DNA of 64,000 nucleotides. It comes from an uncultured Verrucomicrobiae bacterium. GTDB lineage: Bacteria > Verrucomicrobiota > Verrucomicrobiia > Chthoniobacterales > UBA10450. A model generated the notes under the pieces. The model was not told the origin of the DNA. It ran no database searches and saw only the letters and a program-made list of their open reading frames with translations. Both the position numbers and the translations under genes were made by a program. The stretch covers positions 128,001 through 192,000 of the forward strand of contig CAWIBO010000005.1 of the NCBI GenBank assembly GCA_963834385.1, in the 5' to 3' direction. Position 1 is the stretch's first letter, and each line of letters begins with the position of its first letter. This document shows positions 1-64,000 of this stretch, piece after piece.

Positions 1-205
1 AATCGACCTGGTGAAAATCGTTCCGGGCATTTGGTCCCTTGATGATCATCACGAAAAAATCGCGGCCATCGTAGAGATACTGATTGCTCACCGGCGGCTT
101 GAAGTTGTCCCGGTTCTTCTCCACCCAGCCCATCAGGTCGATGGGCGCCTGCACGGAGGAACCGGTTTCCGAAGGGGAGGCGGGAGCGGCGACGGCGTTG
201 GCCAT
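1..205 (-). CDS. nbaC: 3-hydroxyanthranilate 3,4-dioxygenase, N-terminal part (runs off window start)
   Basis: Manual translation from ATG at 205: MANAVAPASPSETGSSVQAPIDLMGWVEKNRDNFKPPVSNQYLYDGRDFFVMIIKGPNARNDFHQVD. This matches the HAD N-terminal signature (W..N...KPPV.N...F.VM...GPN.R.D(Y/F)H). Not in the ORF track. Confidence 0.9.
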   Translation of the reverse strand, partial: MANAVAAPASPSETGSSVQAPIDLMGWVEKNRDNFKPPVSNQYLYDGRDFFVMIIKGPNARNDFHQVD

Positions 206-211
206 GAGAAA

Positions 212-241
212 AGGCTAGGGAGAGCCGGGGGGCGGCGTCAA
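212..241 (-). promoter_or_regulatory. Putative sigma70 promoter of nbaC (leaderless)
   Basis: Minus strand TTGACG-N18-TAGCCT, with the -10 box 6 nt upstream of the ATG and no Shine-Dalgarno. Confidence 0.55.
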
Positions 242-270
242 ACCGAAGCGGACTCCGCCGCTTCGCGGAC

Positions 271-310
271 AAAGAAAAACCGCGCATGACCTTGCGGCCA
301 TGCGCGGTTT
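271..310 (-). terminator. Rho-independent terminator downstream of the 51-aa ORF
   Basis: Minus strand AAACCGCGCATGGCC-GCAA-GGTCATGCGCGGTTT followed by TTCTTT: long stem, GNRA tetraloop, U tract. Confidence 0.85.
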
Positions 311-331
311 CGCGCGTTCAGGAGGGAAAGC

Positions 332-487
332 TTAGCTCTGGCGGGTCTGCTCAGTGCCGGTTCCCGGCGTGTGCTGGCCCGGCGTGTTCGGGCGGCCCAT
401 GTCCTTCTGCTCCTTGCCCTTTTCGGTCACCGGAGTCTCGGGCTTGGTCTGATGTTCCTGCGGCTTGTTGGTTTTCGGATCGTTCAT
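332..487 (-). CDS. Small hydrophilic hypothetical protein (51 aa)
   Basis: MNDPKTNKPQEHQTKPETPVTEKGKEQKDMGRPNTPGQHTPGTGTEQTRQS*. Purine-rich RBS (AAAAGGAAAGGG) upstream, GC3-rich codons, flanked by a promoter and a terminator. Below the ORF-track length cutoff. Confidence 0.75.
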   Translation of the reverse strand: MNDPKTNKPQEHQTKPETPVTEKGKEQKDMGRPNTPGQHTPGTGTEQTRQS

Positions 488-512
488 ATTTGTTCCCTTT
501 CCTTTTGGTTAT

Positions 513-622
513 GAGCCGGCTTTCACTTGGGCGCTTTGGAGACCAATAGTATCAAAAATGCGCCATTTCCGGCCGGCTCGCGGCCTCCTTAAATATCAAA
601 CCCATTCCCGAGGGGGAACGGG
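513..622 (-). other. Structured 5' leader (two hairpins)
   Basis: Minus strand CCCGTTCCC-CCTC-GGGAATGGG hairpin (601-622), and a long imperfect stem closed by GAGCCGGC/GCCGGCTC (513-579) with inner GGCGC/GCGCC pairing. Confidence 0.5.
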
Positions 623-632
623 CTAATGACCA

Positions 633-661
633 ATTATAGGCCTGAAACGCCGTTTTGGCAA
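633..661 (-). promoter_or_regulatory. Near-consensus sigma70 promoter
   Basis: Minus strand TTGCCA-N17-TATAAT in a locally AT-richer intergenic region. Confidence 0.75.
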
Positions 662-747
662 GGGCTCAGGGCTAAAAAAGCCAAATTCTATCGGGTTTTC
701 GCGATTTACCCGGCTGCTCCGCCATTGGCGATCGACTGGCCTTAAAA

Positions 748-1549
748 CTAGGCCAAGTCGCGCAGCGGTCGCCCGGACCGGCCCCGGAGCACCGCCATGA
801 TCTCGGCCAGCACGCTGATCGCGATCTCGGCCGGCGCGTCGGCCCCGAGGTCGAGCCCAAGCGGCGCATACACCCGCCCGAGTTGCTCCGCGGTCGCGCC
901 GTCGGCCCGCAGCCGGTCAAAGACCATCCGCACTTTGCGCCGGCTTCCGATCATCCCCAGATACCCAAGGCCGGAAAGCGGCAGCGCGGCCGCCAGGGCT
1001 TCCCGATCGATCTCGTGATTGCGGGAGACCAGCACCAGCGCCTCGGTTTCTCCCCAACTGCGCGCGCGAATGAACTCCGGCGCGCTCAGCTTGGTCTGCC
1101 GGAGCGCGCCCGCCGGGAAACCGTCGAGCTGGTCAGGCCGGTCTTCGGTCACGGTGACGGAAAATCCGGCCTGGAGGGCGAGCCGGGCGATGGCGCGGGC
1201 GCAATGCCCGCCGCCGACGAGATGGATGGTTTCGCCGGCCACCTGCGGTTCGATCAGGAGTGTGACCTCGCCGCCGCAGATGGCGCCGAAAGATTCGGGG
1301 TCGCCCTCGTGCAGCGGATACGTCCGCAGCGCGGGTTCTCCGCTGGGCAAGGCGCGCACGCGCTTCTTCGATCGCCAGCGACTCGAGTTTGCCGCCGCCG
1401 ATGGTGCCGCTGCTCCGGCCGTCGGCGTAGACGATCATCTTGGCCCCGGCGGCGCGCGGGACCGAGCCGGTGCAGGCGGCCACGGTCACAAGCGCGCAGG
1501 GTTGCCGGGCGCGTCGGGCCGCCAGCAGTTCCTCGAGCAGATCAGTCAT
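748..1549 (-). CDS. xdhC: XdhC/CoxI family xanthine dehydrogenase maturation factor (one frameshift near 1355)
   Basis: N-part GSVPRAAGAKMIV..GTIGGGKLE (ORF 1133..1558) joins C-part CGGEV..VGGGH..YLGMIGSRRK..PLGLDLGADAPAEIAISVLAEI (ORF 748..1359). Start overlaps the uricase stop. Confidence 0.9.
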
Positions 1550-2387
1550 GGCGGACAACGCTCACCTCGATTTGTCCGTGCGGTTCGTCGATCGGGACGA
1601 AGACATCGTTTGGGTTGTCGAGACCGAACGGAGCCAGATTGATGAGCAGGCAATGCTTGTTCGGCATGGCCAGGTCGAGCCGCTCAATCTCGGCGCAGGC
1701 GGCCAGCGCGGCTTCGCCCATCTGGAAAAGCGTGGTTTGCGCAGAGGGACTGTAGTTTTGCGCAAAGACGGTCAGCATCGCCTCGAGAATGGCGCGGTTC
1801 GCCGTGGCATGGCTCTGCGGGGTCCGCGCAAAATACCACGTGGCGCTGAACGACGTCCCAAGGATGCGGTCAGCCGTCTCCGGCAGGGTGGTGAATTCGT
1901 CTCTCGGATAATTCTCGAAACCGGAGCCGGTGCTCTTGAGCAGGACGAGATCGCGAATGCCGGAGGCGACCGTGGCCGCTCCCTGGCGGCAGACGACGCG
2001 GGTGAAGGGGCGCGCCTCGTTCCCGGCGAGAAAGGAATGGTCGTGCGGTTTTCCCGCCACCACCATGCGCTCCCAGCGACGCTCGCTGATCTCGATCTGC
2101 GCCTCCTGCACCTGCGGATAACGCGTCACGAAATGGTCGCCCAGGACGACCGCGAACTTCTCGAGCTCGTTGCCGAGATGCTGGCGGGCCATGACGTTGA
2201 CCGTGTTCTTGATCGTGTCGGTCGCGACCACTTTCGTGTTGTCGCCCGCGGTGTAGGAACTCTCGAAATCGCCCCGGAGCAGGGCCATGACGCTGATATC
2301 CTTGAGGGTATGAAGAGGGCCGTCCCGCAGGACCTTGAGGACGCGGACCCGGCCTTTCCCGTAACGGTGATCGATCACCTTAGCCAT
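1542..2387 (-). CDS. pucL: Factor-independent urate hydroxylase (uricase)
   Basis: YGKGRVRV, VVATDTIKNTV, VLLKSTGSGF, TTLPETADRIL, YSPSAQ, MPNKH motifs. Confidence 0.95.
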   Translation of the reverse strand: MAKVIDHRYGKGRVRVLKVLRDGPLHTLKDISVMALLRGDFESSYTAGDNTKVVATDTIKNTVNVMARQHLGNELEKFAVVLGDHFVTRYPQVQEAQIEISERRWERMVVAGKPHDHSFLAGNEARPFTRVVCRQGAATVASGIRDLVLLKSTGSGFENYPRDEFTTLPETADRILGTSFSATWYFARTPQSHATANRAILEAMLTVFAQNYSPSAQTTLFQMGEAALAACAEIERLDLAMPNKHCLLINLAPFGLDNPNDVFVPIDEPHGQIEVSVVRHD

Positions 2388-2424
2388 TGCCGCCCAGAAA
2401 TAATTCGTTTAAGCCGGCAAGGCG

Positions 2425-2919
2425 ATGCCAAACCTCGAGGAAATCAACGCGATGGACCGGGCCGGGTTTACCCGGCACCTGGGACCGCTCTTTGAGCATT
2501 CGCCCTGGGTGGCGGAACGGACCTGGCCGGAACGCCCTTTTCCCGGGGAGAAAGAGCTGCACGCCGCCCTTTGCCGGACGGTGCGGGAGGCGGACGCCGC
2601 CGAACAGCTCGCGCTGATCGCGGCCCACCCGGACCTGGTGACAAAAGCCGTGCTCACCCGCGAATCGCAGGGCGAACAGGCCAGCGCCGGGCTCGGCTCG
2701 CTCACGGAAGCGGAGGCGCAGGCCTTCCGGGAATACAACGCCGCCTACCGCGCGCGTTTCGGGTTTCCCTTCATCATCTGCGCCCGGCTCAATAAAAAAG
2801 AGGCGATCCTGGAGGCGTTCCCCCGGCGCCTGGAGAATTCGCGCGAGAAAGAGATCGAAACCGCCCTCGAAGAAATATACAAGATTGCGGAGTTGCGCCT
2901 GCGCGACCTGATCGGATGA
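2425..2919 (+). CDS. uraD: OHCU decarboxylase
   Basis: [51 protein letters not shown] motifs. Confidence 0.95.
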
Positions 2920-3242
2920 GCATGCTTTCCACCCACGTCCTTGATACGGCCAAAGGCCGGCCCGCCGCCGGCATGAAGATCGAGCTGCGCTCGCTTGACC
3001 GGGACGAACTGTTGAAAACGGTGAGCACGAACGCCGACGGCCGGACCGACGCCCCGCTGCTCGCGGCCGATGAGATGAAAGCGGGCCGCTACGAGCTGCT
3101 TTTCCACGTGGGCGATTATTTCGGCGAACGGAAGTTTCTTGATGTCGTGCCGGTGCGTTTCACGATTTCCGACGCCGGCGCGAAGTATCATGTGCCGCTG
3201 CTTGTCTCTCCCTGGAGCTACAGCACGTATCGGGGAAGCTGA
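2916..3242 (+). CDS. uraH: 5-hydroxyisourate hydrolase (transthyretin-like)
   Basis: [16 protein letters not shown] and C-terminal [18 protein letters not shown]. Confidence 0.97.
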
Positions 3243-3244
3243 AG

Positions 3245-3353
3245 AGGTTTAACCACAGAGACGCAGAGGGCGCAGAGGGGGAGCTTTGGGGGAAAGTTGG
3301 GAGACGGCGGGTGTTTGCTGGAAGAGGACAGGATTTACAGGATGGACAGGATT
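3245..3353 (+). repeat. 109-bp direct repeat, copy 1
   Basis: Aligns to 3477..3585 with 6 mismatches in 109 nt. Contains the 9-nt-periodic triplets CACAGAGAC-GCAGAGGGC-GCAGAG and ACAGGAT-NN x3. Confidence 0.95.
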
Positions 3354-3397
3354 TAAAGGGGTCTTTACGTGGTTTTCTTGCAGGCACAGCCCGGGCA

Positions 3398-3429
3398 TAC
3401 GATTCACGATTCACCATTCACGACTCACG
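3398..3429 (+). repeat. Heptamer tandem repeat (CACGATT-like x4.5)
   Basis: TACGATT CACGATT CACCATT CACGACT CACG. A reverse-complement version lies at 51248..51278. Confidence 0.85.
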
Positions 3430-3440
3430 CCCCTTTCCCT

Positions 3441-3585
3441 CCCCCGGTAGGGCGAGACTCCGTCGAGCCTGGGAGTAGGTTTAACCACAGAGACGCAGAG
3501 GGCGCAGAGGAGGAGCTTTGGGGGAAACTTGGGAGACGGCGCGTGTTTATTGGAAGAGGACAGGATTAACAGGATGGACAGGATT
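3441..3585 (+). repeat. GTAG-type REP half-site plus 109-bp direct repeat copy 2
   Basis: CCCCCGGTAGGGCGAGACTCCGTCGAGCC followed by copy 2 (3477..3585). Segment 3441..3538 recurs at 18642..18737 at about 90% identity. Confidence 0.9.
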
Positions 3586-3718
3586 GCAGGACGCAGGCGT
3601 TCACGACCCTCGCAAAGATCCGGATGGCGCGACGACGGCAGTTTGTGCGATACCTTTGCCCCAATGCTTCACCTCTTCTCTGCGACCTCCGCGACCTCTG
3701 CGTGAGGCCACTCCGGAC

Positions 3719-4729
3719 ATGACCGAGAGAGACCAGACACCGCCCGGCCTCGTTGATCTCGCCGCCGCCCGCGTGGGCGGGCTCGCCCTCGTGGCCAACG
3801 ACGAATTTTTCGCCGAGAAAGAAAACCTGCTCAAGCCGGGCCGCGGCATCTTCATCCCCGACAAATACACCGATCACGGCAAATGGATGGATGGCTGGGA
3901 AAGCCGGCGCCGGCGCACGCCCGGTCACGACTGGTGCGTGGTCCAGCTCGGGATGCGCGGGATCATTCGCCAGGTCGACATCGACACCAACCATTTCCTG
4001 GGGAACCATCCGCCCTTTGCCTCTCTCGAAGCGCTCGACCTGCGCGAGAAGATCGACCGCGCGGCGGTGGAAAAGCTTCCCTGGAGCCCGTTGCTCGAGA
4101 AATCGCCGCTCAACCCCGGCTCACAGAACCTGTGCAACGTCGCGAACGACCAGCCTTGGACGCATGTGAAGCTGAACATCTTTCCGGATGGCGGCGTGGC
4201 CCGCCTTCGCGTTTACGGAGTGGTGGTGCCCGACTGGAGCCAGTTCAAGCCGGGCGAAGCGATTGACCTGGCGGCGATCGAGAACGGCGGCGTCCCGCTC
4301 GCCTGCAGCGACATGTTCTTTTCCTCGATGCACAACCTGATCATGCCCGGTCGCTCGGAAAACATGGGCGACGGCTGGGAAACAAAACGCCGGCGCGGGC
4401 CGGGACACGACTGGCTTATCCTGAAGCTCGGCCGGCCGGGCACAATCGAGAAAATCGAAGTCGACACCAACCATTTCAAGGGGAACTACCCCGACACCTG
4501 CTCGATTGAAGGCTGCGCCGCACCGGAGGCCACCGTCGAGAGTCTTCAGAGCGACGCGGTCAAGTGGCGCGAGATCCTGCCAAAAACAAAACTCCAGGCC
4601 GACACGCGCCACTACTTCGAACGCGAGTTGTCTCCACTGCCGGATTGTTCCCATCTCCGGCTCAACATTTTCCCCGACGGCGGCGTCAGCCGTCTGCGCG
4701 TCTGGGGCCGATTGCCAGCGCCCGCATGA
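3719..4729 (+). CDS. alc: Allantoicase (allantoate amidinohydrolase)
   Basis: Two repeated domains with DGWE(S/T)(R/K)RRR.PGHDW, DTNHF.GN and LNIFPDGGV.RLRV. Start taken at the ATG of MTERDQ; the upstream extension in the ORF track is repeat DNA. Confidence 0.95.
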   Translation: MTERDQTPPGLVDLAAARVGGLALVANDEFFAEKENLLKPGRGIFIPDKYTDHGKWMDGWESRRRRTPGHDWCVVQLGMRGIIRQVDIDTNHFLGNHPPFASLEALDLREKIDRAAVEKLPWSPLLEKSPLNPGSQNLCNVANDQPWTHVKLNIFPDGGVARLRVYGVVVPDWSQFKPGEAIDLAAIENGGVPLACSDMFFSSMHNLIMPGRSENMGDGWETKRRRGPGHDWLILKLGRPGTIEKIEVDTNHFKGNYPDTCSIEGCAAPEATVESLQSDAVKWREILPKTKLQADTRHYFERELSPLPDCSHLRLNIFPDGGVSRLRVWGRLPAPA

Positions 4730-6023
4730 GTGATTTTGATGTTCTTGTGCGCGGTCGCGGGCACGCGATCGGCATCTCGACGGGAAGGTGCGGCTTGTGG
4801 GCAAAGCCTGACCGGGAGCGCCCCGCGCGAGCTCGGAGGTTGAGCACCTTCTTCTTTTGCCCGGGGTGATCGATGCGCATGTGCATTTTAATGATCCGGG
4901 GCGGGCGGACTGGGAGGGGTGGGAGACCGGTTCGCGCGCGGCGGCGGCGGGCGGGATCACCACGGTCTTCGATATGCCGTTGAATGCGCATCCGCCGACG
5001 ATTGACGGTCCGAGCTTCGATGAGAAGAAGGCGGCGGCGGAACGACAATCGTCCGTCGATTTCGGGCTCTGGGGCGGGCTCGTCCCGGGCAACGTCGAGC
5101 AACTGGAAACGCTGCGTGACCGCGGCGTGGTCGGCTTGAAGGCGTTCATGTCGAACAGCGGGATTGACGATTTCGAGGCGGTGGACGACGCCACCCTGCG
5201 CGACGGAATGAAGGAAGCGGCCCGGCTTGGTTTGCTCGTGGCCGTGCACGCCGAGTCGGAAAAAATCACGCGCGAACTCACCGCGCAGGCCCGCGCCAAA
5301 GGAGGGAGCTCGGTGCGCGATTATCTTGATTCCCGACCGGTGGCGGCGGAGCTCGACGCGATCAAGCGCGCGGTCGAGATCGCCGGCGAAACCGGTGGCC
5401 GTTTGCATATCGTGCATGTGAGCAGCGGACGCGGGGTCCGCCTGGTCGCGGAGGCGCGCCGGGCCGGGGTTGATGTCACCTGCGAGACCTGTCCGCATTA
5501 CCTGATCCTGACCGACGACGACATGGTTGCGCTCGGCGCGGTGGCAAAATGCGCGCCGCCGCTCCGGCCGGCCGCGGACCAAAAGGAGCTGCGCGCGAGC
5601 CTTGGCGAGGTCACCACCATCGGCTCCGACCATTCGCCGTCGCCGCCGGAGATGAAGGCGCGCGATAATTTTTTCGATGTCTGGGGCGGCATTTCCGGTT
5701 GTCAGCATCTCCTGCCGCTCCTTTGCGGGATGAATGATTTGTCGTCCGGCGAGATTATCCGGCTGACCAGTGTGGACGTAGCCCGGCGGTTTAACCTGCG
5801 CGGGAAAGGCGGGTTGGAGGTAGGGAACGACGCCGATTTTGTCCTGGTCGATCCGGCCCCGGCGGAGATCACGCGCGACGGTCTTTATTACCGGCACAAA
5901 CAGACGCCTTACCTCGGGCGGCGCCTCCCCCGGGTGGTCGCTGTATTTTTGCGCGGACAAAGTCTCTTCGAGAATGGTAGCTTCACCACCCGGCCCAACG
6001 GACGGTTCGTGCGGCCGACCTGA
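4726..6023 (+). CDS. allB: Allantoinase (small indels in the first ~130 nt)
   Basis: LPGVIDAHVHFNDPG, GSRAAAAGGITTVFDMPLN, VHAE, TCETCPHYL, KCAPPLR, SDHSPSP, WGGISG. The ATG at 4726 overlaps the alc stop. Confidence 0.93.
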
Positions 6024-6026
6024 TCG

Positions 6027-7384
6027 ATGAGCCACCGCACCAGCCTTTCCCCCACCGAGAACGACGAAATCAGCGCCGCGCTGCGCGAAGCGAACCGCGC
6101 CTTCATGCAGCAATACCCCGGCGAATCCGACCGGCGCCAGGCGGTCCACACCGTTTATGGCGGCGCGCATCTTTTCAAGGCGGACGCCGCGGCCAAGCTG
6201 GGGCAGGTGGCGCTCCGCTCGCTCGAGGAACATGCGCCTGACGCCGGGGCTCTCATGGGCGTGCTCGGGATCGGGGAGTCGGCCCTCGGCGCGAAGATTT
6301 ATGAGCGGGTGCAAGGAAAAGTTGAAGCGCGAACCGGTGGAAGATTTCCGGCTCGATTTCGAGGACGGCTACGGCAACCGGGCTGACGACGAGGAGGATG
6401 GGCACGCCGCCGGCAGCGCCGCGGAAGTGGCGCGCGGCTTTGCGGCCGGAACGCTGCCGCCGTTCATCGGCATTCGGATCAAACCCCTGAACGAGGACCT
6501 GCGCGCCCGGAGCGTGCGCACCCTGGACATTTTCATCACCACGCTTGTCTGCGGAAACGAAAGGAAAGCTGCCCGACAATTTTGTGGTCACGGTGCCGAA
6601 GATCCAGCTCCCGGAACAAATGACCGCCGCGGTGCGCTACTTCGAGGCGCTGGAGAAAAAGAACGGTCTCCCGGCCGGATCGCTCCAGATCGAACCGATG
6701 ATCGAGACCCCGCAGGCGATCATCAATCGCCGGGGCGAGATCGCGGTCAGCTCGCTCATCGAGGCGGGAGCCGGCCGTTGCCGCAGCATTCATTTCGGCG
6801 TTTACGATTATACCGCGTCGTGCGGCATCACCGCCGCCTACCAGGCCATGCGGCATTCGACGTGCGATTTTGCGCGGCAGATGATGCTGGTCTCGACCGC
6901 CGGGACCGGTGTTCATCTTTCCGACGGCGCGACCAACATTCTCCCGGTGGCCCCGCATCGCGCCGCGGCCGGCGAAAAACTGACGGCGGCGCAGATCGAA
7001 CAGAACCGGGCCGCGGTGCACGGCGCGTGGAAACTCGGGTACGACGACAACATGCATTCGCTCCGGAATGGCTATTACCAGGGGTGGGACCTGCACCCGG
7101 CGCAGTTCGTCACGCGTTACGCCGCGGTTTATCATTTCTTTCTCGGCGGTCTCGAGAGCGCCTCGCACCGGCTGAAGACGTTTGTCGAGAAGGCGGCCCT
7201 GGCCTCGCTTTTCGGCGATGTCTTTGACGACGCCGCCACCGGCCAGGGACTGCTCAATTTCTTCCTGCGCGGCATGGCCTGCGGCGCCATCACGGAGGAG
7301 GAAGCGCTCCAGACCGGCCTCACCCTCGAGGAAATCCGGTCACGCTCTTTTTACAAGATCCTGAAAGGACGTCGCCAGGGTTGA
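6027..7384 (+). CDS. Uncharacterised HpcH/CitE/malate-synthase-superfamily enzyme (DUF6986-like; frameshifts near 6315 and 6548)
   Basis: Three consecutive ORF pieces: RQAVHTVYGGA, then EDFRLDFEDGYG..GIRIK, then VPK..MIETPQ..HFGVYDYTA..LSDGATN..YQGWDLHPAQ..DDAATGQ. It lies between allB and xdh on the same strand. Confidence 0.8.
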
Positions 7385-7408
7385 GACGGCGCGCGTGATG
7401 ATCCGGAG

Positions 7409-10400
7409 ATGAGCGCGGGCCTGGAGTTTCGGTTGAACGGCGCGCCCGTGCGCGTCGAGGGCGTTTCCCCGAACGTCACGCTGCTGAACTGGCTGCGGGA
7501 ACGCGGCCTGACCGGTTCCAAGGAGGGCTGCGCCGAGGGCGATTGCGGCGCCTGCTCGGTGGCGATCGTCGATCGCGACGCGAAAGGGCAGGCGATGCTA
7601 CCGCTCCGTCAACAGTTGCCTGATGCCGCTCCCGTTGGTCGCCGGGCGCGATGTGATCACGGTGGAAGGCGTCGCGGGCGAGGCGGGCAAAGACGGGGAA
7701 GCCGCGGGCCGGAACGGTGGCTGTGCGCTGCACCCGGTGCAGCAGGCCATGGTGGAACATTTCGGATCGCAATGCGGCTATTGCACGCCCGGGTTCATCA
7801 TGTCGCTCTTTGAAGGGTATTATCGGAAGGATCTCACCACCCCGGGCCAGCTCGACGAACAACTCTGCGGCAATCTCTGCCGGTGCACCGGTTACCGGCC
7901 GATCCGCGACGCGGCGCGGGCGGCCCTGGCCGTGCGCGAAAAGAACGATCGGTTTTTGGCGGAGCTCAAAGGCGGGAAAGGCAGGATCGGTTCCGTCCGT
8001 TACGCCAGTGGCGGTGAAAAATTTCTCCGGCCCGTCTCCCTGGCGAAACTGTTCGCGGCCATGCAGGAAAATCCGGAGGCGCGCCTGATCGCGGGAGCGA
8101 CCGAGCTCGGCCTCGAGATCACCAAGAAGTTCAGGAAGTTCCCCGTCCTGATCTCATTGGAGGCGGTGCCGGAGTTGAACGAGGTGAGCGCCGACGCCTC
8201 GACCTGGACGATTGGCGCCGCCACCAACCTGACCCGGCTCGATGATCTTCTCGGAGCGGAATATCCCGAGCTGCACGAGATGCTCATCCTTTTCGGGTCG
8301 CGCCAGATCCGCAACCGCGCCACTCTCGGCGGCAACCTCGTCACGGCCTCGCCGATTGGCGACTCGGCGCCGGTCCTGCTCGCGCTCGAGGCCAGCGTGA
8401 TTCTGGCTTCCGCCACGGGCGAACGCACCCTTCCGCTCGACCAGTTCTTTGTTTCCTATCGCCAAACGGCCCTGGCGCCCGGCGAAATTCTCAAGGCCGT
8501 GCTGCTGCCCCGCTTCCCGGAAAAAGAACGGGTGGTTCGCCGTTTCTACAAGGTGTCGAAGCGGCGCGAGATGGATATCAGCACCGTGGCCGGTGCGTTT
8601 GTCCTGCGCCTGGACGAACGAAACGTCATCACCCGCGCCCGGCTCGCCTATGGCGGCGTCGCGGCCATGCCGGTCCGGGCGCGCGCGACCGAGCAGGCCC
8701 TCGAAGGCCGCGCCTGGGATGAGGCAGACCCTCGCGGCGGTGCGGCCCACGCTGGAGAAGGAGTTCGCGCCGATCTCGGATGTGCGCGGCAGCGCGGCTT
8801 ACCGGGGACGGCTCATCGCCAGTCTGCTCGAGAAATGTTTTGCCGGGGAAGATTCCCTTGCGGCCGAAGTGACAACGCCGCTGTCGAGACCCGCCGTCCG
8901 ATGCCGAGTGCCTTGCGCAAAACGGCGTCGCTGCCGCACGAAAGCGCGCACAAACACGTCACCGGCGAAGCGGTTTATGTGGATGACCGCGCCCAGAGTG
9001 AGGAGATGCTCGAGGTCTGTCCGGTCTGCGCGCCGCATGCCCGGGCAAAGATTATCGCGCGCGACGCGGCCGCGGCCCGCGCCCTCCCGGGTGTCCGCGC
9101 CGTGCTCCTGGCCGAGGATGTGCCGGGATTAAACGATGTCGGGGCGGTGCGGCACGACGAAATCCTGCTGGCCGACCGGGAAGTCTTTTACCACGGGCAG
9201 ATCGTTGCGCTGGTCGTGGCCGAGACGGAAGAGATCGCCCGGGCGGCGGCGGCTTTGGTCGCGGTCGAATACGAGCCGATGCCTCCGATCTTCACGATTG
9301 AAGAGGCCATTGCGGCCGAAAGTTTTCACACTGAACCGAACTTTATCCGGCGCGGTGATGTCGGTTTGGCGTTGCGTGAGGCGTCCAGCCGCCTTCAAGG
9401 CGAGTTCTCCTTTGGCGGCCAGGACCATTTCTACCTGGAAACGAATGCCGCCTGGGCCGAGGCGGGTGAAGACGGCACGATCTTCGTCAGCTCCTCCACG
9501 CAGCATCCCTCCGAGGTGCAGCACATCGTCGCCCACGTGCTCAAGCTGCCGATGAGCAGCGTGGTGGTGGAATGCCCGCGCATGGGCGGCGGGTTCGGCG
9601 GCAAGGAAACGCAGGCGGCCGGTCTGGCGGCGCTCGCCGCGCTCGCGGCCACGATGACGCGGCGAAAGGTCCGGATCCGTTACAACCGCGACCAGGACAT
9701 GATGATCACCGGCAAACGGCATCCGTTCCTTGGGCGGTTCGAGGTGGGCTTCACCCCGGAAGGTCTTCTGACGGCGGCGCGGGTCGAGCTTTTCTCGAAC
9801 GGCGGCTGGTCGCTCGATCTTTCCCGCGCGGTGACTGATCGCGCCGTTTTTCATCTCGATAACGCTTATTACATCCCGAACGTTGAGTTCAGCGGCGCGG
9901 TGGCAAAGACAAACCTCGCTTCCAACACCGCCTTTCGCGGATTTGGCGGCCCGCAGGGAATGCTGGTGATCGAGGAGATCCTTGATCGCGTGGCGCGCGC
10001 CACCGGCCTGGCCCCCGAGATGGTGCGGGAACGCAATCTTTATCGCGGGACCGGCGAGACCAACACCACGCATTACGGCCAGGAGATCGAGGACAACCGG
10101 ATCCAGCGTGTCTGGCACGAGCTGATGGAATCCAGCGAGTTTGCGGGGCGCCGCGCAGAGCAGCGCCGGTGGAACGCGGAGCACCAGCATCGGAAGCGGG
10201 GGCTGGCCATGACGCCGGTCAAGTTCGGGATCTCCTTTACCACCACCCACCTGAACCAGGCCGGCGCGCTCGTCCTGCTCTACCAGGATGGGACGGCGCA
10301 GGTGAACCATGGCGGCACCGAGATGGGGCAGGGCGTCTACAGCAACATCGCGCTGATTGCCGCGCGCGAGCTCGGCTTTTCGCCCGACCGCATCCGGGTC

Positions 10401-11279
10401 ATGGCCACCCGCACTGACAAGGTGCCGAACACCTCCGCCACCGCCGCTTCCTGCGGCACCGACCTGAACGGCGCGGCCGTGCGCGATGCCTGCCTGACCC
10501 TGCGGAAGCGCCTGCTTCCGTTCGCGGTCGAACTGGTGACGGCCAAAACGGGACGCGCGCTTCCGCCGGAGAAGATCGCGTTTCTCGACAACTTCGTTTT
10601 CGATCTGGAAATGCCCGGCCAGCAGGTGCCGGTGGCGGAGGTTCTCCAGCGGGCCTATTTCGCCCGGACGAGCCTGAGCGCGACCGGTTTTTACAAAACG
10701 CCCGATATCAACTACGACCGCGAGGCGGGACGCGGGAAACCGTTCCATTATTTTGCGGTCGGCGCCGCCGTGAGCGAGGTCGAGGTGGATGGTCTCACCG
10801 GGATGCACCAAATTCGGCGGGTCGATATCCTGCACGACGCGGGCGACCCGGTGAATTACGGGATCACGCGCGGCCAGATCGAGGGCGGGTTTGTGCAGGG
10901 AGCGGGCTGGCTCACCTGCGAGGAGCTGGTCTGGGATTCCGACGGCCGGTTGCGGACCCATTCGCCCGACACCTACAAGATCCCGGCGGTGGGGGACGCG
11001 CCGGATCTGTTCAACGTCCAGCTCTTGAGCGAGGCGACCCAGGCCAACGTGGTGCACGGGAGCAAGGCGGTGGGCGAACCGCCGCTCATGCTGGCGATCT
11101 CCGTGCGCGAGGCGATTCGCGACGCGGTGGCGGCGTTTGTTGAAGCGGAAGGCCCGGTGCCGCTGGCCTCCCCGGCCACGGCTGAGGCGATCTCGAACGC
11201 GATCGCCGGGCGATCAAGCCGGCCGAAACCGGCCGACGCCACCCCGGAGCATGCCATGGCCGATACGGTTCTGCAGTGA
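7409..11279 (+). CDS. xdhB: Xanthine dehydrogenase, apparent XdhA-XdhB fusion (2Fe-2S + FAD + Mo domains; indels near 7595, 8725, 8895)
   Basis: 2Fe-2S motifs [35 protein letters not shown] domain [22 protein letters not shown]. Moco domain [40 protein letters not shown]. Confidence 0.92.
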
Positions 11280-11281
11280 AC

Positions 11282-11340
11282 CTCCCGGGTAGGGTGGGCG
11301 TCCCGCCCGCCGGTCCGGGCGTCTCGCCCGGACGCACTTT
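11282..11340 (+). repeat. GTAG-type REP-like double hairpin (intergenic copy)
   Basis: CTCCCGGGTAGGGTGGGCGTCCCGCCCGCCGGTCCGGGCGTCTCGCCCGGACGCACTTT. It is 52/59 identical to the reverse complement of 32128..32186 inside thrS. Confidence 0.9.
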
Positions 11341-11501
11341 CGTGTCCCCTCTACGCGCAGAGCCTATTTTTTCCGGGAGTAAGCAAGAGCGGTCAGAGTC
11401 CGACAAACCCGTTCCGCATCCGGTGGTTTATCCCGCTGGCCAAGCGCGTTAACTCGCGGCTATGATCCCGTGCCCGCCGGCCAACCGGGGATGGCGAATC
11501 G

Positions 11502-13232
11502 ATGAGACAACTCCAGCATAAACTGAGCGTGGCCCGCGGCGAAGAGCCGGCGGAATTGCTCTTCAAGAACGCGCGCCTGATCAATGTCTTCAGCGGCGAG
11601 ATCCATCCGGCCAGCGTGGCGGTGGACGACGGGCGGGTGATCGGTTTCGGAGATTATGAAGCGCGGGAAACCATCGATCTCGAAGGGGCTTTCCTCGCCC
11701 CCGGGCTGATTGACGGGCATTTTCACGTCGAAAGCACGCTCGTGACCGTGCCGGAGTTCGCGCGCGCGGTGGTGCCGCGAGGGACTTCCGCGATGGTGAT
11801 CGATCCGCACGAACTGACCAACGTCCTTGGGCGTGAAGGTATCGATTATGTGGTGGCGGCGAGCCGCGGACTGCCGATCGACTTTTTTATCATGCTGCCG
11901 TCGTGCGTCCCGGCGACCCACCTCGAGACGAGCGGCGCGCGCCTGCAGGCTTCCGATCTCGCCGAGATGATCAACGGCGAGCGCGTGGCTGGCGTGGCGG
12001 AGCTGATGAATTATCCGGGCGTTTTCCTGGGACTGGAAACAGAGCTGGCCAAGGTTCGCGCGGGCAAGGGCAAGCTGATCGACGGTCACGCCCCGGGCTT
12101 GCGCGGGCGCAACCTGAACGCCTACGCCCTCGCCGGGGTCCGCTCCGATCACGAGAGCACGGAGCTGGAGGAAGCGCGGGAGAAACTGCGGCTCGGGTTT
12201 CATCTCCTCGTGCGCGAGGGGAGCACGGAACGCAATCTCGAGCACCTCATTCCGCTCGTGACCCCGCAAAACTCGTCCAACTGCTCGTTTGCCACCGACG
12301 ATAAACTGCCGAGCGATCTGCTCGACGAAGGCCACATCGATCACTCGATCCGCAAGGCCATCGGGCTCGGCCTCGACCCGGTCACCGCCGTCCAGATGGG
12401 CACGATCAACACCGCCCGCCATTATCGCCTGCGCAATCATGGCGCGATCGCGCCGCGTTACTGGGCTGATTTCATTGTCCTCGATGACCTGACGACCTTC
12501 AAAATCCGGCGCGTCTACAAAAAGGGCCGGCTGGTCGCGGAGGAAGGGCGTTATCTCGGGGAGAAGGTCGCGGCCCCGCCGTCGCCCCGCCAAAGCATGA
12601 ATGTCCGTTTCGGGGGCGCGACCGACATCGCGGTCCAGGCCGCAGGCGCCGAAAAGATCCGGGTGATCGAGATCATTCCCGATCAGATCGTGACGAATTC
12701 CGTGGAGCTGAAACCGAAGATCGAGGAGGACCGCATTGTCTCCGATCCGTCCCGCGACATCCTCAAGCTTGTGGTGGTGGAACGGCACCATGGCACCGGC
12801 AACGTCGGGGTCGGGTTTGTTCGCGGCTTTGGCCTGAAAAACGGCGCCCTCGGTTCGACCGTGGCCCACGACGCGCACAACATCGTGGTGGTGGGGGTGG
12901 CGGATGATGACATCGTGGCGGCGGTGCAGGCCTTGGAGAAAATGGGCGGCGGGCAGCTGGCGGTGGAGCAGGGGAAGGTGACCGCTTCGCTGCCGTTGCC
13001 GATCGCCGGGCTGATCTCCGACCGCCCGCTGGCGGAAGTGGTGGAGCAGTTGCGGGGATTGAACGCCGCCGCGGCGACGCTCGGGACCGCGCTCCCGGCC
13101 CCGTTCATGTCGCTTTCTTTCCTCAGCCTTTCCCCGATCCCCGCGCTCAAGTTGACCGACCAGGGGCTGGTGGACGCCGTGAGAATGGAGCTGATCCCGC
13201 TGATCGCAGTGCCGAAAAGCAAAGCCCCGTGA
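11502..13232 (+). CDS. ade: Adenine deaminase
   Basis: PGLIDGHFHVES, DPHELTNVLG, DGHAPG, SDHE, REGS, ATDD, STVAHDAHN, LPLPIAGL, IPALKLTDQGL. Confidence 0.95.
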   Translation: MRQLQHKLSVARGEEPAELLFKNARLINVFSGEIHPASVAVDDGRVIGFGDYEARETIDLEGAFLAPGLIDGHFHVESTLVTVPEFARAVVPRGTSAMVIDPHELTNVLGREGIDYVVAASRGLPIDFFIMLPSCVPATHLETSGARLQASDLAEMINGERVAGVAELMNYPGVFLGLETELAKVRAGKGKLIDGHAPGLRGRNLNAYALAGVRSDHESTELEEAREKLRLGFHLLVREGSTERNLEHLIPLVTPQNSSNCSFATDDKLPSDLLDEGHIDHSIRKAIGLGLDPVTAVQMGTINTARHYRLRNHGAIAPRYWADFIVLDDLTTFKIRRVYKKGRLVAEEGRYLGEKVAAPPSPRQSMNVRFGGATDIAVQAAGAEKIRVIEIIPDQIVTNSVELKPKIEEDRIVSDPSRDILKLVVVERHHGTGNVGVGFVRGFGLKNGALGSTVAHDAHNIVVVGVADDDIVAAVQALEKMGGGQLAVEQGKVTASLPLPIAGLISDRPLAEVVEQLRGLNAAAATLGTALPAPFMSLSFLSLSPIPALKLTDQGLVDAVRMELIPLIAVPKSKAP

Positions 13233-13867
13233 AAATTTACGATATTTCGCGCGTGCTCTCGTCCGAACTGGCGCCGTGGCCGGGCGACACCACGTTCCAG
13301 TATGAGCTGGCGGCCACCATTGCCGGCGGTTACTCCGTGAACGTCGGCCGCGTCACGGCCAGCATTCATACCGGCAGCCATGTGGACGCCTTCTATCACT
13401 TCGACGATGCCGGGAAAAAACTGGAGGCGCTCGAGCTGGAACGTTACCTGGGCCCGGCCCTTGTCGTTGATGTGACCGCGAAATGCGGCCGCGATCCGGC
13501 TGCCGTTATTTCCGTGACCGATCTCGAGCCGTTTGTGGCGCGGAACGTGGCCCGGTTGCTCCTGCGCACCGGTGGCTGGCCCGACTCGAACCGCTTTCCC
13601 GCCTCGATTCCCGTGATGGCGCCCGACGTTCCGGAATACCTGCGGGAAACGGGGGTGCGACTCCTTGGGCTTGATGTGCCGTCGGTGGACGCGATTGACT
13701 CGAAAGATCTGAAGAATCACCACGCCCTCGCGGCCGCCGATGTGGCGATTCTCGAGGGACTCGATCTTTCAGGGATTGAGGCCGGCGAGTATATGCTCTC
13801 CGCACTGCCGCTGCGGATTGCCGGGGCGGACGGTTCGCCGGTGCGCGCTGTTCTCTGGCGCGACTGA
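13229..13867 (+). CDS. kynB: Cyclase-family amidohydrolase, probably kynurenine formamidase
   Basis: WPGD, HTGSHVDAFYHF, GLDVPSVD, ILEGL, PLRIAGADGSPVRAVL. Substrate is inferred from family only. Confidence 0.75.
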   Translation: MKIYDISRVLSSELAPWPGDTTFQYELAATIAGGYSVNVGRVTASIHTGSHVDAFYHFDDAGKKLEALELERYLGPALVVDVTAKCGRDPAAVISVTDLEPFVARNVARLLLRTGGWPDSNRFPASIPVMAPDVPEYLRETGVRLLGLDVPSVDAIDSKDLKNHHALAAADVAILEGLDLSGIEAGEYMLSALPLRIAGADGSPVRAVLWRD

Positions 13868-13871
13868 CCCG

Positions 13872-15344
13872 ATGCGTTCCCCGACGGAACCGGCCTGGCT
13901 GGAAGAGCCCGGAACTTTCTGGATGCTGGCGGGGCTGATCGTGCTGCTTTTCGCCCTGACCAATCTGCCCTGGACGCTGGACGACTATGACCAGGCCAAA
14001 CAGGCCTACACCTCGTTCGAGATGGTGGAAGGCGGGCAATGGCTCTACCAGCACACGCCCAATGGAAAGACCGCGACAAAGCCGCCTTTGCTGGGGTGGA
14101 TCTCGGCTGGTCTCTATTCTTCCACCGGCTCGTGGGAGCTGGCCTGGCGTCTGCCACCGCTTCTTTCCGCGTTGATCCTGCTCGGGGTGATTTATCGCGC
14201 GGCCGCCAATGCCTTCGGCGCCGCCGCCGGGCTCATGGCGCTGGGTGCCGCCGGCCTCAATTTTCTTTCACCGCGCCTTGCGACTCTTGTCCGGACCGAC
14301 ATGACCCTGGCGCTGCTGATTTTTCTGCTCGGCTGGCAGATCTGGCAAAAGGTGCGGCGAAACGAGCCCTGGGAATTCGAGGATCGCCTGATCGCCTTTC
14401 TTCTCCTGGCCGCGGCCATGCTGATCAAAGGCCCGATCGTTTACGCTTTTCTCTGGCCGGGCCTGGTCGCTTTTCACTTCTGGAAACGGCGACGCGCCCC
14501 GCAGGTGCGGGCCTGGTGCGGCTGGTCGCCCTGGTTCTGGTCGCTCGTTCTTTTCCTCGGCTGGGCCGTGGGCGGCATCTTTTTCATGCCGGGATTTTTT
14601 GATGATGTCGTGATGAAAGAGTTCCTCGGGCGCTTCGGCGAAACGGCGCACCGGCCGCAACCGTTCTATTTCTATCTGCCGCATTTGCTCTGGCGCATGG
14701 CGCCCTGGAGCGTCCTGCTCCTCGCTTTTGCCGTTCTGTTGCGACGGGAACGCGGCGCCGCGCGCCCGCCGATGCAGCCGGAAACGGCCTGGCTCGTCTG
14801 CTGGGTGCTCGGCGCCCTCGTGGTCATGTCCCTGATCCCGTCGAAACGCGTGGACCGGATTTATCCCGTGGTCCCGCCGCTGGCGCTTTTGCTCGGCCTC
14901 ACCTACCAGCGACTGGTTGCGCGGGAGGAACTGCGCGCCCGGGCGCGCCAATGGGCGACGCTGACCCTGCTGGCCGCGGCGGTTGCGGCCACCGGCTACA
15001 CCACCGCCAGGATTTATTTTTCCTGGCGGGCGGACGATGCCGCCCTGACCCGTTTCGCCGGGCAGGTCCGGGAGGAAGCCGCCCGGCACGACTGGCAGTA
15101 TGCCGTGGTCGGCAAACGGCACGAGGGACTGCTGCTCTACCTTGGCAAACTGCGCTTCGTCAGCCTGGAAGAAGCGGCACGACTCTGGCGCGAGGGCGCA
15201 ATCGACGCCGTGGTGGCGCCGGATGACGAGCGCGCGCGGCTCCTGCGCGATCTCGAGGGATCCATCCCGGCCTGGCCGGAGGTGCGTTCCCCGCGGAAAC
15301 GCAATGCGCATTACATCATGCTGGCGCGTTCGCGCGCCCCTTAG
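13872..15344 (+). CDS. ArnT/PMT (GT-C) family membrane glycosyltransferase
   Basis: Multi-TM protein with KPPL, RLP, RTDM, KGP, H.QPFYFY, SKR..IYP motifs. Confidence 0.8.
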   Translation: MRSPTEPAWLEEPGTFWMLAGLIVLLFALTNLPWTLDDYDQAKQAYTSFEMVEGGQWLYQHTPNGKTATKPPLLGWISAGLYSSTGSWELAWRLPPLLSALILLGVIYRAAANAFGAAAGLMALGAAGLNFLSPRLATLVRTDMTLALLIFLLGWQIWQKVRRNEPWEFEDRLIAFLLLAAAMLIKGPIVYAFLWPGLVAFHFWKRRRAPQVRAWCGWSPWFWSLVLFLGWAVGGIFFMPGFFDDVVMKEFLGRFGETAHRPQPFYFYLPHLLWRMAPWSVLLLAFAVLLRRERGAARPPMQPETAWLVCWVLGALVVMSLIPSKRVDRIYPVVPPLALLLGLTYQRLVAREELRARARQWATLTLLAAAVAATGYTTARIYFSWRADDAALTRFAGQVREEAARHDWQYAVVGKRHEGLLLYLGKLRFVSLEEAARLWREGAIDAVVAPDDERARLLRDLEGSIPAWPEVRSPRKRNAHYIMLARSRAP

Positions 15345-15389
15345 AAAAGCGTTCCGCTTTCGTCCCGGAACAGCTACGTTTTCGCCGCG

Positions 15390-15906
15390 ATGACTTTCCC
15401 GAAGGATCATCTCGAAACGCTCTGGTGCCCGTGGCGGGTCGAGTATTTCGAGCAGGAGAAAAACCCCGCGTTTCTCGAGGAGGCGGCCCGCGCGACCGAC
15501 GACGCGGCGCACCTGGTTTTAACGCGGCGAAAGAACGCCTTTCTGCTCATGAACCGGTATCCTTATTCGGTGGGGCATCTCCTGGCCGTGCCTTATCGCA
15601 AGGTTGGCGACCCTGCGGCCCTCGGCGAAAACGAGGTGCTCGATCTCTGGAACCTCGCCCTGCGGGGCCAGAAACTTCTGCGGGAGGTAACCCGGGCGGA
15701 AGGATTCAACATCGGCCTGAACCTGGGGGAATGCGCGGGGGCGGGGGTGCCCGACCATCTGCACCTGCATATTGTGCCCGCGCTGGAGCGGCGACACCAA
15801 TTTCATGCCGATCCTCGGCGGACCCCGCCTGCTGGGGGAAGCTTTGCAGGGTCTTTACGAAAAGCTGCTGACAGCGCAGGAACAGCTCGCTACGAATAGG
15901 GTATGA
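15390..15906 (+). CDS. HIT-family hydrolase (Ap4A phosphorylase-like; frameshift near 15780)
   Basis: LWCPWR, MNRYPYSVGHLL, GFNIGLNLG..AGAGVPDHLHLHIVP. The shifted frame continues RWSGDTNFMP to TGA at 15904-15906. Confidence 0.88.
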
Positions 15907-16550
15907 CGACTCCGAACACCTGGATCGAGCCGCCGCCGCGCAAAGGCATGGGATGTTTTGCCAAGGGCTGCCTCATCCTGTTTGCTTTCACCGCTCTCCT
16001 GATTGTCGCCCTGGTCGCCGGTGGCGTCTTCGCCGTGCGCAAGGTCAAGACCGAGTTTCTCCCGGGGGAACCGTTGCCCATGCCGCCGGTGCAATATGTC
16101 GAGTCCGAGATTCGTTCCGCCGACGAACGCTGGGACACCTTCGTCGATACCTCGGAAGCCGGGCAACCGGCCCGGATTGAGCTGACCGAAAAGGAGGTCA
16201 ACGATCTGCTCGCGGCCGATCCCGACACGCGCGGCCGATTTTATGTCACCCTTTCCGAGAACACCGGGAAGCTTCAGATCTCCATCCCGCTCAAGGACGT
16301 GCCGTTCCTGAACGATCGTTATCTCAACGCCGTGGCCGTGGTCGCGGCCGGAGCCGACAAGACGATCCCGGGAGCCGAGGTGCGCCAGATCCAGATCAAT
16401 GGCCGCGATTTCTCCAACGACGTCCTCGACTGGCAATACCAGTCGAAATCGGTGCGCGGCGCTGCGGAGGATTTCGCGAAGGACCAGAACATCACGCTCT
16501 TCGACATTGTCGACGGCAAACTGATCCTCGAGGCGAACTCGCCCCGCTGA
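15903..16550 (+). CDS. Hypothetical membrane-anchored protein
   Basis: 215-aa ORF with GC(F)..GC followed by one TM helix. ATGA overlap with the HIT gene. Confidence 0.8.
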   Translation: MTTPNTWIEPPPRKGMGCFAKGCLILFAFTALLIVALVAGGVFAVRKVKTEFLPGEPLPMPPVQYVESEIRSADERWDTFVDTSEAGQPARIELTEKEVNDLLAADPDTRGRFYVTLSENTGKLQISIPLKDVPFLNDRYLNAVAVVAAGADKTIPGAEVRQIQINGRDFSNDVLDWQYQSKSVRGAAEDFAKDQNITLFDIVDGKLILEANSPR

Positions 16551-18200
16551 TCAGGGCCGGATGATTTCGCGCGCGAAAACGTTGATCTGGCCGCTGCCCT
16601 GTTTGCGGATCTCCGTGATCTCAAACGGCCGCAAGCCGTCCCGGACGATGATGCTTCCCTGCGCGGGGAGGGGATAGCCCGCCGGGAAATCGACCACCAC
16701 GCGGGTGGAACTCCCGGCCCCGGCCAGCCGGAGAACCGTGTCGGTCAGTCGGCCGCGCGGCCGGAGCACGGCGCGGTTGGCGTCGACGAAGTTCACCACG
16801 AATTGTCCGCGCAGGTAATAGCGTTCGCCGGCGGTGCCACGTTCCGCCACCTCGTTGATCTCCGCCGGATTGATCAAACGGCCCGCGGGCATCTTGCCCG
16901 GGTCGAAAACGCGCCAGGAACCGCCCCCGGCGGTCGAAGCGAGTGAATTGTTGTCCTGTTCCGGCACCGGGATGGCCGGCAAGACCGTCGGTGGCGTCAC
17001 GGCCTCCGGTTCCGCCTCGGCCACGGCATCGGCCTCATCATCAGCCGGCTGCGCGCGCGGCGCCACGATTGGCGGCACTGCCGGCGCCGGGGTGGACTTC
17101 GCGATTTGGCGGGGTGTCGGGGTCGGCGTTGCCGCCGGCGCGACCACACGTTCCTCGCCCTCGCTCGCGGGCTCGGGCGCCTTCGCCGGGGCCGTCTCGT
17201 TTTTCGCCACGGTCATCGGCGTTGCCGTTGCCACCGGTGAAGCCGTCGCGGCCGCGGCGGTCACCGGAGCCGGCGTTTCACCCCCGACAGCCTGGGCCGG
17301 GGCCACGCGGATCAGCTCGTTCTCGGCCGGGGTTTCCTTCGCTGACGCAGCAGAGGCGGCATCGGCCACCGCCGGGCTCGCGGTTTCCACCGGCAATCCC
17401 TGGCGGAACCGTTCGTAGCGCGTCTCGGCCACGCGACGCAGCGGTTCCTTGAAGAGCGGCCAGCCCGCCACCAGGTTCAGGTCATTCGGCGGCTCGAGGC
17501 TGAAAGTGGCGGTCCCGCGCGTGACGGTGTAGCTCCCGTAAAGCAGCGGGACCGCGGTGATCAGCAGCCGGCCATCGGGCAAACGGGTCGCGCGGATGAT
17601 GGCGGAAAGATCGTGCGTCCGCTCCAGCCGAATCTCCAGCCCGGTCGCCAGCGTCTGTTTCATCAGCGGCACATCCTGCGGGTTGCCCGGATAGAGATGC
17701 TCCATGAGCAGTTCGCCGCGGTCGGAGGCGCGGGTCAGCGCCACCATGCCGTTGGTAAAGATGTCGTCGTCGCCCAGCTCGCGCGCGTCGAGAATCTCGT
17801 AGCGCCCAACCACGTATGGAATCCGGCCGGAGACGTGCTGAAAGTTGCGGATGTAGTTGCGGGTTAGCTCGGCGTTTTTCTTGGCCAGCTCGGCCGGCCG
17901 CATCGCGATGTAACGCTCGTAGATCTGTTTCGGGCTGAGGAATTCGCCCCCGGGTGCGGCCGTCAGCTCGAACCGCTTCGGCGGATCGATCTTTTGCAGC
18001 TTTTGCAGGATGCGATAGCTGTCCGGCCGTTCCGGTTGCCCGAAGATGTAATAACTGCCGAGCCAGGCGGCGAGCGCGAAGCCCATCAGTAAAAGCAGCG
18101 TGATGGTCCAGCCGAAAAAATTCGTCCGGCGATGGGGCCGCGCATACCGCTCATCATAGCGGAAGAGCGTCTGGTCTAGCTCACGCTGGTGGCGCGTCAC
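16551..18200 (-). CDS. Hypothetical single-TM protein with Ala/Pro/Thr-rich linker
   Basis: 549-aa ORF with N-terminal TM and two globular regions separated by a low-complexity linker. Immediately downstream of the iscA-like gene. Confidence 0.8.
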   Translation of the reverse strand: MTRHQRELDQTLFRYDERYARPHRRTNFFGWTITLLLLMGFALAAWLGSYYIFGQPERPDSYRILQKLQKIDPPKRFELTAAPGGEFLSPKQIYERYIAMRPAELAKKNAELTRNYIRNFQHVSGRIPYVVGRYEILDARELGDDDIFTNGMVALTRASDRGELLMEHLYPGNPQDVPLMKQTLATGLEIRLERTHDLSAIIRATRLPDGRLLITAVPLLYGSYTVTRGTATFSLEPPNDLNLVAGWPLFKEPLRRVAETRYERFRQGLPVETASPAVADAASAASAKETPAENELIRVAPAQAVGGETPAPVTAAAATASPVATATPMTVAKNETAPAKAPEPASEGEERVVAPAATPTPTPRQIAKSTPAPAVPPIVAPRAQPADDEADAVAEAEPEAVTPPTVLPAIPVPEQDNNSLASTAGGGSWRVFDPGKMPAGRLINPAEINEVAERGTAGERYYLRGQFVVNFVDANRAVLRPRGRLTDTVLRLAGAGSSTRVVVDFPAGYPLPAQGSIIVRDGLRPFEITEIRKQGSGQINVFAREIIRP

Positions 18201-18207
18201 GTGGCGG

Positions 18208-18540
18208 CTATTTCGCGGTGGGCTCGAACGACGTGCCGCACCCGCAGGTGCGGGCCGCGTTCGGATTCACAATGCGGAAACCGGTGCCGGTCAGGCCGTC
18301 ATGATAATCCAGGGTCGCGCCGGCGAGGTGCTGGGCGCTCTCGGCGTCGACGAGGAAATCCACCCCGTCGCGGCTGACCACGGCGTCGTCGCCTTTGCGG
18401 GCGTCGAGCAGCATCTCGTATTGCAGACCGGAGCAGCCGCCCCGGGCAATCTGCACGCGCAGACCTTTCCCCTCGCTCCCAGGCTGGTCTTGCAGGAGCG
18501 AATGGAGGTGGCGCACGGCGCTGTCGGTCACTTCAATCAT
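18208..18540 (-). CDS. iscA: HesB/IscA family Fe-S cluster carrier protein
   Basis: GLRVQIARGGCSGLQY and F.I.NPNA..TCGCGTSF. Could equally be an ErpA/SufA paralog. Confidence 0.9.
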   Translation of the reverse strand: MIEVTDSAVRHLHSLLQDQPGSEGKGLRVQIARGGCSGLQYEMLLDARKGDDAVVSRDGVDFLVDAESAQHLAGATLDYHDGLTGTGFRIVNPNAARTCGCGTSFEPTAK

Positions 18541-18604
18541 GCCTGAAACGAAACTATCGCCGCAGGGGTTCAAGTCAACCGGCGCATGTCCCGTCAGCCG
18601 TTTA

Positions 18605-18737
18605 TCACCACAGAGAAGACAGAGGACACAGAGAACGGCAACCCCCGGTGGGGCGCGACTCGGTCGAGCCTGAGAGCAGGTTTAACCACAGAGACGCAGA
18701 GGGCGCAGAGGGGGAGCCTTGGGGAAACTGGGAGACG
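18605..18737 (+). repeat. Repeat island: 9-nt triplet + REP half-site + third copy of the uraH-alc repeat
   Basis: CACAGAGAA-GACAGAGGA-CACAGAG near 18609, then 18642..18737 similar to 3441..3538. Confidence 0.9.
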
Positions 18738-18767
18738 ACCCGGGGCTTGGGGGGGCCAAAGCGGCGG

Positions 18768-19901
18768 TTAACGCCGCCGCCGGTCGCGGTCGTCGCGGCG
18801 GTTGTCCCGGCGATCATCCCGTTTCTTTTCCGCCGCTTCTTTTTTGCCGGGCGCGTCGATCTGGCGGAACTGACCCTGGTTGCGGCTGGCCAGCCCCTGC
18901 AACATCCGGCGTTCCTCGGCTTTCTCGCCACCGGTGACATAATAGATCACATGCAGCTTGGCTTTTTTGGTCAGGGTTTTCTGGCCTTCGTCGGCCACCT
19001 TCCAAATCTCCGAATCCTCGATCGGAGCGAGACCTCCCCCTTCCTGGGCCGCAGTGGCATTGCCATCGGTGAGCATGTAAATCGTTTCCGGTCGGAGTTT
19101 GAAGGCTTCCTCGAGGGCGTAATCGTGCCGGGTGCCGCCGGGTCTGCCGCGCGGTTTGGCCCGGCCGAAATCGACTTCCTCCAGGATATGCTGGATGGCG
19201 GCCTGCTTGTTTTCCTCCGTCGCCGCCACCAGCTCCGGTTTCCACGAATAGGCGCCGCCTGACCATCGGACAATGCCGAAGCGCGTGGCCGGGGTCAGGT
19301 TTTCCACCAGGCGGATGGCCTCATCGCGCACGGCCTGGAACGCCTGCTCCTTCCCCTTCTTGAGCAGGGAACGCTCGGCGGCGTCACCGGTGCGGGTGAA
19401 CATCGAGTTGGAAACGTCGATCATGATGAGGATGTTGCTGCTGGTGTCGCGGATGCCGAAGAAGTTGATCTGCGAACCGGTGCCGGTGCCGCCGGCTGAG
19501 CCGGGTGCGCCGGTGGCCGCGCCGAGCCGGCTGGTGGCGCCGGCGGCGCCCATCATGACCGGCTGGGTGGCCTGCTTCGGGACGGGAAGCGAGGGCATGT
19601 CGGGCAGCGTGACCTTGGAAAGACCGGTGGTGAGGACGCGCTTGGTCACCGCCGGGGGAGCGCTCTGCGTTTTCTGCTGCATCTGCACCTTGTGCTGGAG
19701 GGCGCGCTCGGAGGGATTAGGCGATTTCGGCCCGGCCTGGAAGGTCAGCTTCCGTTTTGCGGTGTAGCGGGAGACGACGAAATAACCGGCGCCTACGCCG
19801 AAGAGAAGATGGACCGCGATGCTGACGATGAGGAATTCGCGGGCCCACCACCACGGCTTTTTCTTCGCCACAGGCGGTTGCGGGAGGGCAGGGTCTTCCA
19901 T
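18768..19901 (-). CDS. Membrane-anchored vWA-domain protein
   Basis: N-terminal TM (SIAVHLLF), Pro/Gly linker, MIDAS-like DVSNS and MLTDG, charged RDDRRD tail. Confidence 0.8.
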   Translation of the reverse strand: MEDPALPQPPVAKKKPWWWAREFLIVSIAVHLLFGVGAGYFVVSRYTAKRKLTFQAGPKSPNPSERALQHKVQMQQKTQSAPPAVTKRVLTTGLSKVTLPDMPSLPVPKQATQPVMMGAAGATSRLGAATGAPGSAGGTGTGSQINFFGIRDTSSNILIMIDVSNSMFTRTGDAAERSLLKKGKEQAFQAVRDEAIRLVENLTPATRFGIVRWSGGAYSWKPELVAATEENKQAAIQHILEEVDFGRAKPRGRPGGTRHDYALEEAFKLRPETIYMLTDGNATAAQEGGGLAPIEDSEIWKVADEGQKTLTKKAKLHVIYYVTGGEKAEERRMLQGLASRNQGQFRQIDAPGKKEAAEKKRDDRRDNRRDDRDRRRR

Positions 19902-19957
19902 GGGTGGTCTGCTACCTTAGCCGTATGGGGATTGGGCGCGCCAGCGCGATCCGGGGA

Positions 19958-22900
19958 CTAACGCGAGATTCGCAGGCGAATATAACGGGGAGAAACTGTG
20001 CCGAGGTCGCGCACGGTCACGGTCCGGATGCCGTTAATGGTGGAATCGCTCAGGATCTGCACGGAGGCGGCGCTGCTGTCCCAGGTGCCCAGGTTGCCCG
20101 AGACTTCCGCCACGCGGGTGACACCGCCGGCGCCGGCCGGATGGCTGAAAGTCATGACGAGGTGGCCGCTGACCATTTGCACCGCGGGCAGTTTGTGGAC
20201 GTCGGGCGTGCTCGGATCGGAGCCAAGACCGAATTCCGCGAGGCTGCTCAAGCCGTCGCTGTCGAGATCAAGAGTGTCGTTCAGCGCATCGGGGATCAGC
20301 TCGCTCTGGCCGGGAATACCGGCGCCGGAACGGTTGAAATAGCGGATAAGGCCGCTCGCATTGGTGAGGCTGCCGCCCGGGGCCAGGCCCAGCGTGGAAG
20401 AGACGGTAAGGGTGCGGCCGGCCGTGTCGATCGCTCCCTGGACGTTGAGGCTCCCGGGAATAACGGCGTCATTCGTGAGCGTCCACGTTTTGCCGGAGGG
20501 GATGGTGGCTGACCCGTCATTCCCCAGGACGAGGATTTGGAAGGTCTGGGCGGCCACTTCGTTGCTGGTAAAGCGTTCGAGCACGATGGAGAACAGATCG
20601 CCGCCGCCGACGTTCGGGATGCCGCTGAGCACACCGGTGTCCTCGTCCAGGGCCAGGCCGGGCACGGGTTCGTTCCCGGCACCAAAGCGAAATTTCGGCA
20701 CCTGGTTCAGGGCGCCGGAGCGGAGATCAGCGACGAACTGTGTGTTGTTGCCGCCATTGCCGGCGCCCGGCGTGACCGGGGGCGCGGTGGCGTTGCCGAT
20801 GATCCAATTGGCCAAAAGATCGGCGCCTGCGTCGGTGTTCCCGGTGAAATAAGCGCCCTTGTTCGCGCCGACCGAGCCGAATTTGGGATCGTAGACGTTT
20901 TCATTATTCAGGGAGAGCGCGTCCACGATGACCCCGCCGGTGCTGCTCCGGACGACGATGCTCTCCGCGCCGCTGTTACCCAGGCCGCCCCAGGTGCCGG
21001 CGGTAAAGAGCGTGGCGTTGTTATGCGGCGCGATGACCGTCTTGCTCGCGATATTGACGCTATCGGCGGGCAGGACGGTATCCTTGTCGCCGGCGTTATA
21101 GATAACGATGAGAGTGCCGGCGGGCACGTTGCTCCAGACACCGCCACCCTTGAAGGTGGTGTAGGTGCCCTGTCGGTCGGCCACGGTGTAGCCGGAGAGG
21201 TCGGAGGGAACCAGGACCAGCAGCTCGATCCATTCCTTGCTGCCGCCATTGCCCTGGCTGAACTCGTTGATGATCAGCGACCGCGAAAACTGCGCGTTTT
21301 GTCCGGTGACGAAGAGATCGGAGTCGTAGGAGAAAGCCTGTCCATGCTGGGTCAGGGAAGGTGGCCGCCGGTTGACCGCGACGGCGGTGGTGTAGAAAGG
21401 CGCGCCACTCGCCCCACCGGCACTGGGCGTGATGCGGCAGCGCACAAGATGTCCGCTCTGGGCTTCACCAAGGGCAAGACTGGCGGTCGTGGCCCCGGGG
21501 ATGGGCGTAAAAGCAACGTTATCCGCCGTCTGTTCCCACTCATAAGCCAGGGTCACCGGGTCGCCTTCGGGATCGTTCGCGGTGACACTGGAAACCATCA
21601 GAATTTGATCGGTGAAAGCCGTGCCGGAGGGAAGAATGGTCGCGGCGGTCACGACAGGCGGCTGATTGACCGGGCCCGCCGGGGTGCCGAAGACCTTGAG
21701 GGAGACGCTGGTGAGTGTGCCCAAGTCGGTCGCGGCGAGATCGGCGATCTGGAGGGTCCAGGTCCCCTGGGAATTCTCGGCCCAGTTGCGCACGGTGGAA
21801 AAGGTCCAGCTGCTGTAGTTGTCGCCGCTGTCACTATGAACCTCGGAGAGGCGGCTGGCGGTGCCATTGGGCGAGGTCAGGGTGATGGCCAGGTCCCCGC
21901 GATAGGTGTGGGTAACGCTGACCGTAACGGTGACGTGTTCGACCCGAATGTTTGTGGCGGAAAGATCGAAGGTCCGTGTGATACCGGTGGGATTATTGTC
22001 GGGGATGGCCACGCTCAGGCCGGACTGGGTGGAGGTCGCGCTGGTTTGCGCGCCCAGATTGGACCAGGTGGCGGAGAGGGCCACGGCGGCATCGACGTCC
22101 ATCATTCCGGCGCCAAAATTATGGTTAAAATTCAGGCCGGCCGCGTTGACGATCCAATCGGCGTTGGACGGGTTCACCTTTTTGGCGGTACGAATCAGGA
22201 TCTCCTGCACGTCGCGCCAGCCGAGGTTGGGATTGACCTGCAGCATGAGGGCGACGCCACCGGCGGCGAGCGGCGTGGCGGAGGACGTGCCGCCAAAATC
22301 GTTCGTGTAATTGTTGTCGGAAAGTTCGCCGGCCACCGCGCCGTTGTTGTATCCGCTGGTGCCGGTCAGGTCGGTGGTGACGATCCCGAGGGTACCGGTG
22401 GTCCCGCTGGAGGGCGCGGAGATGACGACGTTCGCGCCCGGCTCACTGTAAAACGCCCGGTTGCCCTTGTTGTCCACGGCCCCGACCGAAATCGTGTAGA
22501 TCGAGTTGGCGTAGCCATCGTAGTTCGAGTTATCGAGCGAGCCCGCGCCATTGCCGCCGGCCCAGAGGATGATTGTGCCAAGCCCGCCGCGCCCCGTCTG
22601 GGCGGCGTTGGCCAGCGCAGCAGCGGTCAGGCTGCCGGGTCCTTCGAGGGTGGAGCCGTCGTCAGACGGTCCCCAGGAATTGCTCTTCACCTGGATCAGG
22701 TCGTTTCTCCAGGCCATGGCGTCCGCCTCCTGCGAGTCGGTCGTGGCCGCGCCGATCAGGCGCAAGCCGACCAGGGTCGCTTCCGGGGCGGCGCCGGAAA
22801 CGCCGACCCCGTTGTTGCCGCGTGCCGCGGCCACGCCGGCACAGGAGGTGCCGTGAAAATCAAAGGCGACGTTCGGGCTCGGGTCGTCGGGGGTGGCGTC

Positions 22901-23647
22901 GTTCCAATCATGGTCGTTCACCGTGTCGATGTTCGGTGAGAGATCGGGATGCGTGAGCTGGAGGCCGTCATCAACAATGCCGATGCGGATGCCGGTGCCG
23001 CGGTAGGTGTTCCAGACGTTGGTGAGATTGACGTCGGTCCCGGCGAGGCCACCGCTCTGCCCGGTGTTGGCGAGGTGCCATTGCTGGTTAAAGAAAGTGT
23101 CGTTTGGAATCAGCTTCTTCACCTGTTGCCGGGCCAGTTCCGGCTCCGCGCTGATGACTTCCGCCGAGCCCCGCAGCGCTTTCGCGGCCGCCAGCGCGCC
23201 CCCGGTGCGGGTCGCTTCAAAAATGGCGTAGTCGCCGGCCGGGGCGGGTCCGCGATAAACAAGGCGGTGCCGCCGCGCGATCTTCACCGGATCAGTCCCC
23301 GGGCGGAGCCGGGCCGTGATCAGGCGGGTCAGGATGCGGCGCTGGGCGTCGGTCCGGGCTGCTCCCTTTTCGTAGAGGACCAGGCGCGCCTCTTTTCGGC
23401 GGGCCTGCCCGAGGACGATGGCTTCGCGCCGGGCCGCTTCCGCGTTGCCGGCGCGGATGGCCACCTTCTCGCCCGGGCCGCTGGCGTCGTCGAGGTGGAC
23501 TTCGTCCGTGGCGATCTCAAAGACGCGCGGTTGTCCCGCGTCCTGAATGACCTGTTCGGAGGCGGAGATGGTGGCGTCGACCTGGGCGTGGACGATGGAA
23601 AATGAGGCCAGCGCGAGGCCGGCAAGGAGCAGATGGGGGGATTTCAA
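19958..23647 (-). CDS. Secreted S8 (kexin/furin-like) serine peptidase with P domain and C-terminal accessory domains
   Basis: Signal peptide, catalytic IVDDG / HGTSCAG / GTSSATP, P-proprotein domain (HTYRGDL), lamin-tail-like IINEF..EWIEL, DxDxDG repeat and C-terminal beta domain. Confidence 0.92.
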   Translation of the reverse strand: MKSPHLLLAGLALASFSIVHAQVDATISASEQVIQDAGQPRVFEIATDEVHLDDASGPGEKVAIRAGNAEAARREAIVLGQARRKEARLVLYEKGAARTDAQRRILTRLITARLRPGTDPVKIARRHRLVYRGPAPAGDYAIFEATRTGGALAAAKALRGSAEVISAEPELARQQVKKLIPNDTFFNQQWHLANTGQSGGLAGTDVNLTNVWNTYRGTGIRIGIVDDGLQLTHPDLSPNIDTVNDHDWNDATPDDPSPNVAFDFHGTSCAGVAAARGNNGVGVSGAAPEATLVGLRLIGAATTDSQEADAMAWRNDLIQVKSNSWGPSDDGSTLEGPGSLTAAALANAAQTGRGGLGTIILWAGGNGAGSLDNSNYDGYANSIYTISVGAVDNKGNRAFYSEPGANVVISAPSSGTTGTLGIVTTDLTGTSGYNNGAVAGELSDNNYTNDFGGTSSATPLAAGGVALMLQVNPNLGWRDVQEILIRTAKKVNPSNADWIVNAAGLNFNHNFGAGMMDVDAAVALSATWSNLGAQTSATSTQSGLSVAIPDNNPTGITRTFDLSATNIRVEHVTVTVSVTHTYRGDLAITLTSPNGTASRLSEVHSDSGDNYSSWTFSTVRNWAENSQGTWTLQIADLAATDLGTLTSVSLKVFGTPAGPVNQPPVVTAATILPSGTAFTDQILMVSSVTANDPEGDPVTLAYEWEQTADNVAFTPIPGATTASLALGEAQSGHLVRCRITPSAGGASGAPFYTTAVAVNRRPPSLTQHGQAFSYDSDLFVTGQNAQFSRSLIINEFSQGNGGSKEWIELLVLVPSDLSGYTVADRQGTYTTFKGGGVWSNVPAGTLIVIYNAGDKDTVLPADSVNIASKTVIAPHNNATLFTAGTWGGLGNSGAESIVVRSSTGGVIVDALSLNNENVYDPKFGSVGANKGAYFTGNTDAGADLLANWIIGNATAPPVTPGAGNGGNNTQFVADLRSGALNQVPKFRFGAGNEPVPGLALDEDTGVLSGIPNVGGGDLFSIVLERFTSNEVAAQTFQILVLGNDGSATIPSGKTWTLTNDAVIPGSLNVQGAIDTAGRTLTVSSTLGLAPGGSLTNASGLIRYFNRSGAGIPGQSELIPDALNDTLDLDSDGLSSLAEFGLGSDPSTPDVHKLPAVQMVSGHLVMTFSHPAGAGGVTRVAEVSGNLGTWDSSAASVQILSDSTINGIRTVTVRDLGTVSPRYIRLRISR

Positions 23648-23756
23648 GTGCGCGCTGTTTAGCTGGCGGGCGCCGCGGCTTCAATCAAAAAGCGTCGCTT
23701 TGACGGAAGAACCCGTAACATTCCTGTGGCGGCCTTCTTGCAGCCTCTCTTTAATC

Positions 23757-25157
23757 ATGACGATTAGCGACCCAATTTTTGCGGGGCGCATCCAGCTTTT
23801 GCGGGGCGGGGAGGGGGCGAAAGGCGATTACGTCCTCTACTGGATGCAGCAGTCGCAGCGCGCCCGGTGGAACCACGCGCTCGAGTACGCGGTCCTCCGG
23901 GCGAACGCGTCCGGCCTTCCCCTGGTCGTCTGCTTTGGCCTCACCGCCGGTTATCCCGAGGCGAACCTCCGCCATTACACTTTTCTCCTGGAAGGCCTCG
24001 CCGACACCGCGCGCGCCCTTGAGAAACGGGGCGCGCGTTTTGTCCTCCGGCTGGGCGAACCTGACGCGGTGGCCCTGGCCCTGGGCAAAAAGGCCGCCCT
24101 GATCGTTTGCGATCGCGGGTATCTCCGCCACCAGAAAGCATGGCGCCGCCGGGTGGCGCGCGAGGCGCGCTGCCCGGTCGAGCAGGTGGAAAGCGATGTC
24201 ATCGTGCCGGTGAACATCGCCTCGGACAAGGCGGAGTATGCCGCCCGCACCCTGCGGCCGAAGCTGCAGCGCGTCCTGGAGGAATTTCTCCGCCCGGTGC
24301 GCCCGGCAAAACTGAAACAGAAGGCGACGCGGCTGAAGCTGGCGGGGGAACCGCTCGACGACCCGGCGATGCTGCTGCGCAAACTGAAGCTGGACCGTTC
24401 CGTCGGCGACGTATCCGAATTTTTTCGCGGGGGCACGGGTGTGGCGGAAAAGATTTTCCGGAAATTTTTGCGGGAGAAGTTCGCCGATTACCGCGAACAC
24501 CGGAACCAGCCGCAGACGAACGATGTTTCGCACATGAGCAAGTATCTGCATTTCGGGCAGATCTCGCCGCTTTGGCTGGCCTGGGAGGCACGGCGCGCCG
24601 GGCGGGCCGGCCGGCAGAACGTTTACAGTTTCATCGACGAGCTGCTGGTCCGGCGCGAGCTCTCCATGAACTGGTGTGAGTTCAACGAAAAGTACGACGA
24701 CTACGCCTCGCTGCCGGATTGGGCCCGGACCACGCTGGCGGAGCACCGGAACGACAAGCGCCCCCACCGCTACCGCCGGGCGGAACTGGAAGCGGCGAAA
24801 ACGCACGATGAATACTGGAACGCGGCCATGCGCGAGATGACCGCGACCGGCTACATGCACAATTACATGCGGATGTACTGGGGCAAAAAAATCCTCGAAT
24901 GGTCGAAAACGCCGGAAGAGGCGCATGCCGTCACCCTGGCCCTGAACAACAAATATTTTCTCGATGGCCGCGATGCCAATTCCTTTGCCAACGTCGCCTG
25001 GGTCTTTGGCCAGCACGATCGGCCCTGGGGCGAACGCGAAATTTTCGGCAAGGTCCGTTACATGAACGCGCGCGGGCTCGAGCGGAAGTGCGACATCAAG
25101 GCCTACGTCGAGAAGGTGGAGAAATTGAGCCGCAGGTCGGCCGCGAGCGGGAAGTGA
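23757..25157 (+). CDS. phr: Class II CPD DNA photolyase
   Basis: VLYWMQ..QR...NHAL, EYAARTLRPK, SKYLHFGQIS, GYMHNYMRMYWGKKILEWS, LDGRDAN, IFGKVRYMN. Confidence 0.93.
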   Translation: MTISDPIFAGRIQLLRGGEGAKGDYVLYWMQQSQRARWNHALEYAVLRANASGLPLVVCFGLTAGYPEANLRHYTFLLEGLADTARALEKRGARFVLRLGEPDAVALALGKKAALIVCDRGYLRHQKAWRRRVAREARCPVEQVESDVIVPVNIASDKAEYAARTLRPKLQRVLEEFLRPVRPAKLKQKATRLKLAGEPLDDPAMLLRKLKLDRSVGDVSEFFRGGTGVAEKIFRKFLREKFADYREHRNQPQTNDVSHMSKYLHFGQISPLWLAWEARRAGRAGRQNVYSFIDELLVRRELSMNWCEFNEKYDDYASLPDWARTTLAEHRNDKRPHRYRRAELEAAKTHDEYWNAAMREMTATGYMHNYMRMYWGKKILEWSKTPEEAHAVTLALNNKYFLDGRDANSFANVAWVFGQHDRPWGEREIFGKVRYMNARGLERKCDIKAYVEKVEKLSRRSAASGK

Positions 25158-25870
25158 TCCGAGGCCATTCGGCTGAGCGGTGTCTTTTCCACCCAAACCC
25201 GATCGGCCACCAGGCAGTCGTTCACAAAGATGTGGTCTACTGCGAGGAGGGGCCGGCCGGTCGGGTAGGAGGCGAGCGAGCCCGATTCACGTGTCCGCTG
25301 CGAGACCCGGGTGAGATTTTGCGAGAGGAGCTGGAGGGCGCGCGAACGGGGTGTGCTGTTGAAGTCCCCCAGGAGGATGACCGGTTCATGCGGGGGAATC
25401 AGGCCGAGCCAGTCCGGGCCGGCGAGCTGGCGCGCCTGTTCCGGCCGTTCCCGCCAGCCGAGCCCGAGATGGGTATTGAGGCAATGGAGAATGCCAAAGG
25501 GCGAATCGATCGCCACCCAGAGCGCACCGCGCGTCTCCCGGCAATACCAGGGGCTGGGGCAGGTGAGCTCGGCCGCGTGCCGGACTTCAAACGGCAGCCG
25601 GCTGATGATGGCATCGCCGTAATGCTCGTCGCCCACGCGCATGGCCGGGTGGAAAGCGCGGTGCCAGCCGAGTTCCGCGGCAATCAGGGCGGCCTGATCA
25701 ACGCCGGCACTGCGTTTCCGGTTCAGGTCGAGCTCCTGCAAGCCGACGACGTCCGCGCCGAGCGCGGCAATGACCTCGGCGATCCGCTTCTCCGACCGCC
25801 GGCCGTCGGTGCCGACGCAACTGTGGACGTTGTAGGTGACGACGCGAAGGCGCGCCGGGTCCGCGGCCAT
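25103..25870 (-). CDS. Endonuclease/exonuclease/phosphatase family protein
   Basis: TYNVH, DVVGLQE, NTHLGL, GDFN, DHIF, ASDHFPL. The cls-EEP pairing resembles ybhP-clsB. Confidence 0.9.
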   Translation of the reverse strand: MAADPARLRVVTYNVHSCVGTDGRRSEKRIAEVIAALGADVVGLQELDLNRKRSAGVDQAALIAAELGWHRAFHPAMRVGDEHYGDAIISRLPFEVRHAAELTCPSPWYCRETRGALWVAIDSPFGILHCLNTHLGLGWRERPEQARQLAGPDWLGLIPPHEPVILLGDFNSTPRSRALQLLSQNLTRVSQRTRESGSLASYPTGRPLLAVDHIFVNDCLVADRVWVEKTPLSRMASDHFPLAADLRLNFSTFST

Positions 25871-25872
25871 GG

Positions 25873-27161
25873 CTACAGTTGAGAACGGAAGATGGCCGCG
25901 GCGTTGCCAAGGAGGCGCTGCGACAGCGGCCGGCGCTGCCAGTCCGCCAGCGTGACCTCGCGCGAACGCGCCTTGTCCTCCTCAAAAATCTCGATGATGC
26001 CGCCGGCAGAAATTCAGTGTCGAGGACGTTCAGGTTGGCCTCCTCGTTCAGGCGCAGCGAGCGGTTGTCGAAATTGGCGGAACCGACCGAGGCCCAGCAT
26101 TCGTCGACGAGGAAATATTTGCAGTGGAACCGCGCCGGCAGGTACTCGTAGAAGCGAGCCCCGGCTTCCAAAAGCGGTTTCCAACGCGTCTGGCCGACCA
26201 GTCGGATGGTCTGGGCGTCGATGTCGGGGCCGGGCGTAATGATCTCCACCTTCACGCCGCGCTGGCAGGCCTCAACAAGGGTTTGGCGGCAAAGGTCGTC
26301 CGGGATGAAATAGGCATTGGCGATCCGGATATGCCGGCGGGCAGCGGCGATGGAGAGAAGCAGCATCATGCGGGCGCTGTCGGCCCCCTCGCTGTTGGAG
26401 CTCTTGAAAACCTGGGACCGCATCTCGCCGTGCTCGGTGATCGCAGGAAAATAAATGTCGCCATGCAAAACCTGCGCGCGCGTCTGCATCCAATTGTCCA
26501 TGAAAGCGTGTTGCATTTGGCCAACGGTCGGCCCGCGCACCCGGTAATGGTTGTCGCGCCAGTGGCCACGGGTGCGCCCGTCGCCGAGCCATGGGTCCGC
26601 AATGCCGGCTCCGCCGATGAATCCGGTTCGGCCATCGACCACCAACAGCTTGCGATGGGTGCGGAAGTTCATCTGGAGCAAATTGGCGAAGCGAAAGATT
26701 TCGAGCTCGACCGGCGCTTCGCGCAGCAGGTTCAGCGAAGGTCCCCTCAGGCCGTCGCAGCCAAGCGCATCCTGCAGCACGTGGACCTTCACCCCTGCGC
26801 GGGACTTGGCCGCGAGTGCCTGGGCAAAGACATGGGTCAGCATTCCCTCCGTCCAAAGGAAATTCTCCATGGTGATGGAGTGCTCGGCCGACTCGATCGC
26901 CTCCAGCATGGCCGGATAAATCTCGTCCCCGTTGCGCAGGATGGTGATCTCATTCCCTTCCAGGAGGGGCGGGCCAAGCAGGGTGCCCATGGTGCGGCCG
27001 AAGGTGTCGTCGCCGCAGCGGTAATCGGCGTGGATCGGACAGCGGATTTTCTTTTCGGACTCGAGAAAGTTCCGGGTGATGAAAAGCGTGACCCCGGTGA
27101 TGCCGGCGGCCCAGGCCATGCGGACGGGCCAGTTCGGCTTGCAATGGGGAAGTCGCCGCAT
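25873..27161 (-). CDS. cls: Cardiolipin synthase / phospholipase D family (frameshift near 26005)
   Basis: Two HKD motifs (THRKLLVVDG, FHCKYFLVD..VGSANFDNRS). The corrected frame ends ..AIFRSQL* at 25873. Confidence 0.88.
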
Positions 27162-27257
27162 CCCGTGCACTAGCTACGACGGGCGGGAGATGCAACCGAT
27201 AACCCAATAAACCGGTGACCTGCGCAGCAGGTTTTTCCGCGGAGTTCCTGCTGCGGC

Positions 27258-29064
27258 TCAGGCGGCGCTTTCGTGGAGCGTAATTGCAGCAAGGAACGTC
27301 TCGGCGAAATCCCGCAGTTTCTGTTCGCCCACGCCCGGCAGGTCGCCAAACTGAGGTCTTGCCGGCCGGCTTGGCCGCGGCCATGGCCCGCAGGGTGGCA
27401 TCGGAAAAGATCACGTAGGCCGGGACGCCACGCGCGTCGGCCAGCTCACGCCGCACCTGGCGCAGTTTCTCGAAGAGAACCTCGTCGCACTCGATTTCAC
27501 CGGCGCGCCGCCGGCGTTTTTTTCCCGGGGCGGAGGCCGCCACCTGCGTGAGCGTGATCGGGCGTCGCTCGCGCAGGGCGGCCCGTCCCTCGGAGTGAGG
27601 GAAAGGGTGGCGAACTTCCCGGGGGCGGCTTCCACCAACCCCAGCCGGAGCAACTCGCGCCCGAGGGCCTGCCAGCGTTTCCGGTCAAGCTCCGCCCCGA
27701 TGCCGTAGGTCGAAAGCTGCTCGTGCCCGCGCCGTTTGATCGCCTCGTTCGCTCCGCCGACCAGCACCTCGACCACGTGATTGAGACCGAAGCCGAAGCC
27801 TTCCCGCGCGTGAATGCGATGGACGCAGGAAAGGAATTTCTGGGCGGGAATGGTGCCGTCGAAAGTTTCGCGGGGCTCCAGGCAGTTGTCGCAGCCGCCG
27901 CAGTTGGTTCCCGGGGTGTTTTCCCCGAAATAGGCGAGCAGGGTGGCACCGCCGGCAGTCCCGCGTTTCCGCGTAGTCCACCATGGTGCGAAGCTGTTCG
28001 CGGGCGAGACGCTGTTCCGTCTCGCTCTTTTCGTCGATGAACCGGCGTTGTTTCACGACGTCGCCCGCGCTGAAAAGGAGAATGCAATCGGCGGGCAGCC
28101 CATCGCGCCCGGCGCGTCCGGTCTCCTGGTAGTAGCTCTCGAGGTTCTTGGGCAGATCGTAGTGCACCACGAAGCGGACGTTCGGCTTGTTGATGCCCAT
28201 GCCGAAGGCGATGGTCGCGGCGATCACGCGGACGTCGTCGCGCAGGAACGCCTCCTGGTTCTTCGCGCGCTTCTTCGGGTCGAGCCCGGCGTGATAAGGG
28301 CGCGGCGGGGATTCCATCCGCGCGCAGTTTCTCCGCCACGCTCTCCGTCACTTTGCGGCTGGCGCAATAAATGATGCCGCATTCTCCCGGGCGCGCCTGG
28401 ACGAAGGGTCCGGAGCTGCTCGTAAGCGGAACCCTTGGCCTCGCACCCGGTAGGTGAGATTCGGCCGGTTGAAGCTGGCGACGTAACACTTCGGCTCGCG
28501 CAGTTTCAGTTGCTTCAGGATGTCGTCCCGCACCCGTTCCGTGGCGGTGGCGGTCAGCGCCATCACCGGCACGTCGGGGAAATGCGAGCGGATCTTCTTC
28601 AATTCCCGGTATTCCGGCCGGAAATCGTGGCCCCATTCGCTGATGCAATGAGCTTCGTCGATCGCGATCTGGGCGATGTTCCAGTTGAGCGCGCGGTCGA
28701 GGAAACCCTCGAGCATGAGACGCTCCGGGGCGACATAGAGCAGGCGATAATCGCCGCGGTGCAGGTCGCGCAGGCGGGAACGCGCTTCGCCGGCCTCGAG
28801 GGTCGAGTTGAGAAAGGTGGCGGGCACCCCGGCCGCCCGGAGGGCGTCGACCTGGTCCTTCATCAGGGCGATCAGAGGCGAGACGACAATGGTCAGCCCA
28901 TCCCGGAGAAGGGCGGGCAGCTGGAAACAAAGCGATTTGCCGCCGCCGGTCGGCATCAGGGCGAAAACATCGCGCCCGGCGAGCGCGTCGCGCACGATCT
29001 CCTCCTGTAACGGGCGAAACTCGTCGTAGCCGAAGTATTTTTTAAGGGCGCTGTGGAGATCCAC
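27258..29064 (-). CDS. recQ: DNA helicase RecQ (several indels)
   Basis: MPTGGGKSLCFQ, IDEAHCISEWGHDFRPEY, ATIAFGMGINKPNVR, YYQETGRAGRDG, zinc-binding CGGCDNC, and HRDC VPAYVIFSDATL, spread over shifted frames. Confidence 0.93.
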
Positions 29065-29127
29065 CGCGGCATGTTGATTTCGAATGGGCCCGGCCACAAG
29101 CCAAAGCGCGGCCGCCCGCGCGCCGTC

Positions 29128-29508
29128 TCACGGTTCCTCGTAGCCCAGCACCCGCGCGCTCATCGCGCCGCGGGCCGGGTCGTTCTGGAACATCACCCAG
29201 GCCTCGCGCTGTCCGCGGCGGGGCAGGAACTGGAGATTAACCTCCGCCTCCTCGGGCCCTTCGGAAGAATTCAGCGTGACCCGCAACTGCACGTTTTCGG
29301 CCGTGTGATCCCCCGCGTTCCGCACCCGGAGAGGCACGGCGAACTGATCACCGCGAGGCTCGGGCGTCCCGATCTCGATGCGGATATCGGGCGGCGAATC
29401 GTCCACCTGCCGGCTCTGGAGGACAAGGAAGATGAGGACCGCGGCGATGAGCAGGGCGCTGAAGCCGAAGACGGTCCATTCCAGCCAGTTTTTCTTGACG
29501 CTTTTCAT
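29128..29508 (-). CDS. TIGR02588-like protein
   Basis: KNWLEWTVF TM, V.N.GD.TAENV, FLP...REA..F..DP, GYEEP end. Partner of the upstream membrane gene. Confidence 0.8.
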   Translation of the reverse strand: MKSVKKNWLEWTVFGFSALLIAAVLIFLVLQSRQVDDSPPDIRIEIGTPEPRGDQFAVPLRVRNAGDHTAENVQLRVTLNSSEGPEEAEVNLQFLPRRGQREAWVMFQNDPARGAMSARVLGYEEP

Positions 29509-30353
29509 TGCAGAAGAAGACGGCCGGCCGAGGCGCCGAGGGTGGCGGCGAGGCCGAGCACGACCGTCTCCGCCACGCAGGTAAGCGGAGTGGCTTCCTC
29601 GAAGCGACCAAAAAACCAGAGAATGCCGGCGGAGACGACGAGGGCGATGGCGTAGCTGATGGTGGTGCCGACGACGACGGAAAAGCGGCCCTGGCCGCGC
29701 ACAAACCGGCGCGATCCCATGAACTCGATGTAGTAGAGAATGAGCGCCGTCAGCAGGAGCGAGAGCAGGACAAGACCAAGCAGCATCTCGACCGAGCTTT
29801 GCGTCGCGATCAGGACCACCTCGTCGGTCGGGGCGACGTTGGCCGCGAAAAGAACCGCGCCGCAACAGGCGATGACAATCTGGCCGCCGAAGTGAATCTC
29901 GTCGCGTGCGCCGTTCTTGAAGCCGGCACGCTTCTTTTTCTTCTCCGGTTCGCCGCCGCCCAGTTGGGAAGTGCCGACGGAAATGCCGATGGCGACGGTC
30001 ATGGCCTCGACCGTTATCTTGCCGACGACTTCATACAACGGCGTTTCGCCGTCCACCTGTCCGAGGAGGATGAGCACGCCCATGGCCACGAGCAAACCGA
30101 GGCCCATTTCCTCCACCGAATCGATCACGACCTCGGTCCAGGAAGCGTCCTCGTGCAGGCCGGCATAACGGTTGTAACCGAGGAGGAGCAGGAAAACGCC
30201 CCCGAGATAAAGCAGGAGCTGCCAGGGCTCGGCTTTAAAGCCGGCCCACCAGATCTCCATGGTGTAGAGAAGCGGCAGGCTGAACATGAGGCCGCCGGCG
30301 ATGCCCCGGGCGTACTCGCGCAGGGAATTGCCAACCGGCGGGGCGACCGTCAT
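29505..30353 (-). CDS. TIGR02587-like integral membrane protein
   Basis: RGIAGGLMFSLPLLYTMEIWW, FAANVAPTDEV, LGASAGRL. Confidence 0.85.
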   Translation of the reverse strand: MTVAPPVGNSLREYARGIAGGLMFSLPLLYTMEIWWAGFKAEPWQLLLYLGGVFLLLLGYNRYAGLHEDASWTEVVIDSVEEMGLGLLVAMGVLILLGQVDGETPLYEVVGKITVEAMTVAIGISVGTSQLGGGEPEKKKKRAGFKNGARDEIHFGGQIVIACCGAVLFAANVAPTDEVVLIATQSSVEMLLGLVLLSLLLTALILYYIEFMGSRRFVRGQGRFSVVVGTTISYAIALVVSAGILWFFGRFEEATPLTCVAETVVLGLAATLGASAGRLLLQ

Positions 30354-30394
30354 ACAGGCAATTCGCACCGGATGGCCGGGGCGCGTGTTTTTGT

Positions 30395-30997
30395 TCAGGC
30401 CGGCCGGGGCATCTCGAAGCGGTCGCGGGTTCGGCAATACCAATGCGGGCTGGCCATGCGCCCAATGACATGGAGCCGCTCCGTCCTGATCCGCAGCCTT
30501 TCGCGGTCGATGAATTCGTCCCGCACATGCAGCCGTTTCACCCGGCCGATGATGACGCGGTTGCCCTCGATCTCGAGCGTGCCCCATTCGGTGCATTCAA
30601 AGCTGGCGGGCGATTCCGCGATGCGCGGCGGCTTCACCACCGAGGAGGGGAGCGTTTTCAGACCGGTCGATTCCAGTTCGTTCGTGCCATGGGGCAGGGA
30701 GGCGGAGGTCTGGTTCATTGCTTCGCCCAGGGCTTCGTCTACGAGGTTGACGACAAACTCGCGCGTCGCGCGAATGTTGCGCGCGGTGTCCTTCGGTTCG
30801 CCGTCGGCCCGGTCGCCCGGGCAGATCATGAGCATGGCGGGATTGCCCCCGATGGCGTTAAAGAAACTGAAAGGCGCCGCATTCAGTTTCCCGTCGGGTG
30901 AGAGCGAAGTGACCCAGGCGATCGGCCGCGGCGTCACCAGTGAAACCAGCATCGCGTAACTGCGCCCGGCGTGTTCTCCTTCGAGATCGAGTTCCAT
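30395..30997 (-). CDS. Flavin reductase-like FMN-binding protein
   Basis: VTPRPIAWV, NAAPFSFFN, KDTARNI...EFVVN, PPRIAESP..FEC. Confidence 0.9.
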   Translation of the reverse strand: MELDLEGEHAGRSYAMLVSLVTPRPIAWVTSLSPDGKLNAAPFSFFNAIGGNPAMLMICPGDRADGEPKDTARNIRATREFVVNLVDEALGEAMNQTSASLPHGTNELESTGLKTLPSSVVKPPRIAESPASFECTEWGTLEIEGNRVIIGRVKRLHVRDEFIDRERLRIRTERLHVIGRMASPHWYCRTRDRFEMPRPA

Positions 30998-31018
30998 GGC
31001 GGAATGTATACGCAAATC

Positions 31019-31050
31019 GTCCGCAGATTGCGCAGATTTACACAGATTAA
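31019..31050 (+). repeat. CAGATT triplet repeat (9-10 nt period)
   Basis: GTCCGCAGATTGCGCAGATTTACACAGATTAA, 29/32 identical to the reverse complement of 51468..51499. Confidence 0.85.
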
Positions 31051-31082
31051 AGCAGCCTGAATCCGCGGAGTTCTTGCCCAGG

Positions 31083-33083
31083 CTACGACCGGCGCTGCTT
31101 GATTGCCGCCAGAATCTCCGCGACCACTTCATCGCGCGGCCGGGCCCCGAGGTTGCCCTGGCCGTGCACGCGCACGCTGACGGCGCCGGCCTCGAGGTCG
31201 CGCGCGCCGAGCACGAGCATGGTGTGGACTTTCATCTGCTCGGCGCTGGAGATCTTGGCCTTGATATGATCGTTGCTCGCGTCGAGCTCGCAGCGGACCT
31301 GGGCCGAGCGGAGTTCCGCCTGAAGGGCGCGCGCATACTCCAGGAGCGGCGCCTCGTCCCCGATGGGCAGGATGCGGACCTGTTCCGGGGCGAGCCAGAG
31401 CGGGAAATTGCCGGCGTAATGCTCGATGAGGAAGCCAATGAAGCGCTCGTGCGTGCCGAGCGGCGCCCGGTGGATGCAGAGCGGATGTTTCTCCGTGTTA
31501 TCGCGGTCCTTGTAGACCAGCCCAAAGCGGGGCGGCACCGCGAAATCGACCTGGTTGGTCGCAATGGAAAACTCGCGCCCGATCGCGCTCCAGACCTGCA
31601 CATCGATCTTGGGGCCGTAAAAGGCGGCTTCGTTCGGGACCTCCACGTAGTTGATCCCGCTGCGCTGGAGAACGCCGCGCACCATTTCCTCCGTCCGGAG
31701 CCAGAGAGGCGAGTTGTCGACAAACTTCTGGCCGAGCCGGGCCGGGTCGTGCGTGGAGAAGCGCATGACGTATTTCTCGATCCCGAAGATCTTGAAGTAG
31801 TCGAGGTAGAGCTGGTTGACCGCGTTGAACTCGGCCTCGAACTGCTCTTCGGTGCAGTAGATGTGAGCGTCGTTCATCTGCATGGAGCGAACGCGCATCA
31901 GGCCGAAGAGTTCGCCTGATTGTTCGTAGCGGTAGCAGGTGCCGTATTCGGCAAAGCGCAGCGGGAGGTCGCGATAACTGTGCGGCACCGCAGCGAAAAG
32001 CTTGTGATGATGCGGGCAGTTCATCGCCTTCAGGTAATAACGGTCTCCGAGGGGCGCGGCCGTCTCGGCTGCGCGGCGGGCGGGCGTATCGCCTGCCGGC
32101 TCTGTCGTGGCCGCATTTGGGCTCGCCAAAGTTCGTTCCGGCGAGACGCCGGAACCGGCGGGCAGGATGCCCACCCTACCCGGGAGATTGCCTGCGTGCT
32201 CGTGCAGTTCCATCGGCGGGAACATTGACTCAGCGTAGTAGGGAAGATGGCCGCTGAGTTTGTACATGCTTTCCCGGGCGAGGTGCGGGGTTCGGACGCG
32301 CTGGTATCCGGCGGCGAACTCGGTTTCGCGGGCGAGCTTTTCCAGCTCATCAATAATGGCGGCGCCGCGCGGCAGCCAGAGAGGGAGCCCGGGGCCGACG
32401 TCGTCGTCAAAGGTGAAAAGCTGGAGTTCGCGGCCGAGTTTGCGGTGGTCCCGCTTTTTCGCCTCCTCCAGCATCGCGAAGTATTCCTCGAGCTGGGTCT
32501 TGTTCTTGAAGGCCGTGCCGTAGATGCGCTGCAACTGCGGGTTCTTCTCGTCGCCCTTGTAGTAGGCGCTCGCGACATGGGTCAGCCGGAAGGCGCCGAT
32601 GTTCCCGGTGCGCATGACGTGCGGCCCGGCACAGAGATCGAGAAAATCGCCGTTACGGAAGAGCGAGATCTCCTCGTCCGCGGGAATGTGCTCCACGATA
32701 TCGAGCTTGAACTTCGAGGGCGCAGGCCGGGCGCCGAGCGCGGCCAGCTCGCCCCGTTGGGCCAGCGCGAGCGCTTCCTCCCGCGAAACCACGCTGCGTT
32801 CAAAGCGATGGTTCGCCTTGATCTCCTTTTTCATTTCCGCCTCGATCTTCTCGAAATCTTCGGGGGAGATCCGGTGCGGCAGTTCGAGGTCGTAATAAAA
32901 CCCATTCTCGACCGGCGGGCCGGCGGCGAACTGCGCTTCCGGCCAGAGACGCAGGATGGCCGTGGCCAGCACGTGGGCGCAGGAATGGCGGATCCGCTCC
33001 AGGTCGGTCATGGGCGGTCCCTCGTGCGCACCGCCTTTCGCGGCGGCCGCGGGATCCTCGGCGGCGCTCTTCTCGTCGTTCAT
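31083..33083 (-). CDS. thrS: Threonine--tRNA ligase (lacks N-terminal TGS domain; ~50-aa insertion)
   Basis: RHSCAH, DLCAGPH, LQRIYG, RDHRKLG, KAMNCPHH, GLMRVR, AAFYGPKID, IHRAPLGTHERF, FPLWLAPEQ. Confidence 0.98.
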   Translation of the reverse strand: MNDEKSAAEDPAAAAKGGAHEGPPMTDLERIRHSCAHVLATAILRLWPEAQFAAGPPVENGFYYDLELPHRISPEDFEKIEAEMKKEIKANHRFERSVVSREEALALAQRGELAALGARPAPSKFKLDIVEHIPADEEISLFRNGDFLDLCAGPHVMRTGNIGAFRLTHVASAYYKGDEKNPQLQRIYGTAFKNKTQLEEYFAMLEEAKKRDHRKLGRELQLFTFDDDVGPGLPLWLPRGAAIIDELEKLARETEFAAGYQRVRTPHLARESMYKLSGHLPYYAESMFPPMELHEHAGNLPGRVGILPAGSGVSPERTLASPNAATTEPAGDTPARRAAETAAPLGDRYYLKAMNCPHHHKLFAAVPHSYRDLPLRFAEYGTCYRYEQSGELFGLMRVRSMQMNDAHIYCTEEQFEAEFNAVNQLYLDYFKIFGIEKYVMRFSTHDPARLGQKFVDNSPLWLRTEEMVRGVLQRSGINYVEVPNEAAFYGPKIDVQVWSAIGREFSIATNQVDFAVPPRFGLVYKDRDNTEKHPLCIHRAPLGTHERFIGFLIEHYAGNFPLWLAPEQVRILPIGDEAPLLEYARALQAELRSAQVRCELDASNDHIKAKISSAEQMKVHTMLVLGARDLEAGAVSVRVHGQGNLGARPRDEVVAEILAAIKQRRS
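32050..32186 (-). repeat. REP-doublet-derived in-frame insertion within thrS
   Basis: 32128..32186 matches the intergenic element 11282..11340. Positions 32050..32100 look like a degenerate inverted partner (GCAGGCGATACGCCCGC..GCAGCCGAGACGGCCGCGCCCC on the minus strand). Confidence 0.85.
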
Positions 33084-33147
33084 CGGTAGCGGGAGATTGC
33101 GCGACTTCCCCGCCCGTGACAAGGGGCGGCGCAACCGAAGCGCTTCC

Positions 33148-34593
33148 TTACTCGCCGCTCGGAAGCGAGCCGTGGGCTTCCTGCATGATGCGGCGCGGCC
33201 CCTTCTCCCGTCTCTCTTTCGGCAGCGGCTCGGTCATGGGCCGGATCCAATCGGCATGGCCCAGGGTCCGCGGCTGGGCCGCGAGATCGACGATCGGATC
33301 GACCAGCAGTTCCGGTTTGCGCCCGTTCAGCGACGCATAGACGCGCGCCTCCACCCGGAGCGGCTTGCGCCCGTAATACGGAATCTCCCGCGCGAGAAAG
33401 TGCGCGAACTGGAGAATCATGTCGGGCCGCGTCAGCGCCTTGGTGGCCTGGTGCCAGGCGAGGTACTGCCGGGGATTGGCCCTGGCTTCGCGACCGGTGT
33501 TCGGGTCGACCACGTAAAAGCGGGCCTGCGCCTCGCGATCGTGCAATTTCATCCGCCAGGAAAAGCGGTGACCCTCGTAGGTCCAGCCGACATCGCCCGG
33601 ATACAGATAATGGCGCAGAGGGACAAGGAGCTGCACCAGGGCGTAGAGACCCGCGAGGGCGAGGACGGTGTTCTGCCAGGCCCGGCCACTGGCCGGGACG
33701 GACGGCGCCGGCGTGGGAAAAGGCCGGCGGGTGAGGAAACGCAGGACTTTGCGGGGCCAGTCAGGCGCGAGAAAGAGAGTGGTCGCGGCCGCACCCAGCC
33801 ACGGAAAAATCCCGATGTGAAACATGTGGGCGTTCAGGATGTGGAACAGAATGGCCAGGACGAAGGCGAAGAGGCGCGTCCGGCGCCAAAGGAGCAGGGG
33901 GACGATGGCGAGGTCGAGCAGCAGGCCGCCGTAGCTCAGGAAGTAGGGCATCCACTCGGTGTTGACGTAGGGGCCAATGATGGGCACCTGCGTTTCGTCG
34001 GACACCCAGTTGCGCATCGGTTCGCCCGCGAGCCAGTCGGGATTGATCTTGGCCACCCCGCCGTAAAAATAGACGACACCGAGCTGGAGACGAAGAATCC
34101 AGAGCGGCCAGACCGGCACGGTGGCGGCGCGGGGAGCGAGCCGGAGGAAAGGATCGAGAGCCCAGGCGCGGTTGGCCGGGAGAAAGACCAGCAAAAAGCT
34201 GAGCAGGCAGATCAGGTACATGTGGTTGAGGTAGATCGCCTGCTCGAGCAGAAAGGTGTAGGTGATCCCCACGAAGAAGAGGGCCGCGGCCACGCGGTAG
34301 AAAAGGCCGAGGGTGATGAGCGCGGCGAGCGCCCCGAGGACATACCAATGATAGATCAGGCCGTCGCCCGGCCACGGCTGGACCCATTCGAAGCCGTAGT
34401 ATTTGAAGAGAAACTTCGGCTGCATCCAGAAGAGTTGAACCCAGCCTTTGCTGAGGTAACGGTAGACCTCGACCACCATGAGGACGCCGAAGGCCGCGCG
34501 AAAAAAGACGAGGGAAGAGGCGTCGACCGGCCGGAAAGCGGCGGTCCGGAGACGGGCGGCGAAGGAATTGCTGGGCGCGGCTCTTTTTGTCAC
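33148..34593 (-). CDS. HTTM-domain protein, vitamin K-dependent gamma-carboxylase homolog
   Basis: L.FFR..FG, FKYYGFEWV.P, GLFYR, YLNHMYL, YFYGGVAKINPDWL.GEP, IGIFPW, WTYEGHRFSWRMKL, SLNGR. Confidence 0.9.
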   Translation of the reverse strand: MTKRAAPSNSFAARLRTAAFRPVDASSLVFFRAAFGVLMVVEVYRYLSKGWVQLFWMQPKFLFKYYGFEWVQPWPGDGLIYHWYVLGALAALITLGLFYRVAAALFFVGITYTFLLEQAIYLNHMYLICLLSFLLVFLPANRAWALDPFLRLAPRAATVPVWPLWILRLQLGVVYFYGGVAKINPDWLAGEPMRNWVSDETQVPIIGPYVNTEWMPYFLSYGGLLLDLAIVPLLLWRRTRLFAFVLAILFHILNAHMFHIGIFPWLGAAATTLFLAPDWPRKVLRFLTRRPFPTPAPSVPASGRAWQNTVLALAGLYALVQLLVPLRHYLYPGDVGWTYEGHRFSWRMKLHDREAQARFYVVDPNTGREARANPRQYLAWHQATKALTRPDMILQFAHFLAREIPYYGRKPLRVEARVYASLNGRKPELLVDPIVDLAAQPRTLGHADWIRPMTEPLPKERREKGPRRIMQEAHGSLPSGE

Positions 34594-34603
34594 GACGCGC
34601 TGA

Positions 34604-35144
34604 TTACTGCAGGGCCGCGAGGGCTTTCAGATCGATTCGTTTCAACCACTCCTGGAGTTCCGCCGCTTCCTGTCCCTGGGTCTCGATCTGGAGGAGGAAG
34701 CGATTGGCCACCATGACCCAGAGTGTCCCATGCTTGCCCTCTTTCTCGAAGGTCTCGAAGGCCGGATAATCCCCGATCTTGAGGGCCTTGGTGTAGCCTT
34801 CCGGCGTTTCCGCGGTCGGTATCCCAGGCCGCGGTGGAAGCGGCCACGTATTCCTGGTTGCCCGCCGAGTCGAGAATGCTGATGGACGTCAGCGGGATGT
34901 TTTCGCCTTCGCCTTTCTGGTAGTCGCGGTGAGCGGTGCTCAGCTTGAAACCGCCGGAATCATCCGTGCTGCCTTCGGCCTCCTCGGCGGTCCATCCCTC
35001 GGGTGCTTCCGGGAGAAGCGGCAGGAGCGCGGAATAGTTCACCGCCTCGACCGTGGAGATGGCGGGTTGCGCGGAGGCAAGCGCGGGCAGCAGCAGGGCC
35101 GTGGCCGCGAGAACAGCCTGCAGGGGCCGTGGAAACTTGATCAT
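34604..35144 (-). CDS. Secreted hypothetical protein (frameshift near 34815)
   Basis: Signal peptide, then LLPLLPEAPEGW. The shifted frame continues EGYTKALKIGDYPAFETF..VANRFLLQIE..KRIDLKALAALQ*. Confidence 0.75.
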
Positions 35145-35323
35145 GGGAGGAAGGGCAACTTCGCCCTGGTACCGGATTCCCTTCTTCCCAGCCGTTTGTC
35201 AAGACGGGACCGGTCCGGCGCGCGAAAAATGAGGCGGTCGCCGGGGCCGCGAAGTGCGGGAGAGGCGATGGCGCCGAGGAAATGTCTTTGGGAGTCCGCG
35301 GGACGCCGTCTATTTTGCGAGGA

Positions 35324-35821
35324 ATGAAGCATGAGCGTGTCGAGATTCGCCCGGCGGCGGAGGCGGACGTCCCGTTGATTCTGCAGTTGATTCGGGAGCT
35401 GGCGGAATACGAGCGGGCGCCGGGCGACGTGGTGGCGACGGAGGAAGGTTTGCGCGGCGTGTTGTTTGGCCAGCGGCCCTCCGCGGAGGTGTTGCTGGCG
35501 ATGGTCGGGCACGAACCGGTGGGGTTCGCCGTTTTCTTCCATAACTTCTCGACCTGGCTGGGACGCCCGGGGCTTTACCTGGAGGATTTGTTTGTGCGGC
35601 CCGACCAGCGCGGGCACGGATATGGCCGGGCGCTGCTCGAGCATCTGGCGCGGATCGCGCAAGAACGCGGCTGCGGGCGGATGGAATGGGCGGTGCTCGA
35701 CTGGAACGAGCCGGCCATCCAGTTCTACAGGAAACTGGGGGCGCGCCCGATGGACGAGTGGACGGTGTTCCGGCTCACCGAAAGCGAGATCGCGCAACTG
35801 GCGGGGACGGGAGGAAGCTGA
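35324..35821 (+). CDS. GNAT N-acetyltransferase (SSAT-like)
   Basis: LIRELAEYE, NFSTWLGRPGLYLEDLFV, RGHGYG, EWAVLDWNEPAIQFY. Confidence 0.92.
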   Translation: MKHERVEIRPAAEADVPLILQLIRELAEYERAPGDVVATEEGLRGVLFGQRPSAEVLLAMVGHEPVGFAVFFHNFSTWLGRPGLYLEDLFVRPDQRGHGYGRALLEHLARIAQERGCGRMEWAVLDWNEPAIQFYRKLGARPMDEWTVFRLTESEIAQLAGTGGS

Positions 35822-35837
35822 AGAGACGAATGACGCC

Positions 35838-37632
35838 ATGACCAGGATTGAGGATTACGCCTTTATCGGCGACACGCAGACCGGGGCGCTGGTCAGCCGT
35901 GATGGCTGCATTGACTGGCTTTGTTTTCCCCGGTTCGATTCGCCCGCCTGTTTTGCGTCGCTTGTCGGCACGGGCGAAAACGGGCGCTGGCGTTTCTACA
36001 CCGGCGAGGAGGTGACGCGGACGAGTCGGCGTTATGTGGGCGACACCCTCATTCTCGAGACGGAGATCGAGACGGCGGGCGGCTGTGTCCGGCTGATCGA
36101 TTTCATGCCGCCGCGGGGGAAGGCACCCGACATCGTCCGGATCGTGGAAGGTGTGCGCGGAACCGTGCCGATGGAGATGGAGCTGGTGATTCGCTTCGAT
36201 TACGGAAAAATCGTGCCCTGGGTGCGCCGCCGGGACGGAGGGCTGGAGGCGATCGCCGGGCCGGACGCGATGGTGCTGCGCACGGAAGTTCCGACCCATG
36301 GCAAACGCCTGACCACGGTGGCGCAGTTCGAGGTGCGCAAGGGCGACCGGTTGCCCTTTGTCCTGACCTGGTTCCCTTCGCATGAACGCTCCCCGGAGCC
36401 GATCAACGCGGAACATGCGTTGGAAGAAACGAAACATTTCTGGGAAAGTTGGGCCGCCCAGTACGTTCCGCGTTCACCCTGGAGCAAGGAGGTCATGCGC
36501 TCGCTCCTCACGCTCAAGGGGCTGACCTACGGACCGACCGGGGGGATCGTGGCGGCCTGCACCACCTCGCTGCCGGAGGAAATAGGCGGGGTGCGCAACT
36601 GGGATTACCGGTTCTGCTGGCTGCGCGACGCCACTTTCACGCTGCTTTCGCTGATGGGGGCAGGTTACAAGGAGGAAGCGCGGGCCTGGCGCGAGTGGCT
36701 TCTCCGCGCCATCGCCGGGACACCGGAGCAGACCCAGATCATGTACGGCGTGGCCGGGGAACGCCGTCTCCCGGAGGCCGAGTTGCCCTGGCTTTCGGGT
36801 TATGAAAACTCGGTCCCGGTGCGGATCGGCAACGCCGCCAGCGAACAGTTCCAGCTCGATGTTTATGGCGAGGTGATGGACGCGATGTATCAGGCCCACG
36901 AAGCCGGCATCACCAACCGCGACCGCGACTGGCATCTGCAGGCTTCGCTCCTGAACTTCCTCGAGTCGGCCTGGGAAAAGCCGGACGAAGGGATCTGGGA
37001 AGTCCGGGGCGGTCGCCGCCACTTTCACGCACTCGAAGGTCATGGCCTGGGTGGCTTTTAACCGCGGGATCCGGCTGGTGGAAAACTGCGGCTGCAGCGC
37101 CACGGAACATCTTCCCCGGTGGAAAAACAGCGCGCAAACGATCCATCGCGAGGTTTGCGAACGCGGGTTTAGCCGCGAGAAAAATTCGTTTACCCAGTCC
37201 TACGACGCCGACTGCCTCGATGCCAGCCTGCTGGTGATCCCGATGGTCGGTTTTCTGCCGCCGGAGGATCCGCGCGTGCTGGGCACCATCGCCGCGGTGG
37301 AACGCGAGCTGATGTGCGAGGGGTTCGTCCAGCGCTACCTGCCGGAAGAGCGCGGCGTGGACGGCTTGCCGGGCGGGGAAGGGGTCTTTCTGCCCTGCTC
37401 CTTCTGGCTGGCCGATTGCCTGCACCTGACCGGACGGCGCGACGAAGCGCGCGCTCTCTTCGAGCGTCTGCTCAGCGTGCGCAACGACCTTGGTCTCTTC
37501 TCGGAGGAATACGATCCGGTGAAAAAGCGGCAGCTGGGAAACTTTCCGCAGGCCTTCACCCACGTGGCCATGATTCACACGGCCTGGCTGCTGGGCCGCG
37601 AGGATTCACCGGCACAACACCGCGGGGATTGA
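35838..37632 (+). CDS. Glycoside hydrolase family 15 (trehalase/glucoamylase-like; frameshift near 37025)
   Basis: IEDYAFIGD, TTSLPEEIGGVRNWDYRFCWLRDA, QLDVYGE, GIWEVRG, GLFSEE, GNFPQAFTH. Confidence 0.93.
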
Positions 37633-37649
37633 CCGGGCCCGGGGCGTCC

Positions 37650-40092
37650 TTACGGCGCCTGCCGAGGCGACGCGCCTTCCTGACCGTTACCAGCGTTCGG
37701 GCCCGTTTTGGGAGCCGCGGCGGCAGGGGCACGGGTCAGGGTCGGGCGCGCTTCCCCGGCGAAGATGGCTTTGCCGGCGAGGAAATGAAGCTGGGGCTGG
37801 TCAAGGCTCTCGATCAGTTCCGGGATGGGATCGCGCAGGATGCGGGGATGATCACGACGTTTCTCGAGGTCTTCGGCCCGCGTGAGCCCGATCTCGCGCA
37901 GCGACGCGGCCGCGCGCGGGTTTTGCGAGAGCACGGCATTGGCCCGAACAAAGTCCGCCGGCCCGAGCGGCCGTTCGGTGGCGACAAAGAGCATGTCGTT
38001 GGCCGAGCCGCGAAAGGCGGTCACGAACGGAAACTCGCTCCGCAGGGTTGAGCCAACCCGGTCGAGAATTTCTGCGTTCACCCCGTAGAGCTGCATCCAC
38101 TGCACGAACACGCCGCCGGGACTCAAGCTCTTCTTCACCACCACATAAAATTCGCGCGAGAAAAGCTGACCCGTCCCGCGGGTCCAGAGATGGCTCGGCT
38201 CGGAGATGATGACGTCCCACTTCTCCGGGCTTCGGCGCAGGACCCGAAAGGCGTCGCCAATGCGCAGATCGAGACGGGGATCCTCGTGCACATCATGCGT
38301 GCTCCGCGCGAAGTGGGGCAGGGTCAGGACCGTTTCCGGCAGCACTTCCGCCACCGTGATCTGTTTCCACTCGGGATAAAGCGCGAGCTGGCCCGCGGTC
38401 ACCCCCGTGCCCAGGCCGACGATGAGGGCGCGTTCGCGCTGCCGCGCGAAAAGGGCGCCAAGGTCGCCCAGGAGCCGGAGCGTTTCACGGTCGGAGTGTG
38501 TGTTGGAATCGGATTTGCCGTTGGTGAAAATCGAACGGGCCCGCAGCGGCGGCGTGCCCTCGGGGGCCGAGCCGAACGCGCGCTCTCTCGTATCCTCGAT
38601 CACCGCGACCGAGGCAGCCGGGCCTTCCCGGTAATCGATCACGCGCAGGACGGCATCGCGCGCGGCATAAAAGGCGGCGGCGCCTCCCCATGTCTCGAGC
38701 GAGGGCGTGATCAGGCGCGACGTCCCCATGGCGAAACGGCGCGGCTCATGGCCGGGACGGACCACAAACATGACGGCGGCGAGCACCACCGGCACCATGG
38801 CCCAGGCGAACGGGCGCAGGCCGCGCGCGAACGCCGCCAGCGCCGCTGAGGCCGCGCAGAGCAGCGCCGCCGCCAGGAAGATGGCGCCGTTGCCCATCCA
38901 AAGATAAAGAAGCCAGCCCCCGATGAGGCTGCCGCAGACCGCGCCGGCCAGGTTCCAGAAGAAGAGAAGACCGGAATGCCAGCCGACCCGGGCCAGGCTC
39001 CGGCGCAGCTCATGGAACGCAATCGGAAGGGTGGCCCCGGCCAGGCAGACCGGCACGGCCAGCACACAGGTCAGCACCGCGATCACCGCGAGTTTGTGCC
39101 ACCAAAACCCGGCCGGGTTGGAGGCAAAGGCGACCCGCACCACGTGGGCGACGTAGGGCCATTCGTCCAGGGTCACGAACAAGGCGAGGAGCGAAAGCGC
39201 CAGAAGGCTTTGGTTCCAGATGAGGGCGTTGCGTGAAAGATGGCGGCGCCCTCCTACGATGAGGCTGCCGAGACCGATGCAGAGCACAAAGACGCCCACG
39301 ATCAGGGCAAAGGAATAAGTGGAAGGGCCGAGCGAGAGATCGGTCACGCGGATCAGGACGTTCTCAAGTGTCATGACGTAGGCGCCGGAACAAAAGGCCA
39401 CCGCGAGCAGCACCGGCACCGGGTAACCGCGCGCCGATTCGATTTCGGTGGTCGTGGCGGGTGGCGCGGGATCCACCGGACGCCGCCGACCGAGCAGAAA
39501 GAAGAAGCCGGCCGCGGCCACGTTGCAGATGGCGCCGGCCTGCAAGGCGCCGGGCAAGCCCGATGAGCGGGACAAGGAAAAATCCGGCGCCGAGCGCACC
39601 GGCGAACGCGCCCAGGGTGTTGATGGCGTAAACCCGCGCGTGCACGTGCGTGGCGTGATCGACGCTCTCGGAAATGGCGCGCGTCAGCAGGGGGACAGTG
39701 CCGCCCATGCAAAGGGTGGGGACCAGCATGAGCAGGAGCGCTACGAACGCGCCCTGACCAAGCAGCCAGCCGGGCGCGGCAAACGACCAAGAAGCGGTGA
39801 GCCAGTCGATCCCCTGGAAAAGAAAGGGGAAGAGGAGGGCCCAGAGCCCGATCAGAGCCTCGAGCGCCGCGTAAACAAAAAGGGAATTGCGCACCCGCGC
39901 GCTGAGCGCGCCACTCAGCAGATAGCCGGCGCCAAGGCCGCCCAGGAAGACCGCCAGGATGACCGCGGTGGCGGCATGCTCATTGCCGACCAGACGGCCG
40001 AGATACTGCTGCCAGACCACCTGGTAAACCAGCGCCGCCGCGCCGGTGGCAAAAACGGTCAGGTAAAGAATGAAGCGAACGGCGGCAGACAT
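37650..40092 (-). CDS. Fused multi-TM / spermidine-synthase-like SAM-dependent protein (frameshift near 39550)
   Basis: N-terminal G.AALVYQVVW..YAINTLGA TM repeats. C-terminal IVGLGTGVT, GDAFRVL, DVIISEPS, FSREFY, PGGVFVQW. Confidence 0.85.
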
Positions 40093-40193
40093 GGCGGAGA
40101 CCGTTTCAGCAGAAATTCGGCCGCCGGAACAGCGAAAGAACGGTTTGCATCGACTTTTCCTCCCGTTTCGCCTACCAACTTCGCCGCCCCCGC

Positions 40194-43075
40194 ATGCTGC
40201 GTCTTATCTTTTGCCTGATCCTGTTCGCCCTTCTTCCTTCCCGCCCGCGGCGAACAGTTGATCGGCGAAGGAAGCACCTGGCGATTTTACAAGGGGATGA
40301 CGACCCCTCCGTTGCAGGGGGCGCTCAACTGGACCATGACCGCCTACAACGATGGGCTGTGGGGCGGCCCTTCGCCGGGTGGGTTTGGCTATGGCGACGG
40401 CGACGATGCCACCACCTTCACGGACATGCAGAACAGCTACGGCTCCGTGTTTATCCGCCGCACCTTCACGGTGGTGGATGTTTCCCAGGTGACCCACCTG
40501 ACCCTCGCGGTCGATTATGATGACGGCTTTGTGGCCTACCTCAACGGCGTCGAGGTGGCCCGGCGCAACGTCATCGGCAACGCCATCCACTCCACCCAGG
40601 CCGCGGGCAACCACGAGGCCTCGCGCGGCGGCGACACCGCGGAGGAAAAGGAATTCATCACCATCGATCCCTCGATGCTGGTGAACGGGAACAACGTCCT
40701 CGCCCTTTCCGGGCATAACGTCTCCCTGAACAGTTCCGATTTCACCCTTATCCCCGAGCTTTACGCCAACGTCACCCTCGTGCGCGGGCCGATCCTGCAA
40801 ATGCCGTTGCCTGGCCAGATCAGCGTCACCTGGCGGACCGATGCGCTTACCAACAGCGCGGTCGATTACGGTTTCGACACCAACTACGCGGGCGGCACCG
40901 TCACGGACGGCGCACTCGTCCGGCAGCATGTCGTCACGTTGCCGTTGCTCACTCCCGGCGCCACCATTTTTTATCGTGTCCGCAGCGGCGGCGTCACCCT
41001 GGCGGAGAGCAGTTTTCGCTCGCCGCCGGGGGCCGCGCAGCCTTTCCGGTTCGTGGTTTACGGTGACTTCGGCTGGGGCGGTGGCGCGCCGGCGGTGCCC
41101 AATTCCAACACCGCCGCGGTCGCGCAGCGGGTGAACCTGGCCAACCCCGATCTCACCCTCACGGTGGGGGACAACATTTACGACAACGGCCAGCCGGGGA
41201 ACCACGATCCCTTCTGGTTTTTGCCTTACGATGCGATCAACCGGCGCGCCCCGCTCTTCCCGGCGCTGGGCAATCACGATGTGGCTAACCCGGGCAACGG
41301 CCAGCATTTCATCGACAGCTTTCACCTGCCCCTGAACGGCCCGGCCGGGTATCTCGAGCGGAGTTACTCGTTCGATTACGGCGACGTTCATTTCGCGGTG
41401 ATCGACGCGAATCCTTTCGTCTTCAAAGTCGACCCGACGGCGCAGGCGGCGATCAAGAGCTGGCTCGCGGCTGATCTCGCGGCCACCGCGCAACGCTGGA
41501 AGATCGTCCTGTTTCATCAGCCGGCTTACACCAGCAGCGGCGGCAGCGCGCACAGCCGCCGAGACGATCCTGCAGCAGGAAATCCAGCCGATCTGCGCGC
41601 AGTACGGCGTGCAGGTGGTTTTCCAGGGACACAACCATTTTTACGAGCGGATCAACCCGATCAATGGCGTGCATTACATCACCACCGGCATGGCCGGTCG
41701 CTCGGTTTATTCTCCCACCTCCATCGCCTCCTATTCCGCCTTCCGCGAAGGCGGTCTCTACGGTTTCACCCAGGTCGACGTGGCGGGCGGTCTGCTCACC
41801 CTGCGACAGGTGAGCGCCAGCGGCGCGCAGATCGATCTGCTCGAGATCGATCTCGAGCATCTGTTTCAGATTGATGGGCTGCTCGACTCCGCGTCCTGGC
41901 AGCGCGCCGGCACCAGCGGCATGCTCCGGCTCCATGCGGCCATCCGGGGGAACCATCTCTACCTCGCCACCCAGGACGCGGGCGAGGGAAGCGACCACTT
42001 CATTTACCTCGCCACGCAGATCGGCTCCGTGCAGCCGGCCAACTGGTCCAAGAGCGGGCAGGTCATGACCTGGAGCGCGTTTCTCGCCGACGAGAACGAC
42101 AACGGTTTTGTCGGCTGGTTCGATGCCGCGGGCGTGCGCCTCACGGAGAGTGTCGCCTATCGATCGCTCACCTCGGGGCTGAACAATAATGCGCCCCTCA
42201 ACAACGGCGTTCTCGAAGGCACGATCAACCTCGCGGCCCACCTCGGGAGTTTCCCCGCGCAGATCTACGTGGCCGCCGCCCCCTTCGGCACCGCCGATAA
42301 CGGCACCCTCGTCGCCAGCGCGCAGGTTCCCGCGGGCAATGGCAACGGGAATATTGAAGCCTCCGAGTTCCTTCTTCTCCAGACCCGCGATCTTGCCCTC
42401 GATCTGCCGGTGAGCGACGCCGGCCCCGACCAGCAGGCGGAAGCCGGCATGACCGTGGCGCTCAGCGGCGCCGGCTCCCTCTCGCCCAGCGGCTTTCCGC
42501 TCGCTTACTCATGGACGCAGCTATCAGGGCCATCGGTCACGATCGACGCGGCCGATATGTCATCTGCGACGGTGGTCTCCGGTCAGGTTGGCACGCCGAT
42601 GGATGTGGTGGTGCGTCTGCGCGTGAACGACACCCGCTTCGACGCGGATGATACCGCCACCATCTCGCTTTCTCCGATGGTGGACAGCGATGGCGACGGA
42701 CTCTCGGATGCGGAGGAGACGACCGGCCAGAACAACTCGTTGACCCCGGCGAATCCCGGGGGCGTGACCAGCGATCCGAACCTGTTCGACACGGATGGCG
42801 ATGGCGCCGGTGACGGGGCTGAAGCAATGGCCGGGACCGATCCGCGCAGCGCGAGCTCGCTCTTGAAGGTGAGTGGCTTTACGCGCGACGGCACCGGCAT
42901 CGTCGTGACATGGAAGAGCGTGCCCGGGAAGCGTTATCAACTGGAACGGGCGGTTGACGCGACCTTTGCCTGGGAATCGGTCGGCGCGGTCGTGACCGCC
43001 ACCGCGGTCGAGACTATCGCGACCGACGTCCCAGTGGGCGGAACGGTCTTTTATCGGGTGCGGCTGGTTCCGTAA
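40194..43075 (+). CDS. Secreted purple-acid-phosphatase-like metallophosphoesterase with accessory domains (indels near 40245 and 41555)
   Basis: Signal peptide, DYDDGFVAYLNG beta domain, metallophosphoesterase GD.G / GDNIY / LGNHD / FH / GHNHFYER, PKD-like DAGPDQ..YSWTQLSGP, DxDGDG repeats, FYRV end. Confidence 0.87.
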
Positions 43076-43084
43076 GGCACTGGA

Positions 43085-44035
43085 TCAGGCGCTCTGCATC
43101 AGGCGCTTGATCATGTCTTCCGCGGTGACAATGCCGACCAGTTTACGGCGCCGGTCCACCACCGCGGCCAGGCTCAGGCGCGCCGCCCGCAGCCGCCGGA
43201 TGACGCGATAGGCCGCCTCGTCTTCCTGCGCCGTGATGAGTCGGCGCATGTGCCGGCTCAGGTGCTCGGACCGGTTCGGATCGAAAAGCACGTCGAGAAC
43301 CGTGACCAGGGCCACCGCCTCCCCCTTTTCGGAAATCACGGGCAGCCGTTCCACGTCGCGCCGCCGGCTCAACTCGAGCACTTCGCGCACGGGCGTCTGC
43401 GGGCGGACCGAGATGACGTCGGCCAGCGCGACCATGACGTCGCGCACTTTCACCCCGGTGAAGTCGACCACGTTCTGGATCATTTTGCGCTCGGTCGCGG
43501 TGAGCACGCCTTCCCGTTCGCTCTGCTCGGCGATCTGCTTCAATTCCTCGCGCGCGGCAAAAAGCCGGGGCGCTTCCTCCAGCCGACGCGGCAGCATCAG
43601 CCGGCCGATGCGCGCGCCGAGATAGAGAATCGGCCAAAGCAGCCATTCGGTCGTCTCAAGCACACCGGCCAGGCGCGAAAGCGAAACAACCGAGAGGCGG
43701 CGGAAGATGTCTTTCGGCAGAACCGAGAGGAAAAAGAGGTAGATCGGGAGCGAAACGGCAACGCTGAGCAGAAAACCGGGGTTGCCGTAGGCCCGCACCA
43801 GCAGCGCCGTCAGCGTCATGAGCGCGACGATGTTCGCCATGTTCGTGACCAGGAGCACGGTCACGAGCAGTCGCTCCGGATGGCGCAACAGTCGCTCGAG
43901 GCGCTGCGCGCGCCGCCGTTTCTGTTTCACCAGGGCGCGTAACCGCACCGGGTCGATCGAGAGCAGACCCGCCTCGATTCCCGAGAAAAGGAACGAGACC
44001 GCCCAGCAACCGCCGATCAGGGCCCACCACATCAT
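43085..44035 (-). CDS. CNNM (DUF21) + CBS domain membrane protein
   Basis: FSGIEAGL, LLVTNMAN, CBS pair VRDVM..GIVTAED. Confidence 0.88.
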   Translation of the reverse strand: MMWWALIGGCWAVSFLFSGIEAGLLSIDPVRLRALVKQKRRRAQRLERLLRHPERLLVTVLLVTNMANIVALMTLTALLVRAYGNPGFLLSVAVSLPIYLFFLSVLPKDIFRRLSVVSLSRLAGVLETTEWLLWPILYLGARIGRLMLPRRLEEAPRLFAAREELKQIAEQSEREGVLTATERKMIQNVVDFTGVKVRDVMVALADVISVRPQTPVREVLELSRRRDVERLPVISEKGEAVALVTVLDVLFDPNRSEHLSRHMRRLITAQEDEAAYRVIRRLRAARLSLAAVVDRRRKLVGIVTAEDMIKRLMQSA

Positions 44036-45321
44036 GACCCGATCTCCTCCTCCGGCTCGTGCTCCCGCGGCGCCGTGGCAAAGGTTGTTTTCTCCAGGAG
44101 CAATTCCTCGATCCGTTTGCGCCCGGCTTTGCGCACCGTGATCGTCAGCAAGGGCAGATCGAAACGCGCTCCCGAGCCGGGCAGATAGCCGAGACGATTG
44201 AAAACGTAGCCGCCGATGGTGTCGATCCCGTTGCCTTCCAGCTCGAACCCAAGATGCTCCCGCAGGTCGTCCAGGCGCGCGTCGCCGCTCACCAGAAATT
44301 TCCCGCCCTCCAGCGGCTCAATATAAAGATCGGCGTCGCCCAGCGGCGCGGCATCGCTCAGGATTTCTTCGAAAATATCGGAGAGGGTGATGATCCCCTC
44401 CATGCCGCCGAATTCGTCCACGACCACGGCCAGCCGCTGCGGGTGGGAAAGAAATTGACGCAACAAATCCATCGCGCGCATCGTTTCCGGGACAAAGGAA
44501 GGCGGCAAAAGCGTCTCGGTGTAATGCTCGGCCGGGTCGAGCAGGAACCGTTTCACATCGATGATGCCGACGATGTCGTCCGGGGTATCGCCGTAGACCG
44601 GCACGCGCCGGTGCCGCCGGTCGCGGATCTGCGCGATGGCCTCCTCGTTGCTCAGGTCGTCGGGGAGCGAAAAGGTGTCGACCCGCGGCGTCATGCAATC
44701 CTTGGCGGTTTTGTCACCCAGCTTGATGATCTCCTGGATCATTTCGCCCTCGGCTTCCTGGAGCGAACCCTGTTCCTCCCCGATCTCGACCAGCGTCTCC
44801 AGTTCCTCGTCACTCAGGCCGTCGCGTACGTCGATGCCGGCGGGCCGGAACCGGTTGACGATGCCGCTGCTGATCCATTCCAGGGCGTCGCCCACCGGGC
44901 CGAGCAGTGGCATGAGCAGACGCAGCGTGATGACGCCGATGGCGGAGAGCCGGTAGGTCGCTGAAAGCGCCAGCACCTTGGGGATGAGGTCGCAGACCAG
45001 CGCGAGGACCGCGAATATGGCCAAAGCCGCGAGCCAGCCGGGAATCATGGCGACGAGCGGCGTTTTCCAGACAAGGACGAGGCAGAGCACGACCAGCGGG
45101 ACGTTCACAACCACGTCGCCGAGGAGAAGGACGTTCAGGACGCGCCGCGGATTTTCGCGGAAAGCGACAATGAAATGGGCCAGTGAGGGATGCTGCCGCT
45201 CCAGCCGCTGCATCTGGTGCGGCTTGAGCGAAAAAAGCGCGGTTTCCAGCCCGGAGAAAAGCGCGGAGCAACCCACCAATCCTGCGATAAGAACAAGGAG
45301 AAGCGCGAGTTCCGCCGTCAT
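44032..45321 (-). CDS. Hemolysin/CorC-like CNNM-CBS-CorC_HlyC protein
   Basis: FSGLETALFSL, IPK, MTPRVD, VVDEFGGMEGIITLSDI, DTIGGYVF..LGYLP. Confidence 0.9.
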   Translation of the reverse strand: MTAELALLLVLIAGLVGCSALFSGLETALFSLKPHQMQRLERQHPSLAHFIVAFRENPRRVLNVLLLGDVVVNVPLVVLCLVLVWKTPLVAMIPGWLAALAIFAVLALVCDLIPKVLALSATYRLSAIGVITLRLLMPLLGPVGDALEWISSGIVNRFRPAGIDVRDGLSDEELETLVEIGEEQGSLQEAEGEMIQEIIKLGDKTAKDCMTPRVDTFSLPDDLSNEEAIAQIRDRRHRRVPVYGDTPDDIVGIIDVKRFLLDPAEHYTETLLPPSFVPETMRAMDLLRQFLSHPQRLAVVVDEFGGMEGIITLSDIFEEILSDAAPLGDADLYIEPLEGGKFLVSGDARLDDLREHLGFELEGNGIDTIGGYVFNRLGYLPGSGARFDLPLLTITVRKAGRKRIEELLLEKTTFATAPREHEPEEEIGS

Positions 45322-45412
45322 CCCGCCCTGCGGAATGCCCGCAAGTCCTCCTCCCGACTGGTCTGACGCGATGGTTTGCCCCTCATTGAAGCCATACGAT
45401 GGTAAGGGTTCC

Positions 45413-45883
45413 ATGAGCAAAGGCGAGAGGATTTCGGAATTCGTGGCGGGGCTCGGCGAAGGGGAGGCTTCCCTGACCGCCGAGATCACGCGCAATGCCT
45501 TCTATCTCTCCTTCTTCCGCTGCTGGAACGAGCAGCGCTACTACGAGGCGCACGACGTCCTCGAGCATCTCTGGCTCGGGACGAATCTCGACGACGCCAT
45601 CTTCTTCAAGGGCCTCATCCAGGCCGCGGGCGCTTTCGTCCACCTGCAAAAACAGTGGCAGCACCCCGACCACCCGAAACATGGCCGGCGTCTCCCGCCC
45701 GCCTCGCGCCTTTTCGCCCTGGCCGCGCGCAACCTTGATCCCTTCCAGCCGCGGCACCACGGCCTCGATGTCGCCGGCTTGTGCCAGTTGCTCCGTGCTC
45801 AGGAGCGCCTGCTCGTCGATTCCGCCTTCACCGTAAATCCATGGTCGCCCCAGACCGCCCCGACGCTCACAGTGACGGAATGA
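45413..45883 (+). CDS. DUF309 family protein
   Basis: [28 protein letters not shown]. Confidence 0.85.
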
Positions 45884-48042
45884 GTCGTATGGGAAACAAA
45901 CTCGCCGGGGAAAAATCGCCCTACCTCCTGCAGCACGCCGATAACCCGGTCCACTGGGAACCGTGGGGCGAGGAGGCCTTCGCCCGCGCCCGCCGCGAGA
46001 ACAAGCCGATCTTCCTCTCGATCGGCTATTCCACCTGCCATTGGTGCCACGTCATGGCGCACGAATCCTTCGAGAACCCCGCCATCGCCGAGATCATGAA
46101 CCGCGAGTTCGTGAACATCAAAATGGACCGGGAAGAGCGCCCCGATATCGACCGCGTCTACATGACCTTCGTCCAGGCCACCACCGGCCACGGCGGCTGG
46201 CCGATGAGCGTCTGGCTGACCCCGGAGCTGAAGCCGTTCGTCGGTGGCACTTATTTTCCGCCGGAAGAGCGGCACGGTCAGCCCGGTTTTCCCAAGGTGC
46301 TCCAGCGCGTCGCCCATGCCTGGAAAGAGAACGGCGCCAGGATTGCCGAGCAGGGCGACCGGATCATTGAGGCGTTGCGCGAGTCAGCCGCGAGCGTCGA
46401 GGACGCGAATGGCCCGGTGGGAGCCACAGCCGCGCAGGCCGGATACGAGCAGTTTGCCCGCAGCTTCGACGCGCAGGAAGGCGGGTTCGGCAGCGCGCCC
46501 AAATTTCCCCGCCCGGTCACGCTGAATTTTCTTCTGCGCTATCACCTGCGTCACCAAAACGATTCTTCCGGGAAGCAGGCCCTCGACATGGTTCTCTTTA
46601 CCCTGCGCAAGATGGCCGCCGGCGGCATGCACGATCATCTCGGCGGCGGTTTTCATCGCTACTCGGTCGACGCCTTCTGGCACGTGCCGCACTTCGAGAA
46701 AATGCTCTACGACCAGGCGCAGCTCGCCTCGGCCTACCTCGACGCCTTTCAACTGACGCGGCAGCCGCTCTTCGAGAACGTGGCCCGCGACACCCTCGAC
46801 TATGTCCGGCGCGACCTGACCGCACCCGACGGCGGATTTTATTCCGCGGAGGATGCCGACAGCGAAGTGAACGGAGGCGGGGTCTCTAACCCCGCAGCCG
46901 GGTTGCAAACCCGGCCTCCGAAGGCGGAGGGCGCTTTCTACGTCTGGACGAAGCAGGAAATTGAAAGCGCGCTCGGATCGGACGCGGAGATTTTCAATTA
47001 CCACTACGGCGTGGAAGCAGACGGCAACGCCCCGGCCGGGACCGATCCGCACGGCGAATTCACCGGCAAAAATATTTTGCTCAAGCGTCATACCCTGGGA
47101 CAGACCGGGCAGCACTTCGGTAAAACGGAGGCGGAGATTGCGGAGAAGCTCGAAGCGGCGCGTGAGAAACTTCTCGCCGTCCGCAGCGGACGGCCGCGGC
47201 CGCACTTGGACGACAAGATTATCACGGCCTGGAACGGGCTCATGATCTCGGCCTTTGCCCGTGGCGCGCAGGTTTTGGGAGACCCCGATTACCTCCACAG
47301 CGCCACCCGCGCCGCCGATTTCATCCGGCAGAATCTTTATTCTCCCGCGACCGGGCGGCTCATCCGGAATTTCCGGGACGGGGCGTCGAAGACCGAGGGC
47401 TTTGCCGAGGATTATGCGTTCCTGATCCAGGGGCTGCTTGATCTCTACGAGGCCTCGTTCGAGATCGGGTGGCTCCAGTGGGCGCTTAAATTGCAGGAAA
47501 CGCAGGACAACCTTTTCTTCGACGAGAAGAACGGCGGCTATTTCACCACCACCGGGCAGGACGCGAGCGTGCTCCTGCGGATGAAGGAAGACCACGACAG
47601 CGCGGAGCCGGCGCCCAGCTCGGTCGCCGCGAGAAACCTGTGGCGCCTGGCGCAGATACGCAGCGATGACGCGCTGCGCGCGCGGGCGGAGAAAACCATG
47701 GGCGCCTTTGCCGGCGTCCTGACGCGCATCCCGAGCGCAATGCCCGAGATGCTGGCGGCAGCGTTGCCGGCCGAGGGCAAACCAAGGCAGATCGTTCTCG
47801 CGGGGGAACGGGAGGCGGAAGAAACGACAGAGCTTGCGGCCGAGGTGCACCGGCATTTTTTGCCGGAGAAAGTTCTGCTCCTCGCCGATGGCGCGGAGGG
47901 CCAGAAATTTCTCGAGGAAAAACTTCCGGCGCTTCGTGAAATGCGGAAGATCGAGGGCAAAGCCACCGCCTACGTCTGCGAAAACTTCGCCTGCCAGGTT
48001 CCGGTGACCGATTCCGGGAAGCTGCGCGCCCTTCTCTCCTGA
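45880..48042 (+). CDS. Thioredoxin-domain YyaL/SSP411-like protein
   Basis: [67 protein letters not shown]. Confidence 0.93.
46872..46920. repeat. Palindromic REP-like doublet inside the YyaL-like gene
   Basis: CGGAGGCGGGGTCTCTAACCCCGC-A-GCCGGGTTGCAAACCCGGCCTCCG. Two hairpins that are near-inverted copies of each other. Confidence 0.75.
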
Positions 48043-48100
48043 CCTTAACGTCCCGGGCCGAACTGGTTGCCCTCCACGTTCACGCCTGCTTCAGTGCCTG

Positions 48101-50042
48101 ATGCATCTCCGGCGCCTTCTCCCGCTCGCTCTCCTGGCCGTCCTTACCCCGCCTCTCTACGCGCAGTATCCCGAAAATCTCGTGGTGGAGAATGTCCCGG
48201 CGATTCCGCCGGAGGTCCGCGAGAAGGCGGAGCGCTATCTCGAGTTCCGCTCGGCCGGATTCAACAGCTGGCACCCGGTCCGCCGGGAAATGCTCGTCAC
48301 CACCCGCTTCGCCGAGACCAACCAGCTTCACCTGGTCAGGATGCCGCTGGGCGCGCGAACCCAGCTTACGTTCCGGCCCGAGCCGGTGCCGGGCGGCGCT
48401 TTCCAGCCGAAAACCGGCGATCTCATTCTTTTCGTCCAGGATGTCGGCGGCGGTGAATTTTATCAGATCTTTCGCTACGATGTGGCCGACGGCAGCATCA
48501 CCCTGCTGACCGACGGGAAATCGCGCAATATCGCGGCGGCCTGGGCAAAAAGCGGGAAATGGTTCGCCTATTCCTCCACGCGCCGCAACGGCACGGACAC
48601 CGACATTTATGTGCAGGACCCGCGCGACCCGAAGAGCGCCCGACTGCTGCTCGAGGTGAAGGGGGGCGGTTGGTCGGTGGCCGACACGTCCCACGACGAC
48701 AGCAAACTTCTGGTCGGCGAATACGTCTCGATCAACGAAAGCTATTTTTATCTGGTCGATGTGAAGACGGGGACAAAGGAACTGCTCACGCCCAAGGGCG
48801 GCGCGGAGAAGATCGCCTACGGCGAGGCCCGGTTCGCCCCGGACGGCAAAACCATCTACGTCACCACGGACAAAGGCTCCGATTTCCAGCGCCTGGTGGC
48901 GATCGATCTGGCCTCGAAAAAGGAAACGGTCCTGACCAAGGACATTCCCTGGAACGTGGAAAGTTTCGATGTCTCGAGCGACGGCGCGACCATTGCCTTC
49001 AGTTCCAATGAAGCGGGCCGAAGCGTCCTGCATTTGATCGACGCCGCCACCGGCACGGAGAAGAAGGCGCCGGCCCTGCCGCATGGGGTCATCGGCGGCC
49101 TCGAGTTTCACCCAAATGGCAAGGAGCTCGGCTTCAGCCTCACAAGCGCCCGTTCGCCCAACGACGCTTATTCCGTCGACCTGGCCAGCGGCGTCCTGAC
49201 CCGCTGGACGGAAAGCGAGACCAGCGGATTGAACGCCGAGAAGTTCATCGAACCGGAGCTGATCAAGATCAAAAGCTTCGATGGCCTCGAGATCTCCGGG
49301 TTTCTTTACCGGCCGGACCCCGCAAAGTTCCCCGGGAAACGTCCGCTCCTCTTCAACATCCATGGCGGCCCCGAGGCGCAGTTCCGCCCCGGTTTCCTCG
49401 CCCGGACGAACTTTTATCTCAACGAGATGGGCGTCGCCATCTTCTTCCCGAACGTCCGCGGGTCGGATGGTTACGGAAAAAAATTCCTCACCCTCGATAA
49501 CGATTACAAACGCGAGGACAGCGTGAAGGACCTGGGGGCGTTCATCGAATGGGCCCGAAACAACCCGGCGCTCGATCCCGAGCGCATCGCCCTGACCGGT
49601 GGCAGTTACGGCGGTTACATGGTCCTGGCCGGCATGGTGCATTACAACGACCGGGTCCGTTGCGCGCATCGACATCGTCGGCATCTCGAACTTCAACACT
49701 TTCCTGAAAAACACCCAGGATTACCGGCGCGACCTGCGCCGGGTCGAATACGGCGACGAGCGGGATGAGAAGATGCACGCGTTCCTCGAGAGCATTTCAC
49801 CGCTCAACAACGTGAAGAAGATCAGCAAGCCGCTCTTCGTCGTGCAGGGAAAGAACGATCCGCGCGTGCCCGTGACCGAGGCGGAGCAGATCGCGAAAGC
49901 CGTGCGCGAAAACGGCGGCGAGGTCTGGTATATGATGGCCACGGACGAGGGGCACGGTTTCCAGAAGAAGAAAAATGTCGACGCCCTCTTTTTTGCGACC
50001 ATTCTCTTCCTCGAGCAGCACCTGGCCGGCAGCAAAGGCTGA
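48101..50042 (+). CDS. S9 family peptidase (beta-propeller + hydrolase; frameshift near 49665)
   Basis: Signal peptide, IHGGPEAQ, PNVRGSDGYG, GGSYGG, QGKNDPRVP, DEGHGF. Confidence 0.92.
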
Positions 50043-50070
50043 GGCCCGGGGCAACACGGAGAACCTCACC

Positions 50071-50346
50071 ATGCCCAAATTCGTTATTGAACGGAATCTG
50101 CCCGGCGCGGGCAAACTCTCGGCCGCCGAGCTGCACGATATCTCGCGCAAATCCTGTGACGTCCTGAACGAAATGGGACCCGAGATCCAGTGGGTCCAGA
50201 GCTTTGTCACGGACGACCGGATCTATTGCATCTACGTGGCGCCCGATGAAAAACTCGTGCGCGACCACGCCGAGAAGGGCGGGTTCCCGGCCGACCGCAT
50301 CTCGCGGGTCACGCAAGTCATCGATCCGACCACCGCCGAGGGCTGA
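50071..50346 (+). CDS. DUF4242 family small protein
   Basis: MPKFVIER.LPGAG, IQWVQSFVT.D.IYCIY.AP, HA..GGFPAD.IS.V...IDP.TAE. Confidence 0.85.
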   Translation: MPKFVIERNLPGAGKLSAAELHDISRKSCDVLNEMGPEIQWVQSFVTDDRIYCIYVAPDEKLVRDHAEKGGFPADRISRVTQVIDPTTAEG

Positions 50347-50400
50347 GACGGCTGTTTGGCCACGGACCGCGGTGCGCTGTCCGGTCAGCTCCCTGTCAGT

Positions 50401-51117
50401 CTAAAGATCGGCGCGTGGCGCGGGGAGGCGCCGCCGGCGCAGGCGCATCCAGTTGTTCCAGGTTTTGCGCAGGCTGTCCCGCGCGGTGATGTAGCGCTGG
50501 TTGAGCTCGGCGCCCTTCACGATGCCTTCCAGGATCCCTTTCACCGAGAGCTCGGTGGTATCGACGATGGTGTAGGCCGTGCCGATGGCGGCGGCATGAT
50601 GCGCGTCGCTTGCCGCGGTCATGGGCAGCTTGCGCAGGAGGGCATACTTGTAGGCAAACCGGTTGTAACGCCGGAGGGTGGTGGCGGCGTTGAACACTTC
50701 CAGGGCGTCGATCGGCAGGGTCTCGAGCACGCTCGGGCGGATCCCGGCCCGGAAAAGATCGTAGGGATGCGGCGGAATGGCGAGCCCGCCCTGGGCATGA
50801 ATGATCTCGCAGACCTCGCGCGCGGGCCGGCCTTTAAGCTTCGGCGCCTCGGGCAGCTTCGCGCCCACGCAGAGCAGGTGACCTTCCTGCGTCGTCACTT
50901 CCACCCCGGGCAAAATAAGAAAATCGTTCACCGGCTGGCCATCCTCCCGCATGAACCCTTTCTCGAGCATGTAATCGACCGCTTCACAGGTGTTATGGTC
51001 CGTGATGGCGAAGCCATGAATGCCTTTCACCTTGGCCGCGCTGATCAGCTCCTCCGGGCTGGAGACGCCGTCCCCCGAGAAAAACGAATGGCAATGCAGA
51101 TCAATATTAAACGCCAC
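50401..51117 (-). CDS. PHP-domain phosphoesterase
   Basis: IDLHCHS..S.DG, AITDHN, PGVEVTT..GH, PHP, ASDAH. Confidence 0.9.
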   Translation of the reverse strand: MAFNIDLHCHSFFSGDGVSSPEELISAAKVKGIHGFAITDHNTCEAVDYMLEKGFMREDGQPVNDFLILPGVEVTTQEGHLLCVGAKLPEAPKLKGRPAREVCEIIHAQGGLAIPPHPYDLFRAGIRPSVLETLPIDALEVFNAATTLRRYNRFAYKYALLRKLPMTAASDAHHAAAIGTAYTIVDTTELSVKGILEGIVKGAELNQRYITARDSLRKTWNNWMRLRRRRLPAPRADL

Positions 51118-51207
51118 GAGGCGGAGACTAGTTTGACCGGCCAGCCATGGAAAGCATCCGTTTCAGGCGGCTCAGCGCGACCTCCGGGCGCCGTGATTCG
51201 TCGCACC

Positions 51208-51317
51208 GCGCTGTAGCGTGCGCCGTCCCCGGCGCATTCCTTCGAAGCGTGAATCGTAAATCGTAAATGGTGAATCGTCAGAAGCCGATCCGCTGAGGAC
51301 AACGGACGCTACAGTGC
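51208..51317. repeat. Inverted GTAG REP doublet enclosing a heptamer array
   Basis: CTGTAGCGTGCGCCGTCCCCGGCGCA ... TCCGCTGAGGACAACGGACGCTACAG, with inner CGTGAAT CGTAAAT CGTAAAT GGTGAAT. Confidence 0.85.
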
Positions 51318-51413
51318 GTGATATCCGGGTATTGGGCGGACTGGGTGAGGCGAGGGGGAGAGGAACTTTTCGGGCTGGTGGACGCAAAGGGGGAAGCCAT
51401 CTGATCAAGACGT

Positions 51414-51581
51414 TTGCGGGGTCCTTCGCTTTGCTCAGGATGACGGAGGGGCGTGGCGGGGCGTTCCTTAATCTGTGTTAATCTGTGAAATCTGCGGACT
51501 TCTTTTGCTGGTTTTACCGCCGGGCTTCTGAGGCTTCGCTGGTTGGTTGGTTGCGGGGTCCTTCGCTTTGCTCAGGATGAC
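51414..51581. repeat. 31-bp perfect direct repeat pair flanking a CAGATT triplet
   Basis: TTGCGGGGTCCTTCGCTTTGCTCAGGATGAC at 51414..51444 and 51551..51581. An inverted CAGATT triplet lies at 51468..51499. Confidence 0.92.
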
Positions 51582-51610
51582 CGGGGAGGGGATTAGGATT
51601 AAGAGTAGGA

Positions 51611-52177
51611 GTGGAAGTGATTTGTTTTAAGGAATGGTCGATGGTTTGCGCCGCGCTGGGCGAGGGGGCGCAGTCGGTTCTTTTGCGGAAGGGCGGGATC
51701 GCGGAGGGACGGGCCGGCTTCGCTTTCCGGCATGAGTCGTTCTTTCTTTTTCCGACGGAGTTCCATGAGCAACGCGAAAAGTTGCGGCAGGCGCCGAGGC
51801 ATGTTCCGGAGGAAATCCCCGGGCAGGTGACTTTGCGCCAGTTTGCGCGGGTTCTCGCGACGGAAACGGTCACTTCACTCGCGGTCGCCGAAGCGCTCGC
51901 ACCGCTGCATATCCTGCGCCCGGAAGTGGTGCGTGAACGTTTCGCCTACGGCGAGGCGGCCGGGTTGCAGGTGGCGTTTGTCCGGATTTATCGGGTGGAG
52001 CCGGCCTGGAGTTTCCCGGAAGAGAAACGTTTCGGCGGGTGCCGTTCCTGGATCGAGCTGCACGACGAACCCCCGGCGCACAGCCTTGTGCCGGTGCTCG
52101 ATGATGAGGAGAACGCGCGGCGCCTGGCGTTGTTCAGGCGCCTGATCGCGCCCCCGGCAGAAACCGCCGCCGGTTAA
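51611..52177 (+). CDS. DUF1802 family protein
   Basis: FKEWSMVCAALGEGAQSVLLRKGGI.E, FFLFPT..H, GGCRSWI. Confidence 0.88.
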   Translation: MEVICFKEWSMVCAALGEGAQSVLLRKGGIAEGRAGFAFRHESFFLFPTEFHEQREKLRQAPRHVPEEIPGQVTLRQFARVLATETVTSLAVAEALAPLHILRPEVVRERFAYGEAAGLQVAFVRIYRVEPAWSFPEEKRFGGCRSWIELHDEPPAHSLVPVLDDEENARRLALFRRLIAPPAETAAG

Positions 52178-54054
52178 CCGAGCGCTTCCTCGAGCTCCGG
52201 CTCGTCGATTTCCTCGCCGTCGTGCCGGTTAAACTGGAGATCATAGAGCCGGCGATAGTAGCCCGACTGGTCAATGAGCTCCTGGTGCGTGCCCATTTCC
52301 TTGATCCGGCCGTGGTCCATGACCACGATCTGGTCGGCGGAAAGAATGGTGGAAAGGCGGTGCGCAATGGCGATGACGGTGCGCCCGGCGGCGAGACGCT
52401 GGAGGGCGAGCTGAATCTGTTTCTCCGATTCCGAGTCGAGCGCCGAGGTCGCTTCGTCGAGCAGAAGAATGGGGGCATCTTTCAGGAGCGCCCGGGCAAT
52501 GGCGAGGCGCTGCTGCTGTCCGCCGGAGAGGAGCGAGCCTTTGTCGCCCACCATGGTCTCGTAACCGTGCGGCTGGGCCATGATGAAATCGTGGGCGTAG
52601 GCGGTGCGGGCGGCGGCCTCGACCTCCTCTTTCGTCGCATCCAGCCGGCCAAACTGGATATTGGCGAAGATGGTGTCGTGGAAAAGGAAGGTTTCCTGGG
52701 TGACGAGGCCAATCTGCTCGCGGAGCGATTTTTGCGTGACGCTCCGGAGATCGCGCCCGTCGATCCGGATGGCGCCGGTGGCGGGATCGTAAAAGCGCAG
52801 GATGAGCGAGAGCATGGTCGATTTCCCGGCCCCGCTGGCGCCGACGAGGGCATAGGTCTTACCGGGCGCGACCTCGAAGGTGACGTCACTGAGTGCGTCG
52901 GTGTTCGTCCCGTCGTAGCGGAAGGTGACGTGGTCGAACTGGATGCGCCCCTGCGGGCGGGGCAGGGCAACGGCGTCCGGGGCGTCGGCCACGCTCGGTT
53001 TGCTGTCGAGGATCCGGAAAAATTCCGTGGTGGAGGCGACGGAACGCTGCATGACGATGTGCATGCGGCTGATCGTCTTGATCGGCTCGTAAAGCATGAA
53101 GATGCCGAGGTTAAGCGCGATGAAGCGGGCGGCGCTGAGGTTGGCGAAATAGACGTAGACCAGGGCGAGCCCGACCCCGATGGCGGCGATGGTCTCGACC
53201 ATGGGGCCGACAGCTTCCATGGCGCGGATCATGCGCATGGCGTTGCGGAACTGGAGCCGGTTGGTATGCCGGAAGGACTGGTCCTGGTGTTCCTCGCGCG
53301 CGAACGATTTGACCACGCGAATGCCGGAAAACGTTTCCTGCATCATGGCGACCATCTGGCCGACCTCGAGCTGTTCCTCGTGCACGGCGCGCCGGGCCCG
53401 GTTGCCGAAATACCGGATCGGGATGAGGCAGGTCGGGAAAAGGATGAGCGTGACGATGGTGAACCGCCAGTCGAGGATGACGAGAACGCTGATGCCGGCG
53501 AGAAGCGCGATCGGCTGCTTGAAAATATCGCTGCTCACGGTGGTCAGGGCGGCCTGCATGCCACGGGTGTCGTGGGTGATGCGCGACATGAGGAACCCGG
53601 CGCGGGCGCGGTTAAAGAAATCCATCGACTGGGTCACGATGCGGGTGAAAAGAGCGCCGCGGATATCGCTCATCACCTTGTTGCTGACCCAGTTCATATA
53701 ATAGGCGTTGAGATAGGAGCAGAGGCTGCGCGCGGCCATGACCGCGGGAATGGCGAGGCAGAAAACGAAGATGGCGTTGATCTTCGGGCCGCCATCGAGC
53801 GCGCCCGGTGTTTTCATGAGCTGCTGCACGCCCGGGGCAGCGCCTTGGAAAACGAAGTTCATCACGTACATGCTGACGAGCGGGAGCAGGGAATTGACGA
53901 TGCCAAAAGCGGCGCCGAAACCGATGCCGGTGAGGAAGCGCCATTTGTAGGGCCGGACGTAGGAATAGAGCCGGCGATAGGGAGCCCAGGCGACTCGAAG
54001 CGTCTCCATGAAGCCAAGAGTCGGCCGCTGCTGCTTGCGCTTCTGCTTGTTCAT
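52174..54054 (-). CDS. msbA: ABC exporter, lipid A flippase MsbA-like
   Basis: TM domain plus GASGAGKST, LSGGQQQRLAIARA, LLLDEATSALD. Co-located with LPS glycosyltransferases. Confidence 0.85.
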   Translation of the reverse strand: MNKQKRKQQRPTLGFMETLRVAWAPYRRLYSYVRPYKWRFLTGIGFGAAFGIVNSLLPLVSMYVMNFVFQGAAPGVQQLMKTPGALDGGPKINAIFVFCLAIPAVMAARSLCSYLNAYYMNWVSNKVMSDIRGALFTRIVTQSMDFFNRARAGFLMSRITHDTRGMQAALTTVSSDIFKQPIALLAGISVLVILDWRFTIVTLILFPTCLIPIRYFGNRARRAVHEEQLEVGQMVAMMQETFSGIRVVKSFAREEHQDQSFRHTNRLQFRNAMRMIRAMEAVGPMVETIAAIGVGLALVYVYFANLSAARFIALNLGIFMLYEPIKTISRMHIVMQRSVASTTEFFRILDSKPSVADAPDAVALPRPQGRIQFDHVTFRYDGTNTDALSDVTFEVAPGKTYALVGASGAGKSTMLSLILRFYDPATGAIRIDGRDLRSVTQKSLREQIGLVTQETFLFHDTIFANIQFGRLDATKEEVEAAARTAYAHDFIMAQPHGYETMVGDKGSLLSGGQQQRLAIARALLKDAPILLLDEATSALDSESEKQIQLALQRLAAGRTVIAIAHRLSTILSADQIVVMDHGRIKEMGTHQELIDQSGYYRRLYDLQFNRHDGEEIDEPELEEALG

Positions 54055-55067
54055 GAGCCGGTTGCCGCCGGGTCCGACAGCAGCGTCTCCATAGCATCGA
54101 TCACACTCTGCGTCGAGATGAGGTTCATCGGCGCGCCGGGCTGATCCGGTTCAAATTGACGCAGGGGCTGGTCGTGACCGGCGCGCAGAATCACCGCCTC
54201 GACGTGGCGGGGGCGCCAGTGGAAAGGGTTGGTCGGGCCATACAGCGCCACCTGGCGGGTGCCGACGGCATCTGCAAGATGGGTGGTGGCGGAATCAACC
54301 CCGACGAGGAGGCGGGCGCGGCGGATCACTTCGGCGAGCCCGGGCAGGTCGAGCCGGCCGGAAAGATCGGAAACGACGTCGCCGGCGAGCGCCTTGATCT
54401 GCCGGAGATGTTCCTGTTCCAAGCGGTCGCTTCCGCCGGTGAGCAGACAGGCCGCGCCCGCGCGGGCGGCCTGTTGGATCACCTCGGCCCAGCGCTCGGG
54501 CACCCAGTATTTCTCCGCGCGCGCGGAGCCGGGATGGAACACGACATAGGGACGCGCGATCCCGGCCGAGGCGAGAATGGAATCCGTCTGCGCTCGCACG
54601 CCCTCCGGCAGATGAAGCTGCGGGCGGGAGGAGCCGGGCGCGATCCCGAGCGGGTCGAGGAAGGATTGGTAAAAGTCGGCGGTATGAAACTCGCGCACAC
54701 TGGAGGGGATGAGATCGGTGTAAATGAGGGGCCGCCAACGCGACTTCTGCAGGGTTCGCTCATAAGTCAGGCGGCGGCGCGCGCCGGAAAGCGCGGTCAG
54801 AAAACCGGAACGATCGGTGCGGGTGAAATCGAGGCAGTACTCGTAGCGACGAAACCCGAGGCGCAGCCAGTTCGCGCTGTCGGCCGGTCCGCTCCCGGCG
54901 ACGAGAGCACGGTCGAGGCCGGCAATGGCGGGGAGCAAGGGGGCGCAGCCGCGCGCCACGACAAGATCAAGCCGGGCGGAAGGAAGCGCTTCCCGCAACG
55001 CGGCGATGGTGGGCGTGGTCAGGACCAGATCGCCAATGCGCTTGAGCTGGAGAAGCAGGATGTTCAT
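54051..55067 (-). CDS. GT9 LPS heptosyltransferase family
   Basis: KRIGDLVLTTP, FHPGS...KYW, GVDSATTHLA.AVG..QVALYGPT. Confidence 0.9.
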   Translation of the reverse strand: MNILLLQLKRIGDLVLTTPTIAALREALPSARLDLVVARGCAPLLPAIAGLDRALVAGSGPADSANWLRLGFRRYEYCLDFTRTDRSGFLTALSGARRRLTYERTLQKSRWRPLIYTDLIPSSVREFHTADFYQSFLDPLGIAPGSSRPQLHLPEGVRAQTDSILASAGIARPYVVFHPGSARAEKYWVPERWAEVIQQAARAGAACLLTGGSDRLEQEHLRQIKALAGDVVSDLSGRLDLPGLAEVIRRARLLVGVDSATTHLADAVGTRQVALYGPTNPFHWRPRHVEAVILRAGHDQPLRQFEPDQPGAPMNLISTQSVIDAMETLLSDPAATGS

Positions 55068-55138
55068 GTCGCGCCGGGCATCATCCTAGGCGGGACCGCG
55101 TTTTCAGGAAGCCCGGAGTCAGGCGTCGTCCCGCCTCG

Positions 55139-56320
55139 CTACGGTTTGGTGCGCAGGGCGCGGTCGTAGGCGACGAGGAGGCGGCTGCGGAAATGGTCCC
55201 AGGTGAAATTTTCCACCACGCGTCGCCGGGCCGCCTCGCTCATCTGGTCCACCAAGGCCGGATTATCGTAAAGATGGCGGATGGCCTCGGCCAGACGATC
55301 CACGTTGGCCGGGGGAATGACCAGGCCTTCCACGCCGTCGCGGACGACGTCGCCCGACTCGCGGGTGATGACCTGGGGAAGACCGCAGGCCGCCGCCTCG
55401 TAGGTGGTCTTGGCGCTTCCCTCCCATTGCGAGGGAAAAATGTGGATCGTGCCCTGCTTGAGATATTCCTCGGGGTTCCGCGCAAAACCGACCACGCGCA
55501 CGTTCTCGCGGTGGTACTTTTCGAGATGCGGTTTTGCCTCGGGGTGCACGGCGCCGACCAGCCAGAGCTCCGCCTCTTTCAAGTCGAGCCGGTGCCAGGC
55601 TTCCAGGAGATGATGAATGCCTTTGCGCTCAATGAGCGCCCCGGAAAAAACGGCGCGAAATAGCGGCGGTTTTTTGCCGGGGCGAAACCGCTCCACGTCC
55701 ACTCCGCGGGGGAGGTAAAAGAGTTTTTCCTCGGGAAAACCGCGCTCGCGGAATGTTTCCGTGGCCGCCTCGGAGAGGACCAGGATCAGGCTGGCAAGAT
55801 CGTATTCCTCGCGGAACCGCTCGAGGCCGAGAAGAAAGCGGTCTTTCCACGAACCGGTCCGGGCCGGTTCGCGTTGCTGCGGGACGGCGTCGCGATGCCA
55901 GGTGGGGATCTCGAGAACCGAAGGAACGCCGCGGTCACGGGCCGCGCGCAGAGTGCGCAAACAATCGCCCGACCAGCTATGAAAAAGATCGTAGTCGCCG
56001 GCGGCCAGCTCGCGCGCGGCCACCCAGTCGAGGTAATGCTTCTTGGCACCATAATAATAGGGCCGGTCGAGAAAGGAGAGGAGGCGGACCGGATGCCAGC
56101 GGAGTGACTTGATCAGGTGGGCCGGAATTTCCTCCTGGCGATTGTCGTAGGCGACGGCCTTTCCGAGAAAGCCGCCCCGGGCGGAGGCGCGCAACGACTC
56201 GAAGGCGTCGGTATCGAGACCGCTGCCGCCGATGCGGGCAAAGATGGAATAAAGCAGGCGGCGCGGCGCCCGGAGCGGAACGCCGGCGGCGACGGGAGGA
56301 GAAATAGGTTCGCCCGCCAT
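55139..56320 (-). CDS. GT4 glycosyltransferase
   Basis: RKGIHHLLEAW, FPSQWEG...YEAAACGLP, ENFTW. Confidence 0.9.
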   Translation of the reverse strand: MAGEPISPPVAAGVPLRAPRRLLYSIFARIGGSGLDTDAFESLRASARGGFLGKAVAYDNRQEEIPAHLIKSLRWHPVRLLSFLDRPYYYGAKKHYLDWVAARELAAGDYDLFHSWSGDCLRTLRAARDRGVPSVLEIPTWHRDAVPQQREPARTGSWKDRFLLGLERFREEYDLASLILVLSEAATETFRERGFPEEKLFYLPRGVDVERFRPGKKPPLFRAVFSGALIERKGIHHLLEAWHRLDLKEAELWLVGAVHPEAKPHLEKYHRENVRVVGFARNPEEYLKQGTIHIFPSQWEGSAKTTYEAAACGLPQVITRESGDVVRDGVEGLVIPPANVDRLAEAIRHLYDNPALVDQMSEAARRRVVENFTWDHFRSRLLVAYDRALRTKP

Positions 56321-56417
56321 GAGAGGTCACTATTCTGGTGTGCGCTGGCCAAGTAAAGCGGAAGCGAAAGTCGTAAGACGGTTGGCCGCGAGGGCGGGTC
56401 GCGGCTAGGGTGGCTGG

Positions 56418-57524
56418 GTGGGAGAAAGTCTGACCATCGGGGTGGTGCGCCGCGGCTATTCGGCAAGCGGCGGGGCGGAGGCCTATCTGCAGCGCTTTGC
56501 CGAGGGGGCGCGGGCGGAGGGGCATGTGGTTCCGCTTTATACCACGCGCGAATGGCCGGCCGGGGCCTGGTCGGCCGGACCGATCACCTATCTCGAGGGG
56601 AGTTCGCCGGTGGCGTTTGCCGATGCATTGAAAGAGCAGCCGACAGGCGAAGCCTGCGATGTTTTGTTCAGCCTGGAGCGGGTCTGGCGCTGCGATGTCT
56701 ACCGCGCAGGCGACGGGGTGCATCTGGCCTGGTTGAAGCGGCGGGCGCAGGGCTCGGTGTTTCGCCGGCTGAAAGCGCTGGCCACGCCGAAGCACCGGCA
56801 GATCCTGCGGCTGGAGGATGCGCTCCTGCGCCGCGGCCAGGCAGGCCGGGTCATCGTCAATTCGACCATGGTCCGCGACGAGATCGCCCGGTTTTACGGA
56901 TATCCGGCCCGCCAGATGCACGTGATCCACAATGGGGTCCCGCTGGCGGCCTTCTCCGCGCCCGAGAACAGGCGCGAGCCGATGCGCCGCGAACTGGGGC
57001 TTTCACCCGAAACCATCGCGGTTGTTTTTGCCGGAACCGGCGCCCGGCGCAAAGGCCTGGCCTGCGCCATCGAAGCCGTGGAGAAAAGCTCGAACGACCG
57101 GTTCCGGCTGCTGGTGGCCGGGCGGAACAGCGTGAAAAGCGAGGGCCGGGTGCTCAATCTTGGTCCGCGAGGGGATTTGCCGGATCTCCTCTCCGCGGCC
57201 GACATTTTTCTTTTGCCGACGCTTTATGATCCCTTTTCCAACGCCTGCCTGGAGGCGCTCGCCGCCGGGCTGCCGGTGATCACCACGCGGGCGAACGGCT
57301 TCAGCGAAATCATCCGGGAAGGCGTGCACGGCACGATCATCCCGGATGCGCGCGACTGCGGCGCGATCCAGAGCGCGCTGACTTACTGGTCAAACACGGG
57401 CCGGCGGGAGCAGGCGCGCCCCGTTATCAGGGCGCTGGCCGCCGAGCATGACGTCAGCCGCAACGTGACGGAGACTCTCGCGGTGCTGACTCAGGCCTTG
57501 AGGGCCTCGTCCACCGTCGGATAA
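56418..57524 (+). CDS. GT4 glycosyltransferase (WaaG/WabG-like)
   Basis: GGAEAY, DVYRAGDGVH, RKGL, LPTLYDPFSNACLEALAAGLPVITT. Confidence 0.9.
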   Translation: MGESLTIGVVRRGYSASGGAEAYLQRFAEGARAEGHVVPLYTTREWPAGAWSAGPITYLEGSSPVAFADALKEQPTGEACDVLFSLERVWRCDVYRAGDGVHLAWLKRRAQGSVFRRLKALATPKHRQILRLEDALLRRGQAGRVIVNSTMVRDEIARFYGYPARQMHVIHNGVPLAAFSAPENRREPMRRELGLSPETIAVVFAGTGARRKGLACAIEAVEKSSNDRFRLLVAGRNSVKSEGRVLNLGPRGDLPDLLSAADIFLLPTLYDPFSNACLEALAAGLPVITTRANGFSEIIREGVHGTIIPDARDCGAIQSALTYWSNTGRREQARPVIRALAAEHDVSRNVTETLAVLTQALRASSTVG

Positions 57525-57808
57525 ATGCGGAAGACCTGGTCGAGCCGCGCGATCTCGAAGATTGGCCGGACGCCATCCTGCAGACCCGCGAGGGCAAATT
57601 TGCCGCCATTGCGCTGCACCGTTTGCATTCCCTCGATCAGGACGGCCAGACCCGAGCTGTCGATGTAGCTGACCTTTGAAAGATCGACTACGACGTGGTC
57701 CGGCTTCCGGGCAATGATCTCGGCCAGCGAGGCCGCGATGCGGGGCGAAATGTGGAGATCGATCTCGCCCTCGAGTGGCAGAACATTTTTGGCGGCTTCG
57801 TCGGTCAT
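57491..57808 (-). CDS. STAS-domain anti-sigma factor antagonist
   Basis: LEGEIDL, VDLSKVSYIDSSGL, IFEIARLDQVF. Confidence 0.92.
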   Translation of the reverse strand: MTDEAAKNVLPLEGEIDLHISPRIAASLAEIIARKPDHVVVDLSKVSYIDSSGLAVLIEGMQTVQRNGGKFALAGLQDGVRPIFEIARLDQVFRIYPTVDEALKA

Positions 57809-57854
57809 GGCAGGAGCTTGAGGCCAACATTCCACCGAACCGGCCTCCGTCAAT

Positions 57855-58538
57855 TCACCATCCAAGAGTCTTCATCACCGTCTCCACCTGCGAGAGATCA
57901 TCGAAAAGGAAATCGGGTTCCCAGCGGGCCAGTTGTTCACGGGTCCAGCTCCCGGTGGCCACCGCGACCGTGCGCGCCCCGAACGCCTTGCCGCAGGCGA
58001 TATCGTGCCCGGTGTCGCCGATCACGTCGATGAACGCCCCCTCGAACTCGTGGCCATGTTTCTCCAGGGCCCGTCTCCGCGCGAACTCGCCGAGCCGGTT
58101 CCGGTCCATGTCATCATCGGCAAAGGCGCCGAAGTCGAAATAATGCCAGAGGCCATAACGTTCCAGTTTCAGCCTGGCCCCGCGTTGCAGGTTGCCGGTG
58201 AGCAGCCCGAGCACCCGGTCGTCACGTCCATGGGTGAGCCGGAGAAGCTCGGCCACGCCGGGAAGAACGCGCCCCTGCAGTTGCGGCAAAAAATCGCCGA
58301 GATGCGCGAGGTAACGCTCAAGGAAGGAGGCAAGTTCGGACGGCGTCGGTTCCACCCCGTATTTGCGGAGGACGCTGGCGGCTATGTGCGCGTCGGTCCG
58401 CCCCGCGATCTCGATGTCATGCAGGTCGTCCTCCACCCGCCAGCGTTCCGTGATGGCGCGTTTCAGCGCCCGGTCGCCCGCGCCGGCGGTGGTCACGAGG
58501 GTGGCGTCGATATCCCAAAGAAGAAGGCGTTTTGACAT
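57855..58538 (-). CDS. HAD-superfamily hydrolase
   Basis: LLWDIDATL, GRTD, LLTGN, VIGDT..DI.CG, VATG. Confidence 0.9.
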   Translation of the reverse strand: MSKRLLLWDIDATLVTTAGAGDRALKRAITERWRVEDDLHDIEIAGRTDAHIAASVLRKYGVEPTPSELASFLERYLAHLGDFLPQLQGRVLPGVAELLRLTHGRDDRVLGLLTGNLQRGARLKLERYGLWHYFDFGAFADDDMDRNRLGEFARRRALEKHGHEFEGAFIDVIGDTGHDIACGKAFGARTVAVATGSWTREQLARWEPDFLFDDLSQVETVMKTLGW

Positions 58539-58595
58539 TTCGTGGCGAAGAATCTCGAATGCGAAGGAAAGGGCGACGCTAAACTGAAACGGGAA

Positions 58596-59454
58596 ATGGA
58601 AAATCGAGAATTCGGCAACGCCCTACCGGGGCCGGCTGGCGCCGTCCCCCACCGGTTATCTGCATCTCGGGCATGCCCTGACCTTTTGGCAGGCGCAGAA
58701 ACGGGCGCGAGCGGCGGCGGGGACGCTGGTGCTGCGGGTGGAGGATCTCGATCCGGCGCGTTGCCGCCCGGAGTTCAGCGTCGCCATCATGGAAGATCTG
58801 GCCTGGTTCGGCCTGCGTTGGGACGAGGGCCCGGAGAAAGGGGGACCGCATCCGCCCTACCGTCAAAGCGAACGGACCGACCTCTATCGGGCGGCGCTGG
58901 CGAAGTTGCGTGAGGGCAATTTCGTTTATCCCTGCGTTTGTTCACGCCGCGATGTGCTCTCGGCCGCGGGGGCGCCGCACGCGGAGGACGAAGAGCCGCT
59001 TTATCCCGGGACCTGTCGCGACCGGCCGATGGGCCCGGCGGAAAACGCGCAGGGCGTGCATTGGCGTTTTCGCGTGCCCGACCAGGAGCGGCTGGTCTTC
59101 GAGGATGGACACCTTGGCCGGCAGGAAGCGGTCGCCGGGCGCGATTTCGGCGACTTCGTGGTCTGGCGGAAGGACGACGTGCCCGCTTACCAGCTCGCGG
59201 TGGCGGTGGACGATGCCGCGATGGAAATCAGCGAGGTGGTGCGGGGCGCCGATCTTCTGACCTCAACCTTCCGGCAACTGCTGGTTTACCGCGCGCTCGG
59301 CCTGACGCCGCCGCGGTTTTTTCATGCCGACCTGGTCACCGACGCGCAGGGGAAACGGCTGGCCAAGCGTCATGAAGCGCTGAGCCTGCGCGCCTTGCGG
59401 GCAAGTGGAGCGGACCCGGCGATCCTGCGGGCGGAAAATGCGCGGGGCGCCTAG
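58596..59454 (+). CDS. gluQ: Glutamyl-Q tRNA(Asp) synthetase (indel just after the start)
   Basis: YRGRLAPSPTGYLHLGH, LRVEDLD, YPCVCSR, YPGTCR, AYQLAVAVDD, RGADLL, RLAKR. No anticodon-binding domain. Confidence 0.9.
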
Positions 59455-59966
59455 GGGGTCGGGGGCGCGCTGATCTGGAAGACCGCGATCATGCTGGCAA
59501 GGAAAGCGAGGAGGGCGATCGCGGCCGCGGCCAGCAAAGCCGGGCGCAGCGGATCCTTGTTCTTGCTCCGGGGCGGAAACGGGGAGGCGTTCACAAAATC
59601 GTCCGGGCGCGCGCTCGTCTCGGCCGGGCGAATGGCGATTTCCTCCGCCTCCGGGAGCGGCTGGGCGCCCTCGGCCGGGTCGGCTTCATAGCGCGCCTCC
59701 ACTTTGCCGAAGCGGATGCGGTCGCCGGCGCGGAGGGCGACGTCGGTGATTGTCTCGTCGTTCAAGCGGGTGCCGTTGGTCGAGCCGAGGTCGCGCAAAT
59801 GGTAGCCGTTCCCAACCCGGCGCAGCTCGGCATGACGTCCCGAGACGGAGGGGTCGTCGAGCACGATCTGGTTGTCCGGGCCGCGGCCGATGGTGACGGT
59901 TTCGTCGGCCACCTCGTGGGAGGCGGGATGGTCACCGCTGCGAAAGCTCAAGCGAGGCATCCCCAT
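59451..59966 (-). CDS. FHA-domain membrane protein
   Basis: TIGRGPDN, SVSGRHA, DLGSTNGT, and a C-terminal TM helix. Confidence 0.9.
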   Translation of the reverse strand: MGMPRLSFRSGDHPASHEVADETVTIGRGPDNQIVLDDPSVSGRHAELRRVGNGYHLRDLGSTNGTRLNDETITDVALRAGDRIRFGKVEARYEADPAEGAQPLPEAEEIAIRPAETSARPDDFVNASPFPPRSKNKDPLRPALLAAAAIALLAFLASMIAVFQISAPPTP

Positions 59967-60052
59967 CGCATAACAGGAGATGCGCTCGAGTTCAACGCGA
60001 TATGCGGGGGCTCATTGACCGGGCTCTGGCGCGCCCGCATAGTGCCGCTTCC

Positions 60053-61849
<1,797 letters not shown>

Positions 61850-61891
61850 AGAACTCGCCGTCCCCGGGGCAGGGTGGTAGGCTTTGCCGTC

Positions 61892-63181
61892 ATGCAATGG
61901 CCCCGGTGGTTCATCGCAGTCTGTCTCGCCCTCGCTGGCGCATTTTTCTGGCTGGGGCGCTGGGCTGCCTCCACCGCTGAAAAGTCCGGGACTGAAGAAC
62001 GACCGACCGTTTCCGCAGAGTCCCCGGTGGGCAATCGGTCGATCGGCGCGTCGGCGAAAGACGATTTCGCGCGTGTCCGGATCGAGAACCTTGGCCAGGT
62101 CGGGTTCGATCACGCCTACGAATTGATTCAGTCGGCTTCCGAGGAAGCGCTCGCCGGATGGACCCGGCGCCTGGAGGCTTTGCCCGCAGGCCCGCAGCGC
62201 ACGGCCGGCCTCACCGCCTTTTTCAGAACGCTGGCTCAGATCGATTCGAGGAAGGCTGTGGACCTGGCTCTCGGGATGGAGCGGACCAGTGCGCGGTGGA
62301 ATGCCGTCGACGCAATCACCGTTGCCACCTCCGCGTCGGATCTGGGCGAAGTGGCGCGACTGTATTCTGCCCTCAATGAAAAGGGGCCGGATGGCGCTGA
62401 TTTAGTTGCCACCTGGAGCCGGACCGATCCGGTTCGCGCCGCCGCGTGGGCGGCCGGTTATCCCGGCGGGGTTCAGGATTACGGACTGGCCGCACTGATG
62501 GCCAACTGGGGGGCCCTGGATCCCGTGGGAGCCGGTCGGTGGTTGGCGGAGGCCGGCCCGAAGTTCCAGGACCCGAGGGTCCTGGCAGGTTTTTACAGCG
62601 GCTGGGTCGAAGCGGACTTCGCCGCCGCGGTGTCAGACCTCCGTGAACGCGGAACGGATGAACGGTTTGCGCCGGCGATTCAGAGAGTGGCCACGGAGCT
62701 ATTCAAGGAGTCGCCTCAGTCCACTCGGGCCTACGTTCTCGCGCTGCCGCCCGGCCCGCGGGAGGCTGCGATCGATGCGGTGGTCGGCGATGTCACTGCG
62801 ATCTACCTGGGGGGCGGGCCGGAGCTCGAAATTGAGGAAGTGGCGGAATGGCTTGTGACATTGCCGGATGAGCTTTGGCGCGGGCATATTGGCGCGATCA
62901 TGAGCCAATGGCATGACGAGACGGCAACGGAGGCATGGCTGGGCCGGCTGCCTCTCCAAACCCGCGATGTGGTGCTCTCGCGTGTTTGCGCGGAATACCG
63001 CACAGACATGCCGACAGAGTCTTTTCGGGCTGGCCTGCGCATCAGTGACCCGCAGCTCCGTGAACGCACCTTCCGCGAAATCTTTCAGAAACTTGAGGAA
63101 GAAGAGCGTCAAAAATTGTTTGGCGCTCTCGAGCTATCCCCCGGGGAAACGCGGGAGTTGGAGTCATTATTGCGGCCATGA
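61892..63181 (+). CDS. Hypothetical membrane-anchored helical-repeat protein
   Basis: N-terminal hydrophobic anchor, and repeated W-x3-D(P)-x2-A-x2-W units (WSRTDPVRAAAW, WGALDPVGAGRW). Confidence 0.8.
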   Translation: MQWPRWFIAVCLALAGAFFWLGRWAASTAEKSGTEERPTVSAESPVGNRSIGASAKDDFARVRIENLGQVGFDHAYELIQSASEEALAGWTRRLEALPAGPQRTAGLTAFFRTLAQIDSRKAVDLALGMERTSARWNAVDAITVATSASDLGEVARLYSALNEKGPDGADLVATWSRTDPVRAAAWAAGYPGGVQDYGLAALMANWGALDPVGAGRWLAEAGPKFQDPRVLAGFYSGWVEADFAAAVSDLRERGTDERFAPAIQRVATELFKESPQSTRAYVLALPPGPREAAIDAVVGDVTAIYLGGGPELEIEEVAEWLVTLPDELWRGHIGAIMSQWHDETATEAWLGRLPLQTRDVVLSRVCAEYRTDMPTESFRAGLRISDPQLRERTFREIFQKLEEEERQKLFGALELSPGETRELESLLRP

Positions 63182-64000
63182 GCGCGCGAACCCGCCATAT
63201 CCTGGCCGTGCTGGTTTTTGTCAGCGTGGCGTCCTTCGCCACCGGCAGGCTTTTTCCGCGGGCGCCCGGAGCCTCGCCCGATCGCCCGCGCATGGATGAT
63301 CGATCGGTCGCTCCGCTTTCGCAGCCACTAGCGCCGGTGGAAGTTCCCGCGCTCGTTCCAAACGTGGTGGGAATGACCTCCTACGAGCGGTATTCGCTCT
63401 TCAAGGCGGCCTCGGCGGAAACGCTTCGGAGTTATCATCATCAACTAATGCAGATTCGTCCGCGACCAACCCGCTGGGCGGCGCTGGAATCATTTTTCAA
63501 AACCCTCATTCAGATTGATCCGATTCTGACTCAAAATCTCATTATCGCGATGGAGGGAGATGACAAGTGGACCGCCCTTTCTGCGATCAGGGAAGGGGCC
63601 CCTCCTCGCGGCATGTCGGCCGTCGCGGAGGTTCTTGTCAGCCTCAATCGGAGCAAGATTTCCGGGTGCAGTTGGGATCTGCTGGGTGACAGCCTGGATG
63701 AGTGGGGAAAAAATGATCCGCTGGCGTTGAAGCAATTCCTGGAGAGTCATCGCGACAAGGACGTGGAACGCTACTTTCCACGCCTCGTCCGGCGATGGGC
63801 CGCCTACGACCCGGAGGCGGCCCGGCAATGGATAGAGGAACAGATTCGGAACCGCCCAATTCCGCCGGAGATCGAAGCGGGGCAAAGCGAGGCAATGGAA
63901 AACTCCGAATGGAGAGGCATCGGGAGTGGGATGTTCTCAGCCTGGGTGGAGGGTCTTCTCGATTTCGATGCGGTGGCTGCTGTCGACTACGTCTTCCAGC
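63178..64000 (+). CDS. Paralog of the preceding helical-repeat protein (runs off window end)
   Basis: Open frame from ATG 63178 (overlapping the previous stop) to the window end: MSARTRHILAVLVFVS..FFKTLIQIDP..WGKNDPLALKQF..WAAYDPEAARQW. Not in the ORF track. Confidence 0.8.
   Translation, partial: MSARTRHILAVLVFVSVASFATGRLFPRAPGASPDRPRMDDRSVAPLSQPLAPVEVPALVPNVVGMTSYERYSLFKAASAETLRSYHHQLMQIRPRPTRWAALESFFKTLIQIDPILTQNLIIAMEGDDKWTALSAIREGAPPRGMSAVAEVLVSLNRSKISGCSWDLLGDSLDEWGKNDPLALKQFLESHRDKDVERYFPRLVRRWAAYDPEAARQWIEEQIRNRPIPPEIEAGQSEAMENSEWRGIGSGMFSAWVEGLLDFDAVAAVDYVFQ

Follow-up and report, generated by a model that had tools for sequence, protein, structure and literature searches.

How an essential enzyme comes to hold about 50 extra residues next to its active site is the question raised by thrS, the threonyl-tRNA synthetase (ThrRS) gene of an uncultured Verrucomicrobiae bacterium (Chthoniobacterales; UBA10450). 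The gene lies in a stretch of 64,000 nucleotides of contig CAWIBO010000005.1, the whole of which is referred to here as the window. The explanation favoured here, with a probability of roughly 0.7, is that a hybrid of REP hairpins occupies a hypervariable loop of ThrRS without breaking the frame, where it is likely translated and nearly neutral, and that it was likely placed there by a RAYT transposase embedded in host genes. The elements of the locus are the following.

31083..33083, minus strand: thrS, threonyl-tRNA synthetase of 666 aa, an intact open reading frame with its ATG at 33083.
32040..32219, minus strand: variable loop, residues 289-348 (PPMEL...LGDR), in frame, delimited by alignment to solved structures.
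32128..32186, minus strand: family A REP arm with its GTAG tag at 32176-32179, recognised by its match to a free copy and by folding.
32099..32127, minus strand: spacer between the family A and family B arms, outside both family matches.
32051..32098, plus strand: family B repeat arm, inverted with respect to the A arm, with two hairpins and copies in relatives.
11282..11340, plus strand: free family A copy, not in frame in a gene, a few bases past the end of a long open reading frame.

The window protein matches the ThrRS profile TIGR00418 with 590 bits (cut-off 384). Between ...SMF and YYLKAMNCPHH, it holds a stop-free loop of 60 aa (180 nt), 27 of which are Ala, Pro or Gly, whereas the homologous loop comprises 10 aa in S. 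aureus (1nyq) and 8 aa in 6vu9, as counted on alignments, and 9 aa at two Bacteroidota loci. The roughly 50 additional residues reported by the first-pass annotation are therefore real, and they stand, as it also stated, immediately ahead of Cys356. This cysteine, His407 and His538, the zinc ligands by analogy with the E. coli enzyme, are all present in the window ThrRS; in an alignment of 44 ThrRS, C356 and H407 are invariant and H538 almost so. The statement that this loop spans only a few residues in typical ThrRS holds for other phyla (8-10 aa), but not for this family, where it ranges from 17 to 223 residues. Other features of the gene include the lack of an N-terminal TGS domain (no Pfam match in window 32800-33083, and the alignment to the S. 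aureus protein begins at its residue 70) and 12 additional residues in the editing domain, which are kept across relatives. Directly upstream, on the same strand, lies an HTTM/vitamin K-dependent carboxylase-like gene (window 33148-34593). No tRNA genes were found within the window.

The family A arm in thrS reads LPGRVGILPAGSGVSPERT and folds into an outer hairpin of 8 bp and an inner hairpin of 9 bp, each with a 3-nt loop. GTAG occupies positions 8-11 of the arm, directly ahead of the outer stem, and 27 of the 29 bases of its outer part agree with the majority in this genome. The identity of the reverse complement of 32128-32186 to the free copy at 11282-11340, given earlier as 52 of 59 bases, was reproduced exactly, while offsets of 1-5 bases give 15-25. 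Both copies fold into an identical double hairpin, and six of their seven differences are compensatory, forming three pairs, of which one belongs to the outer stem and two to the inner one, which argues that the repeat is conserved as a structure. The compensation had thus been correctly recognised, although only four changes had been counted and the outer-stem pair had been missed. The long open reading frame that precedes the free copy probably encodes a molybdopterin oxidoreductase, judging from its motifs.

The other arm, PAGDTPARRAAETAAP on the coding strand, had been taken for a degenerate inverted partner of the first. It is instead the arm of a second family, with a GGAG-type tag (GGGG in thrS), and 43 of its 48 bases are identical to the best family B copies fetched from relatives. 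Its origin as a decayed family A arm was rejected, given that its alignment to the first arm is equalled by 55 of 500 shuffles; the alignment of this second half to a repeat that lies in frame in thiC is reached by none of 500. A REPIN consists of two arms of one repeat in one long hairpin, whereas the thrS arms come from two families; same-family REP pairs do occur elsewhere in this genome. The thrS insert is, then, a hybrid pair of hairpins from two repeat families.

Family A amounts to 26 matches at 16 sites in this genome, with covarying stems; searching for its pattern returned 22 matches, and the reversed control 0. Eight of the sites are intergenic or at a gene end, and the other eight lie in frame inside genes: four in uvrA, all dimers, two in alaS (one dimer and one RAYT cassette), one in dnaE2, also a dimer, and one in thrS (gene names other than thrS and RAYT come from sequence motifs, not from family scans). 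The flanks of the in-frame sites share strand and frame on both sides, and coding copies avoid the one frame in which the GTAG creates a stop. The proposal that a multi-copy GTAG REP family invades coding sequence, essential genes included, is borne out by this genome-wide count. Family A shows the properties of the GTAG REPs, namely GTAG before a palindrome, the corresponding stem and loop sizes, many dispersed copies, frequently paired as inverted dimers, and a RAYT flanked by them, the arm being classed by its tag and stem rather than by a GTAG-1 to GTAG-24 consensus. For these repeats, stems of 5-13 bp and loops of 2-20 nt are listed in Table 1 of PMC3733652. The family B pattern occurs in 17 of 151 genomes and in none with the reversed control; two or more of the inspected matches are chance occurrences in a coding motif. 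In relatives, family B flanks another RAYT, in frame in a carB-like host. As this genome holds only two family B sites against sixteen of family A, family B would be the older resident and family A the current invader. Several other repeat families outnumber family A in this genome (16-mers, up to 53 counts), among them another GTAG hairpin, a GGAG hairpin and short tandem units. In an rpiB-like gene (G000:C1:79017-79074, L040), the stop codon comes from the GTAG of a family A copy, and uvrA (G000:C2:783349-789651, L034) is of double length, its four in-frame family A dimers standing separately.

The comparison with relatives, drawn from Chthoniobacterales and other Verrucomicrobiota, contradicts the idea that the REP created a new loop, which was already enlarged and has been repeatedly refilled across the family. 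The loop was read in 29 of 36 same-family genomes, where it is short in 5 (17-20 aa), repeat-derived in 6 (31-45 aa), a RAYT cassette in 2 and a helical piece of 73-99 aa in 16, two of these last genomes being unpublished (G002 and G007). It is in frame and stop-free at 118 of 122 loci, a set in which the window is included and two or more loci are duplicates. Of eight loci read separately, seven have an open loop and one apparently ends at its contig end. The four broken loops all belong to assemblies of 4-10 contigs, three of them with further breaks in thrS, and are tentatively read as consensus errors. To judge from these sequences, the ThrRS loop is a family-wide hot spot with fast turnover, whose fillings are short, repeat-derived, helical and unrelated to one another, or complete REP-RAYT-REP units. 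The insert was rejected as a conserved protein feature since the loops of near relatives differ; what is conserved is the hairpins, as DNA. Tandem or inverted repeats with units of 7 and 8 bases make up the loops of L005, L007, L009 and L019. The ThrRS of L136-L144, from other families of the order, have at the homologous site a loop of 33 residues that is conserved and contains a Cys-x-Cys motif, a fixed insertion where that of this family is variable.

Among 120 listed ThrRS homologues, a list biased towards loops like the query, 22 carry a RAYT in the loop, and most of these loops open with PPMEL..(S/P)GRVG(V/I).PAGSG..PERT, as that of the window does. Of the four nearest ThrRS cores (88% identity), two (P0006 and P0012) hold A-RAYT-A cassettes, the third an A remnant and the fourth a B-like dimer. 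Compared with these alleles, the window allele is of A type on its left side and of B type on its right, the ThrRS tree near the window being weakly resolved (support 0.72 and 0.0).

A RAYT flanked by the thrS repeat, which the first-pass annotation had proposed to look for, exists in this genome, in frame in alaS, and also in six relatives.

G000:C3:124947-125534 (L032:1292-1879): A arm-RAYT-A arm cassette in alaS, in frame, NF047646 80.7 bits.

Against a cut-off of 80, NF047646 scores 80.7 (alaS), 82.0 and 80.1 bits for embedded RAYTs, with one at 79.6 just under it. The alaS gene of this genome also holds a separate A dimer, 500 bases upstream of the cassette. Three Y1 matches are present in this genome: the A-flanked alaS domain, a domain in frame in leuS and one free-standing protein. 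The leuS domain (G000:C2:733300-734200, L043) is a second, longer type of RAYT that lies between GGAG-tagged hairpins; the stop that follows it is possibly an assembly error.

A RAYT match is found in 92 of 151 family genomes, and 114 of 131 matches (E<=1e-30) fall within open frames of at least 400 aa; the remaining 17 lie in shorter frames, of which three were inspected and are free-standing, so that fusion is not obligatory in the wider RAYT clade. The hosts read are thrS, alaS, recG, metH and priA. Embedded alleles have no stop codon of their own, and both HUH histidines are kept in all 50 embedded RAYTs and the catalytic tyrosine in 49. Among 378 pairs, only 7 were unsaturated, most of them copies embedded in recG and alaS, and these gave dN/dS values of 0.13-0.27. 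In a tree of 53 RAYT domains, the A-flanked ones form a single clade (98/99) that spans thrS and alaS. Arm type requires 2 changes on this tree and host gene 9, and a single clade of thrS RAYTs is rejected (p-AU 3e-5). The RAYT tree follows the repeat type rather than the host gene, which indicates repeated entry of the unit into the ThrRS loop and movement between genes.

At least 10 family A matches occur in 7 of 150 family genomes, and 6 of these 7 (one of them, G168, unpublished) encode a RAYT between A arms within the reading frame of alaS or thrS. The exception, G126, has 13 family A matches, yet other arms flank its two close RAYT matches. In G069, with an A-flanked RAYT in thrS, the only family A matches are the two flanking ones. 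This genome is 89.6% complete, so a free A-type RAYT may be absent from the assembly.

The mechanism proposed for the favoured reading starts from a RAYT, an HUH tyrosine transposase, that is encoded in frame in housekeeping genes and likely made as part of the host protein. It would cut and join single-stranded REP DNA in the way of TnpA-REP, thereby spreading the A arms, and the hairpin is likely to have spread from a transposase inside housekeeping proteins. Insertions would survive only where the frame is kept and the site is a tolerant loop, and the ThrRS loop would then be refilled repeatedly. The window allele most likely began as a B dimer whose left half was later exchanged for an A arm. 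This could have happened through direct insertion of the A arm, or an allele of the A-RAYT-A kind could have recombined with one that held a B dimer; families A and B have their inner hairpin in common, which may offer the crossover point for the latter. The data favour neither route. From its composition and the length tolerance of the site, the insert is likely a flexible, nearly neutral surface loop.

The strongest competitor of this reading, although improbable, is that the ThrRS loop is selected for variety, for instance to evade a ThrRS-binding phage protein, toxin or inhibitor, or as an extra tRNA-contacting arm, with alleles swapped via the conserved flanks and the REP hybrid as one filler among many. 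The helical loops speak for it: 122 of them form 42 clusters (alignment score 60), and none of 30 scanned against Pfam gave a match above cut-off, while the best ESM Atlas score for one such loop (0.88) is a lead at most. Turnover is also fast. Loops are non-homologous in 74 of 92 ThrRS pairs at 92-94% core identity, 31 of 86 at 94-96%, 6 of 80 at 96-98% and 1 of 75 above (a pair at 98.5%), the pairs not being independent of one another. In addition, the same 77-aa loop occurs on separate ThrRS subclades (L046, L050, L008), and a further helical type is likewise scattered (L010, L026, L051, L067, L068, L084), suggesting an exchange of loop alleles. On the other hand, short loops of 15-22 aa are frequent (33 of 122 loci), the window insert is conserved as DNA hairpins and not as protein, the same repeats also fill loops of uvrA, dnaE2, alaS and thiC, and no antagonist of ThrRS emerges from the present data. 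The REP mechanism nevertheless leaves the helical alleles (16 of the 29 genomes read) unexplained, which keeps selection for variety alive. The G+C content of the helical loops averages 4 points below that of their flanks.

Much less probable is the loss of the insert once thrS has been transcribed or translated (as a small intron, by ribosome bypass or by protein splicing), which would leave the working enzyme with the short loop. The insert is rich in hairpins, and its RNA fold gives a weak signal (z -1.79, with 14 of 200 shuffles equally good). Nonetheless, 118 of 122 dissimilar loops keep the frame without stops, which removal at the RNA level would not require, and no self-splicing intron or other Rfam RNA was matched by covariance models at E<=0.1 across 31000-33300. 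Inteins begin with Cys or Ser, end with His-Asn followed by Cys, Ser or Thr, and hold a HINT domain; such ends are absent from the loop sequence, and the ThrRS has no HINT-type Pfam domain. Embedded RAYT alleles, lacking their own stop and with conserved residues, also speak against removal. Joints that skip 32036-32210 in two sequencing runs (X1 and X2) were considered as excision and rejected, their sides being 23-24 letters with 20 other letters between them; they are read as short-loop thrS of other organisms. No RNA run was among the sequencing runs listed, whose shares were small (best, 0.17).

An assembly error in which a repeat copy was wrongly joined into thrS is hardly credible: frame breaks or early stops do affect alaS, uvrA, thiC and leuS in this assembly, but the thrS arm keeps the frame and its differences from the free copy are paired, relatives have an A arm at the homologous place in thrS, and a 151-nt contig from a soil run, perhaps not independent of the source sample, equals 32174-32324 with zero differences and spans the upstream edge of the insert.

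Several known systems resemble the arrangement described above. Inteins and in-frame homing endonucleases are nuclease-bearing elements that recur at one site of an essential, conserved gene, where related genomes hold the full element, a reduced one or none. The ThrRS loop shares with them a nuclease-bearing element at a recurrent site of an essential gene and the three kinds of allele. However, splicing ends are absent here, an HUH transposase takes the place of the homing endonuclease, and the insert would remain in the protein.

Rickettsia palindromic elements (RPEs), which the first-pass annotation had cited as precedent, are palindromes of similar size (about 105-146 bp) that lie in frame in working genes, according to the portions available of PMC3733652 and PMC3184786. 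In-frame palindromes are thus known, as had been said, and the thrS insert, a GTAG/GGAG double-hairpin hybrid of two families with a cognate transposase in the genome, behaves like an RPE. Its closest precedent, however, is the intragenic GTAG REPs of the verrucomicrobium Opitutus terrae. As far as the accessible part of that work goes (Di Nocera et al. 2013, PMC3733652), GTAG REPs are mostly extragenic, with intragenic copies allowed for; in-frame copies and dimers are most numerous in O. terrae (70 rows in supplement 3), and hybrid dimers of two GTAG REP families have already been reported. Both systems share a GTAG that precedes a short stem-loop, the occurrence of copies and dimers in frame, and uvrA and dnaE2 as targets, and the published intragenic copies also target tRNA synthetases, in other species. 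Since in-frame REPs in Verrucomicrobia, and in tRNA synthetases, have been published (PMC3733652, in its accessible part), the single thrS insert taken alone is an ordinary in-frame REP. Supplement 3, as available, has no threonyl row and no 'GRVG' peptide, and the accessible text of PMC3733652 reports neither a host-gene-fused RAYT nor a site refilled by different elements. Based on the sequences compared, the unusual part would thus be the fused RAYT together with the swap-site loop, neither of which the first-pass annotation had noticed, as a variant within REP/RAYT biology.

The RAYT itself resembles the REPtron, a RAYT or TnpA-REP between inverted REPs, in its HUH and tyrosine residues, its NF047646 match, its inverted arms, the co-evolution of enzyme and REP, and the single A-type copy in this genome. 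The substrate that TnpA-REP processes is its cognate REP in single-stranded form, according to the portion of PMC8266576 available. However, RAYTs are described as free-standing and mostly vertically inherited, and 'do not appear to transpose as a unit' (PMC6006769 and PMC5581495, in their accessible parts), whereas most copies found here form a domain inside a host protein and the unit has passed from one host gene to another. A few long RAYT proteins were dropped in PMC6006769 as fusions or annotation errors, as its available text states, and that of PMC5581495 does not mention fusions. No description of a RAYT fused inside host genes or of a swappable ThrRS loop was found among the open-access papers searched; the supplements of PMC6006769 and PMC5581495 may list RAYT fusions.

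The accessible parts of PMC5581495 and PMC6006769 leave open what keeps RAYT genes in genomes and whether a REP-RAYT unit can move as a whole. Comparable sites that hold the whole unit, a reduced form or nothing would make it possible to trace the movement and upkeep of such a unit, and a transposase within an essential enzyme would be produced at every translation of its host. Likewise, a ThrRS that accommodates 15 to 273 foreign residues beside its active site would be a natural source of new domains. A more far-reaching joint reading is tentative, with odds somewhat against it. It holds that, in Chthoniobacterales and other Verrucomicrobiota, REP-RAYT-REP units might be mobile elements whose niche is the reading frames of housekeeping genes. 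The transposase would work as an internal domain of AlaRS, ThrRS, RecG or CarB, never splicing out, and the unit would move as a whole between a few tolerant loops, seed REP dimers and, by cutting, drive wholesale loop exchange, including the capture of unrelated helical pieces; the window insert would then be the scar of two families meeting.
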